Positions 1 to 64,000 of a DNA stretch of 64,000 nucleotides are shown in pieces (the stretch's first letter is position 1; each line of letters opens with the position of its first letter). This DNA comes from Candidatus Omnitrophota bacterium (GTDB taxonomy: Bacteria > Omnitrophota > Gorgyraeia > Zapsychrales > Zapsychraceae): the NCBI GenBank assembly GCA_029261065.1, contig JAJDCB010000012.1, positions 77,430 to 141,429 on the forward strand, read 5' to 3'. The translations under genes and the position numbers were made by a program. The notes beneath the pieces were generated by a model. The model searched no databases, was not told the DNA's origin, and saw nothing but the letters and a program-made list of their open reading frames with translations.

Positions 1-1471
1 CAAATTCATAGTGCTCCTTAGCGGCGAGGAAATTTTGAGAAGCAAAATAGACATCTCCAAAATTGGTGTTAAACTGAGGTCCTTTTGCGCCAATTTCTTT
101 GCCCCTTTTTAAAACAACAAAGGCATCATGATATTGATCGCGTTCAATTAAAGCTGTCGCAAGATTATTATAGGGTCTTGTTTTATTGGGGGATTTTGAA
201 ACGTTATCAATCCAAAAGGTGACTTCATCATGGTAGATATAATTGCGTTGATACGTCAAGAAAGAGAATGCGATCAAAACGGTTATCGTGCTTATGTAAA
301 AGGCTCGATTATTTTTTATAAAATGAGATATGATACAAAATATTGCTATACAAAATCCTATTGAAGGTAAATACATGCGATGTTCAAAAATGACATGGGG
401 TATTGGAATAATACTTGATTCAACGAGAAGAGTTGTAAAAAACCAAAATGCACCAACTGCTAGAAGAGGCATTTTTTTATAATTTTTGAAGCTTATAAAA
501 ATAATCATTACTAATAACACAAAACTTAATAAGGTTGGTGCTTCTAAGAAACTATGTGAAATAGGAAAGTCATAATCAAATGTTTGTCCAAAGGGAAACA
601 GCAGTAAACTTATGTAATGAACGATAACTCGAAATTGTGTTAAGAGATAAGTGTAACTCGTTATAATATCGCCATCATGAGACCCTGAGACGAGTTGTCT
701 AAAAATAATTCTAGTCACATTAAATGAGAACAAAAGAGGAATAATCATGACGATGAAACTTAAAACGCTAACTAATAAAATTGTTTTATAGTTTTTTGTC
801 TTTTTAGGAGCATTTGTTTTTTCTTTGAGTAGAAAACATTCTATAAATATAATGACAAATGGCAAAGTAAAGGCGATTTCTTTTGTAAAGACGGCCATGA
901 GCGTGCTAATTAACATCAAGATAATGTAATGTTTTTTTGAGTGTGAATTTTCTGGAAGTAATCGAAATTTTAGATAGCAACACATTGATAGTAAATAAAA
1001 AAGTGTTGCTAGGGATGCAAAACGTTGACAGATGTAGGTTACGGCTTGTGTTTGTAAAGGGTGAACTAAAAACAAGAGTGCAATGCATAAAGGTAAATAT
1101 TTTTGCCTATCTGGATTATTTAGGTAGGACTTTTTTATACGTTGTGTAGCAAAAATAAGACGTACAAACCACCAAAGAAGAAGTGCGTTAATAATATGAA
1201 TGAAGGTATTTGTTATGTGATAGCCAAAGACATTCAGTTTATGGAAATGATAATTAAGAGCAAAGCTCATAAGCCCCACAAAACGTGATTTATAAAAATG
1301 CCATTTTCCTTTAATGTCGGCTAGGTTTTTAATATGTTCGTTTAAGACGATAAACGGCTTGTCATCGAATTGAAATTCGGAGTGAAACGAGTTGGAATAT
1401 ATGGCAAGCCCTAAACAAATGATGATTGCAGTTGCTATAAGTTTGAATTTAATTGTTAAAGGTTTAGTCAT
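1..1471 (-). CDS. Membrane glycosyltransferase-like protein, GT-C fold (PMT/ArnT-like), with a C-terminal TPR tail. Partial: the 3' end runs beyond the window start.
   Basis: Hand translation of the minus strand from the ATG at 1469-1471 gives about 490 codons with no stop to the window edge. It is missing from the ORF track, presumably because no stop lies in the window. The product has many hydrophobic helices, an early FQFDD loop motif and a TPR-like C-terminal region. It ends 22 nt before the downstream 838-aa TPR gene. Confidence 0.5.
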   Translation of the reverse strand, partial: MTKPLTIKFKLIATAIIICLGLAIYSNSFHSEFQFDDKPFIVLNEHIKNLADIKGKWHFYKSRFVGLMSFALNYHFHKLNVFGYHITNTFIHIINALLLWWFVRLIFATQRIKKSYLNNPDRQKYLPLCIALLFLVHPLQTQAVTYICQRFASLATLFYLLSMCCYLKFRLLPENSHSKKHYIILMLISTLMAVFTKEIAFTLPFVIIFIECFLLKEKTNAPKKTKNYKTILLVSVLSFIVMIIPLLFSFNVTRIIFRQLVSGSHDGDIITSYTYLLTQFRVIVHYISLLLFPFGQTFDYDFPISHSFLEAPTLLSFVLLVMIIFISFKNYKKMPLLAVGAFWFFTTLLVESSIIPIPHVIFEHRMYLPSIGFCIAIFCIISHFIKNNRAFYISTITVLIAFSFLTYQRNYIYHDEVTFWIDNVSKSPNKTRPYNNLATALIERDQYHDAFVVLKRGKEIGAKGPQFNTNFGDVYFASQNFLAAKEHYEF

Positions 1472-1492
1472 AAATGTTTTAAATTGTTCGAA

Positions 1493-4009
1493 CTAAGGGG
1501 TGTTTTCTTTAATCCATTCGATACGTTCTTTAGCAAATTTTAGTTCATCTGTTTCAAATTTGATAACTTTTTTATAAACAATTCTGGCTTTATCCCACTC
1601 TTCTTTGTCTTCGAAAATGCGTGCAATACGTAGATAGGCTTTAACATTTAATTGTTTTTCTTCTGGATAAAGGTAAGGAATTTTTAAATACTCCTCCATG
1701 GAGCGTTTGGTATTGTTGATACTTTCATAGGTATCAGCAATGAGGAATTGAATTTCAGCATCTTTAATTTGGCTTAAACCAGTTTTAGATTTTAAGGCTT
1801 TACTATAAGATTCTATGACTTTAGTGTGTTGTTTAGTTGTTTTATGCACTTCAGCAATTTTTATATGGGCATCCCTCTTGAATTCTGGGGAAACCGTTAA
1901 GATATCTTCATATGTTGTAATGGCTGATTCAGGATCTAATTCTCTAGAAAAAATATCCGCTATAGCTAAGCGTGCTTTAGCAAATATTTCTCGGTCATTT
2001 TTTTCACTTACTCTTTTATACGCATCAATGGCTTTATCAAATTCACTCTGAGCTTCATATGTTTGTCCTAATTCAAAGAAGACAAGATCGATTTTTTCAC
2101 TTCCAGGAAATTGATGAATAAATTGTTTGTAGTAGGCTTCAGCCGCTTCAAACTCAGCTGATTGAAGATAGTGATCCCCTAACCAAATGAGGGCCTCTTG
2201 AGCAATGTCTGACTCAGGATATTTAAAAAGTAAAATTTTAAGTTTCTTTATAGCTTCTTTGGGGTCATCTAAATTATAAAGACATTTCGCGATATTTAAC
2301 TCTGCTAATTTAATGAGATTTGATTGAGTGGGAAAGCTACGCACAATTTTTTGAAAAGATTTTATGGCTGGCGTATAGTTATTTAAATTGAAATTGGATA
2401 AGCCTTGAATGTAATAACTTTCCGCTAAAAATTCTGAAGAGCCGGAATGCCCATCAATAAATTGATTAATGTATTCATTGGCAATATTCCATTCTTTTTT
2501 CTTAAAATAAGCAACGGAAAGATAATAATTAATATCATTGAGATATTTGCTTTCAGGAAAGTTGGCTTTTAGGCTTTGGAAGGATAACGTTGCTGTGTCT
2601 ATTTTGTCCATTTTAAGCAAGGCAATTCCTTGACGGTATTGAACATAATCAGTATAGGGGCTGTTTGAGTATTCTTTTAAAATGTCATCGTAGAATTCGA
2701 TTGATTTTTCTAACTCACCAGCATCTTGATAAGCATCTCCTATTTGGGTTAATGCACTAATTTTGACCACATCACTGTCGGTGCTATCTTTCACTGTTTG
2801 AAAAATGGTTACGGCTTGATCAATTTTTCCTGATTTTAAATGAGACCAGGCTAGTCCGAAATAAGCTTTCTCTAGGATATCGGTTGAATTTTGATCTTTG
2901 TTTTTATTGGCAGCAGTTAGTTTTATTTTTAAGAGTTCGATAAGTTCTTTGTAGGTTGTAATGGCATTAGAATATTTTTTTAACATATAATAAGTATTGG
3001 CCTTGCCAAGAAGAGATTCATGAATGCGTCGGCTATTAGGGAACAACTCTACAAGTTGCGTATAGGCATCAAGTGCTTTTTGCGGTTCACCCGTCTCGGT
3101 ATGCAAATTAGCTAATCCTAAAAAAACGTCATCAGATAAACTTCCCTTTTCTTGGGAGTAGGCCAGGGCTTCGTTAAAATGTTGCTCAGATAATTTGTAC
3201 TTTTGAAGTTTGAGATAGCTCCAGCCTAGACTCACCTTAGACATTAAAATGAGCTTACTATCATAAGCTTGATCGGCGGCTTTCGCATAAAAAGTTATGG
3301 CTTCCAAATAATTTTCGATGTTGTAGTGTGCTTCCCCGATGTAGAAATGTGCTTCAGATTGTTTAGTCGAATTTGGAAATCTTCTTAAGTAATCCTGAAA
3401 GTAAGCAATAGACTTATCAAAATCTTGGACATTAAATTCTGTTTCTCCTAATTTAAAAGCGGCATCTTCACTTAATTGATGAATGGGATAAGATTTTATG
3501 AGAGTTTTAAAGGTTTCACGGGCTTGTTTGTATTGTCCTTGGTCAAAATAAGCCCAACCAAGAGAATAATAAGCCTGAGGTGTATAAATAGAATCGGGAA
3601 AGAGTTCTATGAGTTGATTATAATGTTTTTGAGCATCTGCATAGTGAAAGCCTTTTAAATATGTCTCCCCTAACCAAAAAAGCGTGGCATCTTTGTATTC
3701 TTTGTGGACTAATAACTTTTCAAATACATCAAAAGCTTTTAGATATTGGCTTTGAAAGAAATAGCATTGGCCAAGAAGCAGGTTTGCTTTAATACGTTTA
3801 TCCGTTTGTGGGTACTCTTTGAGAAGTTGATCAATGTAGCGGATTGCTACATCATAGAATCCATCCTCAAATGCCTTTTGAGCCACAATAAAAAGGTCCT
3901 GATTGCTCATTTGGGCATAGCTTTTTTGGGTTGGCGGTAAGTTAAAAAAAACAATGAGGCCGATAAGTAATATTTTGATATAGGTGTTTTTTAGGAATGA
4001 CATCAGCAT
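1493..4009 (-). CDS. Large secreted tetratricopeptide-repeat (TPR) protein
   Basis: 838-aa ORF with an N-terminal signal-like hydrophobic segment, followed by more than 15 TPR-like helical repeats (W-LG-Y, A-F, P motifs). Confidence 0.7.
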   Translation of the reverse strand: MLMSFLKNTYIKILLIGLIVFFNLPPTQKSYAQMSNQDLFIVAQKAFEDGFYDVAIRYIDQLLKEYPQTDKRIKANLLLGQCYFFQSQYLKAFDVFEKLLVHKEYKDATLFWLGETYLKGFHYADAQKHYNQLIELFPDSIYTPQAYYSLGWAYFDQGQYKQARETFKTLIKSYPIHQLSEDAAFKLGETEFNVQDFDKSIAYFQDYLRRFPNSTKQSEAHFYIGEAHYNIENYLEAITFYAKAADQAYDSKLILMSKVSLGWSYLKLQKYKLSEQHFNEALAYSQEKGSLSDDVFLGLANLHTETGEPQKALDAYTQLVELFPNSRRIHESLLGKANTYYMLKKYSNAITTYKELIELLKIKLTAANKNKDQNSTDILEKAYFGLAWSHLKSGKIDQAVTIFQTVKDSTDSDVVKISALTQIGDAYQDAGELEKSIEFYDDILKEYSNSPYTDYVQYRQGIALLKMDKIDTATLSFQSLKANFPESKYLNDINYYLSVAYFKKKEWNIANEYINQFIDGHSGSSEFLAESYYIQGLSNFNLNNYTPAIKSFQKIVRSFPTQSNLIKLAELNIAKCLYNLDDPKEAIKKLKILLFKYPESDIAQEALIWLGDHYLQSAEFEAAEAYYKQFIHQFPGSEKIDLVFFELGQTYEAQSEFDKAIDAYKRVSEKNDREIFAKARLAIADIFSRELDPESAITTYEDILTVSPEFKRDAHIKIAEVHKTTKQHTKVIESYSKALKSKTGLSQIKDAEIQFLIADTYESINNTKRSMEEYLKIPYLYPEEKQLNVKAYLRIARIFEDKEEWDKARIVYKKVIKFETDELKFAKERIEWIKENTP

Positions 4010-4064
4010 ATTATAACAAAGATTTGTATGGGTTTTATAACGTTTTTAAATGAATAGATAGGTG

Positions 4065-6854
4065 TTAATTTAGCAAGGGTTTTAAGTATTTGCCTGTGTG
4101 AGATTTTTTGTGTTTGATGATTTCCTCAGGCGTTCCTGCAAAAACAAGCTCCCCTCCTTTATCTCCTCCATCAGGACCAAGATCAATCAGATAATCAGCA
4201 TTTTTGATGACTTCTAGGTTGTGTTCAATGACTAAAACGGTATTGCCTTTATCCACGAGGCGTTGTAACACAGAAAGAAGTTTTTCTACATCAGCGAAAT
4301 GGAGACCGGTTGTTGGTTCATCTAGGATGTAAAAAGTATTGCCTGTGGAGTGTTTGCATAGTTCGCTGGCTAATTTAACGCGTTGCGCCTCCCCTCCAGA
4401 TAATGTTGTTGCCTGTTGCCCTAAACGAATATAACCTAGGCCGACATCTTTTAAGGTTTTTAAAATTTTATTCACGCGGGGGATTTTATCAAAAAGCTCG
4501 ATGGCGTCTAAAACAGATAAATTCAACACATCACTAATGGTATGTCCTTTAAAGGCTACCTCTAACGTTTGTTCGGTAAAGCGTTTCCCATGGCAGATTT
4601 CGCATTCAACATAAACATCCGGTAAAAAATGCATTTCAATCTTTTTAATCCCATCCCCACGACAAGCTTCACAACGGCCTCCCTTTACATTGAAGCTAAA
4701 TCTTCCTGGTTTGTAGCCTCTCATTTTACTTTCTGGTAATTGGCAAAATAAATTTCTGACGTGGCTAAAGATTCCTGTGTATGTAGCGGGATTTGAACGT
4801 GGCGTTCGACCTATAGGGGATTGATCGACCTCAATTATTTTATCAATGTATTTAATCCCTATTATTTTCTTATGTTTTCCAGGCTTTTCTTTAGAGTGAT
4901 AGATTTTTTGAGCAAGAGCTTTGTAGAGGATTTCATCAACCAAAGTTGATTTTCCAGAGCCTGAGACGCCTGTTACGCAAACAAAACTTTTTAGAGGAAT
5001 AGTAATGTCGATATTTTTTAGATTATTTTCTTCGGCTCCTAGAATTTTTAAAATTTTATCTGCATGCATTTTTCTACGTGATGCTGGTAGCGGTATTGTT
5101 TTTCGACCGCTAAGGTACTGACCTGTTAAAGATTTTCGCGACTTTAAAAGTCCTGGCGTTGTACCAGCATAAATAATCTCCCCACCATACTCCCCTGCCC
5201 CTGGGCCTAAATCAATGACATAATCGGATTTTCGAATGGTATCTTCATCGTGTTCCACAACGATAAGAGAGTTTCCTAGATCTCTTAAATCATGAAGGGT
5301 TGCTAATAATCTTTCGTTATCTTTTTGATGAAGGCCAATGCTTGGTTCATCCAACACATAAACGACACCAACAAGGGCTGAGCCCACTTGCGTGGCTAAA
5401 CGAATACGTTCCGCCTCGCCACCTGAAAGCGTGCCGCTCTTGCGATTTAAAGTGAGATATTCTAGGCCAACATTGATGCAAAAATCTAAGCGACGGAGAA
5501 TTTCTTTAAGTATTTGTTCGCTGATCGTTTTATGATCTTTATTAAGTTTTATTGTGGAGAAGAATTTTTTAGCCTCTTTAATGGAATACTCTGTAACCTC
5601 GGCTATATTGCGTTGATTAATTTTGATAGCCAAAGCTTCTGGTTTTAATCGTGTTCCCCTACATTTGGGACATGGCAGGACAGACATGTAGCGTGTGATC
5701 TCCTCCCTTAACCAATCACTATCTGTATCTTTAAACATTCTCTCTAAATAATTAATAACCCCTTCATAAGGTTTACGCCATATTTCATCCGATGAACCAA
5801 AAAAGATAATTTTTTTAAACTTTTGAGACAGAGTATTAAAAGGGGCGTAAGCATCTTCTTCATAAAGTACGGCTAATTCGCGCATGACAGCGCGATAATA
5901 CATCAGATATCCACGCCTTCCCTTTTGGACTGGAGCAATCGCATTGACCCACGCTTTGGATGGATCTGGAACCAAAAGCTCTGGGTCGATTTCCATTTTA
6001 GTCCCTAAACCGTTACACACGACACAGGCCCCGTAGGGTGAATTAAAAGAAAAGGTTCTTGGTTCTATTTCGGATATATTGATCCCACAATCAACGCAGG
6101 CAAATTTTTCACTAAACATTTTTTCAGGTTTGGATTTATCAAATTCAACAATCAACAATCCTTGACCAACGCTAAGGGCGGTTTCAATTGAGTCCGTTAG
6201 GCGTTTTTTTATTGAAGGCTTCATTTTGAGTCGATCAACAACGACTTCGATATTATGAACTTTGTATTTATCTAGTTTGAGTTCTTCTGAAATTTCCTGA
6301 ATAGTACCGTCAACACGAATGCGTGCAAAGCCAGCTTTAGCAACCTGTTTTGTGATTTGACGATATTCGCCCTTTCGACCTTGAATGAGCGGAGCTAAAA
6401 CGGTTATGGGAGTGCCTTCTTTTTCTTTAGTGAGCTGAGAAACGATTTCTTGAGTTGATTGACGCTCAATTTTTTTGCCACATTTATGACAGTAGGGAAT
6501 TCCGATTCGAGCAAATAATAATCGAAGATAGTCAAAAAGTTCTGTTTGGGTGGCTACTGTTGAACGGGGATTACGACTGGTTGTTTTTTGTTCAATAGAT
6601 ATGGTTGGCGATAGGCCTTCAATGGACTCCACATCTGGTTTTTGGAGTTGTTCTAAGAATTGACGCGCATAGGCAGATAAACTTTCAACATAACGGCGTT
6701 GGCCTTCGGCATAGATTGTATCGAAGGCGAGAGATGATTTGCCAGAGCCGCTTAAACCTGTAATGACAACAAACTTATTGCGGGGAATTTTAAGCGAGAT
6801 GTTCTTTAGGTTGTGCTCTTTGGCTCCTCGAATTATGATGGCATCAGATTTCAC
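4065..6854 (-). CDS. uvrA: Excinuclease ABC subunit A
   Basis: 929 aa. Two ABC ATPase modules ([14 protein letters not shown] and [11 protein letters not shown] Walker A; LSGGE signatures) and zinc-finger Cys clusters. Confidence 0.95.
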
Positions 6855-6944
6855 GTATTATTTCCCAAAATCGTTTTAGTACAAAACAGCCCTTGTAGGA
6901 TACGAAGGTACAAGGGCCGTTTATGCATTTTACCAAAAAAAGGC

Positions 6945-7361
6945 TTATTTTCTCTTTGCAGCCTTTTTCTTAGTTGCTTTTTTCTTTGCAGCTTTCTTCT
7001 TTGTTGCTTTCTTCTTTGTTGCTTTCTTCTTTGTTGCTTTCTTCTTTGTTGCTTTTTTCTTTGCTGCTTTTTTCTTTGTTGCTTTCTTCTTAGTTGTTTT
7101 CTTTTTAGCAGCTTTTTTCTTTGCTTTTCTTTTACCACCGCGAACCATCTTAGCGCAAGAGATGTCACCGTTTTTATCTATAAAGTAGAGAAACCCAGCT
7201 TCTTTTTTGATTCCAACCTTTGCTACTTTTTTAGGTTTTCCCCCTTTTTTATTTCCACGAGCCATCTGTGCACAAGAAATGTCGCCAGCTTTGTCTACGA
7301 AGTAAAGGTATCCCTTTTGCTTCTTGATTCCTACTTTAGCAACTTTCTTAGCCATATGCAT
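6945..7361 (-). CDS. Histone H1-like lysine/alanine-rich DNA-binding protein. The N-terminus is a duplicated ~35-aa domain.
   Basis: Two copies of a KKVAKVGIKK-GYLYF-DK-GDISCA-M domain, then a KKKAT/KKKAA tail encoded by 15-bp tandem repeats (6960-7110). Confidence 0.6.
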   Translation of the reverse strand: MHMAKKVAKVGIKKQKGYLYFVDKAGDISCAQMARGNKKGGKPKKVAKVGIKKEAGFLYFIDKNGDISCAKMVRGGKRKAKKKAAKKKTTKKKATKKKAAKKKATKKKATKKKATKKKATKKKAAKKKATKKKAAKRK

Positions 7362-7404
7362 TCACCCCCTTTCTTTCTATTTATAGTGTTAGTGATAATA
7401 ATAA

Positions 7405-7429
7405 TGTCATTCCTCCGGAAGCGGGAATC
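7405..7429. repeat. Family A dRS3-like palindromic repeat unit (solo arm)
   Basis: gtcattcctccggaagcgggaatc matches the ATTCC(C)-N8-GGGAAT core seen at seven other loci. Confidence 0.6.
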
Positions 7430-7471
7430 TTAAAATAACGACACTATTACTTCTACTATATTTATTGCCCT

Positions 7472-8305
7472 TTAAGTTCCTATAAATATTCCCGTACAAT
7501 ATTGTTTTAACGTTTGTATCCCCGATAGTACGGCTAAATAACTTGTCTTCGGATTATCAGGGCAGACCAAATTTTCTGTGCGCGTCACCATTTTTCCAAA
7601 ATCCCCGACCATTTCTATTTCATGCGAATTGGTTTTAAAATGGGGAGAACATAATATGCGTACTTTAAGTTTATTTTTACATTGAGAGGCAAGAGCCACG
7701 GTCGCTGCTACATTAATATTCTGAGGGAAATATTTAACAGCGGATGCTACAGATCCGCTAAAAATTTCAGTTTCTTTTTTTATTTTGGAGATGTTTATTT
7801 TATTTTTTATAAAATAAGGACTGTCTTTTAGTCCGGATGGATTTTTTCGTGTGGTGAGTGTAATAGATTTGATGTTGACTAAACTGGCGGCTTTAATAGC
7901 ATCAATTCCAGCAATGGCGCCTGAGGGTAGTAGAATTTGGCAATTATTCTTTTTAGCCAATGTAAAAAGATTATCAGCATCTAGAAGTTTTCCAACGCTC
8001 ATGGCAAGGACGCTTCTTTTGGCTTTTAAGGCTTGTGCAATGATTTGTTTTGTATTATCGGCGTTAATCGCTTCGACCATACAGTCACAACTTTTTATCA
8101 AATCGTTGAGAGAAGTTTTTACGCTTTTTAAACTTTTAAGAGATTTAGCAAGTTTAAAAGCTTTCTCCTCGTGTATATCATAAAGCCCTGAAACATGGCA
8201 AAAATTCTTTAAATCTTTTTTTATACTGTCTGCAATCCGTGATCCAATCGCCCCGCATCCAACAATGCCGACTTTAAGCTGCACCCTTTTCTTTTTTTGC
8301 GTCAT
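7472..8305 (-). CDS. nadX: L-aspartate dehydrogenase (NadX family)
   Basis: 277 aa. N-terminal GIVGCGAIG Rossmann motif, and a length typical of the Asp-DH/DUF108 family. nadA is elsewhere in the window and no nadB is seen. Confidence 0.6.
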   Translation of the reverse strand: MTQKKKRVQLKVGIVGCGAIGSRIADSIKKDLKNFCHVSGLYDIHEEKAFKLAKSLKSLKSVKTSLNDLIKSCDCMVEAINADNTKQIIAQALKAKRSVLAMSVGKLLDADNLFTLAKKNNCQILLPSGAIAGIDAIKAASLVNIKSITLTTRKNPSGLKDSPYFIKNKINISKIKKETEIFSGSVASAVKYFPQNINVAATVALASQCKNKLKVRILCSPHFKTNSHEIEMVGDFGKMVTRTENLVCPDNPKTSYLAVLSGIQTLKQYCTGIFIGT

Positions 8306-9156
8306 CGTGCGTTAAATATAATGTTATCAATCAAGCGTGTTTTACCAAAATAGGTAGCCAGCGCAATAATTGTTCGTCCATGTAAGTGTTTTATAGGCAT
8401 TAGTGTTTTTCCATCGATACAAGTAACATATTGTATGCTCGCTTTTGTGTTCTCGTTAATGATCTTTCGAATCAATGTTTCTAGTCGTTTTGGCTTTATT
8501 GTTGATTTTTGAGCCCGTTGTTTAGCCATTTTAAGCGATTTATAGAGATATATTGCTTCTTTGCGTTGTGTCTTTGAAAGATGAGCGTTTCTTGAACTCA
8601 TCGCAAGGCCATCTTTTTCCCGAATGGTTTCGCCTATTTTTATTTGAGTTGAAAAATTTAAATCCTGAACCATCCTCTTTATTACAAAAGCTTGTTGGAT
8701 GTCTTTTTGTCCAAGATACATTGTGTGCGGTTTAACTATATTTAGGAATTTTGCCACAACCGTTGCAACACCCTTAAAATGGTTTTTTCGAAATTGACCG
8801 CATAAATGCTTTGTTATATCTTCAACTTCAATATATGTCAAAAAGCCTGACGGATACATCTCTTTTATCGACGGATAAAATATTATATCAATATTTTCTT
8901 TTTTTGCCAATAAATCATCACTTTTTTTCTGACGAGGATATTTCTTAAAATCTTCATTTGGACCGAATTGTGTGGGGTTTACAAAAACGCTAACAATTGT
9001 TAAATCATTTTCTCGTCGAGATTTTCTCATTAAGGATAAATGTCCTTTATGAAAAGCGCCCATGGTTGGAACAAAGCCAATGGATTTATTTTTAGCTTTT
9101 TCTTTTTTTAAATGTTGCTGTAAGGATTTTGTGGAATTAAATATTTTCATCGGCAA
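8302..9156 (-). CDS. panC: Pantoate--beta-alanine ligase
   Basis: 284 aa. PTMGAFHKGHLSLM HIGH-type motif, QFGPNEDF, SSRN motif. Confidence 0.9.
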   Translation of the reverse strand: MPMKIFNSTKSLQQHLKKEKAKNKSIGFVPTMGAFHKGHLSLMRKSRRENDLTIVSVFVNPTQFGPNEDFKKYPRQKKSDDLLAKKENIDIIFYPSIKEMYPSGFLTYIEVEDITKHLCGQFRKNHFKGVATVVAKFLNIVKPHTMYLGQKDIQQAFVIKRMVQDLNFSTQIKIGETIREKDGLAMSSRNAHLSKTQRKEAIYLYKSLKMAKQRAQKSTIKPKRLETLIRKIINENTKASIQYVTCIDGKTLMPIKHLHGRTIIALATYFGKTRLIDNIIFNAR

Positions 9157-9571
9157 AATGAATGCTTTCTTCAGGTGCTATTTCGGCCAAAGGTTTAAGG
9201 ACAAATTCACGTTCTTTGATGCGTGGGTGAGGAATTTTTAAATTCGGTTCATTGATTGTTAATTGATCAAAAATTAGAATATCGATATCAATTGTGCGTG
9301 GACCATTTTCTATATTGCGCACACGATGCAATTGAGACTCAATTTGGTGGATCAAAGTTAATAATTCGTGTGGTGAGAATTGAGTTTCAATTTTTATCAC
9401 CCCATTAAGGAATAATCCTTGATGGGGAGGCCCACCGACAGGTTCGGTTTCTAAATAGGTGGATTGTTTGAGGAGATGACAGCCATTTTTTGAAAGGTGC
9501 ATTATGGCTGTATTTAAATAGTTCTGCCGATCGCCTAGATTTGAACCTAAACCCAAATAAACAATGGACAA
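9137..9571 (-). CDS. folK: 2-amino-4-hydroxy-6-hydroxymethyldihydropteridine pyrophosphokinase (HPPK), copy 1
   Basis: LGLGSNLGDR start, ETEPVG, GPRTIDIDIL motifs. Confidence 0.85.
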   Translation of the reverse strand: MSIVYLGLGSNLGDRQNYLNTAIMHLSKNGCHLLKQSTYLETEPVGGPPHQGLFLNGVIKIETQFSPHELLTLIHQIESQLHRVRNIENGPRTIDIDILIFDQLTINEPNLKIPHPRIKEREFVLKPLAEIAPEESIHFADENI

Positions 9572-9572
9572 T

Positions 9573-19576: not shown

Positions 19577-20427
19577 CCCTTTAATATCTGCGTCCCAATC
19601 CCTCGATTTGTAAAAAATTCTAATAGTAAAGCGTGTTGAATTCGCGCATCAACGATGTGAGTCTTTTTAACATTACCATTTAAGGCCTCAATACAGGAAT
19701 TGACTTTTGGAATCATACCGCCTTGAATGACATTAAGCTTAATAAGATTAGCCACCTCAGCAACCGTTAAGGTTGATATCAGAGATTCTGGATCCTCTGG
19801 ATTTCTTAAGACACCTTGGACATTTGTTAAAAGGACAAGTTTTTCTGCTTTTAGGGAATGAGAAATGGCGCTGGCCACCTCATCGGCATTGATGTTATGT
19901 GATTCTTTTTTCCCACATATGCCCATAGGAGAAACAACTGTAATGTGCCCCTTTTTTAAATGAGATTCTAGCGCTTTTTTATCAATATTGGTTATCGTTC
20001 CCACATAACCTAAATCTTTTGAAGCTTTACGTTTTTCTACATGAAGAATATTTTCATTACCCTTAAGACCTGTAACATCCCCTTTTAAAAATTTGATTTC
20101 TTTAACAATTCTTTGATTGAGTTTTGTCAATTCTTCAATAACTATTTTTAATGTCTTTTTATCCGTAACGCGAATGCCTTCATGAAATTCTGGTGTAAGT
20201 CCTTCTTTTTTGACGCGATTACTAATATGGGGTCCTCCCCCATGAACGAGAATGGTGCGAATACCTACAAAACTTAAAAAAACGATGTCTTCTAATACGT
20301 TTTTACGAATGGCATCATTATCGAGAATACTGCCTCCAAATTTGATGACAAAAACTTTACGGCGAAACGCATGAATGTAGGGAATCGCCTCAATTAGGAC
20401 GCTGGCTTTTTTGATGACTTGTTCCAT
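19573..20427 (-). CDS. argB: Acetylglutamate kinase
   Basis: 284 aa amino-acid kinase fold (VIKFGGS, VHGGGP motifs). Confidence 0.9.
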   Translation of the reverse strand: MEQVIKKASVLIEAIPYIHAFRRKVFVIKFGGSILDNDAIRKNVLEDIVFLSFVGIRTILVHGGGPHISNRVKKEGLTPEFHEGIRVTDKKTLKIVIEELTKLNQRIVKEIKFLKGDVTGLKGNENILHVEKRKASKDLGYVGTITNIDKKALESHLKKGHITVVSPMGICGKKESHNINADEVASAISHSLKAEKLVLLTNVQGVLRNPEDPESLISTLTVAEVANLIKLNVIQGGMIPKVNSCIEALNGNVKKTHIVDARIQHALLLEFFTNRGIGTQILKG

Positions 20428-21570
20428 TTAATTATATTCCCCGTTAATTTTTATATAATCATAGGATAAGTCTGAGGTAAATACTGTTGCATTCCCCTTG
20501 CCTAACCCCATACTCACATTAATTGTTATTTCTTTTTTCTTAAACGAACTAAACGAAATTTTTAAATTTTCTTCTTTGACTTGTGCTAATCCTAATGCAC
20601 CAACAGCCTGGGCCACGCGTCCCCAATTCGGGTTGCTCCCAAAAGCGGCTGTCTTGACTAACATGGAATTAGCAATGGCTAAGCCTATCGTTTTTGCTTG
20701 TTTGGCTGATTTGGCTTGAGTAATTTGAATATCGATAAATTTGGTTGCCCCTTCTGCATCAAGGATAATTTTTTTGGCTAAATCAAGACAGGCGTGGTTA
20801 AGTGCTATTTGAAATTTCTTAAAATCTGAACCTTCCGTTGAAATTTTTTTATTCTTAGCGCATCCATTGGCCATTATAACAACAGTATCATTAGTGCTCA
20901 TACAGCCATCGATTGTTATGCTGTTAAATGATTGATCAACGGCAACTTTTAAGGCCAGTTTTAATAATCGTGGTTGGATGTTGGCATCGGTTGTGATCAT
21001 TCCAAGCATCGTAGCCATATTGGGGGCGACCATACCAGAGCCTTTAGCGCATCCTGCAATGGCTACTTTCTTACCACCTAAGATTAATTCAACCGCTATT
21101 TGTTTCTCAACGGTATCTGTAGTCATTATTGCTTTTGCAGCTTTTGACGCACCATCAATGGACAAACTTTTGGATAATTTTGGAATCGCTTTTTTAATTT
21201 TTTTATAGGGCAAAGCTTTTCCGATAATACCGGTAGATAAAACAAAGACATCGTTTGGTTTTATAGCCAAATGTTGAGCCACACTTTTCGCTGTTTCTTG
21301 AGCATAAAGAATACCAAATTTTCCAGTAAAACAATTAGCATTACCACTGTTGGTAACGATTGCCTGAATGTTACCATTTCGAATGTTTTTTTGGCTGACT
21401 AGAAGTGGGGCTGCTTTAATCGAATTCTTGGTAAACACAGCAGCTCCAATGGCTGGTGTTTTACTGAAAATTAATGATAAATCAAGTTTGCCTGATCGTT
21501 TGATACCGCTGGCAATCCCGTTAGCTAGAAACCCTTTTGGCTGTGTCACTCCTGATTGTAGTACTTTCAT
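20428..21570 (-). CDS. argJ: Bifunctional glutamate N-acetyltransferase / ornithine acetyltransferase
   Basis: 380 aa with the ATML autoproteolytic motif (PNMATMLGMITTDA). Confidence 0.9.
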   Translation of the reverse strand: MKVLQSGVTQPKGFLANGIASGIKRSGKLDLSLIFSKTPAIGAAVFTKNSIKAAPLLVSQKNIRNGNIQAIVTNSGNANCFTGKFGILYAQETAKSVAQHLAIKPNDVFVLSTGIIGKALPYKKIKKAIPKLSKSLSIDGASKAAKAIMTTDTVEKQIAVELILGGKKVAIAGCAKGSGMVAPNMATMLGMITTDANIQPRLLKLALKVAVDQSFNSITIDGCMSTNDTVVIMANGCAKNKKISTEGSDFKKFQIALNHACLDLAKKIILDAEGATKFIDIQITQAKSAKQAKTIGLAIANSMLVKTAAFGSNPNWGRVAQAVGALGLAQVKEENLKISFSSFKKKEITINVSMGLGKGNATVFTSDLSYDYIKINGEYN

Positions 21571-22586
21571 AATAGGCTTTCTGTTTCCTTAAAGTTATTC
21601 ATGATATTCATGTTTTGTACAGCTTGTCCAGCGGCCCCTTTGACAAGATTGTCAATGACTGAGGTCAAAACGAGAAGATTTTTCTCTTCATTAGCCGCTA
21701 ATCCAATATCACAGAAATTTGTATGTTGAACATTTTTAAGTTCGGGTTGATTGGATAATGGTAGTATCCGAACAAAAGGTTCTGTTTTATAAAATCGTTT
21801 ATAGATTTGATGTATGTCTTTAAGTTTGATTGTTTTGTTGCACCGAATGTAAATCGTTTCTAATATGCCTCGATTGATGGGTAATAAGTGAGGCACAAAT
21901 TCAATCTTTTTTAATTTTGAAGCAACTTTAGATAGATAAAGATCAATTTCTGGTGCGTGTTGATGTTTTAAGACTTTATAGGCTTTAAAGTTTTCATTAA
22001 GCTCTCCAAATAAAAGCTGAGTGCTTGCTTTTCGTCCAGCACCAGAGACGCCCGATTTGGCATCGATAGTGATCGATGAGATCAGTTGAGAATTTGTTGT
22101 TGCTAGCGGCAATAAACCTATAAGAGCTGCTGTTGGGTAACATCCAGGATTGGCAATCAAATTGGATTTTTTGATCTCTTCTCTATATAGTTCGGGTAAT
22201 CCGTAGGTTGCTTTTTTAAGGTTTGATAAATCTTGATGAGTGGTTTTATACCACTTTTTATATAGTGAGGATGTCTTTAAACGGTAGTCACCGCTTAGAT
22301 CAATGACGCGAAGGCCAGCTTTAAGGAGTTTGGGTGTAATTTTCATAGAAATTGTGTGAGGAACAGCCAAAAAAATAAGATCACACAGCTTTTTAGCTTT
22401 TTCAATATCGAAGCGTTGACAATTAAGGCGTGTTCGTCCGGCAAATTGGGGCCAAATATCTTCAATTTTGCCATGTGAATTATTCGCACTTACATACGTG
22501 ACGCGTGCTTGAGAATGCTTTAGAAGCAATTCAAGGACTTCTTTGCCTGAATATCCACTAACGCCAACTATTCCTACGTTAATCAT
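21567..22586 (-). CDS. argC: N-acetyl-gamma-glutamyl-phosphate reductase
   Basis: 339 aa. GVSGYSG NAD motif, catalytic Cys in PGCYPTA. Confidence 0.9.
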   Translation of the reverse strand: MINVGIVGVSGYSGKEVLELLLKHSQARVTYVSANNSHGKIEDIWPQFAGRTRLNCQRFDIEKAKKLCDLIFLAVPHTISMKITPKLLKAGLRVIDLSGDYRLKTSSLYKKWYKTTHQDLSNLKKATYGLPELYREEIKKSNLIANPGCYPTAALIGLLPLATTNSQLISSITIDAKSGVSGAGRKASTQLLFGELNENFKAYKVLKHQHAPEIDLYLSKVASKLKKIEFVPHLLPINRGILETIYIRCNKTIKLKDIHQIYKRFYKTEPFVRILPLSNQPELKNVQHTNFCDIGLAANEEKNLLVLTSVIDNLVKGAAGQAVQNMNIMNNFKETESLL

Positions 22587-22640
22587 GTTATTTCTCCAGC
22601 AATCGTGTAACTGTATTATTGTGAATTGTTTATAATAAAA

Positions 22641-22688
22641 TAAAAAACCTATCTCGTCAACTCATTTGGTCTCGGGAGATAGGTTTTT
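22641..22688. terminator. Bidirectional rho-independent terminator downstream of rpsI
   Basis: aaaaaa-cctatctc-loop-gagatagg-tttttt: an 8-bp GC-containing stem with an A-run on one side and a T-run on the other. Confidence 0.7.
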
Positions 22689-22716
22689 TGAAAATATTTT
22701 GATAAATCTTAAAAGG

Positions 22717-23112
22717 TTATCTTTTAACCCATTGAAACTTCTTACGCGCTCCCTTTTGTCCAGGCTTCTGCCTTTCTTTCATCCTTGGATCGCGCCTTAA
22801 AAGTAAGGCTTTCTTTAAAACGGGTTTGTTTCCTTGTTCGTATTTAACTAAAGCACGAGCTAGTCCTAATCGAAGCGCTCCTGCTTGTCCTGTGTTACCA
22901 CCACCTGTGACACGAACAGTAACATCGAAATTTTTATCAGCATTGGTCAATTGAAGAGGTTCCATAATTGTAATTTGGTGAATTTCACTAGGAAAATAGT
23001 TTATTAAGTCGCGTTTATTAACACGTATTTTACCTGTTCCAGGAGAAATAGTAACTCGTGCAACTGAACTTTTTCGTCGACCTGTAGCAGCATATTTAAC
23101 AATTTCAACCAT
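22717..23112 (-). CDS. rpsI: 30S ribosomal protein S9
   Basis: 131 aa. C-terminal GQKGARKKFQWVKR, typical of S9. Confidence 0.95.
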   Translation of the reverse strand: MVEIVKYAATGRRKSSVARVTISPGTGKIRVNKRDLINYFPSEIHQITIMEPLQLTNADKNFDVTVRVTGGGNTGQAGALRLGLARALVKYEQGNKPVLKKALLLRRDPRMKERQKPGQKGARKKFQWVKR

Positions 23113-23129
23113 TCTTGATAAACTCCTTA

Positions 23130-23573
23130 TTAAACCTCAAGCGCGATTGGTTTTTGCGCTTGGTGAGGATGTTTGTCCCCAGCATAAATTTTTAATTTTG
23201 TTTTAACTTTGTTTCCAAGAGGACCACTTGGAATCATACGATTAACAGCTAACCGTAACACTTGTGTTGGTGCTTTTTTTAACATGACTTCTAATTTCAT
23301 TGTCCGTTGCCCTGACGGGTAACCAGAATAGCGATGGTATTCTTTTTTTTGAAGCTTTCGTCCTGTGACTCTGATTTTTTCGGCATTAATGATGATCACT
23401 TGATCGCCGGTATCGACATGAGGTGTAAAAATAGCTTTATGTTTTCCACGCAAAATGATAGCGGCTTTCGCGGCAACCTTACCTAAAATCTTGCCCTCAG
23501 CATCAATAACATATGTTTTTCGTTCAACTTCATTGGCCTTAGCCATGAATGATCTTTGTAGTTTTCTTTCCAT
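23130..23573 (-). CDS. rplM: 50S ribosomal protein L13
   Basis: 147 aa. Conserved L13 region (GKVAAKAAIILRGKHK), upstream of rpsI. Confidence 0.95.
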   Translation of the reverse strand: MERKLQRSFMAKANEVERKTYVIDAEGKILGKVAAKAAIILRGKHKAIFTPHVDTGDQVIIINAEKIRVTGRKLQKKEYHRYSGYPSGQRTMKLEVMLKKAPTQVLRLAVNRMIPSGPLGNKVKTKLKIYAGDKHPHQAQKPIALEV

Positions 23574-23734
23574 CGTTTTTCCCTAACTAAGTGTATTTAT
23601 GAGATGTTACATAGAACTGTAACGAATCAAAAGTATATCAGCTTCTTCTTGGATGTCAATAGTTTATTTGGGATATTGGAGCCTGGGCAATGATATGCTA
23701 TTTAGCCCTTTTGGGAGTATTTTGTCCTAACATA

Positions 23735-24484
23735 TTAATACGCAACACTTTTCAACATCAAGCCGTGTGCCTTAGCGGTAATGCCAGCGGCTGTCCTGTT
23801 CTTTTGAGATAAAATCATCTTAATACTACTTTTAGGGAGTTGTTCATTTCCCACCTCAATAAGCGTTCCAACAATGTTTCTGACCATTTTATAAAGGAAA
23901 CCATTAGCTTCTATTTCAATGATAATGATGTCGTTTTTTTTAGAAATTGTTAATTTTTTGATAGTCCTAACGGTATCGCGCTTTTGGCCTCGCTTTGCTG
24001 GATCCGTTGCCTGGAAAGATTTGAAATCGTGGCGCCCTAAAAAGGCCTTTGCCTCTTCTCTCATTTTTTGTAAGCTGAGTTTATAGGGATACCAAAAACA
24101 AAAATGTCTTCTTTGCGCAGGTCGAATTTTTTGGTTGGAGATAGTATATTGATATGTTTTTGATTTGGCGCTATATTGGGCGTGAAATTCTTCTGAAACT
24201 TCCTCGATGGCGATTATCGAAACATCATCTTTGAGATTTGCATTTAAAGCTTTTTGTAATTCAGATATGGCTATCCGTGAAGATGTTTTAAAGTTGGCCA
24301 CTTGAGCGAGGGCATGGACACCACTATCTGTACGACCAGATCCTGTAAGAGACACTTTTTCTTTTAAGATTTTTTTTAAGGCTTTTGAAATGTCACCTTG
24401 GACGGTGCGTTGATTTTGAGCTTGAATCTGCCAACCTTTGAAATGTGTTCCATCATATTCAATTGTGAGTTTAATATTTCTCAT
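23735..24484 (-). CDS. truA: tRNA pseudouridine(38-40) synthase
   Basis: 249 aa. IEYDGT-F-GWQ start, GRTDSGVHA catalytic Asp motif. Confidence 0.9.
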   Translation of the reverse strand: MRNIKLTIEYDGTHFKGWQIQAQNQRTVQGDISKALKKILKEKVSLTGSGRTDSGVHALAQVANFKTSSRIAISELQKALNANLKDDVSIIAIEEVSEEFHAQYSAKSKTYQYTISNQKIRPAQRRHFCFWYPYKLSLQKMREEAKAFLGRHDFKSFQATDPAKRGQKRDTVRTIKKLTISKKNDIIIIEIEANGFLYKMVRNIVGTLIEVGNEQLPKSSIKMILSQKNRTAAGITAKAHGLMLKSVAY

Positions 24485-24513
24485 GGTTGGCGTGGAGAGT
24501 TTTAAGGAGAGGA

Positions 24514-25506
24514 TTAATCTTCAATTAGCTTTTCAGCAATTTGAATAGCATTTAAGGCCGCCCCTTTACGAAGATTGTCAGAAACAATCCATAAGTTAAG
24601 GCCGTTGGTGATAGATTCATCTTCACGAATCCGTCCTACGTAAGTATCATCTTTACCTGTGGCGTCTAAGGGGCAGGGATATTTATTATTGTTTAAATCA
24701 TCGATGACTGTCACCCCTGGCGCTTGAGAGAGAAGTTCAAGGGCTTCTTCGCGTGTAATTTTTAGAGCGGTTTCAATGTTGACCGATTCGCTGTGAGCAC
24801 GAAGGACAGGGACGCGCACACATGTGGCCGAAACGCCAATCTTTTCATCGTGCAGAATTTTCTGAGTTTCTTGAACCATTTTCATCTCTTCTTTGGTATA
24901 TAAATTAGGTTGGGGCACATCGATTTGAGGAATCATGTTGCGAAAAATTTGATATGGAAAAGCGTTAACCGTCAAATCCCCTTTTTCTTGATTCTCTAAT
25001 TCTTTTATTGCCGCTCCCCCCGCTCCTGAGACAGATTGATAAGTAGAAACAACAATCCGCTTGATTCTAGAGAAATCATACAAAGGTTTTAGAGCTACTA
25101 TCATTTGAATGGTTGAACAGTTTGGATTGGCGATAATGCCTTTGTGTTTTTTGATATCTTCCGGATTGACTTCAGGGATAACTAAAGGAACATCTTTGTC
25201 CATACGAAATTGACTGGTGTTATCAATAACAACGCAGCCTTGTTGAACAGCCAGTGGTGCAAAGATTTTACTAACAGCCGCACCTGGTGAAAATAATCCA
25301 ATTTGCACACCTTTAAATTTTTCTAAAGCATTCTCTTCTGTCAATTTTTCATATAACAATCCATCAATTTCTTTTTCATCTACATCAAGACTAGTAGAAA
25401 ATAAACGTAATTGATCGACAGGAAAGTTTCGTTCTTTTAATATTTGAAGCATCTCTTGGCCGACCGCGCCGCGGACACCTACTATAGCTACATTATATTT
25501 TGTCAT
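24514..25506 (-). CDS. asd: Aspartate-semialdehyde dehydrogenase
   Basis: 330 aa. VAIVGVRGAVG NAD motif, catalytic NPNCSTI Cys motif. Confidence 0.9.
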   Translation of the reverse strand: MTKYNVAIVGVRGAVGQEMLQILKERNFPVDQLRLFSTSLDVDEKEIDGLLYEKLTEENALEKFKGVQIGLFSPGAAVSKIFAPLAVQQGCVVIDNTSQFRMDKDVPLVIPEVNPEDIKKHKGIIANPNCSTIQMIVALKPLYDFSRIKRIVVSTYQSVSGAGGAAIKELENQEKGDLTVNAFPYQIFRNMIPQIDVPQPNLYTKEEMKMVQETQKILHDEKIGVSATCVRVPVLRAHSESVNIETALKITREEALELLSQAPGVTVIDDLNNNKYPCPLDATGKDDTYVGRIREDESITNGLNLWIVSDNLRKGAALNAIQIAEKLIED

Positions 25507-25525
25507 AATTGATTACCTCGTATTT

Positions 25526-25994
25526 AGTGGTAGAGTGCTAGAGTGATAAAGTGATAGTTAGGTTCTTATGTTTTTTATTAATCCGTTTAACATCATTCCA
25601 ACTTCGTTGGAATGTTCGTATAAAGAAGTACAGTTTTCTTCTGATAAATAATGAAGATCTTTGCTTAATAAAAGGTGGTATTTTGTTTCTTCCAATGATC
25701 CTTGGGCAATATTTAAGAATCGAAGAAAATCTTTTGTTGAGTTTTTGTATCCTTCAACAATATTAGCACATACCGAAATCGATGATCTTCTGATCTGACT
25801 CGTCAAACCAAATCGTTCATCGCTAGGAAAATATTTTGTCATTCGATAAATCTCAAGCACAAGCGCATGTCCTTTCTCCCAAACCAATAAATCCTCAAAT
25901 GTTCTAATTCTCATGTATTTTCTCCATTTTTACCGGGGAAGTAGTCGTCGGGATTTTTCTTAATTATTATCACTTTATCACTTTACCACTAATT
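25526..25994. mobile_element. Family B terminal-inverted-repeat element carrying a single ORF
   Basis: The left end gtggtagagtgctagagtgataaagtgata and the right end tatcactttatcactttaccac form inverted repeats. The same ends flank an ORF-less 145-bp element at 32272-32416. Confidence 0.6.
25558..25914 (-). CDS. Four-helix-bundle protein of the 23S rRNA intervening-sequence protein / Avd family (PF05635-like)
   Basis: 118 aa. DL-VW-K...IY..T..FP..E-FGLTSQ-RR-S-S...NI-EG...S-K-F--FL-IA-GS--E matches the family pattern. Confidence 0.7.
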   Translation of the reverse strand: MRIRTFEDLLVWEKGHALVLEIYRMTKYFPSDERFGLTSQIRRSSISVCANIVEGYKNSTKDFLRFLNIAQGSLEETKYHLLLSKDLHYLSEENCTSLYEHSNEVGMMLNGLIKNIRT

Positions 25995-27123
25995 AAATAT
26001 ATTCTAATACCATATCCCCAATCTCATTCGTTGAATATCCCATTTCGCCAACAAGCATCGATTTCATTTTTTTAATGGTTTCTTTGATTCCTACTTCAAT
26101 ATCATTGGCGGCTTGAGTTTCTCCTAAATGAGTCAACATCATTTGAGCTGTGATAATGGCAGCGATTGGATTAATTACATTTTTTCCAGCAAAGGCAGGT
26201 GCTGTTCCATGAACGGGTTCGAACATGCTTACCCCCTTTGGATTAATGTTTCCACTTGGAGCAACCCCCATCCCCCCTTGTGTGACAGCGGCGAGATCGG
26301 TAATGATGTCACCAAACATATTTCCAGTAACAATGACATCGTAACGTTCAGGGCTTTCAATCATATAAATACAACAAGCATCGACATGCACATAGTCAGG
26401 TGCAATATTAGGATAATCTTTGGCGACTTCATGAAAGATGCGATCCCAAAGGTCGAAGACATACGTTAGGACATTTGTTTTTCCGCATAACGTTAACTTG
26501 CCAATGTAGCCTTTTGATTTTTCTTCCTCTGATAACCCAGCCCAAGGTTGATCTTTATGTCGTTTTTGTGTGCATTCAAAAGCATAACGCAAACATCTCT
26601 CAACTTGTTCCCTGGAATAAACCATGGATTGAATTGCAACTTCGTTGGCCTCACCCTTATTTTGAAATTCACCAACGCCGGTATAAAGGCCACCGGTATT
26701 TTCGCGAACAACAATATAGTCGATATGTTTGGTTGTTTTATTTTTGATAGGTGTTTCTACGTTTTCATAAAGTTTTACAGGGCGTAAATTGATGTAGAGA
26801 TCTAAATCAAATCGTAATTTTAAAAGAATCCCTTTTTCAAGGATTCCTGGTTTGACATCAGGATGACCAATACCTCCAAGATAAATAGCATCAAAATTTT
26901 TAAGCGTATTGACCTCTTCATCAGATAAGATTTCGCCCGTTTTTAGATAGCGCTCGCCTCCAAAAGGAAATTCGGTAGTCTCAATTTTAAATTGATGTTT
27001 TTGGCTTGAGGCTGCTAAGACTTTTAATCCTTCATCTATAACTTCGCGACCAATGCCATCGCCTGGTATGACAGCTATTTTGTATGTATTCATAGAGTTA
27101 TCCTTCACGTGTGGTTTAAGCAC
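25993..27123 (-). CDS. Isocitrate/3-isopropylmalate/tartrate dehydrogenase family enzyme (LeuB-like)
   Basis: 376 aa. [13 protein letters not shown] start and [12 protein letters not shown] motif of the beta-decarboxylating dehydrogenase family. The substrate cannot be assigned. Confidence 0.7.
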
Positions 27124-27146
27124 GCGTTATATTTTGTATTTAGGGT

Positions 27147-28388
27147 TTATTCCTGAAATTTCTTAACCAGTATACTAGCATTATGACCGCCAAATCCCAA
27201 GGAATTTGATAAAGCGGCGGTGACTTCTAGTTTTCTGGCTTCGTTGGGAATGTAATCAAGATCGCAGTCAGGATCTGGTGTTTCGAGGTTGATTGTAGGT
27301 GGGACAACGCCTTCTAGAATAGCATTGACACAAACAGCAAATTCAACACCTCCCGCGGCACCTAGCAGATGTCCGGTCATGGATTTTGTTGAACTGATAG
27401 GTACTTTCTTTGCGATCTCTCCAAAGACATTTTTTATGGCTAAGGACTCCACTTTGTCATTCAATTTTGTTGATGTTCCATGGGCATTGATGTAAGAGAT
27501 ATCGTTGATGGTTAAACCGGCATCTTTAATAGCGATGTTCATGGCTCGTGATGCGCCTGCCCCTGAGGATTCAGGTGCTGTAATATGGAAGGCATCGGAT
27601 GTGCGACCATATCCTCCCACTTCAGCAAGGATCGTAGCCCCTCTTTGTTTGGCGTGATCCAAAGATTCTAGAATAGCGACACCTGCTCCTTCTGCCATAA
27701 CAAATCCATCTCGATTTAAATCAAAAGGACGTGATGCTTTTTCAGGTTCGTCGTTTCTTTTACTCAATGCTTTAAGCGCACAAAATCCGCCAAGGCCTAA
27801 TAATGTTGTAGCACTCTCTGTTCCACCCGCAATCATGATATCCGCATCACCATATTGAATGAAACGCATAGCATCCCCAATGGCATTGGTAGCTGTTGAA
27901 CAAGCTGTTGCTATGCACGTGGCTGGGCCTTGTGCGCCGGTATCAATGGATACTTGTCCGGCGGCTTCATTAATGATTATTTTTGGAATAAAATGAGGGC
28001 TGATGCGGCTTGGACCGCGATCTAAATATTTTTTAAACTCAGCTTCAATAGTTTCGATACTTCCTATGCCTGATCCTATCAAAACACCCATACGTTCTAA
28101 ATTAATCTGAGATAAGTCGAGTTTGGAGTGAGCTACGGCTTCTTTGCTTGCGACAGAAGCAAATTGCACAAAGCGTGCGAGATTACGCGCTTCTTTGGTG
28201 GAGAAATATTTAAGAGGATCGTAGTCAGAGACTTCACCTGCAATCTGAGAATTAAATTCGGAAGGATCAAAAGCCGTAATTCTCCTGATTCCACTTTTTC
28301 CAGCCAAAAGGGCTTTATTAAAATTGGCATTACCTGTACCTACAGGTGAAATAACTCCTAAACCAGTTACAACGACACGTTTTTTTGA
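27147..28388 (-). CDS. fabF: 3-oxoacyl-ACP synthase II
   Basis: KRVVVTGLG start, active-site Cys (ATACSTA), His-His (NAHGTST, GHLLGAAG). The start is set at the internal Met. Confidence 0.9.
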   Translation of the reverse strand, partial: SKKRVVVTGLGVISPVGTGNANFNKALLAGKSGIRRITAFDPSEFNSQIAGEVSDYDPLKYFSTKEARNLARFVQFASVASKEAVAHSKLDLSQINLERMGVLIGSGIGSIETIEAEFKKYLDRGPSRISPHFIPKIIINEAAGQVSIDTGAQGPATCIATACSTATNAIGDAMRFIQYGDADIMIAGGTESATTLLGLGGFCALKALSKRNDEPEKASRPFDLNRDGFVMAEGAGVAILESLDHAKQRGATILAEVGGYGRTSDAFHITAPESSGAGASRAMNIAIKDAGLTINDISYINAHGTSTKLNDKVESLAIKNVFGEIAKKVPISSTKSMTGHLLGAAGGVEFAVCVNAILEGVVPPTINLETPDPDCDLDYIPNEARKLEVTAALSNSLGFGGHNASILVKKFQE

Positions 28389-28470
28389 CATGGGCTTACA
28401 AAGATAAGGCCCCGGCATTAAGCCGAGGCATGGTTAAAATTATCTATAAAGGTGACTAGAAATGAACAAT

Positions 28471-28710
28471 TTACTTTTTTGCTGTTTTTTCTTCGACGTA
28501 TTTAATGGCATCGCCAACAGAAGTCATCTTTTCAGCATCTTCATCTGGGATTTCGACGCTAAATTCTTCTTCCAAAGCCATAATAAGTTCCACGGTGTCC
28601 AATGAATCGGCACCAAGGTCATCGATAAAAGATGCATCAGGGACTACTTCGTCTGGTTTGACCCCCAGCTGCTCTGCGATGATTGATTTGATCTTTTCTT
28701 CGACTGCCAT
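28471..28710 (-). CDS. acpP: Acyl carrier protein
   Basis: 79 aa. [19 protein letters not shown] phosphopantetheine-attachment motif. Confidence 0.95.
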
Positions 28711-28736
28711 TGATAAGCCTCCTTTAAAATGTTGAT

Positions 28737-29477
28737 TTAAATCGCCATACCACCATCTACGACGATTGTTTGACCAGTAATATAATTTGCTTCATCCGAA
28801 GCAAGAAATAAACAGACGTTTGCAACGTCTTTGGGTTTTCCTAATTGTCCTAAGGGAATTGATTTGAGAAGTTCTTCTTTAACGCTATCCTTTAATTCTG
28901 CTGTCATGTCTGTTTGAATGTATCCAGGCGCAACAGCATTAACGGTGATATGTCTGGAAGCAAGTTCTTTAGCGATAGATTTGGTAAAACCGATGATGCC
29001 AGCTTTTGTAGCGGCATAGTTCGCTTGACCTGCATTTCCTGTAATTCCAATGATCGATGAGATGTTTATGATCTTGCCTTTTTTTGCTTTAAGCATCATT
29101 TTGGCAACAATCTTTGAGCAATTAAAAACGCCTTTCAAATTGATGTTAATGACATCGTTCCAGTCACTTTCACTCATTCGAAGAAGCAAATTATCTTTCG
29201 TAATGCCCGCGTTGTTAATTAATATATCAACGCTCTTATATTTGTCAAGAACTTTGTTAGACATTTTTAGTACATCTTCAAGGTTTGTCACGTCGCAGCC
29301 TATACCTTCGGCTTTATAACCTTTTTCTTGAATTTCTTGCGCCACAGCAGCTGCTTGATCAGGATTTCGTCCTACAATAATTGCTACCGCTCCCTTTTCA
29401 GCAAAGCTAAAAGCAATTTCTTTTCCGATTCCGCGTGTTGATCCTGTAATAATAATAGTTTGATTTTCGAAGTTCAT
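28737..29477 (-). CDS. fabG: 3-oxoacyl-ACP reductase
   Basis: 246 aa [18 protein letters not shown], and the Y-x3-K catalytic pair (YAATKAG). Confidence 0.9.
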
Positions 29478-29530
29478 ATGATTTCCCGTATGATAACAAT
29501 CCTTTGTTTATTTGCAAGTAAAATCATCAA

Positions 29531-29980
29531 TTAAATATCAATATCATCATATCCAGAGGATTGATTGGTATTATCTCTTTTGTTTTGATTAAAATCTACG
29601 TTCAGAGATTGACCGTTTTTGATCATTTTTTCAAAATGTGATTTTAAAAGGCGTTTAATAAGAGCTCTTGTTAGCGGGATAAGAAGGACAAAACCTATGG
29701 CATCTGTTACGAATCCAGGTGTAAGTAAGACTATTCCTCCAACTAAGATCATCAGGCCATCTAAAAGTTCTTCATTGGGCAGTAACCCCTTATTCATATC
29801 CTGTTGTATTTTATTGAGAACAAGAAACCCTTGCATGCGGGCTAAATAAGCTCCTGCCACTCCTGTGGCCACTATAAGAAGAAGTGTATTGCCTACACCA
29901 ATATGCCCACCTACCTTAATAAGGATGGTAAGTTCAACAGCTGGGACTATGGTAAATAATAAGAGTAAGTAGAAAAACAT
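29531..29980 (-). CDS. fxsA: FxsA family cytoplasmic membrane protein
   Basis: 149 aa. PAVELTILIKVGG ... LLTPGFVTDAIGFVLLIP pattern of FxsA. Confidence 0.7.
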   Translation of the reverse strand: MFFYLLLLFTIVPAVELTILIKVGGHIGVGNTLLLIVATGVAGAYLARMQGFLVLNKIQQDMNKGLLPNEELLDGLMILVGGIVLLTPGFVTDAIGFVLLIPLTRALIKRLLKSHFEKMIKNGQSLNVDFNQNKRDNTNQSSGYDDIDI

Positions 29981-30363
29981 TAGTAAGTCAAGTTTGGGAT
30001 TAGTTCTAATACAGAATTTTTAAGAAAGTCACGTTTGTAAAAATCATCATCAATAATGTCGTTATTCCAGGTGATGATATCAAGGTCAATGGTTCTTGGT
30101 CCAAATTTAATGTTTGAGACCTCGCGGCCTAGTTCTTTTTCGATATCTTTAAGCTGACAACGGACATCTTCTCTATTTTTTTTTGTCTGAATTAATAGCG
30201 AGCCATTAATAAAATCATCTTGTTGTGTGTAACCAATAGGCTTTGTTTTTATAAATTTGGATTCTCCTAAAACTGAGTAGTTTTGATTTAAGAGTTCTTT
30301 TGCCTTAGCAATATTTTTTTTGGGGTCAATGTTTGAGCCCAGACCGATGACAGCGTTATTCAT
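29980..30363 (-). CDS. folK: HPPK (2-amino-4-hydroxy-6-hydroxymethyldihydropteridine pyrophosphokinase), copy 2
   Basis: 127 aa. IGLGSN start, GPRTIDLDII motif. Overlaps folB by 8 nt. Confidence 0.75.
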   Translation of the reverse strand: MNNAVIGLGSNIDPKKNIAKAKELLNQNYSVLGESKFIKTKPIGYTQQDDFINGSLLIQTKKNREDVRCQLKDIEKELGREVSNIKFGPRTIDLDIITWNNDIIDDDFYKRDFLKNSVLELIPNLTY

Positions 30364-30715
30364 GGGTATTACTACTTGTTAATTCTATGGAGACAGAATC
30401 AGCAAAACGTAAGGCAAATGGTTTATCCACGCGTACGGTTGCTGTTTGAGCCAATGGATTATCCAACACAATCTTTAAAAGTTGAGAGGCTAACTTCTCT
30501 ATTAAGAAATAACTTGATCCTTCCACTTTTTCAATGACTTTCTTTGTAATATTTTTGTAGTCAAGAGTATCCTTTAAGTCATCACTGTCACAAGCTTTAG
30601 ATGCATCAAAAGTAATTGTGATATTGATTATTAAATCTTGTTTAACATCACGTTCCCATTCATTGGCCCCTATAATTGTTCTTAGGCGTAGATCGGTTAT
30701 TTGAATTTTTGCCAT
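30356..30715 (-). CDS. folB: Dihydroneopterin aldolase
   Basis: 119 aa. LRTIIGANEWER and DY motif of the FolB family. Confidence 0.8.
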   Translation of the reverse strand: MAKIQITDLRLRTIIGANEWERDVKQDLIINITITFDASKACDSDDLKDTLDYKNITKKVIEKVEGSSYFLIEKLASQLLKIVLDNPLAQTATVRVDKPFALRFADSVSIELTSSNTHE

Positions 30716-30748
30716 TTGAAAGTCCTTATAGTTAGTTTGCTAGCAAGA

Positions 30749-30917
30749 ATAACCAAGGTACAAGATAACAAGATACAAAAAAGAAACAATACCCAATTAC
30801 AAATAACCAAATAGTTTGATTATTTAGCTTTTGGAGATTGATTATTTTTTGCCAAAGCGTCAAGAGACGCTGGTTCGGCCATAGGCCGAATATCTTGTAT
30901 CTTGTACCTTGGTTATT
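30749..30917. repeat. Family C MITE-like element with ~27-bp terminal inverted repeats
   Basis: The left end is aataaccaaggtacaagataacaagatac and the right end atatcttgtatcttgtaccttggttatt. An internal ttcggccataggccgaa palindrome is present. A related element lies at 34975-35175. Confidence 0.7.
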
Positions 30918-31647
30918 ATAATAAGTGTTCTCCCCCATCACAATAAATCACCTGCCCTGTTAAAAAGTCATTTTCAATAAGAAACTTTACTGATTGCGTT
31001 ATATTAGATATATTTCCTTTTCGTTTTAAAGGAATATTTTTTGCTAATCGATCAAGGTGATTATAAGATTTATTTTCAGGTGGAATGATTAGCCCAGGTG
31101 CGACAGCATTTACGCGTATTTGTGGAGCTAATTCTGTTGCTGAAAGTTTTGTTAAATCAGCTAATCCCTTTTTTGTTAGTAAATAGATCGTGTGTTGGGT
31201 TGTATTTGCCGTAATATGCGTGTCTAATAGATTAATAATCGCACCCTTTTTGATAGTTTTAGCGAATTGCTGAGTTAAAAGAAAAGGAGCTTTTAGATTG
31301 ATGTTAAACTCTTGATCAAAGTTTTTACTTGAGTCCGATTTGATTGTAGATTTGTTGAACACAGAAGCATTGTTTATAAGTAAATTAAGCTGTGGAAAAG
31401 TATTTTTTGCGTTATTCACAAGCTTTAATACTTCTTTTTCTTTTTGAAGGTCGCAGCAAAATAATTGACATCTCCCTCCCTTTTTTTTTATTTGACGTTT
31501 ACTTATTTCAGCTTTAGCTTTAGATTTATGGTAATGAAGCGCTATATCAAAACCTTCTTGGGATAAATAGAGTGCAATAGCCTGACCAATTCGTTTGGCT
31601 CCACCTGTAATGAGAACCGCACGTTTTGTTTTGGAGGAGAGTGTCAT
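30916..31647 (-). CDS. Short-chain dehydrogenase, pteridine reductase / FolM-like
   Basis: 243 aa SDR ([17 protein letters not shown]), placed between folE and folB. Confidence 0.55.
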
Positions 31648-32192
31648 TTGTTGTTTCGAATGAGGCTTAAGAATTCGCCACGTGTAGAGCTTTCTTTACG
31701 AAAGGCGCCCAACATATAAGATGTAATCATACTAGAGTTTTGTTTTTCAACACCCCGCATCATCATGCACAAATGTTTGGCTTCAATAACAACGCCAACG
31801 CCTTTGCCACCCGTATAATGTTGAATAGCATCAGCAATTTGTTTGGTGAGGTTTTCTTGTACTTGAAGTCTTCGAGCGAAAACATCTACAATACGGGCGA
31901 CCTTGGAAAGGCCAATGATTTTGTTGTTAGGTAAATATCCAACATGACATTTTCCGAAAAAAGGCAATAGATGGTGTTCACATAAAGAATAAATTTCGAT
32001 ATCTTTAACGATAATCATCTCATCGTTGTTGGAATCAAATATGGCGTTATTAACGATGGAGTCAATATTATCTTTATAGCCTTTTGTTAAATAACCAAAA
32101 GCCTTGGCTGCACGCGCTGGGGTGTCTTTTAATCCGTCTCGCTTAACATCTTCGCCTATATCTTTGAGAAGATTTTTGTAATATTCTTCCAT
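31644..32192 (-). CDS. folE: GTP cyclohydrolase I
   Basis: 182 aa. CEHHLLPF and GLSK-AR motifs. Confidence 0.9.
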
Positions 32193-32271
32193 GGGATTCC
32201 TTTAAATTAAGGTTAAAAAAAGATGATAACATAGCGCTTTGGTGAAGTCAATGAATGGGAAGTTTGAGCTG

Positions 32272-32416
32272 ATTAGTGATAGAGTGGTAAAGTGATATAG
32301 CTGATTGTGTGGAAGTTAGTGATAGTTTTTATCTATTGGGAAAAATTTTTTTCTCTACCAACAAGTTTATATCTAACCTACCACTAAACCACTTTATCAC
32401 TCTATCACTATTTTCC
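32272..32416. repeat. Family B MITE, ORF-less (hairpin-forming)
   Basis: gattagtgatagagtggtaaagtgatatag ... ccactaaaccactttatcactctatcactat inverted ends. Confidence 0.7.
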
Positions 32417-32482
32417 CTTAAAATATTATGCTATAATACGCCTTTCTATTATCAAAACATTTAAATAAGGAAATTTATTCAC

Positions 32483-33286
32483 ATGAAACCCATTTGCGAT
32501 TATCACATGCATACCCCCCTTTGCGGTCATGCTGTTGGTCAACCTTCAGAATATGTTGAGCAAGCGATTAGCTTAGGTCTTGAAGAAATAGGCTTCTCCG
32601 ATCACGCCCCCTTTGTTCATATGACAGATCCAGGTGTGACCATGAACATGCTCCAACTGCCTGACTATTATCAAATGATTGAAGAGGTTCAGCAAAAGTA
32701 CAAAAGTGAATTACGCATCAAGATGGCCATTGAAGCCGATTTTATTCCTGGTTACGAAGAAAAAACAAAAGCCATTCTTGCTGATTATCCTTATGATTAT
32801 GTGATTGGTTCGGTGCATTTTATTAAGGAATGGGGATTTGACAATCCTGATGAGCGTGAGAAATGGGATGAGCAAGATGTGAATCAAGTGTATCATGATT
32901 ATTACGAACTTCTTCGTCAAAGCGCACAAAGCGGGATGTTTGATATTATGGCGCATGTGGATTTGGTTAAGAAATTTGGTGATCGCGCCACGGAAGATAT
33001 GAGTGATGAGGTTCGTAAAACAGCTCAAGTGTTTAAAGAATCTGGAGTCGCGGTTGAAATCAATACCTCCGGTTTAAGAAAGATTGTCGAGGAGATGTAT
33101 CCTTCCCTAGAAAATCTAAAAATATACCAACAAGCAGGCGTCCCTCTCACCTTCGGCTCTGATGCTCATGATCCGATGGATGTAGGAAAGGACTTTGACG
33201 AGGCTTTTGATCTTGCTAAGGAAGCTGGATATTCTGAGTATATTTTATTTAAAGAGCGTAAAGTTGAAAAAATTATTCCCTTTTAA
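32483..33286 (+). CDS. PHP-domain histidinol-phosphatase family protein (HisJ-like)
   Basis: 267 aa. DYHMHT start with conserved His/Asp metal ligands (SDH, GSVH, HVD, GSDAH). Confidence 0.7.
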   Translation: MKPICDYHMHTPLCGHAVGQPSEYVEQAISLGLEEIGFSDHAPFVHMTDPGVTMNMLQLPDYYQMIEEVQQKYKSELRIKMAIEADFIPGYEEKTKAILADYPYDYVIGSVHFIKEWGFDNPDEREKWDEQDVNQVYHDYYELLRQSAQSGMFDIMAHVDLVKKFGDRATEDMSDEVRKTAQVFKESGVAVEINTSGLRKIVEEMYPSLENLKIYQQAGVPLTFGSDAHDPMDVGKDFDEAFDLAKEAGYSEYILFKERKVEKIIPF

Positions 33287-33989
33287 ATTTATCCTGCTTT
33301 TTGTTTTTTTGGTGATAGGTGCGGTGTGTTTTAATCTCCGTGATCATTTACTATGGAAAAAACAACAACTTCAAAATTTTACAATTTATTATAAACCCGA
33401 TTCGTATGCCCAGAATCACCTTCAAGAGGCAATGAATTTATACGAAAAATCATATCAACATGCCTTCGCCTTTGTTCCAGAAAGTAAACACAAAAATATT
33501 AAGCTTTATCTTTATGATGAATTAGAACTCCTTGGGTTTTCACGCTATGATGATCAAAGTGTTCATTATGTGTTCTCTGAAAAATTTCAGTTGATTTCAT
33601 CGCATGAATTTATGCATTTGTTTTTAAAGGATTTTAATCCTAAAGCCCCCGTAAGGCTTGAAGAAGGTTTATGTCGTGTCAATGAAGCAAGGTCTCATGC
33701 GGTTAATGGTGAAGTAAAAGTTATTCCTTTATATGTTATGGGCAAATTGAGTCCGCAGATTCAGTGGCATCTTCAATATGTTTTTCTTGATCATTATCAA
33801 AATGATCAAGAAGGCAATTTGGCTGCGGCTTTTGTAAATTTTTATTTGGACTCATGGGGGCAAGCAAGCTTTTGGAGTTTTTATAGAGATGTGACCATGG
33901 ATAATTGGCAGGCATTGCTTGAGAAAAGGACGCAAGTATCCATAGAGAAAATTGATAACGATTTTGCTGATTTTGTAAGTCAGTTATAA
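33270..33989 (+). CDS. Membrane-anchored protein with an HEXXH zinc-metallopeptidase-like motif
   Basis: The ORF-track frame is open from 33195 and overlaps the PHP gene. A probable TTG start lies near 33270. It has an N-terminal hydrophobic helix and an HEFMH motif. The start is uncertain. Confidence 0.4.
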   Translation, partial: KLFPFKFILLFVFLVIGAVCFNLRDHLLWKKQQLQNFTIYYKPDSYAQNHLQEAMNLYEKSYQHAFAFVPESKHKNIKLYLYDELELLGFSRYDDQSVHYVFSEKFQLISSHEFMHLFLKDFNPKAPVRLEEGLCRVNEARSHAVNGEVKVIPLYVMGKLSPQIQWHLQYVFLDHYQNDQEGNLAAAFVNFYLDSWGQASFWSFYRDVTMDNWQALLEKRTQVSIEKIDNDFADFVSQL

Positions 33990-34016
33990 CAAGGTAAAAA
34001 ATTCTAAGGAGAAATA

Positions 34017-34481
34017 ATGATAGAAATTAAAGGCATTGATCACGTGGCCTTAAACGTGAAGGATATTGATAAATCTGTTGAGTTTTATACTAAAGTGATT
34101 GGTCTTAAGGTCACGGAACGTGAACCTTCAAAACCCGGCATTGAGTATTTTCTGGATTGCGGCCCCTCTCTTATCGGTATCATTCAAGCTCAGGATTTGG
34201 AGACGAATCATCCCTTTGCGCATGAAGGATTAGGGGCGAATCATTTTTCATTTCGAATTGCGGCCCGCGATTTTGATGCATTTATTCAGAATCTTGAGGA
34301 GAATGATGTGAATATTGAGTTTGCCAAAAAGCGTGATAAGTCTTGGTCGTTGTATTTTTACGATCTTGATGGCAATAAATTAGAGGCAACTGCGTGGCCG
34401 CGTGAAGATGGGTTGCCAGATGAGATGTGTCAGAAATTGATGTATGATCCAAAGACAAAAACGTGGAATTCTTATTCATAA
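34017..34481 (+). CDS. VOC family protein (glyoxalase/bleomycin resistance/dioxygenase fold)
   Basis: 154 aa. GIDHVALNVKDIDKSVEFY beta-alpha-beta-beta-beta module, duplicated. Confidence 0.7.
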   Translation: MIEIKGIDHVALNVKDIDKSVEFYTKVIGLKVTEREPSKPGIEYFLDCGPSLIGIIQAQDLETNHPFAHEGLGANHFSFRIAARDFDAFIQNLEENDVNIEFAKKRDKSWSLYFYDLDGNKLEATAWPREDGLPDEMCQKLMYDPKTKTWNSYS

Positions 34482-34504
34482 AAAGTTTTAGTTGAAAGGA
34501 CGAA

Positions 34505-34978
34505 ATGATTATTCAAGAAAGAAAAGTGGCTCCAAATTTTAACCTTTCTGCCAGTAATGGCCAAGAAGTGAGTCTTAAAGATTATAAGGGTAAAAAGAAT
34601 GTTGTTCTTTATTTCTATCCTAAAGATGACACCCCAGGATGCACAACGCAAGCGTGTGGATTTCGGGATGAGATTAAAGCCATTGAGAAAAAAGATACGA
34701 TTGTTTTAGGTGTTAGTCCTGATAAGATTAGTAAACATGAAAAGTTTATCGCGAAACATGACCTTCCTTTTCTTCTTTTAAGTGATGAAGAAAAAAAGGT
34801 TTGTGAGTTGTATGGGGTTTGGGTTGAGAAAAGTATGTATGGCCGAAAATATATGGGGGTTGCGCGTACGACGTTTGTGATTGATATGAAAGGTAAGGTT
34901 GTTAAAATTTTTGAAAAGGTTAAGCCGAAGGTTCATTCTGGGCAGATTGTTGAATGTTTGAATACGCTGAGAGAATAA
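34505..34978 (+). CDS. bcp: Peroxiredoxin Bcp/PrxQ
   Basis: 157 aa. YFYPKDDTPGCTTQACGF peroxidatic/resolving Cys motif. Confidence 0.85.
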   Translation: MIIQERKVAPNFNLSASNGQEVSLKDYKGKKNVVLYFYPKDDTPGCTTQACGFRDEIKAIEKKDTIVLGVSPDKISKHEKFIAKHDLPFLLLSDEEKKVCELYGVWVEKSMYGRKYMGVARTTFVIDMKGKVVKIFEKVKPKVHSGQIVECLNTLRE

Positions 34979-35175
34979 CCAAGTAACAAGATATCCCGCT
35001 TTTAGCGGGACCAAGGCAAGAAATCCCGGCCTTTGGCCGTGACCTCGGCGTCTTTCGCTGCCGGGCAAAAAAAATTCAAAAATCAAAATACAATATTCAA
35101 ACGTTTGGTTATTTAGTTATTGGTTATTGTTTCTTTTTTGTAACTTGTTATCTTGTACCTTGGGATTTCTTGCCC
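34975..35175. repeat. Family C MITE-like element
   Basis: aataaccaagtaacaagata ... gttatcttgtaccttgg inverted ends, with nested hairpins cccgcttttagcggg and ggcaagaaatccc/gggatttcttgcc. Confidence 0.6.
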
Positions 35176-35552
35176 TTATCTTGAAACACCCAATCCAATG
35201 CCGCAACCTTCTCCGGCCAATAATACATTCTCGATCGTAATATCTCCCCCGTCTCTTTATGAATCACCACCAAATACCCCGTAAAATCCATATTCACATC
35301 CACGGTAAAATCAACAAACCAATAATCAGGATACTTTAACGCATGTTTATCTTCTCGGAGTTTGGGCTCCAAGGCTTGAAAGTAGCGGTTATAAGGTGCA
35401 TTTTCTAATTCGTTAACAGCCATATCAACGGCCTCGTAACGATTCACACCATTGGCTAAATTGATCATATCTAATTTTTTATTTTCGAAATAAGAACATC
35501 CGTTGAGAATAAGGCTGCAGGTTATTAGTAAATAGCATATTCGATATTGCAT
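35148..35552 (-). CDS. Small lipoprotein, paralog 1
   Basis: 134 aa. Lipobox LILNGC. Shares the YWFVDF...YLVVI-KE-G-I...WP...LDWVFQ motif with the adjacent gene. Confidence 0.6.
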   Translation of the reverse strand: MQYRICYLLITCSLILNGCSYFENKKLDMINLANGVNRYEAVDMAVNELENAPYNRYFQALEPKLREDKHALKYPDYWFVDFTVDVNMDFTGYLVVIHKETGEILRSRMYYWPEKVAALDWVFQDKGKKSQGTR

Positions 35553-35553
35553 A

Positions 35554-36078
35554 TTATTTTTTTGTTTTGTTTTGCGAGTTCGCTCGTTGAAAAACCCAAT
35601 CTAAATTGGTATGAACTTTGGGCCAATAATCTTTTGCCAAAATAATGTTCCCGTGCTCTTTTTCGATGACAACAAGGTAGCTAGGCGCATCGTAGGCAAG
35701 CTTGGGAGAGAAATCGACAAACCAGTATTTGGGGAATTTTTTGGCATCTATATCCGTGCGAATTTTAGCGGGGAACGTTTTGTAATAAGATTTAAATTCT
35801 GATTTGACCAAACATTTTTCAGCAAGGGTGATGGCTTCATAATTGTTGATGCCGTTAAAGTAAACGATTTTTTTGTAGTCGCGTTCAAGCGTTGAGAATT
35901 GGGCGCAGCCGGTGAGCGTTGTTATAGAAATGATTAAAAATAAAAAGGTTGATCTTTCATAGCACCACCTGTCATTCCCGCGAAAGCGGGAATCTCGAAA
36001 GAGTCTAATTATTAATGGTTTCCCGCTTCCGCGGGAATGACAGGATTTATTAGGATGACAATTTTTTTTAGCCTTCAA
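35554..36078 (-). CDS. Small lipoprotein, paralog 2. The N-terminus as drawn reads through a family A repeat.
   Basis: 174-aa ORF with lipobox TTLTGC and the same C-terminal motif as paralog 1. The first ~38 codons are the in-frame translation of the MITE at 35971-36042, so the true start is uncertain. Confidence 0.5.
   Translation of the reverse strand: MKAKKNCHPNKSCHSRGSGKPLIIRLFRDSRFRGNDRWCYERSTFLFLIISITTLTGCAQFSTLERDYKKIVYFNGINNYEAITLAEKCLVKSEFKSYYKTFPAKIRTDIDAKKFPKYWFVDFSPKLAYDAPSYLVVIEKEHGNIILAKDYWPKVHTNLDWVFQRANSQNKTKK
35971..36042. repeat. Family A MITE-like element with terminal inverted repeats
   Basis: gtcattcccgcgaaagcgggaatc ... gtttcccgcttccgcgggaatgac. Confidence 0.75.
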
Positions 36079-37289
36079 GAATATTTCTCCTTTATATACC
36101 CCTCCAACAAAACAATAAACTCTTCCTTAATCTTATCCCCTTTTAACGTCGTATACTGCTTCCCATCCGCATAAACAGGCGCCACCGGTTTTTCTGATGT
36201 GCCTGGCAAACTGATACCAATGTCAGCATGACGACTTTCTCCAGGACCATTAACAACACATCCCATAACAGCAATCTTAAGTTTCTCAACACCAGTATAT
36301 TCTTTTTTCCAAATAGGCATTTTACGTTCAATATGTTCGTTAATATCTTTAGCAAGAATCTGAAAGTAATCGCTGCTGGTGCGTCCGCATCCAGGGCAGC
36401 TTGTGACACTTGGTCGAAAATAACGAAGGCCAAGTGATTGAAGCAAATGTTTGCAAACTTCAACCTCTCTACTTCTTTTGACATTAGGTTGTGGTGTTAG
36501 GGAAACACGAATCGTATCACCAATACCTTGCTGTAATAATATCGCTAAGGCAGCGGAACTGGAACTAACCCCCTGAATCTCTGCCCCCGCTTCTGTTAAA
36601 CCTAGATGAAGAACATAGTCACAGCGCTTGGCTAATTTTGAGTAGACGTTCACCATATCTTGTAAGATCGACATCTTAACACTCAAAATAATTTTATCTT
36701 TACACAGACCAATTTTTTCAGCGAGTTGGGCACTTGTGATAGCGCTTTGGATCATGGCTTCATAGGTGACCTGTTTGAATTCTTGAGGTGCTTTTAATGC
36801 AGCGTTTTCATCCATTAAGCGCGTTAACAGCTCTTGATCGAGCGATCCCCAGTTGACACCAATGCGCACAGGTTTGTCGTATTTTATGGCCATCTCGATG
36901 ATACTTGTAAAGTTATCATCATGCTTTTCACCTTTACCCACATTGCCTGGGTTGATGCGATATTTACCTAGAAGTTTGGCGCATTCAGGATGTTTTTGTA
37001 AAAGGGTATGGCCATTAAAATGAAAATCGCCGATGATAGGTGTTTGATAACCTTTTTCACGAATCTTTCCAATAACCTCTGGGATAGCGCGGGCGGCATC
37101 ATCATCGTTAACAGTCAATCGAACCAGTTGTGAACCGGATTCGATTAATTCAATAGACTGGGTTACCGTTTTTGAGATGTCCGCTGTAGGTGTATCGGTC
37201 ATTGATTGGATGACAACGGGAAATTCGTGACCGACTGAGACATTTCCTATTCTAACAATGGGTGTTTTTCTACGTTTGACCTGCTCCAT
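36075..37289 (-). CDS. ispG: 4-hydroxy-3-methylbut-2-en-1-yl diphosphate synthase
   Basis: 404 aa. RIGNVSVGHEFPVVIQSMT start and a C-terminal CPGCGRT ... GCVVNGPGE Fe-S cysteine cluster. Confidence 0.9.
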   Translation of the reverse strand: MEQVKRRKTPIVRIGNVSVGHEFPVVIQSMTDTPTADISKTVTQSIELIESGSQLVRLTVNDDDAARAIPEVIGKIREKGYQTPIIGDFHFNGHTLLQKHPECAKLLGKYRINPGNVGKGEKHDDNFTSIIEMAIKYDKPVRIGVNWGSLDQELLTRLMDENAALKAPQEFKQVTYEAMIQSAITSAQLAEKIGLCKDKIILSVKMSILQDMVNVYSKLAKRCDYVLHLGLTEAGAEIQGVSSSSAALAILLQQGIGDTIRVSLTPQPNVKRSREVEVCKHLLQSLGLRYFRPSVTSCPGCGRTSSDYFQILAKDINEHIERKMPIWKKEYTGVEKLKIAVMGCVVNGPGESRHADIGISLPGTSEKPVAPVYADGKQYTTLKGDKIKEEFIVLLEGYIKEKYS

Positions 37290-37424
37290 TTTATCCCTAA
37301 TCCTCTCACTTTTCTAATTTACTAATTAATGAATCATGATATACTGATTTTACAAATTTCCAGAAATGCAGTATTAATTTTGTGAACGCACCAATTATAG
37401 GGAATAATCGAGGCTAATTCAACC

Positions 37425-38345
37425 ATGGATATATATTTAGCAAAAACCCAAGGATTTTGTGCTGGCGTCTCTTTTGCCGTAGATATTGTAGAGGAGGCCT
37501 TAGAAAAATATGGCTCCCCTCTCTATGTCTATCATGAAATCGTTCATAACACGTATGTGGTAGATGGATTTAGGCAAAAAGGGGTTATTTTTGTTGAGGA
37601 TGTTAATGATGTGCCAGTCGGTGAGAAAATTATTTTTAGCGCCCACGGTGTTCCTCCCAATGTTATAGAGAAGGCCAATGAAAGAAAGCTAAAATTTGTT
37701 GATGCCACCTGCCCTTTAGTGACCAAGGTCCATAATGAGGCTACTAAATTTTCAGAAAAAAATTATGAAACTGTTCTTATTGGTCATCATGGCCATCAAG
37801 AATTAATTGGAACCGCGGGCTACGTGGATCCTAAATTACTACATATCATTGAAGAAGAAAGCGATATTGATAAGCTTAACATTGATGAAAATGAAAAGGT
37901 TGCCTACATTACACAAACCACCTTATCTGTTGATGATACAACCAGTATGATCGAAAGACTCAAACAAAAATTCCCTAATCTAAACGCCCCTCCTCGTTCC
38001 GATCTTTGTTATGCCACTCAAAATAGACAAGATGCCGTTAAAGAGTTAGCTGCTTTTTGCGATATTATTATTATCTGTGGCTCCCCTAATAGTTCCAATA
38101 GTAATCGATTACGAGAAACGGGAGAAAAATATGGGACGGAGAGTTATATTGTTGATACGGCTGAAGAGTTAGATCTAAAACTACTTGAAGGTAAAGAAAA
38201 AGTGGGGGTCAGCTCAGGCGCCTCTGTTCCCAGGGTTATCGTTGATCAACTTGTAGATCGTATTGCTGCGCGTTTTGAAAATGCGACTGTTCATAAGTTT
38301 GATAATCCAGAGAAAAATATCGTCTTTGCCCTTCCTGATATTTAA
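37425..38345 (+). CDS. ispH: 4-hydroxy-3-methylbut-2-enyl diphosphate reductase
   Basis: 306 aa. GFCAGV start, HNTYVV, ATCPLVTKVH, SSNSNRL motifs. Confidence 0.9.
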   Translation: MDIYLAKTQGFCAGVSFAVDIVEEALEKYGSPLYVYHEIVHNTYVVDGFRQKGVIFVEDVNDVPVGEKIIFSAHGVPPNVIEKANERKLKFVDATCPLVTKVHNEATKFSEKNYETVLIGHHGHQELIGTAGYVDPKLLHIIEEESDIDKLNIDENEKVAYITQTTLSVDDTTSMIERLKQKFPNLNAPPRSDLCYATQNRQDAVKELAAFCDIIIICGSPNSSNSNRLRETGEKYGTESYIVDTAEELDLKLLEGKEKVGVSSGASVPRVIVDQLVDRIAARFENATVHKFDNPEKNIVFALPDI

Positions 38346-38363
38346 TCCAAATTAATTTTTAAA

Positions 38364-38618
38364 ATGGCAAAAGTTATTATAGATGATGTTGAGTTTGATG
38401 TCCCAGATAATTCTCTGATTGATGAGATATGTGAGAACGCCGGCATTCCTTTTAGTTGCAACTCTGGCGTTTGTGGTACCTGTCAGATTGAAATTTTAGA
38501 AGGGGCTGAGAATTTGGATGAGCTTAATCAGGAAGAAGAAGATTTAGGTATGGATAAGAATAATCGCTTGGGATGCCAGTGTAAGATTAAAAGTGGTGTT
38601 GTTAAAGTGACGTATTAA
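38364..38618 (+). CDS. 2Fe-2S ferredoxin-like protein
   Basis: 84 aa with CNSGVCGTC ... C-C cysteine pattern. Confidence 0.6.
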   Translation: MAKVIIDDVEFDVPDNSLIDEICENAGIPFSCNSGVCGTCQIEILEGAENLDELNQEEEDLGMDKNNRLGCQCKIKSGVVKVTY

Positions 38619-38647
38619 GAGATGTAAAGTATCATTATCAAACAGAT

Positions 38648-38770
38648 TGTCATCCCGGACTTGATCCGGGATCTATGCTTTTTATGTTTCATGCTCCATT
38701 TGATTCCCGCTGGAGTTTACCCCATAGGATTCCCGCTTTCGCGGTAATGACATAAGGGGCGGTAATGACA
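38648..38770. repeat. Family A repeat cluster
   Basis: tgtcatcccggacttgatccgggatc ... ggattcccgctttcgcggtaatgac ... ggtaatgaca. Confidence 0.7.
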
Positions 38771-38789
38771 GTATCAATACAATGCAATT

Positions 38790-39218
38790 ATGTTTCAATT
38801 ATCAAACATACCAATAAATTCCATAACATTACGTGATGAATTACTTAGTCCCCAGGCAGGTGGCTATTGTGCCTTTGAGGGTTGGGTGCGTAATAATAAT
38901 GAAGGTAAAAAAGTTGAAGCCCTCGAATATGAAGCGTTTGAGCCTTTATGTCTTAAAGAAGCCAATTTAATTTTTCGGGAAGTTAAACAAAAATATAATA
39001 TTCTTGAATTTAGATGTGTTCATCGCATTGGGAAATGTCAAATTGGTGAGATGGCTGTCTGGGTTGGTGTAAGCGCGGCTCATCGTGACGATGCCTTTAA
39101 AGCGTGTCGTATGATAATTGATGAGATTAAATTGAGATTGCCCATTTGGAAAAAAGAATATTATGTGGATGGGGTATCCAATTGGATTAAAAATGAACTT
39201 GCCTCAGCAGGGAAATAA
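38790..39218 (+). CDS. moaE: Molybdopterin synthase catalytic subunit
   Basis: 142 aa. GWVRN, LEYEAFEP, HRIGK-QIGE, AHRDDAF and PIWKKE motifs. Confidence 0.8.
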   Translation: MFQLSNIPINSITLRDELLSPQAGGYCAFEGWVRNNNEGKKVEALEYEAFEPLCLKEANLIFREVKQKYNILEFRCVHRIGKCQIGEMAVWVGVSAAHRDDAFKACRMIIDEIKLRLPIWKKEYYVDGVSNWIKNELASAGK

Positions 39219-39221
39219 ATT

Positions 39222-39584
39222 ATGACGTCTCCTTCCTACCTTTGGGAAAAACAAAAACACACAGATAAACTGGAAGTTTTTGATTGTCCAGAATTTAATC
39301 CTTATGATGGATTTAAACGGGATCCAAGTGGGTTTTATCTCCTCGTTAAAGTTGATTTTGCGACTTACCGCATTGAAGTTGCTATTTGCAATAAAGATCA
39401 TGTGATTGAAATCATATTTAGCGGCCGAAAATCCCAAGATGTGTATGAATCCATTTTAGCTTATGAGAAGAAAAACAAACGCATCTGGTTTAAAGATAAG
39501 ACACATATTGCGTATTTAGGAAAAGAGTTAAAAAAGGCTGAAATCGCGCTTGCCCTAGGACACAATTCTTATTTTCAAGAATAA
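39222..39584 (+). CDS. Conserved hypothetical protein
   Basis: 120-aa ORF starting 4 nt after moaE. No motif recognised. Confidence 0.4.
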   Translation: MTSPSYLWEKQKHTDKLEVFDCPEFNPYDGFKRDPSGFYLLVKVDFATYRIEVAICNKDHVIEIIFSGRKSQDVYESILAYEKKNKRIWFKDKTHIAYLGKELKKAEIALALGHNSYFQE

Positions 39585-39607
39585 CCTAATTCCAAAGATT
39601 ATTTAAA

Positions 39608-40141
39608 ATGACAAGTATGTTACGAAAATCTGGAGATACAGGATATTCAGATTTATTTTCCTCTCAACGCATCTCAAAGAGCTCCCTTCCTATTGCCGTG
39701 TTAGGCGACCTGGATGAGTTAGGTTCGGCTTTAGGTGTTGCGCGTAGTTATATTAAGAATCAAATGATTCATGATGAGATTATTTTGATTCAAAGATCTT
39801 TATTTGTTGTAGGTGCTGAAATCGCTACAGAAAAAGACGAATATCACCGTTTATCAAAGCGTATTGATGATACCTTTTTAAATGCCTTTGAAAACAAGGT
39901 TGCTAAACGCCATCAAGAGACCACACTTCCCAAAGATTTTATTGTAGCTGGTGATTCAAAAGAATCGGCTCATCTTCATTTAGCTCGTAGCATAGCTCGA
40001 CGCTGTGAGAGATCAATTGTTGCTTTGAATGAAAGTAATCCTCTTGAAAACAAAAATTTATTAGCCTACATTAATCGTCTCTCAGTATATCTATATTTGT
40101 TGGCCCTTTCTTTTGATGATTCACCTTTAGGAAAGGATTAG
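39608..40141 (+). CDS. PduO-type ATP:cob(I)alamin adenosyltransferase (MMAB family)
   Basis: 177 aa. RKSGDTGYSDL, GDLDELGSALG, FIVAGDSKESAHLHLARSIARRCER and YINRLS motifs. Confidence 0.75.
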   Translation: MTSMLRKSGDTGYSDLFSSQRISKSSLPIAVLGDLDELGSALGVARSYIKNQMIHDEIILIQRSLFVVGAEIATEKDEYHRLSKRIDDTFLNAFENKVAKRHQETTLPKDFIVAGDSKESAHLHLARSIARRCERSIVALNESNPLENKNLLAYINRLSVYLYLLALSFDDSPLGKD

Positions 40142-40145
40142 TTCA

Positions 40146-41108
40146 TTGGGAAATCTTATCTCAGATAAAAATCACAAAGCGTCCATCGAACATAATGTGT
40201 GTTTAAGTAAATACACAACCTTTCAATTAGGTGGCCCTTCTCCTACCCTTTATCATTGTCAAACCCCACAGCATTTAGTTGATGTCGTTCAAAAATGTGT
40301 GAAAGAAAATATTGCATTTATTCTTATCGGAGGTGGTTCTAATCTTGTTGTTAGCGATCAGGGATTGGATTGTCATGTGATTCGTTATTTTAGTGAGCAA
40401 CCTATTATTGAACGTGATGGTGATAACTTAAATGTTTCAGCCAGCACACGATTAGATGATTTAGCCCTTTATGCTGCTCAAGAGGGGCTTGGGGGTATCA
40501 ACAATACCTCAGGGATTCCAGGGGCTGTTGGTGGGGCCGTTGTTGGGAATGCGGGAGCCTTCGGGGATCAGATTGGAGATGTTACAGAATCGGTAGAATT
40601 GATTACTCCACAGGGTGATATTTATAAAAAGGATACCTCGCAGTGCGGTTTTTCTTATAGGTATTCAAACCTTAAAGAAACGAATGATATCGTCAGTTCG
40701 GTGCGTTTAAATTTAACGAAAGCGGATAGTAATGATCTTATCAAGGAACGAGAAGGTATTCTTAAACTACGAGCCCAAAAACATCCCAACCTTAAAACGC
40801 ATCCTTGTGCGGGAAGTTTCTTTAGAAATATTGAGCCTACTTCAAGGGCTGGCAAGCGTCAGGCAAGTGGGTGGTTTTTAGATCAAGTGGATGGCAAACA
40901 ATTACGTAGTGGTGGTGCGGTTATTTTTGATAAGCATGCCAACATTATCGTTAAGGGCTCGCATGCGACGGCTGAGGATGTGTATCAATTGTCACAAAAA
41001 ATGTATCATTTGGTTAAAGATAAGTTTGATTTAGATCTGGTGCGTGAGGTGCGTTTTGTGGGGGATTTTGATCAGAAACCGGAGTCGATTCAATCGATTA
41101 TTTGGTAA
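40146..41108 (+). CDS. murB: UDP-N-acetylenolpyruvoylglucosamine reductase
   Basis: 320 aa FAD-binding PCMH domain (LIGGGSNLVV, NAGAFG) with a MurB C-terminal domain. Confidence 0.85.
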   Translation: MGNLISDKNHKASIEHNVCLSKYTTFQLGGPSPTLYHCQTPQHLVDVVQKCVKENIAFILIGGGSNLVVSDQGLDCHVIRYFSEQPIIERDGDNLNVSASTRLDDLALYAAQEGLGGINNTSGIPGAVGGAVVGNAGAFGDQIGDVTESVELITPQGDIYKKDTSQCGFSYRYSNLKETNDIVSSVRLNLTKADSNDLIKEREGILKLRAQKHPNLKTHPCAGSFFRNIEPTSRAGKRQASGWFLDQVDGKQLRSGGAVIFDKHANIIVKGSHATAEDVYQLSQKMYHLVKDKFDLDLVREVRFVGDFDQKPESIQSIIW

Positions 41109-41145
41109 AAAAATGCCCGCCTTTAAATAAGACGGGCATTTTAAA
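41105..41145. terminator. Bidirectional rho-independent terminator between convergent murB and the coiled-coil gene
   Basis: aaaaaaa-atgcccg-loop-cgggcat-ttt hairpin. Confidence 0.65.
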
Positions 41146-41149
41146 AGAA

Positions 41150-41818
41150 TTATTTTTTCATAATAATGTTATCAGCAAGATTCTTCTTTGATTCCATTTG
41201 TTTTGCTTGGTACTCTTCCATTATTTGTTCAAAGGCCTTCTCTTCTTCTTTGTAAAACTCTAATTGTCTGCTAAAGAATTCTTCCTGTTGAGCATAATAT
41301 TCATCTTGAAGACGTTTATCTTCCTCAACTTGTTCTTTAATGATGGTTAACAATTCGTTAATGGCCGCTTCTTTTCTCTTATAAGCCTCGCCTCTTTTCT
41401 TAAACCCCATAGATTCTCTTTGATAAAATTCTTCTCGTTGTTGAAAGAATTCGTTTTGGCGATTCAAGAAATTTTCTTGATGGGCTGTAAAAATAATTTT
41501 TAATTCTTTATCTTTGTTTCTTTGTTCATCTAGTGTTGCTTTTAATCTTTTATGATGATTAATTCTTTTTTGCAATTCATTTTTCATCGATTTGATAGAT
41601 CTTTTAACTCTCTCATTTGCTTTTTCTAATCGATCATAATTTTCTGACAGCTCATTATTCTCTTCTTTTCTATCATTATTATAAATTTCTTGATATCCCT
41701 TATAAGGTTCCATCTGTTTTTTTAAACTGTCATTTTGGGCAGACGCGCTATTTGAAATCATCAGCGTTAGCCAAAAAACCACAATTGTTCTAAGTGTTTG
41801 CAAATAAGCAAGTTTCAT
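41150..41818 (-). CDS. Secreted coiled-coil protein, E/K/Q/R-rich
   Basis: 222 aa. N-terminal signal peptide (LTLMISNSASAQ), then long heptad-rich helical regions. Confidence 0.6.
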   Translation of the reverse strand: MKLAYLQTLRTIVVFWLTLMISNSASAQNDSLKKQMEPYKGYQEIYNNDRKEENNELSENYDRLEKANERVKRSIKSMKNELQKRINHHKRLKATLDEQRNKDKELKIIFTAHQENFLNRQNEFFQQREEFYQRESMGFKKRGEAYKRKEAAINELLTIIKEQVEEDKRLQDEYYAQQEEFFSRQLEFYKEEEKAFEQIMEEYQAKQMESKKNLADNIIMKK

Positions 41819-41936
41819 AAATAACCTCTATCGTTAGTAAGTGTTAGATGAGTTAAATTTGTATTAAGTTTTGAGTATAACCTAGATTTTAGTAAATCTC
41901 AATAGGACAGGCAGGGACAAAAGGGGACTATATGGA

Positions 41937-42968
41937 TTAACCACCTATCTGAAACATTTCAATTTTGGGGGATGTTACGAGGGTTTTTTGGGGGGATTCT
42001 TGGCTTCTTAATTCTGAATAGCGATCATCGCGATGCGTCCAGGTGTTTTGGATGATTTGAAGAAGGTCTTGGTCGGAGGCTTGCGTTCTTAGGGCGTTTT
42101 TGAGATCAGTGCCTTTTGTGGCAAATAGGCATGTAAAGATTTGGCCATCGGTGGAAACGCGTACACGTGTGCATTTTTGGCAAAAGGGTTGGCTAACCGA
42201 TGAGATAAAACCAATCTCTCCCTCTCCATCTAAGAATTGATAACGCTTGGATACTTCTCCAAAATATTGTTCTTCAACCGGTTTAATGGGCCAATGCTTA
42301 CCAATAAGCTCAACGATCTCTTGAGTGCTAAAGACAAACTTGGATTTCCAGTGGTTGCAGTTACCCACATCCATATATTCAATAAACCGCAACACATGGG
42401 GCGTTCCTTTAAAGCGTTTGACTAAATCGAGGATGGAGTTTTCATTTACCCCCTTTTGAATGACAACATTAATTTTTAAAGATGAAAATCCTGCCTGCTC
42501 AGCTGACGCGATGCCCGCTAATACATCTTCTACAGCCGCTCGCTTTCCACTGATGCGTTGAAATAATCTTGAATCCAAAGTGTCTAAGCTAACCGTCAAA
42601 CGATTGAGTCCGGCCGCTTTGAGGGCTTGTGCTTGTGCTCCTAATAATGATCCATTGGTTGTTAGAGCTAGATCTTCAATGCCGTTAATATCTTTTAATT
42701 GGCTGATCAGTTGATCAATATTGGGTCTTAATAAAGGCTCACCTCCTGTAAGACGCACTTTGCTCACACCGCATTGCACGAACAGTTTAACAAGTCGTGT
42801 GATCTCATTAAAATTTAGCCAATTCTTTTTTTCGATGAATCGATAATGTTTGGAATATTCTTCTTCCGGCATGCAATACGTGCAGCGGAAATTGCAACGA
42901 TCAATGACAGAGATGCGAAGATCGCGGATGGGACGTTGGAGCTTGTCGGTGATTTGTTTGGTTTGCAT
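41937..42968 (-). CDS. moaA: GTP 3',8-cyclase (molybdenum cofactor biosynthesis protein A)
   Basis: Radical-SAM CNFRCTYC motif, C-terminal Cys cluster and terminal GG. The ORF-track start at 43103 adds 45 non-conserved residues across a repeat array, so the start is placed at MQTKQ. Confidence 0.85.
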   Translation of the reverse strand: MQTKQITDKLQRPIRDLRISVIDRCNFRCTYCMPEEEYSKHYRFIEKKNWLNFNEITRLVKLFVQCGVSKVRLTGGEPLLRPNIDQLISQLKDINGIEDLALTTNGSLLGAQAQALKAAGLNRLTVSLDTLDSRLFQRISGKRAAVEDVLAGIASAEQAGFSSLKINVVIQKGVNENSILDLVKRFKGTPHVLRFIEYMDVGNCNHWKSKFVFSTQEIVELIGKHWPIKPVEEQYFGEVSKRYQFLDGEGEIGFISSVSQPFCQKCTRVRVSTDGQIFTCLFATKGTDLKNALRTQASDQDLLQIIQNTWTHRDDRYSELRSQESPQKTLVTSPKIEMFQIGG

Positions 42969-42972
42969 ATAA

Positions 42973-43112
42973 GTGGTCAGCTTATTTGATAAATTGAATA
43001 TGCTTATAGGTGGTCTGGTTATTGGGTTGAATTGTTTAAGCTGATTGGTGGTCCAAGTTTTTAAATTTTTGACCACCAAATATGCTTTTTCTTGCAAGAC
43101 CACCGACCACTA
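42973..43112. promoter_or_regulatory. Array of six GGTGGTC / GACCACC heptamers (direct and inverted) upstream of moaA. Candidate operator or structured 5' leader.
   Basis: Copies lie at about 42973, 43019, 43048, 43072, 43099 and 43106. The central pair forms tggtggtc-N17-gaccacca. Confidence 0.35.
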
Positions 43113-43131
43113 TTTCCTTTTCTTGCCAAGA

Positions 43132-43590
43132 TCACTCTGTCGATATTGTCTGTTCTTTATCCAGCGCGCCTTTCATCGTATGCCAAGACAAGCTTGCGCA
43201 TTTGACGCGTGATGGAAAATGCCAAATGCCTGAGAAGATAGCAAGTTTTCCTAAATGATGTTCGCATTTCTCAGGATTTAGCTTGCCAGTAACCAAGTCA
43301 TGAAATTCAGTAAATAAAGCTTTTGCCTCATCCATGGTTTTACCTTTTAAAGCCTGCGTCATCATCGATCCTGACGCCTTTGAAATCGCACAACCTTCTC
43401 CTTCAAACGTAATGTTGTCTATGACATTATCAGCATTGATATGAAGATACACATGAAGTTGATCACCGCACAGTGGATTGTAACCTTCGGCATCATGAGT
43501 GGCGTCATCCATCTTACCAAAATTTCTTGGCTTTTTGTTATGCTCAAGGATGACTTGTTGATAAAGTTCTGTTTTAGAATCGTAGCCCAT
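43132..43590 (-). CDS. sufU: SUF system Fe-S cluster scaffold, SufU/IscU-like
   Basis: 152 aa. NPLCGD, GEGCAISKAS and KCA Cys ligand motifs. Confidence 0.8.
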   Translation of the reverse strand: MGYDSKTELYQQVILEHNKKPRNFGKMDDATHDAEGYNPLCGDQLHVYLHINADNVIDNITFEGEGCAISKASGSMMTQALKGKTMDEAKALFTEFHDLVTGKLNPEKCEHHLGKLAIFSGIWHFPSRVKCASLSWHTMKGALDKEQTISTE

Positions 43591-43594
43591 GGTT

Positions 43595-44815
43595 TTATTG
43601 AAATACCTCCACAGCGTGTAGGATAGCCTTAACTAAGGCGTCAATTTCTTCTGTTGTGTTATACATCGCAAGAGACGCGCGGGACGTTGCTGGAACGCCG
43701 AAATGTTTCATGACTGGTTGCGTGCAGTGATGACCTGTTCGTATGGCAATGCCTTGTTCGTCCACTAATGTCCCCATATCGTGGGCGTGAATTAAAGGGT
43801 GAACAAATGATAATATGGATGTCTTTTGTTTGGCAGTTCCAATTAAACGTAGATCTTTAATGGAAGATAATTGATCGGTCCCATACGCCAAGAGTTTTTG
43901 TTTGTATTGCAAGATGTCTGTGAAATCTAATGTATTTAGATAATCTATCGCCGCTCCAAGTCCAATGACACCGGCGACATTGGGGGTTCCTGCTTCAAAT
44001 TTATAAGGAAGAACATTGTAGGTTGTTTTTTCAAATGTGACCGAAGCAATCATATCGCCACCTCCGCGGTAAGGCGCCATGGTATCGAGTAACGCTTCTT
44101 TTCCATATAAAACCCCAACGCCTGTCGGACCATACAGTTTGTGGGCTGAGAAGGCAAAAAAATCGCAATCCAAATCCTGGACATCGATTTCCGTATGACT
44201 GACGGCTTGGGCACCATCCACAATAACAGATGTCCCTTGAGCGTGAGCCGCTTTAATAATATCTTTAATGGGATTGATCGTCCCTAAAGAATTTGAAATA
44301 TAAACCACACTGACTAATTTTGTTTTTGCGTTAAGTAGCTTATGAAATTCCTCGATGATTAACTCGCCATCATCATTCATAGGAACAACTTTAAGGACAC
44401 ATCCCTTCTCTTGACAAAGCATCTGCCAGGGAACGATGTTCGAGTGATGTTCCATCTCTGTGATAAGAATTTCATCGCCCTCATCTAATAGTGCTCGTCC
44501 ATAACTTTGTGCCATTAAGTTGATCGAGTCCGTCGTACCACTTGTCAGGATAATTTCTTTAGTGCTGTTAGCATTAAGGAAAGCACGCACTTTTTCGCGA
44601 GCCCCTTCATAGGCAGCGGTCGCCACTTCACTTAAATGATGCACCCCTCGGTGGACATTTGATGTCTCATGGCTGTAATGGTTGGTAATTGCATCAATGA
44701 CGGATTGAGGTTTAAAGGTGGTTGCTGCATTATCCAGATAAACCAAGGGCTCACCGTGAACGGTTTGCTGAAGGTTTGGAAAGTCGTTTCTAATGGATGT
44801 GATATCGAAGCCCAT
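43595..44815 (-). CDS. sufS: Cysteine desulfurase
   Basis: 406 aa class V aminotransferase. PLP-Lys in SAHKLYGPTG and catalytic Cys in RTGHHCTQP. Confidence 0.9.
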   Translation of the reverse strand: MGFDITSIRNDFPNLQQTVHGEPLVYLDNAATTFKPQSVIDAITNHYSHETSNVHRGVHHLSEVATAAYEGAREKVRAFLNANSTKEIILTSGTTDSINLMAQSYGRALLDEGDEILITEMEHHSNIVPWQMLCQEKGCVLKVVPMNDDGELIIEEFHKLLNAKTKLVSVVYISNSLGTINPIKDIIKAAHAQGTSVIVDGAQAVSHTEIDVQDLDCDFFAFSAHKLYGPTGVGVLYGKEALLDTMAPYRGGGDMIASVTFEKTTYNVLPYKFEAGTPNVAGVIGLGAAIDYLNTLDFTDILQYKQKLLAYGTDQLSSIKDLRLIGTAKQKTSILSFVHPLIHAHDMGTLVDEQGIAIRTGHHCTQPVMKHFGVPATSRASLAMYNTTEEIDALVKAILHAVEVFQ

Positions 44816-44850
44816 TGACGTTTTAAGGAATCCTTTAAGCGCGGATGATA

Positions 44851-46164
44851 TTAAAGTTTGTTAAGAGATGGATCTAACAATTGGTGAATTTTTTGACTGA
44901 CGTTGTCATCTTCAAAGTGGAATAGAAGATCATTAATGAAACCTTTGGAAAGCATACGGATGGCTTCTTTTCGTGGAATACATCGCGTTTGAAGGTAGAA
45001 TAATTCATCTTCATTTAATTGTCCAATGGTCGCTCCATGGGTGCATTTGACATCGTCGGCGAAAATTTCTAATTGAGGTTTTGTATCCACACGGCAATCC
45101 TTACCTAATAAAATATTTTTGTTTAACTGATAAGAATTCGTTTGTTGTGCGAGATCTTTAACAAAGATTTTTCCATTAAATACAGCGCGTGAGGCGTCAG
45201 ATAAAATGCCTTTGTAAAGTTGATTACTCGTACAATTTGGAAAACGATGATCAACGCAAGTATGATTATCCATGTGTTGTTTATCAAAAGGCATGTATAA
45301 ACCGTTTAACGTTGAGTTAATCCCCTCGCCATTTAAGACAATATCAAGATCATTACGATTAATGGCGCTGCCTATCATGACAGATAAACTATTAAAGTTT
45401 GAGTTTCTTTCCTGCCATACACGTGTATTCCCTAGGTGATAGGCCTTTTTGCTTTCCGCTTGTATCTTACAATAATGAAGAATAGCGTTTTCCTCTAAGA
45501 AGATATCTGTTAAAGCGTTAGCCAGATAAGTTTGGTCATTGTTTAGTCCAATATGACTTTCAAGAACAGTTGCTTCACTAAGTTTCTCACTAGTGATAAT
45601 TGTTCGTGGAGATGTAAATGAAGTCGCTTGTGTGTCACTAATATGTAAAATATGGATAAGTTTTTTCATGACGGCCTTCTTCTCAATTGAAATAAGGATA
45701 CCATCTGTGGATAACGCTTTATTCAGCGCTACAAAGCTTGTTGTTTCTTTTTCATTGTATTTTTCTAAAAGACTTTTTATCTTCTTCTCATCTGATAGGA
45801 TGGCATCTTGTAGTGTTGATATAGAAATGCCACTGGATGAATCATCAATCGTTGAGAATTTTTTAGAGAAAAAACCATTAATAAATACGATATTAATATC
45901 TTTTTCATTTATATAATTTTTAAGAGAATCTAGAGTCGTGTCTTCGTTGTTTTGGGCTCCTTGAAACGATGTTTTCGCAATCGATGAGATATTGGTATAT
46001 TTCCATTCTTCATCTTTGACGTTAGGTATGCCTAATTCTTGAAAACGATTTAACGCATTACTTCGGTATTCTTCAAGCCACTTTGGAGCATCTTTGGAAT
46101 TTTCTTTAACAGCTTTGTCTAAATTATTTATCATCTCATTATTACCTTGAGTTTGAGTTATCAT
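44851..46164 (-). CDS. sufD: Fe-S cluster assembly protein SufD
   Basis: 437 aa. Position between sufC and sufS, and beta-helix family similarity to SufB (C-terminal HGATIGQL region). Confidence 0.8.
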   Translation of the reverse strand: MITQTQGNNEMINNLDKAVKENSKDAPKWLEEYRSNALNRFQELGIPNVKDEEWKYTNISSIAKTSFQGAQNNEDTTLDSLKNYINEKDINIVFINGFFSKKFSTIDDSSSGISISTLQDAILSDEKKIKSLLEKYNEKETTSFVALNKALSTDGILISIEKKAVMKKLIHILHISDTQATSFTSPRTIITSEKLSEATVLESHIGLNNDQTYLANALTDIFLEENAILHYCKIQAESKKAYHLGNTRVWQERNSNFNSLSVMIGSAINRNDLDIVLNGEGINSTLNGLYMPFDKQHMDNHTCVDHRFPNCTSNQLYKGILSDASRAVFNGKIFVKDLAQQTNSYQLNKNILLGKDCRVDTKPQLEIFADDVKCTHGATIGQLNEDELFYLQTRCIPRKEAIRMLSKGFINDLLFHFEDDNVSQKIHQLLDPSLNKL

Positions 46165-46181
46165 CTTATTTGTCTTTCCAA

Positions 46182-46940
46182 TTATTTGATTAACCAGTCA
46201 TATCCCTTTTCTTCTACAGCAAGGGCTAGTTCTTTTCCTTCGGATTTAACAATTTTTCCATCAATAAGGATGTGAACGAAGTCTGGTACGATGTAGTTTA
46301 AGAGTCGTTGATAATGGGTAATAACTAATTGCGCATTACCTTTGGCTTTAAGTTTATTGACACCATCTGAAACGATACGCATGGAATCAATATCAAGGCC
46401 TGAGTCTGTTTCATCAAGAACGGCAAATCGTGGGTTTAGAACAGCCATTTGCAAAATTTCATTTCTCTTCTTTTCACCACCAGAGAAATCTTCATTAACG
46501 GGACGCGTGATAAACTTTTCATCCATTTCAAGAAGCTTCATCTTGCTACGAATGTATTCATCAAAATCAAGAGTGTCCATTTCCTCCGCTCCTTGATGCT
46601 TACAAATTTCGTTAAAAGCGGCGCGTAAAAAGACAGATGTATTAACGCCTGGAATTTCGACTGGGTATTGGAAGGCTAGAAAGATACCTTCTCTTGCTCG
46701 CTCTTCAGGTTCCAGATCAAGGATGTTTGTCTTCTTAAAGTTTGATTCGTAAAGGATCTCCCCTTCAGTCACTTCGTATTCTGGGTGACCAGCAATGATC
46801 TTAGATAAGGTGCTCTTACCAGAACCATTTGGTCCCATAATGGCATGAACTTCTCCAGGATTAATGGTTAAGTTAATGCCTTTTAAAATTTCTGTATCCC
46901 CTCCAGCCACTTTGGCATGAATGTTTTTGATTTCAATCAT
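46182..46940 (-). CDS. sufC: Fe-S cluster assembly ATPase SufC
   Basis: 252 aa ABC ATPase (GPNGSGKST, FSGGEKKR, LDETDSGLD). Confidence 0.9.
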   Translation of the reverse strand: MIEIKNIHAKVAGGDTEILKGINLTINPGEVHAIMGPNGSGKSTLSKIIAGHPEYEVTEGEILYESNFKKTNILDLEPEERAREGIFLAFQYPVEIPGVNTSVFLRAAFNEICKHQGAEEMDTLDFDEYIRSKMKLLEMDEKFITRPVNEDFSGGEKKRNEILQMAVLNPRFAVLDETDSGLDIDSMRIVSDGVNKLKAKGNAQLVITHYQRLLNYIVPDFVHILIDGKIVKSEGKELALAVEEKGYDWLIK

Positions 46941-46964
46941 CTTTGTACTCCTTAAATACTTTTT

Positions 46965-48440
46965 TTATCCTACACTACCTTCTAGTTTCATCTCTAATAG
47001 TTTGACAGCCTCTACCGAGAATTCCATCGGAAGCTCTTTAAAGACTTCTTTGCAAAATCCGTTGATAATCAACGAAATAGCACCTTCCATATCCAAGCCT
47101 CTGGACATGATATAAAACATTTGATCGGCATTAATTTTTGAGGTTGATGCTTCATGTTCCATGGTAGCGCTACTGTTATTCACCTCAATATATGGAAAGG
47201 TGTTTGCACTACATTTATTACCGACAAGCATTGAATCACATTGGGAATAATTACGTGCATTTTCAGCAGACGGCATAATTTTAACTAAGCCTCGATAAGT
47301 ATTATTGGATTCATCCGCTGAGATTCCTTTTGAGATAATGGTGCTCGATGTGTTTTTTCCAATGTGAATCATCTTGGTTCCAGTATCTGCTTCCATCCGA
47401 TTATTGGTTAAGGCAACTGAATAAAATTCACCCGTCGAACCATCACCTTGTAAGATAACAGATGGATATTTCCATGTGATAGCTGAACCTGCCTCAACTT
47501 GAGTCCAAGATATTTTTGAGTTTTTCCCAGCACATTTGCCACGTTTTGTAACAAAATTATAAATACCACCAACGCCTTGTTCATTACCAGCATACCAATT
47601 TTGAACGGTGGAATACTTTACTTCTGCATTATCTAGAGTGACTATTTCAACAACAGCCGCATGCAACTGATTTTCATCGCGCGTAGGTGCGGTGCACCCT
47701 TCTAGATAACTAACAAAACTGGATTCTTCAGCCACAATAAGCGTGCGTTCAAATTGACCAGAGCCTGAGGCGTTGATACGAAAATAGGTTGATAGTTCTA
47801 AGGGGCTTCGCACACCTTTAGGGATGTAGCAGAAAGAGCCATCACTAAAGACCGCTGAGTTAAGAGCAGCAAAATAATTATCAGAATAAGGAACAACGGA
47901 ACCCATATATTTTTTAACAAGTTCAGGATGATTTTGGATCGCTTCTGTCATGGAACAAAAGATAATACCAACTTTTTCTAACTCGGATTGGTGCGTTGTT
48001 CCAACAGAAACACTATCAAAGACAGCATCAACAGCCACTCCTGTTAAACGTTTTTGTTCGGATAAAGGAATTCCTAAACGATCAAAGGTTTTGATTAATT
48101 CTGGATCAACCTCATCCATGCTTTTGGGACCTTCCTCAAAGTTTTTCGGAGCACTGTAATAACTAAGGGCTTGATAATCTATAGGACCATATTTAAAGTT
48201 AGGCCATTTTGGTTCTTTAAGCGTTGTCCAATGACGATAAGCTTTTAAACGCCATTCCAACATCCAAGAAGGCTCTTTCTTTTTCTCAGAAATCATTTTT
48301 ATGATATCTTCATTTAATCCAGCTGGGATGCTGTCTGTTTCGATATCCGTGTAGAAACCATATTTATACTCGCGGCTAGAGAGTTTATTAGCGGCTATGG
48401 TATCTTCGTTTGATAAATTTTCTTCTGTAATTTTAGACAT
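46965..48440 (-). CDS. sufB: Fe-S cluster assembly protein SufB
   Basis: 491 aa. Characteristic SufB C-terminal region ([16 protein letters not shown] ... MEHEAS). Confidence 0.9.
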
Positions 48441-48451
48441 GAGGATGACCT

Positions 48452-48928
48452 TTATTTTTTGGACGTTGATAATTTGTTATCAGCGATTTTTTTATCTTTT
48501 ATTTCCTTTTCTCCAGCATGTTTAGACGCGATAAGCGAAGCAACTTTGATCGTGGAGAATAAATTTTTTATCTCTTCATTCAAATTTAACATAGGAGCAA
48601 TGATGTGACAGGAGTGCGTGATTTCACAATGAGAATAATCTCCATGAAAACAGGTCGCAATCTCAATGGGCCCGATAATCATGTCAGATAATTCTTTCAT
48701 GGTGACTTTTGTCAGATCTTTAACAATTTGATAGCCACCCTTGGCCCCTTGTTCGGCTTGGAGTATTTCAAACTGAGACATAATTTGTAATACTCTAGAT
48801 GTTGGATCAAACGGTGTTGAATAGATATCACAAATTTCTTTAGCTGTCGTTAATTGACCAGGGTGTTTTAGACTCATGTGTTTGAGAGCAATCAGGGCGT
48901 ATTCAATTTTTCGATTAATTTTAAACAT
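48452..48928 (-). CDS. Rrf2 family transcriptional regulator (IscR/SufR-like)
   Basis: 158 aa. N-terminal wHTH ([13 protein letters not shown]). Three Cys (C-x7-C-x5-C region) for a possible cluster. Confidence 0.75.
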
Positions 48929-48934
48929 AATGCG

Positions 48935-49276
48935 TTATTCCTTATCTAGAATGCGATCAATTTTTGCGGCTAAAATAAAATCGTTCTCGGATAATCCTCC
49001 AATGGCGTGCGTGCTAAGATCGATGGCTAAATTTTTATAAGATGTTAAATGAACATCCGGATGATGATTTTCTTGCTCGGCAATGGCAGCAATGGTATTG
49101 ATTAATTCAACAGCAGCCAAGAAATTTTTGGCTACATAGTTACGTGTAATAATTTTAGAATCCCCACTGATGTTCCATTGCGGTGTTTGCTTTAAATAAT
49201 GAGTGGCTGCCTCTTGATTAAAGGCATTTGTTTTGCCTTCACAGGGTTGACATTTTTTTTCTGTAAGTTCAGACAT
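48935..49276 (-). CDS. Pterin-4-alpha-carbinolamine dehydratase (PCD/DCoH family)
   Basis: 113 aa. EQENHHPDVHLTSYKNLAIDLSTH motif. Confidence 0.75.
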   Translation of the reverse strand: MSELTEKKCQPCEGKTNAFNQEAATHYLKQTPQWNISGDSKIITRNYVAKNFLAAVELINTIAAIAEQENHHPDVHLTSYKNLAIDLSTHAIGGLSENDFILAAKIDRILDKE

Positions 49277-49281
49277 AATTA

Positions 49282-49854
49282 TTAAACCGTTTCAGCAACC
49301 TCTACAGTGACCTCAGGGTTAAACTGATCCTTTAAAATATTTTCGATAGCCATCATCGTTCCCATCGTTGCACTCGGACATGAGCCGCAAGCGCCTTGAT
49401 AGAAGATTTTAACGATATTATTTTCATAATTGACGACTTGAAGGTCGCCTCCATCCATTTGAAGAGCTGGACGAACGGTTTGATCGAGAATGGAGTTGAT
49501 TTGAGCAACATCAGGATTATCGTTGGATGCGGCTTTTGGTGTTTCTACGGTAGGTTCATCAACTTTAAAATTTGGGTTATGCTCAGGCATTTTTTCCATA
49601 ATTTTTTGACGAATAGATTCTTCAAGATTATCCCAATCTTGAGAGCCATCTTGGGTGATGGTTATATAGTTATCAAAAAAATAAACTTCTTTAATGGCTT
49701 CATTAAGGGTAAATAATTCTTTAGCTAAGGGGTTCAGTTCACAATCTTGTGCTGTTTTGTATGTAACATTACCTTCTTCTTTGACAGGTGAATTGACCAC
49801 AAATTTTAATGCATTTGGGTTTGGGGTGCTTTGGATCATTAATTTTACGTCCAT
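49282..49854 (-). CDS. nfuA: NfuA-like Fe-S cluster carrier (Nfu_N plus NifU C-terminal domain)
   Basis: 190 aa. C-terminal LQMDGGDL ... GACGSCPSATMGT CxxC motif. Confidence 0.75.
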   Translation of the reverse strand: MDVKLMIQSTPNPNALKFVVNSPVKEEGNVTYKTAQDCELNPLAKELFTLNEAIKEVYFFDNYITITQDGSQDWDNLEESIRQKIMEKMPEHNPNFKVDEPTVETPKAASNDNPDVAQINSILDQTVRPALQMDGGDLQVVNYENNIVKIFYQGACGSCPSATMGTMMAIENILKDQFNPEVTVEVAETV

Positions 49855-49872
49855 TGTTTTCTCCTTGAAATA

Positions 49873-49953
49873 AAGTCAAAAAATGCCTTATTTAATATAA
49901 GTATAATACAATTTACGCCCAATTTGTCAATAAATACTTTATTTTTTGACTTA
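49873..49953. promoter_or_regulatory. Perfect 12-bp inverted repeat (aagtcaaaaaat / attttttgactt) with a 57-bp spacer, upstream of nfuA
   Basis: Read directly from the sequence. Located 20-100 nt upstream of the first gene of the nfuA-pcd-rrf2-suf operon. Confidence 0.35.
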
Positions 49954-50012
49954 TTTATTTTGTCTATGTAATTTTTAAGTGTAGTTAATGTAAGCTGTTA
50001 ATTTACAGTACT

Positions 50013-51209
50013 TTATGACTTAATGTATTTTTCATAAATAAAATGGGCAAAAGGAAAAGCGCAGGTAAATGCTGGTGAAACGGCATTGAGGATGTGGATG
50101 CTGTTATGGTCGGCCTCGATGTGGAAATCTTGGAGGAGTTGGTTATTTGACGTATTTAACAACTGAGCACGGATGCCAGGTTTTGTAAATTCTGTAAATC
50201 CATGAGGATCGATTTCTTTAACCATTTTTTGGGCCAGGGATACAAAGTGTTTTTTACGATATTTCTTCATCTCCTCTATGGCTAGATGACGAAATTGAAA
50301 ATCGTTGGTCATAAAGAGTTTTGTTTCTTGAAAAGCAATTTCAAAAAATTCTAATAGTTTAAAATTTTTTAAGCCCTTATAATTCTCTCTCCAAAAAGCT
50401 GGTATGGCTGTTGGTCCTATTTTGATGCTGTGGTCCACGGTTATTGTAAAATGCACGCCTAAAAACGGATTATTAAGATTAGGAACAGGATAGATGTTGG
50501 TTTTTAGATCCGTTTTGTTTTTTGTATATTTCAGATACAGCCCTTTAAACGGAATGATGGTATAGTTTTGACCAAAGTGAAAATTTTTGGCAATTTTATC
50601 AGCATAAAGTCCTGCACAATTAATTATTTTTTTTCCTTCAAAAGATCCTTTGTTTGTTTCAATCACATTGTTCTTACGTGATAAATATTTTGTGTGAAAT
50701 AAGAATTCAACACCTTTATTTTCTAATTGATGTTTGAGATGTTGACAAACCTCTTTTGGATCGATGCTTGCCGTATCAGGCGAATAAAGAGCTTTTAGGT
50801 GTGTGTTAACATTTTGTTCTATCTCTTCGGCTTCTTCTTTATCAATAAGTTTAACGTTGGATCCATTTTTTCGTCCACGTCGTTCTAATTCGTGAAGTTG
50901 GGCCACTTCAATATCATTATTTGCAACGACTAATTTTCCACAAGGGTTTATGGATAAATTGTTTTCTTTTACATATTTTCTCATAGCCTTATTACCTTCA
51001 ACAGTAAATTGGGCTTTAAGGCTATCGGCGGAATAATAAAAACCAGCGTGTAATACCCCACTATTACGACCAGAGGCATGGAAAGCTTCTTTGGTTTCTT
51101 TATCAAAAATAAGAATAGAAGCTTTGGGCTGATTGTCATTAATGGTTTTAGCAATAGCTAAACCAATAATGCCAGATCCAATAATGATATATTCAAATTT
51201 TGATTTCAT
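50013..51209 (-). CDS. FAD-dependent oxidoreductase, L-2-hydroxyglutarate oxidase (LhgO)-like
   Basis: 398 aa. IIIGSGIIGLAIA dinucleotide motif, SGRNSGVLHAG motif. Confidence 0.65.
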   Translation of the reverse strand: MKSKFEYIIIGSGIIGLAIAKTINDNQPKASILIFDKETKEAFHASGRNSGVLHAGFYYSADSLKAQFTVEGNKAMRKYVKENNLSINPCGKLVVANNDIEVAQLHELERRGRKNGSNVKLIDKEEAEEIEQNVNTHLKALYSPDTASIDPKEVCQHLKHQLENKGVEFLFHTKYLSRKNNVIETNKGSFEGKKIINCAGLYADKIAKNFHFGQNYTIIPFKGLYLKYTKNKTDLKTNIYPVPNLNNPFLGVHFTITVDHSIKIGPTAIPAFWRENYKGLKNFKLLEFFEIAFQETKLFMTNDFQFRHLAIEEMKKYRKKHFVSLAQKMVKEIDPHGFTEFTKPGIRAQLLNTSNNQLLQDFHIEADHNSIHILNAVSPAFTCAFPFAHFIYEKYIKS

Positions 51210-51231
51210 AAGATTATTAATTTTTATGTGA

Positions 51232-52467
51232 TCATTTATTTAAAAATTTTAAAAAGGTATTCTCTAGTCGATCACAACATTTCTCCCAACTCCAACTCGC
51301 TTCTACTTCTTTTCTGGCATTTTCTCCCATAGATTGAGCCAATGATTCATCCCTTAGTACTCTTTCAATTGCTCGCGCACATTGATCAACATCTCTGTTA
51401 ACTAAAATTCCTGTTTTACCATCCTTAACCGTCTCAAGCAAGCCTCCCTCTTTGATGGCAACAACGGGTGTTTTACATGCCATCGCCTCAAGGGTGACTA
51501 AACCCAACGGCTCCATGACGGGAACAAATACGAATATTTTAGTTTTGTGATAAATAGTTAAAAGTTCTTGGTCCGTGATATCGCGTTTTAACTCCAATGG
51601 AACATCCAGTTCTTTAGCTAAATTTAGTAAATATCCTGGATATTCTGGGTCTCCCCATTGTCCAATCACAACGAGCCTAGGTTGAATATCTTTATTGATT
51701 TTTGATAAAGCTTCAACCACAAAATGATGCATCTTGCTTTTGGCAAGACCGCCAACAGATAGGACATAATTTTCTCGCACTTCATTTTTTGGCGAAAAAA
51801 AATGAATATCAACGCCCGGTTGGCACACCTCTGCAGATATCCCATAAGCATTAAAAATGGCTTTTTTTGTAAATTGTGAGTTTGTTAGAACAGAATGTGC
51901 AGCATGAATATTTGTCGCATCAGCATTTTTAAACAGTTGGGCTTGTAAATCTAGAAGTTTATTTTCGAGTAAGGTTTTAAATTTTTTAAAAACATTTTTT
52001 CCTTCATAGATAATAGGATCGTAGTAATTTTTAACAGTTGAATCATAAAAAGCTCGTAATGGCTCATGTGCGTAATAGATTGTTGGCGTTTTTAAATGTC
52101 GAAGTAGAAAAGGAGCTTGGGTGAATTGACAATTGTGGGAGAAGACTAAGTCATAACCTCTTTGATCAATATCTTCTGCCATTTTTTTATAACAAAGATT
52201 CATCTCTTGATAGTATTTTTCTCTGAGAAAATAAACGTATATGAGTTTTAAAAAATAAGGTTTGATAGTTTTACATGTCATTTTAAACTCTTTATCACAA
52301 ATGTATGTATTATCGGCAACAAGTTCAGGCGAGAATAGGCCTCCGGAATTTTTCTTGAAGGTATAATAATCTAAGCTATGGCCTTTTTCTTTTAAACCTT
52401 TTGCAAAATGATATAGGGCTCTACGTGCACCAGAGGCTGGTAAATTTTGAAAACAAGCGATCTTCAT
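51232..52467 (-). CDS. Glycosyltransferase family 4 (GT-B)
   Basis: 411 aa. C-terminal EPLGLVTLEAMACKTPVVA retaining GT-B motif. Confidence 0.75.
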   Translation of the reverse strand: MKIACFQNLPASGARRALYHFAKGLKEKGHSLDYYTFKKNSGGLFSPELVADNTYICDKEFKMTCKTIKPYFLKLIYVYFLREKYYQEMNLCYKKMAEDIDQRGYDLVFSHNCQFTQAPFLLRHLKTPTIYYAHEPLRAFYDSTVKNYYDPIIYEGKNVFKKFKTLLENKLLDLQAQLFKNADATNIHAAHSVLTNSQFTKKAIFNAYGISAEVCQPGVDIHFFSPKNEVRENYVLSVGGLAKSKMHHFVVEALSKINKDIQPRLVVIGQWGDPEYPGYLLNLAKELDVPLELKRDITDQELLTIYHKTKIFVFVPVMEPLGLVTLEAMACKTPVVAIKEGGLLETVKDGKTGILVNRDVDQCARAIERVLRDESLAQSMGENARKEVEASWSWEKCCDRLENTFLKFLNK

Positions 52468-53255
52468 TCAATGCCTTTTTTTAATTTAAGATAAAGAGAT
52501 TTCCAGTCGACAAAATGAGGCATTTCAGGAAAGGGGCTAAAGTGTGCCGCTAAAGAAGGTATGGGAGATAAACATATTTCTTTTTGATAAATCTTATTAA
52601 TGGTCTCATCTTCATGTCCACCAGACACTTTTTTGTTAGATTGTGCAAAAGCCATGTATAATTTCCAATATTTTTTTAATACTCTCTGACTGATCATAAA
52701 TGTTCCTGTGGTGTGCTTAATTGTCCTCCAATGACGATCTGAGCCTAAATAGATAAGCGAATCGTAGGGTTTGTCTCGAAGATATCGATCAATGTAATCT
52801 GTTGGGTGAATGATGCAGTCTTGATGAAACCCTCGATAAAATGTGAGCATGGATGTTATTGCTTCTGGAGAGTGCAGATAATCATCTTCACAAAAATAAG
52901 TTAATTCAAAATCTTTATCACGAGCCAATTGAAAGCAAGCGTCAAGCGATTCGCCATTGCCTGTATCTTTAAGGGCAATGAATTGATGACGCTTTGAATT
53001 TTTAAGTAACATCCCCTTCATTTTTTCAACGTCGCTTTTCTCAGAATGATCATCTAAGATATGAATCGTGCAATCATCCGTGATCGAGTGCAATAATGAT
53101 TCTAAACAACATAAGACAACCTCTCGTTTTGTAGCATCAAATGGGCGATTGCCCCCTCGTACAGAATGAACAGGAATACAGCATCTAAAAATAATGTTTA
53201 AATGTGTAATATTATTATTTTGATTTTTTTTAGCATCAGTATTAAACATGTCCAC
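52464..53255 (-). CDS. Putative GT-A fold glycosyltransferase
   Basis: 263 aa. ILDDHSEKSD and CEDDYLH DxD-like motifs. Overlaps the GT4 gene by 4 nt. Confidence 0.45.
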   Translation of the reverse strand: MDMFNTDAKKNQNNNITHLNIIFRCCIPVHSVRGGNRPFDATKREVVLCCLESLLHSITDDCTIHILDDHSEKSDVEKMKGMLLKNSKRHQFIALKDTGNGESLDACFQLARDKDFELTYFCEDDYLHSPEAITSMLTFYRGFHQDCIIHPTDYIDRYLRDKPYDSLIYLGSDRHWRTIKHTTGTFMISQRVLKKYWKLYMAFAQSNKKVSGGHEDETINKIYQKEICLSPIPSLAAHFSPFPEMPHFVDWKSLYLKLKKGIE

Positions 53256-53330
53256 ATATTATCATAAAATAGCGAATTAACAAAAGGGCTGAATAGTTAT
53301 TTTGTTTACCGATACTTTACGAATTAAAAA

Positions 53331-53359
53331 TTGACTTGGCTATGTGTTATCCTTAGAAT
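53331..53359 (+). promoter_or_regulatory. Sigma70-type promoter for the CDGSH gene pair
   Basis: TTGACT, a 17-nt spacer, then TAGAAT. A GGAGG RBS lies 7 nt before the ATG at 53393. Confidence 0.6.
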
Positions 53360-53392
53360 AAAGTTAACATAAGCCATTAAACGGAGGAGTCT

Positions 53393-53629
53393 ATGAGTGA
53401 AGACGCAATACCTAAAAAAGGCCCCTATGTTCAAGAAGTAGAACCAGGCAAATATGCGTGGTGTGCATGTGGAAAATCAGCCAATCAACCCTTATGCGAT
53501 GGTTCTCATCGAGGAACAGATATCTCTCCTGTTGTAACAGAAATTGATGAAAAACAAGTTGTTGCTTGGTGTGGATGCAAAGAAAGTAAGAATAAACCGT
53601 TTTGTGATGGGTCGCATTCGCATATTTAG
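53393..53629 (+). CDS. CDGSH iron-sulfur domain protein (two CDGSH motifs)
   Basis: CACGKSANQPLCDGSH and CGCKESKNKPFCDGSH each fit C-x-C-x2-S-x3-P-x-CDGSH. Confidence 0.85.
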   Translation: MSEDAIPKKGPYVQEVEPGKYAWCACGKSANQPLCDGSHRGTDISPVVTEIDEKQVVAWCGCKESKNKPFCDGSHSHI

Positions 53630-53686
53630 TTGTTTAGGGTCATTTGATGTTGATGAGTAGCTTCTTTTCAAGTTGTAGGATATGTT

Positions 53687-53932
53687 ATGAAAAAAAAATT
53701 TCGTTACGCTCAAAATGCCCCCTTCATTCTCGATATGAAACCTGGTCGTTATGCCTGGTGTTCATGTGGAAATTCTCAAAAACAACCCTTTTGTGATGGC
53801 AATCATGAAGAAACAGGAATGTTTCCTATTATTGAAGTGATTGAAGAAGAAAAACAAGTGGCGTGGTGTGGCTGCAAATCTTCTCAAACCCCACCTTTTT
53901 GTGATGGTACACATAAGAAATTTTTGGAATGA
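53687..53932 (+). CDS. CDGSH iron-sulfur domain protein (two CDGSH motifs), paralog
   Basis: CSCGNSQKQPFCDGNH and CGCKSSQTPPFCDGTH. Confidence 0.85.
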   Translation: MKKKFRYAQNAPFILDMKPGRYAWCSCGNSQKQPFCDGNHEETGMFPIIEVIEEEKQVAWCGCKSSQTPPFCDGTHKKFLE

Positions 53933-53985
53933 TTTGAAAGTTTTATTCGAGGAATCGTACGACACTTGTATGAAGCAAGCACACT

Positions 53986-54069
53986 GTCATTCCCGAAAAA
54001 GCGGTAATCTACTGGAGCAGAACTTGTTAAAACACCAAGTTTTGGATCCCGGGTCAAACCCGGGATGAC
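53986..54069. repeat. Family A MITE-like element
   Basis: gtcattcccgaaaaagcggtaatc ... ggatcccgggtcaaacccgggatgac. Confidence 0.7.
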
Positions 54070-54113
54070 AAACTTTACTTTGTTCCCTTAATAGAGAAGA
54101 GCTTCAACCACAA

Positions 54114-54293
54114 TCAACCAAAAAACTTATCCCCCACCGCCCAATTCGAACCAGGAACTTCATCAATAACTAAATAGGTATGATCTTTCGGTTTGTTGGC
54201 AACTGTCTCCAAGGTTGTTGCAAATTGTTTCGCGATTTCTTCTTTTTGTTCTTTGGTGAGCGTTCCTACAAGTTTAAGATTAATGTATGGCAT
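54114..54293 (-). CDS. 4-oxalocrotonate tautomerase family protein
   Basis: The ~59-aa product begins MPYINLKL (Pro1 after Met removal). The ORF-track upstream extension is probably not translated. Confidence 0.7.
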   Translation of the reverse strand: MPYINLKLVGTLTKEQKEEIAKQFATTLETVANKPKDHTYLVIDEVPGSNWAVGDKFFG

Positions 54294-54312
54294 GTTGGTG
54301 TTCTCCGTTGTT

Positions 54313-54894
54313 TTATTTTTTTTCGAGTAAATACAACCCCGTATTAGCAAATAAATTAGGGCGAAATTTAATAAGGGTGTTATTAACGATTCCCTGTTCC
54401 TTTAAAATTTTAATGCTGTTACCTTTGCAAAAATATCGGAAATCCTTTAGACTTAAAAAACGTAAATTAGGGGTGTCATACCATTCGTAGGGAAGTTCTT
54501 TTGTTAGCGGCACGCGTCCTCTAAAAAAGATTTGAAAACGAGCTCTCGAGTGACAGAAATTTGGAATCCCAACAATAATCTTTTTTCCTACCCTTAGCGC
54601 TTCTAATATAGCTTTTTGCGGATGCAGGACTTGCTGCAAACTTTCATTTAAAATCACATAATCATATTTTTGCGAAGGATATTCCGAAAGTCCCGTATCA
54701 ATATCACCATGAGACACAGTCACACCTTTGGCCATACATTCATAAATTGCTTTTTCATCAATTTCAACACCGGTCGCTTTACAGGATTTTTGTTGCACGA
54801 GATGAGAAAGCAACTCCCCATTACCACAGCCTAAGTCTAGGACGCGGGAATTGGCCTTAATCCAATCTAAGATAACTTTATGATCTATACGCAT
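54313..54894 (-). CDS. metW: Methionine biosynthesis protein MetW
   Basis: 193 aa. SAM-MTase-like LDLGCGNGELL motif, immediately downstream of metX. Confidence 0.85.
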   Translation of the reverse strand: MRIDHKVILDWIKANSRVLDLGCGNGELLSHLVQQKSCKATGVEIDEKAIYECMAKGVTVSHGDIDTGLSEYPSQKYDYVILNESLQQVLHPQKAILEALRVGKKIIVGIPNFCHSRARFQIFFRGRVPLTKELPYEWYDTPNLRFLSLKDFRYFCKGNSIKILKEQGIVNNTLIKFRPNLFANTGLYLLEKK

Positions 54895-54896
54895 AT

Positions 54897-56030
54897 TTAT
54901 GGGTTTTCTTTTTCAATTCGATTTAAAAAATGGGAAATAAGTTTAGATTGTTTTTCTACTTCAACTAAAAAAGCATCATGGCCATAAGAGGAATCTATTA
55001 AAATAGCAGAGACATCAAGGTCATTAGCTTTTAGAGCTTTCACCATTTGTTTGGATTGATAAGGTGGATATAGCCAATCTGATGTGTAGGAGATAACAAG
55101 AAAGCTGCATGTCGCTTTTGAGAAGACATCTGTTAATTCTCCATCTTCGGCCAGATCAAAATAATCAAGGGCTTTGGATAAATATAAATAGGAATTGGCA
55201 TCAAAGCGTTGGACAAAACTATCAGATCGATATTTTAAATAACTCTCCACCTCAAAGTCATGAGAAAAATCGTAACCGACCTTTTCTTTTCCAATAAGTT
55301 TGCGACCAAACTTCTCCTCCATCGATGTCTCACTCATATATGTAATATGACCGATCATGCGTGAGACGGCAAGTCCTCTGGCAGGAATAGATTTTTCATA
55401 ATAATCTCCTTTTTGCCAATCAGGGTCAGCCATGATAGCTTGGCGAGCAACTTCATGTAAAGCAATCTGTTGAGCGGTATGTCGCGTATTACACGCAATT
55501 AAAATAGTGGATGCGGTTGTTTCTGGGTACATCACGGCCCATTTTTGTGCCAATAATCCTCCCATCGAACCACCGGCTGAACATAATAATTTTTTTATTC
55601 CCAAATGATCAATCAGTTTTTTTTGCGCAACAACCATGTCTTCAATGGTGACAACGGGAAAACTTAAGCCATAAGCTTTATCGGTTTTTGGGTTAATGGA
55701 AACAGGCCCCGTGCTTCCCTGACAACTTCCAATGACATTGGCACAGATAACAAAATATTTATTGGTATCAAATCCCTTGCCAGGACCAATCATCTTATCC
55801 CACCAGCCAGGTTTTTTATCACCTTCATGAAAACCTGCTGCGTGAGCATCACCGGTTAAGGCATGGTAAATTAAAATGGCATTAGACTTTTCTTGATTTA
55901 ACTCGCCGTAGGTTTCATAGGCCAACGTCACAGGAGCTAATTTGACACCGGATTTAAGGATAAAATCCTGGCCCGTATCTGCAAAAGTAAATGAGTGTGT
56001 TTCAACAATGCCTAAACCATCTAAACTCAT
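54897..56030 (-). CDS. metX: Homoserine O-acetyltransferase
   Basis: 377 aa alpha/beta hydrolase. GGSMGG nucleophile elbow, ILIYHALTGDAHA motif. Confidence 0.9.
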   Translation of the reverse strand: MSLDGLGIVETHSFTFADTGQDFILKSGVKLAPVTLAYETYGELNQEKSNAILIYHALTGDAHAAGFHEGDKKPGWWDKMIGPGKGFDTNKYFVICANVIGSCQGSTGPVSINPKTDKAYGLSFPVVTIEDMVVAQKKLIDHLGIKKLLCSAGGSMGGLLAQKWAVMYPETTASTILIACNTRHTAQQIALHEVARQAIMADPDWQKGDYYEKSIPARGLAVSRMIGHITYMSETSMEEKFGRKLIGKEKVGYDFSHDFEVESYLKYRSDSFVQRFDANSYLYLSKALDYFDLAEDGELTDVFSKATCSFLVISYTSDWLYPPYQSKQMVKALKANDLDVSAILIDSSYGHDAFLVEVEKQSKLISHFLNRIEKENP

Positions 56031-56092
56031 AATAATATTTCGCCCCTGTCCTTACACAGTACAGAGGCGTCCTTGTAGTAACGTATTAAATG

Positions 56093-56455
56093 TTATACCA
56101 TCTCAAGCTTCAATAGCCTTTGATCCAAACGTTTGAATCCGGAGTTTTGATCTTTTCTCAATTCATTGATATGATGCCTATTATCGAAAACCGCAAGCTT
56201 GACAGACTTTAATTCTGATTCGACATTGCTTAACCTATGCTCTACTGTATCAAACCTATGTTCCATTCTGCTAAATCTGTTTTCTAGTCCATCAAATTTA
56301 TTTTCCAAACCGTCAAATCTATGAATAAGCGTCATTTGACCTTCGGCTAGAAGACTAACGCTATGACTAAGATCTTCAAGGAGAACTCTTGTTTCCCTTT
56401 GAGGATCATATTCTAGGTCATTTGTTTTAGATGTAATTTTTTTGGATTTTTTCAT
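56093..56455 (-). CDS. Coiled-coil protein with tandem heptad repeats (RFDGLEN-like)
   Basis: 120 aa. RFDGLEN KFDGLEN RFSRMEH RFDTVEH RLSNVES, encoded by 21-bp tandem DNA repeats (~56200-56330). Confidence 0.55.
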   Translation of the reverse strand: MKKSKKITSKTNDLEYDPQRETRVLLEDLSHSVSLLAEGQMTLIHRFDGLENKFDGLENRFSRMEHRFDTVEHRLSNVESELKSVKLAVFDNRHHINELRKDQNSGFKRLDQRLLKLEMV

Positions 56456-56579
56456 TTTTTTTCTCCCCTTTTATTCTAATTTTATTTTTGATTTTGGGGG
56501 AAGCCGAAACGGGTAGTTGGTCGTTAATATATCACAATCCATGGGGCCTGTGAATAAGAAAATGGTGTGAAAGAAGGCT

Positions 56580-57611
56580 TTAGAGCTGCGTGTAGTGAAA
56601 CATCGCTTTAATGGCTTTTTCAGCCTTTAAGCGCATTGTTTCTTCAATATGGACTTGATCACGAGCTGTGGGATTGGTTAAGACGCGGTGAATATCTTCT
56701 AAGGTATTAGATTTCATATAGCGGCACATGGTACAAGAGCCAACTAATTGTTTGTCAGGAAATTCTGCTTGCAAGCGTGACGATAAACCGCATTCGGTAA
56801 GCATGAGAAATTTTTTGGATTCGGTTTCTCTCATGTAACTAAGCATTTGAGTGGTGCTGCCGACAAAATCAGATTGAGCGATGATATCCGGCGTGCATTC
56901 AGGGTGTGAGACGATTTTCGCGTCTGGGTATTCTGTACGCACTTTAAAAATATCTTCTGTTGTGTATTCCTCATGAACATAACATGTTCCTGAGGAATAC
57001 TTAATATCTTTCTTAACACCACGTGCTTTCATCTCATTGACAAGGTTTTGCCCCATGAGTTTGTCAGGCAAAAAGTAGATTTTATCATTAGGAATTTCTT
57101 CGACGACTTTATAGACATTGGCTGATGTGACACAGACATCGGATTCGGCTTTGACTTCAGCTGAGGTATTGATGTAGCAAACAAATGTGTAATCAGGAAA
57201 TTCTTGGCGAAGTTGGCGTACTGTTTTTGCATCTATGGAATCTGCTAACGTGCAACCATCTAATAAAGCTGGAATAAGAACTTCTTTGTTGGGATTTAAA
57301 ATTTTAGCTGTCTCTCCCATAAAACGGACAGCCGCAAAGACAATGGTGTCAGCTTCTGTCTCCATGGCATTTTTACTAAGCGCATAAGAATCACCGACAT
57401 AATCACCAACACCGTATAAGATTTCAGGTGAAACATAGGAGTGGACTAAGATAACCGCATTCTTCGCTTCTTTTAATTCACGAATATCATTGATAAGAGG
57501 AACGAGTTCTTCACATTTTTTAAGCGAATAGTGACAGACGTTTCCGCCCACTTTAATATCTTTTAAAGAGTGATGAAGTTCTTCGGCTGTTATGCGTTGT
57601 GCGGTTATCAT
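56580..57611 (-). CDS. nadA: Quinolinate synthase
   Basis: 343 aa. Three conserved Cys regions (DGCTLA, VTSAN, GSCTMC) and ILVHSY motif. Confidence 0.85.
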   Translation of the reverse strand: MITAQRITAEELHHSLKDIKVGGNVCHYSLKKCEELVPLINDIRELKEAKNAVILVHSYVSPEILYGVGDYVGDSYALSKNAMETEADTIVFAAVRFMGETAKILNPNKEVLIPALLDGCTLADSIDAKTVRQLRQEFPDYTFVCYINTSAEVKAESDVCVTSANVYKVVEEIPNDKIYFLPDKLMGQNLVNEMKARGVKKDIKYSSGTCYVHEEYTTEDIFKVRTEYPDAKIVSHPECTPDIIAQSDFVGSTTQMLSYMRETESKKFLMLTECGLSSRLQAEFPDKQLVGSCTMCRYMKSNTLEDIHRVLTNPTARDQVHIEETMRLKAEKAIKAMFHYTQL

Positions 57612-57794
57612 AGGATTATGACCTCTTATATAAACTTATCTACCTATAGTATGAATGCTTTATATTAATGTTCAATGGGAAATATTTTGAAGTTTATTGA
57701 TTTTGAGGATTTTTGAATAAACTTGCTTAATTATATCAAATATTATTTTTTGTGCAAATTTTATTTATAAACTTAACGGTTTCACGAATGTGGG

Positions 57795-59120
57795 CTATTT
57801 TAGGACATTTCCTTTAAGACCATGGGGGGATGCTTTGGTGATAGTGGCTTGATGGATCTCTCCCTTGTAATAAGGGCCTTTGGGCACAATAATGATCTTG
57901 TTGTTATCACAGCGAGCTAGATAATGATCCTTGGATTTGTTTGTTTCTTCTTGTTCAATCAAAACGGAATGAGTCTCTCCAATATGGGCTTCATTGCGTT
58001 CTAACGCGATCTGTTTTTGCAGCTCATTAAGTCTAACGATTCTTTCTGTTTTAATCGCCTCAGGCACATCATCTTCGTGTTTGCGTGAGGCAATGGTTTG
58101 TTTGCGTTCAGAGTATTTAAACATAAAGGCTGAATCAAAACGGACTTGTTTCATAACTTTAATTGTGTCATCAAACTCTTTATCGGTTTCGGTTGAAAAT
58201 CCAACGATGATGTCTGTGGATAAGGCGATGTTGGGGATGAGTTTTCGAGTTTTATCAACAAGCTTTAAAAATTCATCTTGTGTGTAGGTGCGATTCATTA
58301 ATTCGAGAATACGATCATTACCCGATTGCAGCGGCAGATGAATTTGTTTACAGACCTTGGGGTTTTGGGCGACCACATTAAGCAATTGATCTGGAAAATC
58401 TTTGGGATGCGGAGATGTAAAACGGATGCGTTCAATGCCGTTGACTTTTGAAACGGCTTCAAGCAGAGAAGCAAAATCATGTCCCCCCTCTTTATAAGAA
58501 TTAACATTTTGACCAAGCAACGTCACCTGCTTAAACCCATCATCCGCTAGGTGCTTAACTTCATCAACCACATTACTCACAGACCGACTTCGCTCCCGCC
58601 CTCTTGTGTAAGGAACAACACAAAACGTACAAAAATTATTACATCCGCGCATAACCGCCAACCAAGCATTCACCCCTTCTTTGCGCATCGGATAAACATC
58701 CGAATATGTCTCAAATTCAGAAAGCGTCACATCAAAATTTTTCTTACCCGTTTGATACGATTCCTGTATCAAGGCCGGCAGCCGCTTGTAACTATCGGGC
58801 CCAGCAATGAAATCAATATCTAAATTCTTATTCTCCAACAATTCTGTCCGCAAATTCGTCGCCATACACCCCAAAATCCCAATCTTAACCGGAGTCCCTT
58901 GCCGTTTATGCTTAATCTCATGCACTCTCCCATAAACCTTCCGATGCGCATGTTCCCGAATCGCACACGTATTTAACATCACCACATCTGCTGAGAGCTC
59001 ATCTTCCACAAAGCGATACTCGGCTTTACGCAGAATGGCCCTGACTAGCTCGGTGTCGTATTCGTTCATTTGGCAGCCGTAGGTTTCTATAAAAATATTT
59101 TTCTTATCTTGTTTTATCAT
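57795..59120 (-). CDS. miaB: tRNA-2-methylthio-N6-dimethylallyladenosine synthase
   Basis: 441 aa. N-terminal ETYGCQMN, radical-SAM CNNFCTFC and a TRAM C-terminal domain. Confidence 0.9.
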   Translation of the reverse strand: MIKQDKKNIFIETYGCQMNEYDTELVRAILRKAEYRFVEDELSADVVMLNTCAIREHAHRKVYGRVHEIKHKRQGTPVKIGILGCMATNLRTELLENKNLDIDFIAGPDSYKRLPALIQESYQTGKKNFDVTLSEFETYSDVYPMRKEGVNAWLAVMRGCNNFCTFCVVPYTRGRERSRSVSNVVDEVKHLADDGFKQVTLLGQNVNSYKEGGHDFASLLEAVSKVNGIERIRFTSPHPKDFPDQLLNVVAQNPKVCKQIHLPLQSGNDRILELMNRTYTQDEFLKLVDKTRKLIPNIALSTDIIVGFSTETDKEFDDTIKVMKQVRFDSAFMFKYSERKQTIASRKHEDDVPEAIKTERIVRLNELQKQIALERNEAHIGETHSVLIEQEETNKSKDHYLARCDNNKIIIVPKGPYYKGEIHQATITKASPHGLKGNVLK

Positions 59121-59198
59121 AGTGTTTTATAACAATTTCTAAAAGTCGTATATACTGCGTTCATCGTAACCATTGGTGGTAGTAAATAGGACTTCAGT

Positions 59199-60377
59199 TT
59201 AATCAGGTGTTGCTAATGCAATGTTCGAACCCTTAGCATTTAAAGAGATGTCGTAACTAGCGTGTCTCTCACCATTTGCAAACAATACTCCTGATAAATT
59301 ATAGGGTGTTTCATCTTCTAGTAGAGAATATCCACAACTTAATTCCTTTATCTCCCAATCTGTAAGAGATTTTACCTCTCCTTTTTCACTTTTGCCATTT
59401 TGGTTAATATCTTGCCAAATCGCCAAACCATTTAATTCTTGGTCAGTTAATTTTCCATCAGCATTATTGTCTAATGATTGTAGGGCTGTGTAACCATTGT
59501 CCCAAAAGAGCCAAAATGTAACATTTCCAAATAATTGTAGGGCAGAATCTATTTCACCTAACAGCTCTTTGTCAAAAACAAGAAAAGCGAAATTTGGATT
59601 AATCCATTCCCATTCTTTAGGAATGCCGCTTCCATCTAAATCAAATAATACGTATTGGTCGTTATCTTTAATTTGATCGAACTTAAGATTTTTATTTAAA
59701 GGAATGACAATGGGAGTTACTGCTCGAGGGAGTTTATCAAAATGCTGTTTGTATTGCTTTAATTTATTAATTTCAACTTGATCTTTTTCAGGATCTAAAA
59801 GTGGTATTAGGTATTCACTTGCCTCTTCCGTAATCAATGGAGAATAGCCAAATAAACTTTTCTTTTTCTTCTCATTAGGCCATGCCATCTTTATGATTTC
59901 TCTGTACCCAGAAATAGCTTCATCAATTTGCCCACTTTGTTCTAAACACCAAGTTAATCCAATTTTAATTAGTAAGTTAGCAGAATCATTGTTTAAAGCT
60001 TTTTTATGTAATTCAATTGCCTTATTCAAATATGCTTGATAAGTTTCATCTGATTCATCATTTTTCTCTATTTTTTGATTAGCGTATGGAACATTTCTTG
60101 GCTCATAACCAAACCAGGGGCCTAAATTTTCGTGCTCTTTACGAACATTTATTTCAGCTTTGTTAGATGAATATGCCATAGCGAAAGTCCGAGCTAAAGC
60201 AAAAAGTATTTGATTATTAGTTGGATCACTTTCGTATTTGGTTGTAAGATTTTGAATTAATCGTTCTATTGGTATTTTTTCTAAATCAGGGCTTCTATAT
60301 CTTGCGAAGGAAATATTAACTGAAAAAATTATGCATAAGAATGAAAGTAATAAGAAAAGTTTTTTTATGAGTTTCAT
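59199..60377 (-). CDS. Secreted protein with TPR-like helices and two EF-hand/dockerin-like Ca-binding loops
   Basis: 392 aa. Signal peptide ending SFA. C-terminal DNNADGKLTDQELNG and DINQNGKSEKGEV loops about 20 residues apart. Confidence 0.55.
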   Translation of the reverse strand: MKLIKKLFLLLSFLCIIFSVNISFARYRSPDLEKIPIERLIQNLTTKYESDPTNNQILFALARTFAMAYSSNKAEINVRKEHENLGPWFGYEPRNVPYANQKIEKNDESDETYQAYLNKAIELHKKALNNDSANLLIKIGLTWCLEQSGQIDEAISGYREIIKMAWPNEKKKKSLFGYSPLITEEASEYLIPLLDPEKDQVEINKLKQYKQHFDKLPRAVTPIVIPLNKNLKFDQIKDNDQYVLFDLDGSGIPKEWEWINPNFAFLVFDKELLGEIDSALQLFGNVTFWLFWDNGYTALQSLDNNADGKLTDQELNGLAIWQDINQNGKSEKGEVKSLTDWEIKELSCGYSLLEDETPYNLSGVLFANGERHASYDISLNAKGSNIALATPD

Positions 60378-60431
60378 TAGTTAGGATTCTCCGATTGGCA
60401 AAATTTTGTAAAGTATTTAATCATAGCCCTG

Positions 60432-60512
60432 CCCTAGTGCATCCATCGGTCAGCCGTAAGCTTCTATAAATATTTTCTTTTGTAAAGTGTTGTTTATCAT
60501 AGTTTTATAAAT
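60432..60512. repeat. Family D repeat: degenerate copy of the miaB promoter-proximal region plus its first ~14 codons
   Basis: The minus strand reads atgataaacaacactttacaaaagaaaatatttatagaagcttacggctga. Compare miaB atgataaaacaagataagaaaaatatttttatagaaacctacggctgc. Confidence 0.65.
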
Positions 60513-60573
60513 TATCATATACGTTCAACGGTTAAATTTTTCAGATGAATGAGTATGACATTTAATTTTTTAG

Positions 60574-61044
60574 TTATTTAGTATATCTATTTCGATGGTT
60601 TTCGGGTATCTTTTTAATTATTTGATATTTTTCTTCAAAATTTCCATAAATATCTGCACTGCAATCAAAATTCTTTTGATTATGAGCAATGTACTCAACT
60701 ATTGGCAATACTTCAGACATAATTGGAAAAATATCATCTGGCTTTTTGTTGAGCTTTTCTTCTACTAAGTTAATAAAGCAACTTGCTGCATCAGAGGCGT
60801 CAACAATTCTTTCATTTGGTATATTGATTGATTGAATATAATTCCCAAAGCCAAGCATATAATAACGAAAAGGGACTTTGGACATGAATCTTAATTCACT
60901 CGCTCGTTCAATTACACATCGGTCGAAATGTTCTCGCATCTCGTCATTTGTTTTTCCAATAAATAGATCATGGGCATAAGACGCGTCTATGCACCCTTTA
61001 TAGTTTTCCCAATCACTTTCTGATGGTACTGGTAGTTTTGTCAT
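60574..61044 (-). CDS. Hypothetical protein
   Basis: 156-aa ORF overlapping the downstream end of the dinD-like gene by 4 nt. No recognised motif. Confidence 0.45.
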   Translation of the reverse strand: MTKLPVPSESDWENYKGCIDASYAHDLFIGKTNDEMREHFDRCVIERASELRFMSKVPFRYYMLGFGNYIQSINIPNERIVDASDAASCFINLVEEKLNKKPDDIFPIMSEVLPIVEYIAHNQKNFDCSADIYGNFEEKYQIIKKIPENHRNRYTK

Positions 61045-61879
61045 TTCTTTTTTATTTGTTTCTTCTTGGGAGAAGGCAAAAAATTCTCTTTTGAGATAAT
61101 ACTTTTTCCCGATTTTCTTTCTAATTCTTTTCTTGCCTTCTTGGCAATGCCGCCGCCTTTTTTGCTAGCAATTTTATTTTCAGTCATGCCAGTAGCTTGT
61201 ACGCTATCTGCTATTTGTCTTGTAGATAATTCAGCTAACGCGGTAAAAATAAGTTCGGCTTCCGTCATATGATCTCGCAGATTTTGCGTTTTAATCCTTT
61301 GATTTTTTTATGATCTTTGATATTTAGATCAGACCATTCTTGGTGAATAATATTTGTTAGAATCGCAAATTCATCATCGTTGCTAATATCATGGTCTTTC
61401 CAATAATCCGTTAACTTATTACGGGTCTCCTGACCCATCATTCGTTGCTGAATCCATTTTTTACTTCTACCCTGCTTTTGCCAATATTCACGTGAACGAT
61501 TGAGAGCTTTTTCAGGATCAGTCATCTCCTGCATTCTTTCATATCCTACTTTAGCTAGCCATAATTTGATTGGTTCTGCTTTGGGACTAGGAACAGATTG
61601 AACCAAGCGAAGAATAGTTTCAACATTTGCTGCGTCAGTTTTGTAAAATTTTCCATCACTGGACTGCATTTTCAGTTTGTCACATTTTGTGACAGACTCA
61701 TTTTCTTCCTTTTTTAGACGACTTTTTAGAGTCGTCCAGTAACTTTGAGCTTTCTTGAAGTCTTTTTGCTCTACCAACACAGCAATAATATCAATGACAG
61801 AGAAATACCATTTTTCCTGCTTTTCATCATATATTCTACGAATTTTATAATTTTCAAATACAGCCAATGTACTTTTCAC
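61041..61879 (-). pseudogene. dinD: DNA-damage-inducible protein D (DinD)-like Bro-N domain gene, split into 204-aa and 75-aa ORFs by a frameshift
   Basis: The N-terminal Bro-N pattern (FENYKIRRIYDEKQEKWYFSVIDIIAVL) and the C-terminal parts align colinearly with the remembered E. coli DinD sequence. The second ORF frame is open upstream and encodes QNLRDHMTEAEL, matching DinD QKILDHMGSTEL. The frame switch falls at an A4 tract (ttaaaacg). Confidence 0.5.
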
Positions 61880-61899
61880 TTTACTTCATCTCCTATTTA

Positions 61900-61990
61900 A
61901 ATTCTCTCATTTTCTTGTTCTGTAACATAAACATTCTCAATGATTTCCAACACTGCCGTACGCCACTGGTACATACGGTCAGCCATATGT
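61900..61990. repeat. Family D repeat (miaB 5'-end-derived, internally deleted) with palindrome ccgtatgtaccagtggcgtacgg
   Basis: Shares about 75 bp with 62822-62935, including ctgccgtacgccactggtacatacggtcagcc. Confidence 0.65.
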
Positions 61991-62002
61991 TTCATATTTC
62001 CT

Positions 62003-62737
62003 CTATTCAGGCCCTGATTCGTTCTCAGGACAATAAATATTATGACCAAAATCAATAAGATTACATCTTTGATCAAATTTATAATAAAAATTTGCAAATT
62101 GAACTACTTGAATTTGGTCCTTAGCGCTACATGGTGGCAAAGGAATCCCAGTCAGTAACGCTGCAGCATAATTCATGCCCTTTTTTAACTTATGGATATT
62201 CTGACAATAGGCAGAAGCCAGTCCTAATTCTGTAGTTGGGAAAATTTGAGTTGTAATCTCTTTTTTCCTACCTGTTCTTATTTCCATTTCTCTAAGCATT
62301 TCTGTTAATTGTCTATTATCATAAACCTTCCCGGACTCAAAAGTTAGTTTTCCTGTACGATTTTCAGTTTTTCTAAAACGAAAATGTTTTGTTTCGCGCC
62401 TCTCAGTAATCTCATAATGTGTACCTTTATCTCGCCGGCTGATTTCTTTCCAAACGTAGTGTGGATCATAATATTTTTCATAATAAGAATAAACAATGTC
62501 GTGTTCTCCAGGCGCTAGAAATACCTTGCTCCAAAAAACAAACCCAACTTGCGGATGTTTCTCGCCATCAATTTTGACAAGAACAAATCGACCGTCTTTC
62601 CCGCCTCCCATGCCTTTTAGCTCAACCAATTCAGATTTTGTTAAATTTGCAGCACTAGAAGGCAAATAAACGGTCTTTGCGCAGCCAGTTAAAATAAATA
62701 AAACACACAACAAAATTAAGTATTGAATTCTTTTCAT
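62003..62737 (-). CDS. Lipoprotein, hypothetical
   Basis: MKRIQYLILLCVLFILTGC lipobox. The ORF-track start at 62815 adds 26 residues, so the start is placed at the Met before the signal peptide. Confidence 0.55.
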   Translation of the reverse strand: MKRIQYLILLCVLFILTGCAKTVYLPSSAANLTKSELVELKGMGGGKDGRFVLVKIDGEKHPQVGFVFWSKVFLAPGEHDIVYSYYEKYYDPHYVWKEISRRDKGTHYEITERRETKHFRFRKTENRTGKLTFESGKVYDNRQLTEMLREMEIRTGRKKEITTQIFPTTELGLASAYCQNIHKLKKGMNYAAALLTGIPLPPCSAKDQIQVVQFANFYYKFDQRCNLIDFGHNIYCPENESGPE

Positions 62738-62821
62738 ATTAAGGTTTTTTTCAACAAATTTTTTAAACTGTAAAACTGACACGTGATTTTTATATGAGAA
62801 ATTGTAATTTTTCAATAGCTA

Positions 62822-62935
62822 ACATAAACAGCTTCAATAATTTGCAACACTGCCGTATACCACTGGTACATACGGTCAGCCGTAGGTTTCAAGAAATATT
62901 TTCTTTGTATCTTGTTTCATATCAATCACTTAATT
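62822..62935. repeat. Family D repeat: degenerate miaB 5' end plus hairpin
   Basis: The minus strand reads atgaaacaagatacaaagaaaatatttcttgaaacctacggctga (MKQDTKKIFLETYG then stop), followed by ccgtatgtaccagtggtatacgg. Confidence 0.7.
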
Positions 62936-63190
62936 TTCCGTCCTTTTGGTGTTCATCTGCTGTCTAGAAAATTAAAAATTTGAAATTTTATGCATAGTAT
63001 TTAGCTTCAATATTTTACGAGAAATTCTTGTGTCGTACTCATTGATCTCCCTTTCTTCGAAAAGAAGAGAATTTATAATTTATAACATTGTGGATTATAC
63101 AATTAATGGGTAGGAAATGCAAGGTACACGATTTTGCGTAACATTAAACTTATAGTAGGATTATTAATGTATGCAAAGAAAACCTTTTGT

Positions 63191-63874
63191 TTATTCTTTC
63201 TGAAGTCTTTCTCGATGATGTTTGACCATCTTTGCCTGAATCATGTAGATAACATCTTCCGCAATCGCAGAAGCATGATCACAAATACGCTCTAAATCCC
63301 TAGCAACTAATAATAGAGGCACTGCTCTCGGGGCAGTCGTTCCATCTTTAACCATGTAATCATTAATAAGTTCTTTAATAATCAGAGTCCTCAACTTATT
63401 GGACTCATTATCCGATAGAATAACTTTTTTAGCCATATCCTCATCTCGTTTTACGAAAGAATCAATAGAGTTATGTACCATCGTTTTAGCTTGGCTGGCT
63501 AACTTGGGAATATCAATTAAAGGCTTAAGAAGGGGTTGATCTGCAACTTCCAACACTCTTTGGGAAATATTAACGGTTAAATCAGCTATCCTTTCTAACT
63601 CCGCATTAATATGCATACCTGTCGTAATGAATCGCAAATCAATAGCCATTGGCTGAAATAGAGCTAGTAACTCGATAATCTCCTCCTCTATTTCAATCTC
63701 TAATTCATCGATTCGTTGATCCTCCTCAATTACTTTATTCGCCAAATCCTTATCTCTCTTTTTCAAAGCATCTATCGATTTATGGATTGCCTCTTCCACC
63801 AATGTTGCCATTTTAAGGAGATTGGTCTTTAACTTACTTAATTCTTCATCTAAATGTCTTTCCATATTATCCAA
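63191..63874 (-). CDS. phoU: Phosphate transport system regulator PhoU
   Basis: 227 aa, two PhoU repeats (E-ELD-IEIEEEI, D-V-ER-DHA motifs). TTG start overlaps the pstB stop. Confidence 0.85.
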
Positions 63875-64000
63875 ACCTCCCAGTCACATAATCCTCAGTT
63901 ATTTTATTTGAAGGATTCGTAAATATTTTATTTGTTACATCAAATTCAATTAGCTCTCCTAACATAAAGAAAGCTGTATAATCTGAAACACGAGCTGCTT
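63867..64000 (-). CDS. pstB: Phosphate ABC transporter ATP-binding protein PstB, C-terminal fragment (the gene continues beyond the window end)
   Basis: Hand translation of the minus strand gives ...[41 protein letters not shown] then stop, the conserved PstB C-terminus. Confidence 0.8.

Follow-up and report, generated by a model that had tools for sequence, protein, structure and literature searches.

A gene of the PF05635/TIGR02436 four-helix-bundle family lies, in the 64-kb stretch of Omnitrophota DNA analysed here (the window), within a compact cassette that exactly fills the spacer between two housekeeping genes and is bounded by tandem octamer arrays complementary to one another. The same build is general in the protein family: most relatives chosen by protein alone are flanked by matching short arrays and share the orientation of the operons that they occupy. 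The site of the window cassette is empty in two syntenic relatives, and in all seven hosts checked the ORF has a GC3 below that of its neighbours. The reading that we favour, and to which we give about an even chance, is that this promoter-less cassette is the mRNA-operon counterpart of the ORF-bearing intervening sequences (IVSs) of 23S rRNA, a unit gained and lost whose arms loop the ORF out of the transcript.

Anatomy of the cassette

The cassette (25524–25992, 469 bp) lies on the strand of its host genes, between a gene of the isocitrate/isopropylmalate-dehydrogenase family (Iso_dh) and asd (Table 1). The first base of its 5′ arm directly follows the Iso_dh stop codon (25993–25995), and its 3′ arm begins directly after the stop codon of the ORF. 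It stops 17 nt short of the asd ATG and does not disrupt the Shine–Dalgarno sequence of asd (GAGG, 25516–25519). An earlier note on this DNA had described terminal inverted repeats of about 30 bp. Inverted repeats are indeed present at 25521–25549 and 25967–25995 (29 nt, 86% complementary; 91% in a 23-nt register), but they are not unique terminal sequences: each arm is built of tandem copies of the octamer AGTGRTAR, four at 25526–25557 and three, in reverse complement, at 25967–25990. A search of the window for a two-unit AGTGRTAR pattern gave 12 matches where 0.04 were expected, every one of them within three loci. At the cassette the array period is 8 and the order is purine-then-pyrimidine, as in inverted arrays of the Xanthomonas type.

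Table 1 Features of the cassette, its host genes and the ORF-less arrays of the same unit in the window
Feature	Coordinates	Strand	Description
Upstream host gene (Iso_dh)	25993..27123	−	Isocitrate/isopropylmalate-dehydrogenase family; 'leuB-like' in the earlier note
5′ arm	25967..25992	−	Sense strand TT AGTGGTAA AGTGATAA AGTGATAA; three octamers, purine-rich
Leader	25915..25966	−	52 nt; Shine–Dalgarno sequence of the ORF, GGAG (25925–25922), 7 nt before ATG
PF05635/TIGR02436 ORF	25558..25914	−	118 aa; four-helix bundle
3′ arm	25524..25557	−	Sense strand CTATCACT TTATCACT CTAGCACT CTACCACT AA; four complementary octamers
Downstream host gene (asd)	24514..25506	−	Aspartate-semialdehyde dehydrogenase
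ORF-less hairpin, AGTGRTAR family	32272..32416		Between divergent folE and PHP-domain genes
Solo array	16124..16154	−	About four AGTGRTAR units; argH–argG spacer

Folding of the 511-nt read-through transcript predicted a closing stem of 21 bp, and the arms alone formed 24 bp (−29.4 kcal/mol), in agreement with the long transcript stem that the earlier note had expected. A C-rich tract in the leader (UUCCCC) can pair only weakly with the Shine–Dalgarno sequence of the ORF in the window cassette, and the equivalent hairpin is strong in six of seven close relatives. On the strand of the ORF no promoter-like site precedes it, and the cassette contains nothing resembling a terminator. The neighbouring genes are all housekeeping genes on the same strand, which supports the same-orientation position inside a housekeeping operon given in the earlier note, and the context, an Iso_dh-family gene and asd, is not a 23S rRNA helix (9, 25 or 45). 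No Rfam family reached its gathering score anywhere in the window, a tRNA scan of the window found none, and PADLOC returned no defence-system match.

The AGTGRTAR arrays elsewhere in the window come without the ORF. The ORF-less hairpin, correctly described before as bounded by the same repeats, has its arms at 32275–32297 (three AGTGRTAR units) and 32387–32409 (their complement) around an 89-nt interior, and its fold (32275–32409) has an energy of −51.7 kcal/mol (z −6.8). Where a partial copy had been reported near 16121–16161, we found the solo array; it adjoins two inverted copies of another, GC-rich palindrome, and its partner arm, shrunk to one unit (16062–16070), is located in the loop of that doublet. 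The window holds more than one unit family, CAAGATA and AGTGRTAR.

The encoded protein

An HMM search placed the ORF in PF05635, as the earlier note had proposed, with an E-value of 7.9e-40 and 135.8 bits (cut-off 33.8) over profile positions 1–106 of 106, and in TIGR02436 with 132.4 bits (cut-off 24). The protein keeps all 21 columns that are invariant among 30 homologues and carries RxxxSxxxNxxE (R43, S47, N51 and E54), whose residues are invariant or nearly so in the same 30. The conserved helix motif of the family has been given as GxxRxxxSxxxNxxE (PMC3936711). At its first position the window protein has Q40 instead of G, as does XCC0516. Sequence relatives in the PDB are 2GSC (Xanthomonas XCC0516; E 2.5e-18) and 2RLD (E 3e-9), with five chains in each entry. 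A pentamer was described by Lin et al. 2006, as that work is cited in PMC3936711 and PMC4990558. At E-values up to 0.001, 22,171 clusters at 50% identity match the PF05635-type family. Structures have been solved for it, and we know of no role outside DGRs.

Array flanks across the family

To gauge generality we used 60 relatives picked by protein alone, across many phyla. At 53 of these loci, that of XCC0516 included, at least three seven-mers of the upstream flank recurred in the downstream flank when the latter was read as its reverse complement (median 8), a loose threshold that 37% of control windows also reached; at least eight shared seven-mers, the threshold that we prefer, were found at 53% of loci compared with 2.4% of equally spaced control windows from the same contigs. 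Shared seven-mers averaged 9.0 within a locus and 1.6 across loci: the units vary between loci while the two arms match within each, and unit sequence diverges strongly even between proteins that are 50–60% identical. Fifty arrays had a repeat period of 7 and ten a period of 8. A clean single arm alignment of at least 18 nt was obtained at only 48 of 74 loci, or about two thirds. Almost all flanks of the protein-selected loci are coding, so this sample contains no true rRNA IVS. No publication that we found ties the PF05635 genes as a whole to tandem-repeat arms on either side of the gene.

The arms have a fixed polarity. The 5′ arm was purine-rich in 42 of 47 well-aligned loci (42 versus 5), and arrays of the GTGATA type formed 39 adjacent pairs in the order purine-then-pyrimidine and none in the reverse order. 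We rejected this purine asymmetry as evidence on ORF orientation, because an inverted pair reads purine-then-pyrimidine on both strands, which makes the asymmetry a property of the element. ORF orientation agreed with that of the upstream neighbour in 26 of 29 cases and with that of the downstream neighbour in 32 of 34. Shine–Dalgarno-like 4-mers averaged 3.35 upstream versus 0.48 downstream, with many 5′ arms holding the Shine–Dalgarno sequence or start codon of the ORF. Orthologues of XCC0516 sit between accB and accC, between inverted arrays in purine-then-pyrimidine order, and the XCC0516 start apparently falls inside the second heptamer. The arms can also exist without the gene: ORF-less GTGATA pairs far outnumber ORF-bearing ones (36 versus 3), and ORF-less intercistronic hairpins are numerous in Omnitrophota, Elusimicrobia and Planctomycetota. 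Some GTGATA elements have hairpins of other unit types nested inside them (L037 and L049).

Gain, loss and spread

The closest homologues of the window ORF (62–67% identity) lie between argD and argF, between ilvB and ilvN, after guaA and before mnmG, all with arms of the GTGRTA core; among close relatives this core is kept and the period varies between 7, 8 and 9. Unit type was associated with protein similarity (Mantel r 0.16, a value reached in none of 2,000 permutations), the pairwise protein identities being taken from local alignments, of which a few involving truncated ORFs (for example L100, L163 and L181) are inflated.

At the Iso_dh–asd site, two syntenic relatives are empty, with a spacer of 10 nt or 15 nt (L211 and L213), one syntenic relative has a 99-nt ORF-less hairpin, and a distant Omnitrophota genome (L012) has a full cassette. 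The L012 ORF is 62% identical to that of the window, a value like those of the neighbouring genes (52–76%), and turnover at this site may therefore be slow; the L012 cassette could be an ancient resident. The GC3 of the ORF was below that of its neighbours in all seven hosts checked, the difference being slight in the window. Comparison of the filled site with the empty sites, whose spacers are too diverged for base-by-base alignment, revealed no visible target-site duplication, and no transposase or other mobility enzyme was found in the window.

These comparisons lend strong support to the suggestion that PF05635 genes and their hairpin arms travel together, through the 53 of 60 flanked loci, the related arms in different operons, the empty sites and the GC3 values. 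The description as 'MITE-like' is apt for the inverted ends, the 469-bp length and the three loci in 64 kb, but does not fit arms that are tandem 7–8-nt arrays with a fixed purine-to-pyrimidine polarity. We do not retain 'non-autonomous', which was an assumption, since the factor that propagates the element could be the very protein that it encodes.

Transcript or DNA

As a counterpart of the rRNA IVSs, the cassette would be transcribed by read-through from the host operon, and its arms would pair into a stem of about 24 bp with the ORF looped out. By analogy with those IVSs, the double-stranded arm stem may be cut by RNase III, which would release the ORF mRNA and separate the upstream and downstream cistrons. 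Arms and ORF together would be the unit that is gained, lost and spread, and ORF-less hairpins with matching arms would be its relatives or derivatives.

We looked for strand differences in the arms. In arm alignments from 71 loci we counted 58 transitions that pairing in the sense RNA would tolerate and 54 that only the antisense RNA would tolerate (p 0.78), and the sense duplex was the more stable at 31 loci and the antisense duplex at 28, in a calculation in which 150-nt flanks give large non-specific energies. With no strand difference in either measure, arm complementarity could be kept at the DNA level; selection at the RNA level, of which the wobble test shows no sign, could still act on the arms.

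Even wobble counts are what would be seen if the cassette were a mobile element at the DNA level, an explanation that we consider unlikely. A recombinase or transposase supplied in trans, or else the protein that the cassette encodes, would recognise or use its array ends, the complementarity of the arms would reflect how ends are made or repaired in DNA rather than RNA folding, and the RNA stem would be a by-product. Strict end polarity (39 versus 0; 42 versus 5) is expected of defined ends, and related cassettes in different operons, empty sites, a GC3 lower than that of the neighbours and the nesting of other-unit hairpins inside GTGATA elements all fit a DNA element. The lack of a visible target-site duplication and of a transposase in the window does not, and units that vary greatly among 50–60% identical proteins are unlike ends read by a conserved enzyme. 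That nearly all ORFs share the orientation of their host genes suggests that they rely on host transcription.

Less probable again is that the arms serve as binding sites for the PF05635 homopentamer encoded between them, with one unit per subunit, in RNA or in DNA, for autoregulation of its translation or in a nucleoprotein complex. TRAP, which binds GAG repeats, offers an analogy for one unit per subunit. The number of units per array (about three to six) would suit such binding, as would the five chains each of 2GSC and 2RLD and the pentamer of Lin et al. 2006 as cited in the later papers, and the retention of the GTGRTA core while the period varies suggests a reader of sequence and not mere pairing. 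The frequent presence of a Shine–Dalgarno sequence or start codon in the 5′ arm, with the XCC0516 start apparently in its second heptamer, is compatible with autoregulation. Such a reader is hard to reconcile with units that differ widely among proteins with conserved surface motifs, and with the abundance of ORF-less arrays, including at loci that have no PF05635 gene nearby.

Those abundant ORF-less arrays, which account for 36 of 39 GTGATA pairs, are what would be predicted if the host made intercistronic hairpins of its own by slippage, stabilising or punctuating mRNA like REP/BIME, and a passenger ORF lodged or survived inside some of them. Several unit families in one genome (CAAGATA and AGTGRTAR) and the 70–75 inverted GGGAATC pairs in Xanthomonas, conserved between species (PMC4692102), point the same way. 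We give this explanation little credence: it accounts neither for the array flanks at 53 of 60 PF05635 genes, nor for an arm type that tracks protein lineage across genomes and operons, nor for the GC3 of the ORF. Finally, a DGR remnant or accessory gene is effectively refuted for the window locus, as the earlier note had argued, since weak matches to bAvd PF22296 (42 bits, cut-off 40) and to the PHROG 'Avd protein of DGR' are set against 45.1 bits for the NF033474 DivGenRetAVD equivalog (cut-off 80), no RT among twenty ORFs of at least 90 aa at 14.6–35.5 kb (eighteen housekeeping, with asd, rplM, rpsI, acpP and fabG assigned through synteny and homologue names, and two without a Pfam match), no direct repeats of at least 30 nt at 15–37 kb besides the octamer arrays and REP-like units, hence no TR/VR pair, and relatives that also stand alone inside housekeeping operons.

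Implications

The mRNA-operon counterpart of an rRNA IVS remains our preferred reading of the cassette. A wider proposal, which we put forward tentatively and regard as improbable, is that PF05635 genes and inverted 7–8-nt arrays form one widespread class of self-perpetuating element, whose pentameric protein would recognise or maintain the arms around its gene, or help to make them. It might do so with one unit per subunit, or by acting together with a polymerase or RT in the templated addition or repair of repeats. Were this true, ORF-bearing 23S IVSs, the Xanthomonas and Nostoc heptamer arrays and the many ORF-less intercistronic hairpins of Omnitrophota, Elusimicrobia and Planctomycetota would reflect one mechanism.

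To our knowledge, the function and origin of the 23S rRNA IVS and its 'S23p' ORF have been an open question since the early 1990s. If most family members sit in cassettes of the kind described here, rRNA IVSs would be one particular form of a general intercistronic element, the inverted Xanthomonas heptamers would acquire a genetic partner, and the question would become testable in a tractable organism, at accB–XCC0516–accC, where the protein structure is known. For annotation, the cassettes split the accBC, ilvBN, argDF and Iso_dh–asd operons and may affect the expression of those genes.

Comparison with known systems

The Avd protein of DGRs (bAvd), a pentamer, belongs to a homologous four-helix-bundle fold family; the window gene differs in standing alone in a housekeeping operon, with neither RT nor TR/VR, and in scoring below the Avd equivalog cut-off. 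Among hairpin MITEs transcribed as part of operons are the Neisseria Correia/NEMIS, ERIC/IRU and REP/BIME/REPIN elements (for REPINs, PMC3116915), which resemble the cassette as small multicopy intergenic inverted repeats that are co-transcribed with their neighbours and present or absent between strains. RNase III cuts some of them, namely Correia elements, which carry TA duplications, and for REPINs a RAYT transposase is known. Elements of these types have unique-sequence TIRs or palindromes and no ORF, whereas the window cassette has tandem arms, variable units, a fixed polarity and, in the full-length form, a conserved non-transposase gene.

Rehm et al. 2015 (PMC4692102) treated inverted heptamer arrays, GGGAATC in Xanthomonas and GGGGAYT in Nostoc, as G-quadruplex repeats and made no mention of PF05635 or XCC0516. 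Like the arms described here, those arrays lie in intergenic spacers and repeat a unit of about 7 nt in tandem, often as convergent G-rich/C-rich pairs able to form hairpins, with positions conserved between related species and a function that is unexplained; the window unit differs in being an octamer and in not being G4-prone. The STRR heptamers of cyanobacteria are comparable short tandem repeats.

ORF-bearing 23S IVSs, known from Leptospira and Coxiella burnetii (PMC4990558), differ from the cassette in their host, which is 23S rRNA helix 9, 25 or 45 and not an mRNA operon. The Coxiella ORF is decaying, whereas that of the window has a good Shine–Dalgarno sequence and conserved residues, and RNase III excision, demonstrated for IVSs, would apply to the window cassette by analogy. 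The two otherwise agree in having a PF05635 'S23p' protein in the loop, a length of about 430–470 nt, co-orientation with the host, a G+C content below that of the host and a sporadic distribution. Both have terminal inverted repeats with a stem of 24–28 bp (about 24 in the window, 28 in Coxiella) and purine-rich tandem 7–8-nt repeats in the 5′ arm before the ORF, namely three AGTGRTAA units in the window (25967–25990) and two to three GACAGAT heptamers in Coxiella, where RNase III cuts the stem at the first repeat (PMC4990558).

The PF05635 gene and its housekeeping operon

The protein encoded between Iso_dh (an isocitrate/isopropylmalate-dehydrogenase family gene) and asd (aspartate-semialdehyde dehydrogenase) matches the full length of Pfam PF05635 (23S_rRNA_IVP; E 7.9e-40, 135.8 bits, cut-off 33.8), as the earlier note had proposed, and scores 132.4 bits with NCBIfam TIGR02436, 'four helix bundle protein'. 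It barely reaches the bAvd profile (42 bits, cut-off 40) and does not reach the equivalog for Avd, the accessory protein of diversity-generating retroelements (DGRs; 45 bits, cut-off 80). All 21 columns that are invariant among 30 homologues are present, R43, S47, N51 and E54 included. Among solved structures its nearest relatives are 2GSC (XCC0516 of Xanthomonas campestris, E 2.5e-18) and 2RLD, both deposited with five chains. An identical protein was found in one NCBI contig and one Logan assembly, and the best-named relatives of both the protein and the adjoining Asd are Candidatus Omnitrophota. Three relatives, P0365 (389 aa), P0366 (382 aa) and P0392 (354 aa), have three-fold the usual family length with an N-terminal PF05635 domain; these could be genuine fusions, or gene prediction may have run past the 3′ arm into the following gene.

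About 30 kb around the cassette form a single block of housekeeping genes, all in one direction (argH-argG-argF-argD-argB-argJ-argC-rpsI-rplM-truA-asd-[cassette]-Iso_dh-fabF-acpP-fabG-fxsA-folK-folB-SDR-folE, several names being assigned through synteny with annotated relatives). No reverse transcriptase was found in this block and no TR/VR-like repeats around the cassette; with the low Avd score, this rules out a DGR remnant at the locus. The co-directional position in a housekeeping operon and the exclusion of a DGR thus both agree with the earlier note.

Anatomy of the cassette

The element had been described as having simple terminal inverted repeats. A repeat search did recover inverted arms (25521-25549 and 25967-25995, 29 nt, 86% complementary), but Tandem Repeats Finder, together with a pattern search, resolved each into tandemly repeated AGTGRTAR octamers. 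The window contains 12 two-unit matches to this pattern (0.04 expected), every one of them within three loci: the cassette, an ORF-less hairpin and a solo array, the last two corresponding to a hairpin element and a partial copy (near 16121-16161) noticed previously.

The cassette is extremely compact. Only 17 nt separate the 3′ arm from the asd ATG, and the asd Shine–Dalgarno (SD) sequence, GAGG, is retained there. In the minimum-energy fold of the 511-nt read-through RNA the arms pair, as anticipated, in a 21-bp stem that encloses the ORF; folded alone, they form 24 bp (-29.4 kcal/mol). The ORF has no promoter-like site ahead of it on the same strand, and the cassette contains no terminator-like site.

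Features of the window and of relative loci (L-numbers) from other genomes
Feature	Position	Details	ORF GC3	Neighbour GC3
Iso_dh stop codon	25993-25995	first in sense-strand order
Cassette 5′ arm	25992-25967 (sense order)	next after Iso_dh stop codon
AGTGRTAR array	25967-25990	3 reverse-complement copies
Cassette leader		52 nt between 5′ arm and ORF; GGAG 7 nt ahead of ATG
PF05635 ORF	25558-25914, - strand	118 aa	0.28	0.31
Cassette 3′ arm	25557-25524 (sense order)	begins immediately past ORF stop codon
AGTGRTAR array	25526-25557	4 copies
ORF-less AGTGRTAR hairpin	arms 32275-32297 and 32387-32409	-51.7 kcal/mol, z -6.8
Solo AGTGRTAR array	16124-16154
L199	argD-argF	closest homologue	0.29	0.44, 0.46
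L201	ilvB-ilvN	closest homologue	0.23	0.51, 0.55
L202	ilvB-ilvN	closest homologue
L203	3′ of guaA	closest homologue	0.28	0.48, 0.49
L205	between LacI-type gene and mnmG	closest homologue	0.28	0.49, 0.55
L012	Iso_dh-asd	full cassette	0.40	0.63-0.68
L206 (Xanthomonas)			0.65	0.82, 0.85
L213	Iso_dh-asd	10-nt spacer, empty site
L211	Iso_dh-asd	15-nt spacer, empty site
L212	Iso_dh-asd, 263-361	99-nt ORF-less hairpin, one GTGATA unit each side
L210	Iso_dh-asd	unrelated 182-nt filler

Other repeats also occur in the window. Two ORF-less hairpins of a second family, with arms of CAAGATA / ACCAAGGTA heptamer-type units and their complement, lie at 30744-30915 (between folB and the SDR gene; -77 kcal/mol, z -11.8) and 34975-35180 (between a convergent AhpC-family gene and an unassigned ORF), both in the purine-then-pyrimidine order of the cassette arrays. 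A GC-rich REP-like 23-mer, GTCRTYCCCGCGRAAGCGGGRAT, is present 10 times (0 expected), as REPIN-like inverted doublets (16033-16055/16093-16115, 17372-17394/17426-17448 and 35971-35993/36019-36041) and single copies (7406, 12532, 38729 and 53986); the cassette leader includes ATCCCGACGAC, which resembles this unit minus its central hairpin. At 6949-7123, among overlapping ORFs, a 15-nt tandem repeat, TTTCTTCTTTGTTGC (11.7 copies, 83% matches), may encode a pentapeptide repeat.

Inverted arrays are typical of the PF05635 family

When one genome per species was scanned for three AGTGRTAR units, at least 117 loci matched; those listed include Elusimicrobia, Omnitrophota, Planctomycetota, Bacteroidota and other phyla, and among them the family profile found eight PF05635 ORFs, at least six with a GTGAT-type array directly 5′ and its complement directly 3′. 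For an unbiased sample, 80 metagenome loci were picked on protein similarity alone (43-60% identity to the window protein), of which 60 had complete 150-nt flanks. At least three seven-mers were common to the upstream flank and the reverse-complemented downstream flank in 53 of these 60; the median was 8 within a locus, against a cross-locus mean of 1.6. Control window pairs of equal spacing elsewhere in the same contigs reached three in 37% of cases; eight or more were shared by 53% of cassettes but only 2.4% of control pairs.

The array period was 7 in 50 arrays and 8 in 10. Units vary between loci (AGGAGTT, CAGAAGA, TAGTAGC, TAGGCAT, CAGCCGT, AGTGATA and others), yet both arms within one locus match. 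Under a strict single alignment, 48 of 74 loci in total gave cleanly paired arms 18 nt or longer (median 31.5 nt), and aligned arms of a 71-locus set were 88% complementary overall. Four viral-contig loci have the same array-ORF-array build. Flanking by inverted arrays is thus a property of the family, and the window element is an ordinary member of a very widespread class. We found no paper stating this general association in a search that covered mostly open-access literature.

Signs of gain, loss and spread

The homologues nearest to the window protein (62-67% identity) are co-oriented within other operons, and their arms all contain a GTGRTA core with a period of 7, 8 or 9. The correlation of unit type with protein similarity is loose yet significant (Mantel r 0.16, matched by 0 of 2,000 permutations), and repeat 6-mers were common to a locus and its nearest protein neighbour in 22 of 56 cases (background 7.6%).

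The insertion site is polymorphic. Four closer relatives (Asd 76-79% identical) retain the window gene order, judged for fabG/acpP/fabF/Iso_dh/asd/truA/rplM/rpsI/argC over the recovered contig portions, with varying Iso_dh-asd spacers. The ORF-less GTGATA hairpins L212 263-361 and L020 5545-5695, from one genome, have a common interior motif (CGTAATGTCG ... CGACATxTCGACAT), which points to a genuine multi-copy family whose interior is conserved. In a distant Omnitrophota genome, L012 (Asd 52% identical, 51% G+C), the same spacer holds a full cassette with AGTGGTAA arms. The cassette is either ancient there, with several losses, or entered this spacer twice; the low GC3 of the L012 ORF would favour later arrival. 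In all seven hosts compared the ORF has a lower GC3 than its operon neighbours, by 0.15-0.30 in six and 0.03 in the window, and the offset persists even in Xanthomonas, where the cassette is conserved genus-wide.

Rules of the build and possible mechanism

The ORF shares its strand with the upstream neighbour in 26 of 29 loci and with the downstream neighbour in 32 of 34. What the earlier note described stands, with octamer arrays in place of simple repeat ends, and its interpretation is supported in part. The window element is best read as the equivalent, in an mRNA operon, of the ORF-bearing intervening sequences (IVSs) of rRNA. The cassette, presumably without a promoter, would be read through from the host operon; after transcription of the 3′ arm the two arms would pair and loop out the ORF. 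By analogy with rRNA IVSs, the stem of about 24 bp would be a substrate for RNase III, whose cutting would release the ORF mRNA and uncouple the flanking cistrons; arms and ORF would spread together. The units of the 5′ arm are SD-like in around half of loci (GGAG/GAGG/AGGA 4-mers, mean per 80 nt, 3.35 upstream versus 0.48 downstream) and the 3′ arm is correspondingly anti-SD-like, so pairing would mask the ribosome-binding site of the ORF. The window clade combines GTGRTA-type arms with a separate leader hairpin, in which a C-tract pairs with the SD; six of seven members have it in strong form, the window in weak form. Conserved in the leaders of L199, L201, L203, L205, L012 and L093, this hairpin joins the C-tract (UCCCC) to a G-rich SD directly ahead of the AUG, with z between -1.6 and -4.4 in five of these loci.

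The arms also obey a polarity. Purines predominate in the 5′ arm at 42 of the 47 well-aligned loci (p 2e-8), with G exceeding C at 43, and among 193 GTGATA-type arrays, adjacent pairs at most 600 nt apart were purine-then-pyrimidine in 39 cases and the reverse in none. Because an inverted pair is the same on either strand, this polarity belongs to the element and not to ORF direction. The interior of these GTGATA-type pairs is 6-149 nt, too small for the PF05635 ORF, in 36 cases, and 404-453 nt in three, all three with a PF05635 ORF. In two Omnitrophota JANQMA hairpins with GTGATA arms (L037 7625-7840 and L049 1610-1815), a second inverted pair of other units (AGGTTAA / AGAGGTAA types) is nested, as though an element had landed inside the loop of another.

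Such strict polarity resembles a DNA-level mobile element with defined ends. Moreover, arm transitions in the 71-locus set that are G-U-tolerated in sense RNA (58) are no commoner than those tolerated only in antisense RNA (54), which counts against a purely RNA-level account. Of the rival readings, we consider a DNA-level mobile element rather unlikely, binding of the arrays by a pentameric PF05635 protein quite unlikely and host hairpins carrying a passenger gene improbable; these alternatives are not mutually exclusive. The terms MITE, non-autonomous and RNase III are unproven for the window element.

Comparison with known systems

Family members have been described wedged between cas genes, for example cmr3 and cmr2 (Zhang et al. 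2013, PMC3936711), and in insertions of 16S and 23S rRNA alike in CPR bacteria (PMC11270868). Rehm et al. 2015 (PMC4692102) covered Nostoc heptamer arrays and Xanthomonas GGGAATC arrays, the latter as 70-75 convergent intergenic pairs with no function assigned, and made no mention of XCC0516 or the PF05635 family. The XCC0516 orthologues (Xanthomonas loci L206-L209, locus coordinates 1925-2372) lie co-oriented between accB and accC, with GGGAATC-type heptamers upstream and their complement downstream, the arms matching unit by unit save every seventh base; judging from 2GSC residue numbering, the start codon appears to fall inside the second heptamer of the 5′ arm. The interest lies in the class-wide rule and its testability in Xanthomonas, rather than in the window element itself.

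The IVS of Coxiella burnetii carries a PF05635-family ORF, S23p, has terminal inverted repeats that form a 28-bp stem and two to three tandem heptamers (GACAGAT) directly ahead of the ORF, is cleaved by RNase III within the stem, at the first repeat, and is lower in G+C than the genome (PMC4990558). The window cassette has the same build, but the Coxiella element lies within 23S rRNA.

Follow-up and report, generated by a model that had tools for sequence, protein, structure and literature searches.

In the window, by which we mean the whole 64-kb stretch of DNA analysed here, degenerate copies of the 5′ end of miaB alternate with small genes between miaB and phoU, which raises the question of how such an array comes to stand in front of an intact gene. 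An initial annotation had reported these copies, counted three gene cassettes among them and read the arrangement as serial site-specific integration. The copies are indeed present on the minus strand, beyond chance, but the cassettes number four (lipoprotein, dinD-like gene, 156-aa ORF and TPR/SPM protein), and the remnant of a fifth is also found. The count of three falls short because an extra decayed unit at ~61044-60995, overlooked earlier, forms the start of the 156-aa ORF.

Organization of the phoU-miaB Interval

The features of the interval, listed from phoU to miaB, are as follows.

63191..63874, minus strand: phoU, the distal boundary gene (Pfam PhoU, 6e-45)
62921..62975, minus strand: fifth-cassette remnant (3′ end, the rest deleted), cagcagATGAACaccaaaaggacggaaaattaagtgattgat, adjoining phoU and running into unit 1
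62820..62920, minus strand: L.R unit 1 (copy 3 of the initial annotation), nhmmer 7e-13, R end of family B
62003..62737, minus strand: cargo 1, predicted lipoprotein, MKRIQYLILLCVLFILTGC, lipobox recognised by eye, no Pfam family
61923..61995, minus strand: L.R unit 2 (copy 2), internally deleted L part ATGAAACA / TATGGCTG, R end of family B
61041..61879, minus strand: cargo 2, DinD-like gene (Pfam Bro-N), frameshifted into ORFs of 204 and 75 aa
60995..61044, minus strand: L.R unit 3, decayed, core mutated (GTACCATCAGAAAGTGATTGG)
60574..61044, minus strand: cargo 3, 156-aa ORF, no family matches
60514..60553, minus strand: "module X", an imperfect hairpin, actcaTTCATCtg-loop-ccgTTGAACgtatatgat
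60378..60500, minus strand: L.R unit 4 (copy 1), L part MINNTLQKKIFIEAYG, core at 60458-60451, TGA stop
59199..60377, minus strand: cargo 4, secreted TPR/SPM protein with EF-hand-like loops (Pfam TPR_19; SPM, precomputed)
59145..59166, minus strand: direct copy of a motif resembling miaB codons 16-22, cgATGAACgcagtatatacgac, 26-47 nt upstream of the native start
59074..59120, minus strand: functional miaB L part and core, MIKQDKKNIFIETYG, core TACGGCTG at 59081-59074
57795..59120, minus strand: miaB, intact 441-aa ORF (Pfam UPF0004, Radical_SAM and TRAM)

The native miaB start reads MIKQDKKNIFIETYGCQMN at 59120. Downstream of miaB lies nadA, as it does in the related genome loci L002 and L027, and pstSCAB is located farther upstream of phoU (gene table of Logan contig L118, identical to the window). 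The remaining large ORFs of the window read as housekeeping genes. Relatives of this miaB, at 57-75% identity, occur in metagenome-assembled genomes labelled Omnitrophota.

Two cargo assignments have been refined. The dinD-like identity stands on the Bro-N match, although the frameshift had been missed; the gene is intact in L027, at 279 aa. The supposed EF-hand protein matches TPR_19 and SPM instead, while two DxNxDG loops are visible in its sequence and EF-hand Pfam families are found in some homologues. The remnant next to phoU can be recognised from window positions 62957-62908, which share 90% identity with L027 9242-9291, a segment made up of the tail of a 142-aa ORF and its L end.

Anatomy of the Repeat Units

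Each unit consists of an L part, an R part and, between them, an 8-bp core (TAYGGNTG). The L part comprises the start codon and miaB codons 1-14, and the L end of a cassette also includes the ribosome-binding region. The R part begins with TGACCG, which changes a miaB Cys codon to a stop. The sequence past this breakpoint is not unrelated to miaB: the R end is a diverged mimic, 40-100 nt long, of miaB codons 15 to ~35, with intermediates also found. The order within each cassette is R end, cargo, L end. The Cys codon is kept in a few units, and in the A′ subfamily the likeness to the native gene goes on through CAGATGRAC. Many units have an ATG 3 nt after the stop.

The annotated form of the repeat, the miaB start with ~14 codons followed by a stop, is seen in units 1 and 4. 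In unit 1 the L part runs from the ATG at 62920 to the core TACGGCTG at 62884-62877 and reads MKQDTKKIFLETYG, the stop being the TGA at 62878-62876, after which comes the palindrome ccgtatgtaccagtggtatacgg. Unit 2 has its downstream segment in common with unit 1 (88% identity over 72 nt, repeat family D2), and the family A R end of unit 4 extends to the cargo start. Units 1, 2 and 4 have TAYGGCTG/ACCG in common, whereas the native gene reads TACGGCTG/CCAAATG. Unit 3 aligns with L.R units found after dinD in L119 and L027, and its ATG is now the start codon of the 156-aa ORF. A chance origin of the units is excluded, because unit patterns of 24-26 nt match the 64-kb window only at these sites, with 0 matches expected in 100 shuffles. 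The shorter pattern TAYGGCTGACCG has three matches in the window against 0.1 expected. Among 16 units not picked by the search pattern, a conserved block, aAC.TAcGGCTGaCCGatgG, is centred on the L/R boundary.

The right half of module X resembles native miaB codons 16-22, and its left arm is an inverted copy of the right half; related inverted copies are present in the native 5′ UTRs of other genomes. Module X is left unexplained by a simple cassette model, as are the tandem 60-nt units without cargo at L007.

Arrays in Related Genomes and Metagenomes

The same architecture is found in ~20 further contigs, in front of miaB or a related methylthiotransferase gene, including genome loci L002, L004 and L027. 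In a junction-pattern search of metagenomes, all 16 matches were true units, and five of them lead into a native miaB start downstream: the gene is complete in L103, L104 and L117, runs off the end of the contig in L114 and is a stub of 23 codons in L105. Further units occur in L119, L125, L152, L154 and L155. All units lie on the miaB strand, and nearly all cargo runs in the same direction. No extra copy of the miaB start was found within 10 kb in L001, L006, L008, L009, L011 and L012, and other related genomes have one to several cassettes with differing cargo, so the same genes are not kept in the same order. Nor is the repeat a dispersed one, since its copies in the window are confined to the miaB locus and those elsewhere form co-oriented arrays, mostly at miaB or the methylthiotransferase gene. 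Some units do not adjoin an intact miaB: the L105 array ends in its stub beside a gene read as lpxI, the L115 unit adjoins a gene read as glycyl-tRNA synthetase, and the L110 unit is downstream of a cluster read as ribosomal-protein genes.

A cassette holds 0-7 genes, co-directional with miaB, and core positions are spaced from ~0.14 to 6.4 kb, mostly at ~1 kb. The cargo had been described as accessory, and across arrays it is both accessory and diverse: Bro-N, TPR/SPM, RelA_SpoT, Gp49 (twice), RhuM with Fic, Fic, Zeta toxin and AbiEi-like families, toxin-antitoxin genes, redoxin, ferritin, glyoxalase, cupin, secreted proteins and many proteins with no family match.

Some features of the units suggest a role in expression, and it could be proposed that the repeats are in the first place modules for expression or regulation, each uniting the translation start of miaB with a leader ORF of 14 codons and an element farther downstream, which were co-opted for accessory genes and spread by selection for that function instead of as recombination sites. 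Two cargo ORFs read directly from an L start codon, namely the 156-aa ORF of the window and a conserved MerR-like family (N-terminus ..KVYPYGSEE); the frequent ATG 3 nt past the stop, the lack of intrinsic terminators on the gene strand between cassettes, and a segment of the 5′ UTR that is complementary to codons 16-22 and, in some genomes, covaries with the coding sequence fit the same proposal. When the variable columns of the R-end "peptide" were counted by codon position (7/6/8 and 5/2/8), no robust sign of coding emerged, and cassette movement and the homology breaks at the core, described below, are left unexplained. Such a function is compatible with a recombination-site role and would be more an addition than a rival; as an account of the arrays in its own right it is highly implausible.

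Evidence for Site-Specific Insertion

The cassettes recur in different contexts. The dinD cassette, made up of an R end of family B, dinD and an L end encoding "SKIYLRTYG", is shared by the window, L027 and L119, where its neighbours and its place in the array differ. Its homology starts at TAYGGCTG/ACCGTA and stops at GGMTGACC, and over 930 nt the window copy has 79.6% nucleotide identity to L027 7295-8214, against 67% for miaB. The TPR/SPM cassette is likewise found in the window and in L152, from a second metagenome, where the homologue of cargo 4 (71%) adjoins a methylthiotransferase gene; both copies have an A/A′-type R end by eye. The occupied site of L152 and the empty sites of L155 and L153 share homology across the 5′ UTR and the L part and diverge ~10 nt past GGNTG, a comparison that places the break at the core ±10 nt and no finer. 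Across 26 units the L and R flanks are independent (Spearman 0.04, p 0.32), and unit pairs with an R identity of at least 0.85 have L identities of 0.45-0.72. Serial site-specific integration that exchanges the 5′ end of miaB, as the initial annotation had it, therefore appears well supported: homology between recurring cassettes breaks at the core, L and R assort independently, and the occupied/empty pair breaks at the core ±10 nt. The L end carries working codons 1-14; for the replacement promoter proposed earlier, a promoter scan remained at chance level.

The independence of L and R also speaks against a scheme with no dedicated recombinase, in which Campbell-type homologous recombination through a ~150-nt miaB-like segment, or duplication and divergence of the miaB 5′ end with gene capture, would build the array. 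Both halves of the unit are miaB-derived and would offer homology on either side of the core, the few units that remain native-like past the core could mean variable crossover points, and the L007 tandem units would suit duplication. We consider this scheme very unlikely, given that copies within one array are just 64-88% identical, with longest exact runs of ~14 nt by eye, and that R families are common to several genomes and track the cargo, not the local miaB. Independent local duplications would not yield the TGACCG change seen in nearly all units of unrelated samples.

Proposed Mechanism and the Recombinase

On these grounds, the array is probably a set of small, co-oriented cassettes without a recombinase gene, produced by recurrent site-specific recombination, the attachment site lying in miaB codons 12-16; we put the probability of this reading at roughly 0.6. 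A circular cassette would carry L and R joined across the core TAYGGNTG, and crossover in or just beside the core with the resident miaB would place the cassette L end in front of the gene, which stays intact. The old L end would be displaced outward and joined to the cassette R end, where translation would stop after 14 codons. Repeated insertion at the functional gene would stack the cassettes, the newest closest to miaB, and the present functional L part would be the contribution of the innermost cassette. The recombining enzyme would act in trans; a tyrosine recombinase would fit the 8-bp identical overlap, and a serine recombinase would fit the central TG within the partial dyad TACGGC-TG-ACCGTA.

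The window had been described as free of recombinase and tRNA genes, and our motif and tRNA searches of it found neither. No integrase or recombinase turned up in the array stretches that were searched, and of the scans of viral contigs three yielded chance matches only and two yielded none. Neither an excised circle nor a free junction of L and R was observed. The occurrence of arrays without an encoded recombinase in many related genomes points to an insertion system that would act through a recombinase encoded elsewhere.

The same chemistry of insertion would apply if the cassettes were decayed CIME-type stumps of larger integrative elements (prophages, ICEs or IMEs), accreted in tandem at the miaB 5′ end with loss of integrase and transfer genes; the difference is that small size would then be secondary. 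Tandem accretion with decay is a documented route to att-flanked elements without an integrase (PMC5704250), the window array is decayed (dinD frameshift, deleted L part, stub cassette), some arrays have IS elements inserted, and L102 has a multigene cassette of 6.4 kb. This origin is nevertheless unlikely: ~30 cassettes in ~15 independent arrays contain no integrase, integrase fragment, conjugation or phage gene, a one-gene cassette has both ends intact in three genomes, and random deletion of large elements is not expected to leave single co-oriented genes clustered at ~1 kb.

Relation to Known Systems

The initial annotation found no described system to which the array could be mapped, which overstates the case. 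The closest are the SXT/prfC and dusA islands, CIME accretion and integron arrays. Replacement of the 5′ end of a target gene is known from SXT/R391 elements at prfC and from the dusA islands (PMC4542580, PMC4482086), and rimO, a miaB-like gene, is an integration target in Polaromonas (PMC4482086). As at miaB, these elements insert within the coding sequence of a conserved housekeeping gene, at its 5′ end (dusA, like miaB, being a tRNA-modification gene) and bring a new 5′ end that keeps the gene functional, the old one persisting as a remnant at the far junction. They measure tens of kb and each bring a tyrosine integrase, encoded beside the att site, whereas the miaB cassettes measure ~1 kb, usually with one gene and with no integrase in the arrays examined, mimic the target to either side of the crossover and convert the Cys codon to a stop. 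CIMEs and tandem accretion of the ICESt1/ICESt3 type provide elements without an integrase, in tandem at one att site, some of which have no recombination genes of their own and rely on integrase supplied in trans (PMC5704250); they are decayed ICEs or IMEs, usually beside a functional relative.

The ssrA islands of Dehalococcoides each contain a recombinase and target the 3′ end of the gene. Arrays of such islands are the subject of a published report (PMC3146451). Unlike CIMEs and ssrA islands, the miaB arrays have yielded no helper or relic and are spread over many Omnitrophota-like genomes.

With integron arrays the miaB arrays have in common a constant insertion point beside a promoter-proximal site, where the newest cassette probably lies nearest, and small, co-oriented, mostly one-gene cassettes with accessory cargo rich in toxin-antitoxin genes, secreted proteins and unknowns. 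They could in principle be CALINs, integron arrays without an integrase, with the inter-cassette units as attC sites and no recombinase in the array. However, the paired RYYYAAC/GTTRRRY core sites are missing from the units by eye, single-strand folding gave no consistent hairpin (Z-scores close to 0 for most units, whichever strand was folded), and the window has no intI gene. The units are diverged gene starts, unlike attC sites, and the insertion point falls within the coding sequence of an essential-type gene. We consider an integron origin extremely improbable.

Xer-dependent IMEX elements (dif) and the pdif modules of Acinetobacter plasmids carry only a mimic of the host site, use the host recombinase and integrate serially into arrays. 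Unlike dif, the miaB site does not serve to resolve chromosome dimers, and no dif-like motif of the 11-6-11 type was recognised in it. Sites flanking pdif modules alternate in orientation, whereas those of the miaB arrays are all direct.

Age of the Array

The array in the window looks old, judging by an L part with an internal deletion, a decayed unit merged with an ORF, the frameshift in dinD and a cassette of which only a stub is left. Given this decay, the system may by now be inactive in this genome.

Organization of the array upstream of miaB

The interval between phoU and miaB carries a row of cassettes, each running from an R end through its cargo to an L end, and the cassettes are separated by units that are degenerate copies of the miaB 5' end. 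The features are listed below from the distal end towards miaB.

Features of the phoU-miaB interval (window coordinates)
63874-63191, minus strand: phoU (PhoU by Pfam), distal end of the interval
62975-62921, minus strand: cassette remnant adjoining phoU
62920-62820, minus strand: unit 1, MKQDTKKIFLETYG, TGA, then a 72-nt segment holding the palindrome ccgtatgtaccagtggtatacgg
62737-62003, minus strand: cargo 1, lipoprotein gene
61995-61923, minus strand: unit 2, downstream segment 88% identical to that of unit 1, upstream part internally deleted
61879-61041, minus strand: cargo 2, Bro-N/DinD-like gene (Bro-N by Pfam), split by a frameshift into 204 + 75 aa
61044-60574, minus strand: cargo 3, 156-aa ORF
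60553-60514, minus strand: module X, an imperfect hairpin motif
60500-60378, minus strand: unit 4, MINNTLQKKIFIEAYG, TGA
60377-59199, minus strand: cargo 4, secreted TPR/SPM protein (TPR by Pfam)
59120-57795, minus strand: miaB (UPF0004, Radical_SAM and TRAM by Pfam), native start at 59120, MIKQDKKNIFIETYGCQMN

The miaB gene is an intact 441-aa ORF in which the UPF0004 domain begins at residue 9, and the pseudo-copies upstream of it comprise codons 1-14 followed by a stop. Patterns of 24-26 nt derived from the units matched this locus only in the 64 kb, with 0 matches expected by chance, which confirms the degenerate miaB 5'-end copies reported in the initial annotation; a dispersed repeat is ruled out by the lack of further copies within the window. 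The initial annotation had counted three cassettes, and its repeats are real but the number is four, because the 156-aa ORF now begins at the start codon of the decayed unit after dinD. The array is flanked by phoU/pst on one side and miaB/nadA on the other, and an identical 9.3-kb Logan contig (SRR15505515) carries pstSCAB upstream of phoU. The remainder of the window, from ORFs read by eye, looks like operons of housekeeping function (among them arg, dap, suf, isp and uvrA). Searches of the window for tRNA genes and Rfam families returned no match, and a known RNA or tRNA was rejected as the insertion target.

Architecture of the unit

The unit has three parts, namely an L part (the start codon and miaB codons 1-14), an 8-bp core, TAYGGNTG, and an R part. 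The R part nearly always opens with ACCG, by which GGC TGC CAA ATG is turned into GGC TGA CCG ATG, and the Cys codon is retained in some units. R parts of family A are in frame with miaB and keep the Met codon; those of family B have one base more, and their M-Y-Q-W-R-T-A-V-L aligns with M-N-E-Y-D-T-E-L-V. Intermediates (ETYGCQMDAV-stop; MDKYD) occur in other contigs. Judged by these alignments, the R part is miaB-derived and not foreign DNA, and since it is miaB-like with intermediates, the whole unit can be described as a diverged copy of miaB from about -45 to +100 in which a stop has taken the place of the Cys codon. The R-part families are A, A', B, B'', C and D, with small GC-rich hairpin insertions in C and D, and units of one array are 64-88% identical with element-specific R ends.

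Among 16 units taken outside the search-pattern selection, the best-conserved block is aAC.TAcGGCTGaCCGatgG, of about 20 nt and centred on the L/R boundary. Single-strand folding yields a short dyad, CGG-CTGA-CCG, which in family B is extended to TACGGCTGACCGTA plus the palindrome; no consistent hairpin beyond this dyad was found in the folded units. A micropeptide encoded by the R end is not claimed, as peptide-like conservation was seen by eye only and codon-position counts were unconvincing. GC-rich palindromic insertions (e.g., GCCCTGAGCGAGCGCAAGCGAGTCGAAGGGG and CCTGCCTGCCGGTCGGCAGG) that resemble miniature hairpin repeats break R ends at varied positions, as listed here.

GC-rich palindromic insertions in R ends (L113 and L117 coordinates are re-oriented, reverse complement)
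L103 405-440
L110 12565-12600
L117 1830-1850
L113 795-850
L155 ~3850-3880

The core as a recombination breakpoint

The dinD cassette recurs in the window, in the related-genome locus L027 and in contig L119, with different neighbours in each. When the window is aligned with L119 (A1), homology begins exactly at TAYGGCTG/ACCGTA, and the L parts upstream are unrelated. In L119 and L027 (A2), homology spans dinD and the adjoining L part 'SKIYLRTYG' and reaches as far as GGMTGACC, after which the R families differ. Window and L027 share 79.6% nucleotide identity over the dinD cassette and 67% over miaB. This comparison is given little weight because DinD-like proteins are unusually conserved everywhere, and DinD identity is a weak sign of transfer in a family at least 78% identical across several phyla.

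An occupied and an empty version of the insertion site could also be compared, as the initial annotation had proposed. A 71% homologue of the TPR/SPM cargo is found in L152, directly upstream of a methylthiotransferase gene and behind a unit with an A'-type R end, and in L155 and L153 a conserved MerR-like gene abuts the methylthiotransferase gene directly. The three loci (A3) are homologous through the 5' UTR and the L part to GGNTG.CAGATGRAC, past which L152 runs into the cassette and L155 and L153 stay in coding sequence, so that occupied and empty loci part just past the core; the distal L part of L152 matches the native L part of L155. On these alignments, a new cassette appears to enter beside the functional gene.

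The two sides of the unit vary independently of each other. Across 26 units, L-flank and R-flank distances were uncorrelated (Spearman 0.04, permutation p 0.32; flank identities computed with penalised end gaps), and unit pairs with near-identical R ends had L ends at background level. The comparative alignments place the breakpoints to within ~10 nt. The earlier proposal of serial integration thus gains support from cassette recurrence, from breaks at the core and from the occupied and empty loci.

Distribution in other genomes

The MiaB proteins nearest to that of the window (57-75% identity) come for the most part from MAGs labelled Candidatus Omnitrophota. Among the related-genome loci, additional units lie upstream of miaB in three (L002, L004, L027), cargo-less scars or motif copies only in three (L005, L007, L010), and no additional unit within 10 kb in six (L001, L006, L008, L009, L011, L012). 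A metagenome scan with TTYNTNGARRCNTAYGGCTGACCG matched 16 contigs, all of which hold true units. In five of these a native miaB start follows the unit: the gene is complete in L103, L104 and L117, runs off the end of the contig in L114 and is a stub of 23 codons in L105. Two to four units are arrayed in L102, L104, L108, L111 and L117, and neighbourhoods of cargo homologues supplied further loci (L119-L124, L125, L152, L154, L155). All units found by the profile search lie on the miaB strand, with core-to-core spacings of ~0.14-6.4 kb, mostly near 1 kb.

Units also occur away from an intact miaB (L105, L110, L115, L116). The L105 array ends in the true 23-codon stub (11335-11445; ..ETYGCQMNEYDS), followed by a non-miaB gene read as lpxI, and in L115 (1179-1480; re-oriented, reverse complement) the last unit is followed by a gene read as glycyl-tRNA synthetase. 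L116 (6690-6760; re-oriented, reverse complement) has a truncated unit, FFETYG-stop with a family B-like R end, in a contig of 65% GC, which suggests either spread past low-GC Omnitrophota or a chimeric assembly. Near-empty cassettes, with successive units 273 and 155 nt apart, are present at L108 580-853 and L104 7163-7318 (re-oriented, reverse complement), and the first L108 unit has TGG where the TGA stop is expected. In L007 (783-960), three tandem units of ~60 nt without cargo precede the native miaB, each with TTCATCTG...ATGAAC..CTACGAC and a TATAAT-like stretch.

Cargo genes

Cargo genes are co-oriented with miaB, the exceptions being three unrelated IS/transposon insertions. Their families include RelA_SpoT, Gp49-type toxins with antitoxins, RhuM+Fic, Fic, Zeta toxin and AbiEi-like proteins, as well as metallophosphatase, redoxin, ferritin, glyoxalase, cupin and TPR proteins, and many products are secreted or without a family match. 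The DinD-like Bro-N gene that is split in the window is intact (279 aa) in many other genomes, L027 among them; identity within the family is at least 78% across Omnitrophota, Patescibacteria/CPR lineages (including Roizmanbacteria, Moranbacteria and Uhrbacteria), Saganbacteria and Margulisbacteria, a conservation unusual for an accessory gene. In L154 (1881-4414), a DUF2971 protein and a 581-aa DAC-domain (diadenylate-cyclase-type) protein are encoded upstream of the MerR-like gene and may be defence-related cargo.

The transposases lie directly after L.R units in three genomes.

Transposable elements directly after a unit (L110 and L102 re-oriented, reverse complement for L102)
L110 12676-13653, minus strand: Mutator/IS256-type
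L102 8029-10161, minus strand: rve+AAA_22
L119 8925-9911, minus strand: HTH_38+rve (IS30-like)

As the mobilising enzyme these were rejected, for they belong to three differing families, lie on the opposite strand and occur in one genome each; they are read as opportunistic insertions. In L102 the R end breaks off at ...GCACT/TGTAGAC.

Search for a recombinase

No conserved tyrosine or serine recombinase motif was found by regular expression in the window or in 20 array loci, and array genes gave no match to Phage_integrase, Recombinase or Resolvase in Pfam or precomputed tables. For array loci outside those 20, absence was judged from gene tables; the window ORFs were also read by eye, and, as first noted, no recombinase was found in the window. 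Scans of IMG/VR for an attP on a phage or plasmid gave chance matches or none. A 639-aa protein upstream of the MerR-like gene (L153/L154) was considered as a recombinase and set aside, having no such features by eye and no precomputed Pfam match.

Comparison with known systems

Both SXT/R391 in prfC (PMC4542580) and dusA-specific islands (PMC4482086) are known to exchange the 5' end of the target gene when they integrate. As in those elements, insertion falls within the 5' coding end, a replacement 5' end is supplied, the gene stays intact and the old 5' end is left at the distal junction (L152; window units 1-4); unlike in them, no element-encoded tyrosine integrase was found beside the att site in the arrays examined. 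CIMEs are integrase-less elements stacked by accretion (PMC5704250), and here too attL/attR direct repeats bound the element and integration and transfer genes are absent, but ~30 cassettes contain no int, conjugation or mobilisation relics and no functional tandem relative. For Dehalococcoides, a published study (PMC3146451) concerns islands in tandem at the single-copy gene ssrA.

The array recalls integrons and CALINs in that its cassettes are small, co-oriented and loaded with accessory cargo. In contrast to these, the units show no paired core sites RYYYAAC ... GTTRRRY by inspection and no Rfam match, DNA folding z-scores for attC-like structure are near 0 for most units on both strands, and no intI with attI and Pc lies beside the array, whose flanks are phoU/pst and miaB/nadA. 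Xer-dependent elements (IMEX, pdif modules) use a host enzyme and are bounded by a 28-bp dif-like site (XerC arm, 6-bp spacer, XerD arm); here no recombinase gene was found in the arrays, and the boundary shows the conserved block of ~20 nt with its short dyad. Transposons and IS are marked by a transposase, terminal inverted repeats and identical short duplications of the target; in these arrays, by contrast, the only transposases are the three unrelated insertions, and the boundary units are 64-88% identical with element-specific R ends. The literature search found no report of miaB as a 5'-replacement site, nor of such arrays in Omnitrophota.

Proposed mechanism and significance

On the simplest reading, a circular cassette (L-core-R) and the resident gene would undergo conservative site-specific recombination, with the crossover in or just beside the 8-bp core, after which the cassette's L end would drive miaB and the old L end would be joined to the cassette's R end. 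The structure, the breakpoints, the recurring cassettes and the lack of recombinase genes in the arrays are observed; that cassettes pass through a circle, in which order they arrived, which class of enzyme acts and that expression comes from read-through are inferred. Units that keep the Cys codon, the extra codon 16-22 copies, the cargo-less tandem of L007, units remote from an intact miaB and the contig of 65% GC sit less easily with this reading. In a scan, promoter-like and terminator-like sites occurred at chance level, with no terminator-like site between cassettes on the gene strand. Two cargo ORFs begin at an L start codon (the 156-aa ORF and the MerR-like family, N-terminus ..KVYPYGSEE), which suggests that this codon is used.

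A more tentative reading, to which we assign a probability of about one in four, is that Omnitrophota have, across the phylum, a distinct and new type of integron-like platform for gene capture. Insertion would occur primarily within codons 1-15 of miaB (and of a related methylthiotransferase gene), and each ~1-kb cassette would bring a replacement gene start together with a mimic of the following 20 codons that includes a stop. A dedicated recombinase would have its gene elsewhere in the genome, and the conserved MerR/excisionase-like gene beside miaB and the inverted codon 16-22 copy in the 5' UTR would belong to the machinery or to a folded substrate. If the enzyme acts in trans, the arrays would form a gene-capture system that combines integron logic with SXT/dusA target repair; if they are decayed islands only, what they offer is a new att site and a neat case of accretion.

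The Omnitrophota are largely uncultured and their mobile elements barely described. The array is solidly of interest to specialists in mobile elements, with the recombinase as the missing piece, and the defined core of ~20 bp together with dozens of natural substrates makes that recombinase searchable by co-occurrence in complete genomes. An enzyme that inserts into a near-universal coding motif (..TYGCQMN..) and keeps the gene would be of interest to genome engineers, and the arrays mark a storage place for toxin-antitoxin, Fic and stress genes in Omnitrophota.

The MerR-like gene and the inverted 5' UTR copy

The MerR_1/HTH_17 (excisionase-like) family is conserved, 125-174 aa long and has 225 homologues, of which the source-named ones are from Omnitrophota. 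Its gene lies directly upstream of miaB or the related methylthiotransferase gene in all four loci examined.

MerR-like genes
L153 2188-2580
L155 8001-8525
L152 20-397
L154 6423-6815

The N-terminus (..KVYPYGSEEQQ) resembles that of MiaB, as if the gene were an ancient cassette ORF fused to the L start.

The codon 16-22 motif recurs, in direct or inverted orientation, at many cassette 3' ends and in some native 5' UTRs. The inverted copy in the 5' UTR lies ~100-120 nt upstream, with 13-15 of 18 positions matching (p<=0.005 against shuffles), and is significant in L002, L007, L117, L153 and L155; it is absent from the window's native miaB copy. It could form a long-range RNA helix, make up a DNA inverted repeat around the gene start, serve as a second binding site or be left over from past recombination. 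In L155 it spans 8590-8610, facing codons 16-22 at 8709-8730, and in L153 ~2645-2665, facing 2765-2785; it covaries with the coding sequence, being TCCCT/AGGGA in L153 and GTCGTA/TACGAC in L155.
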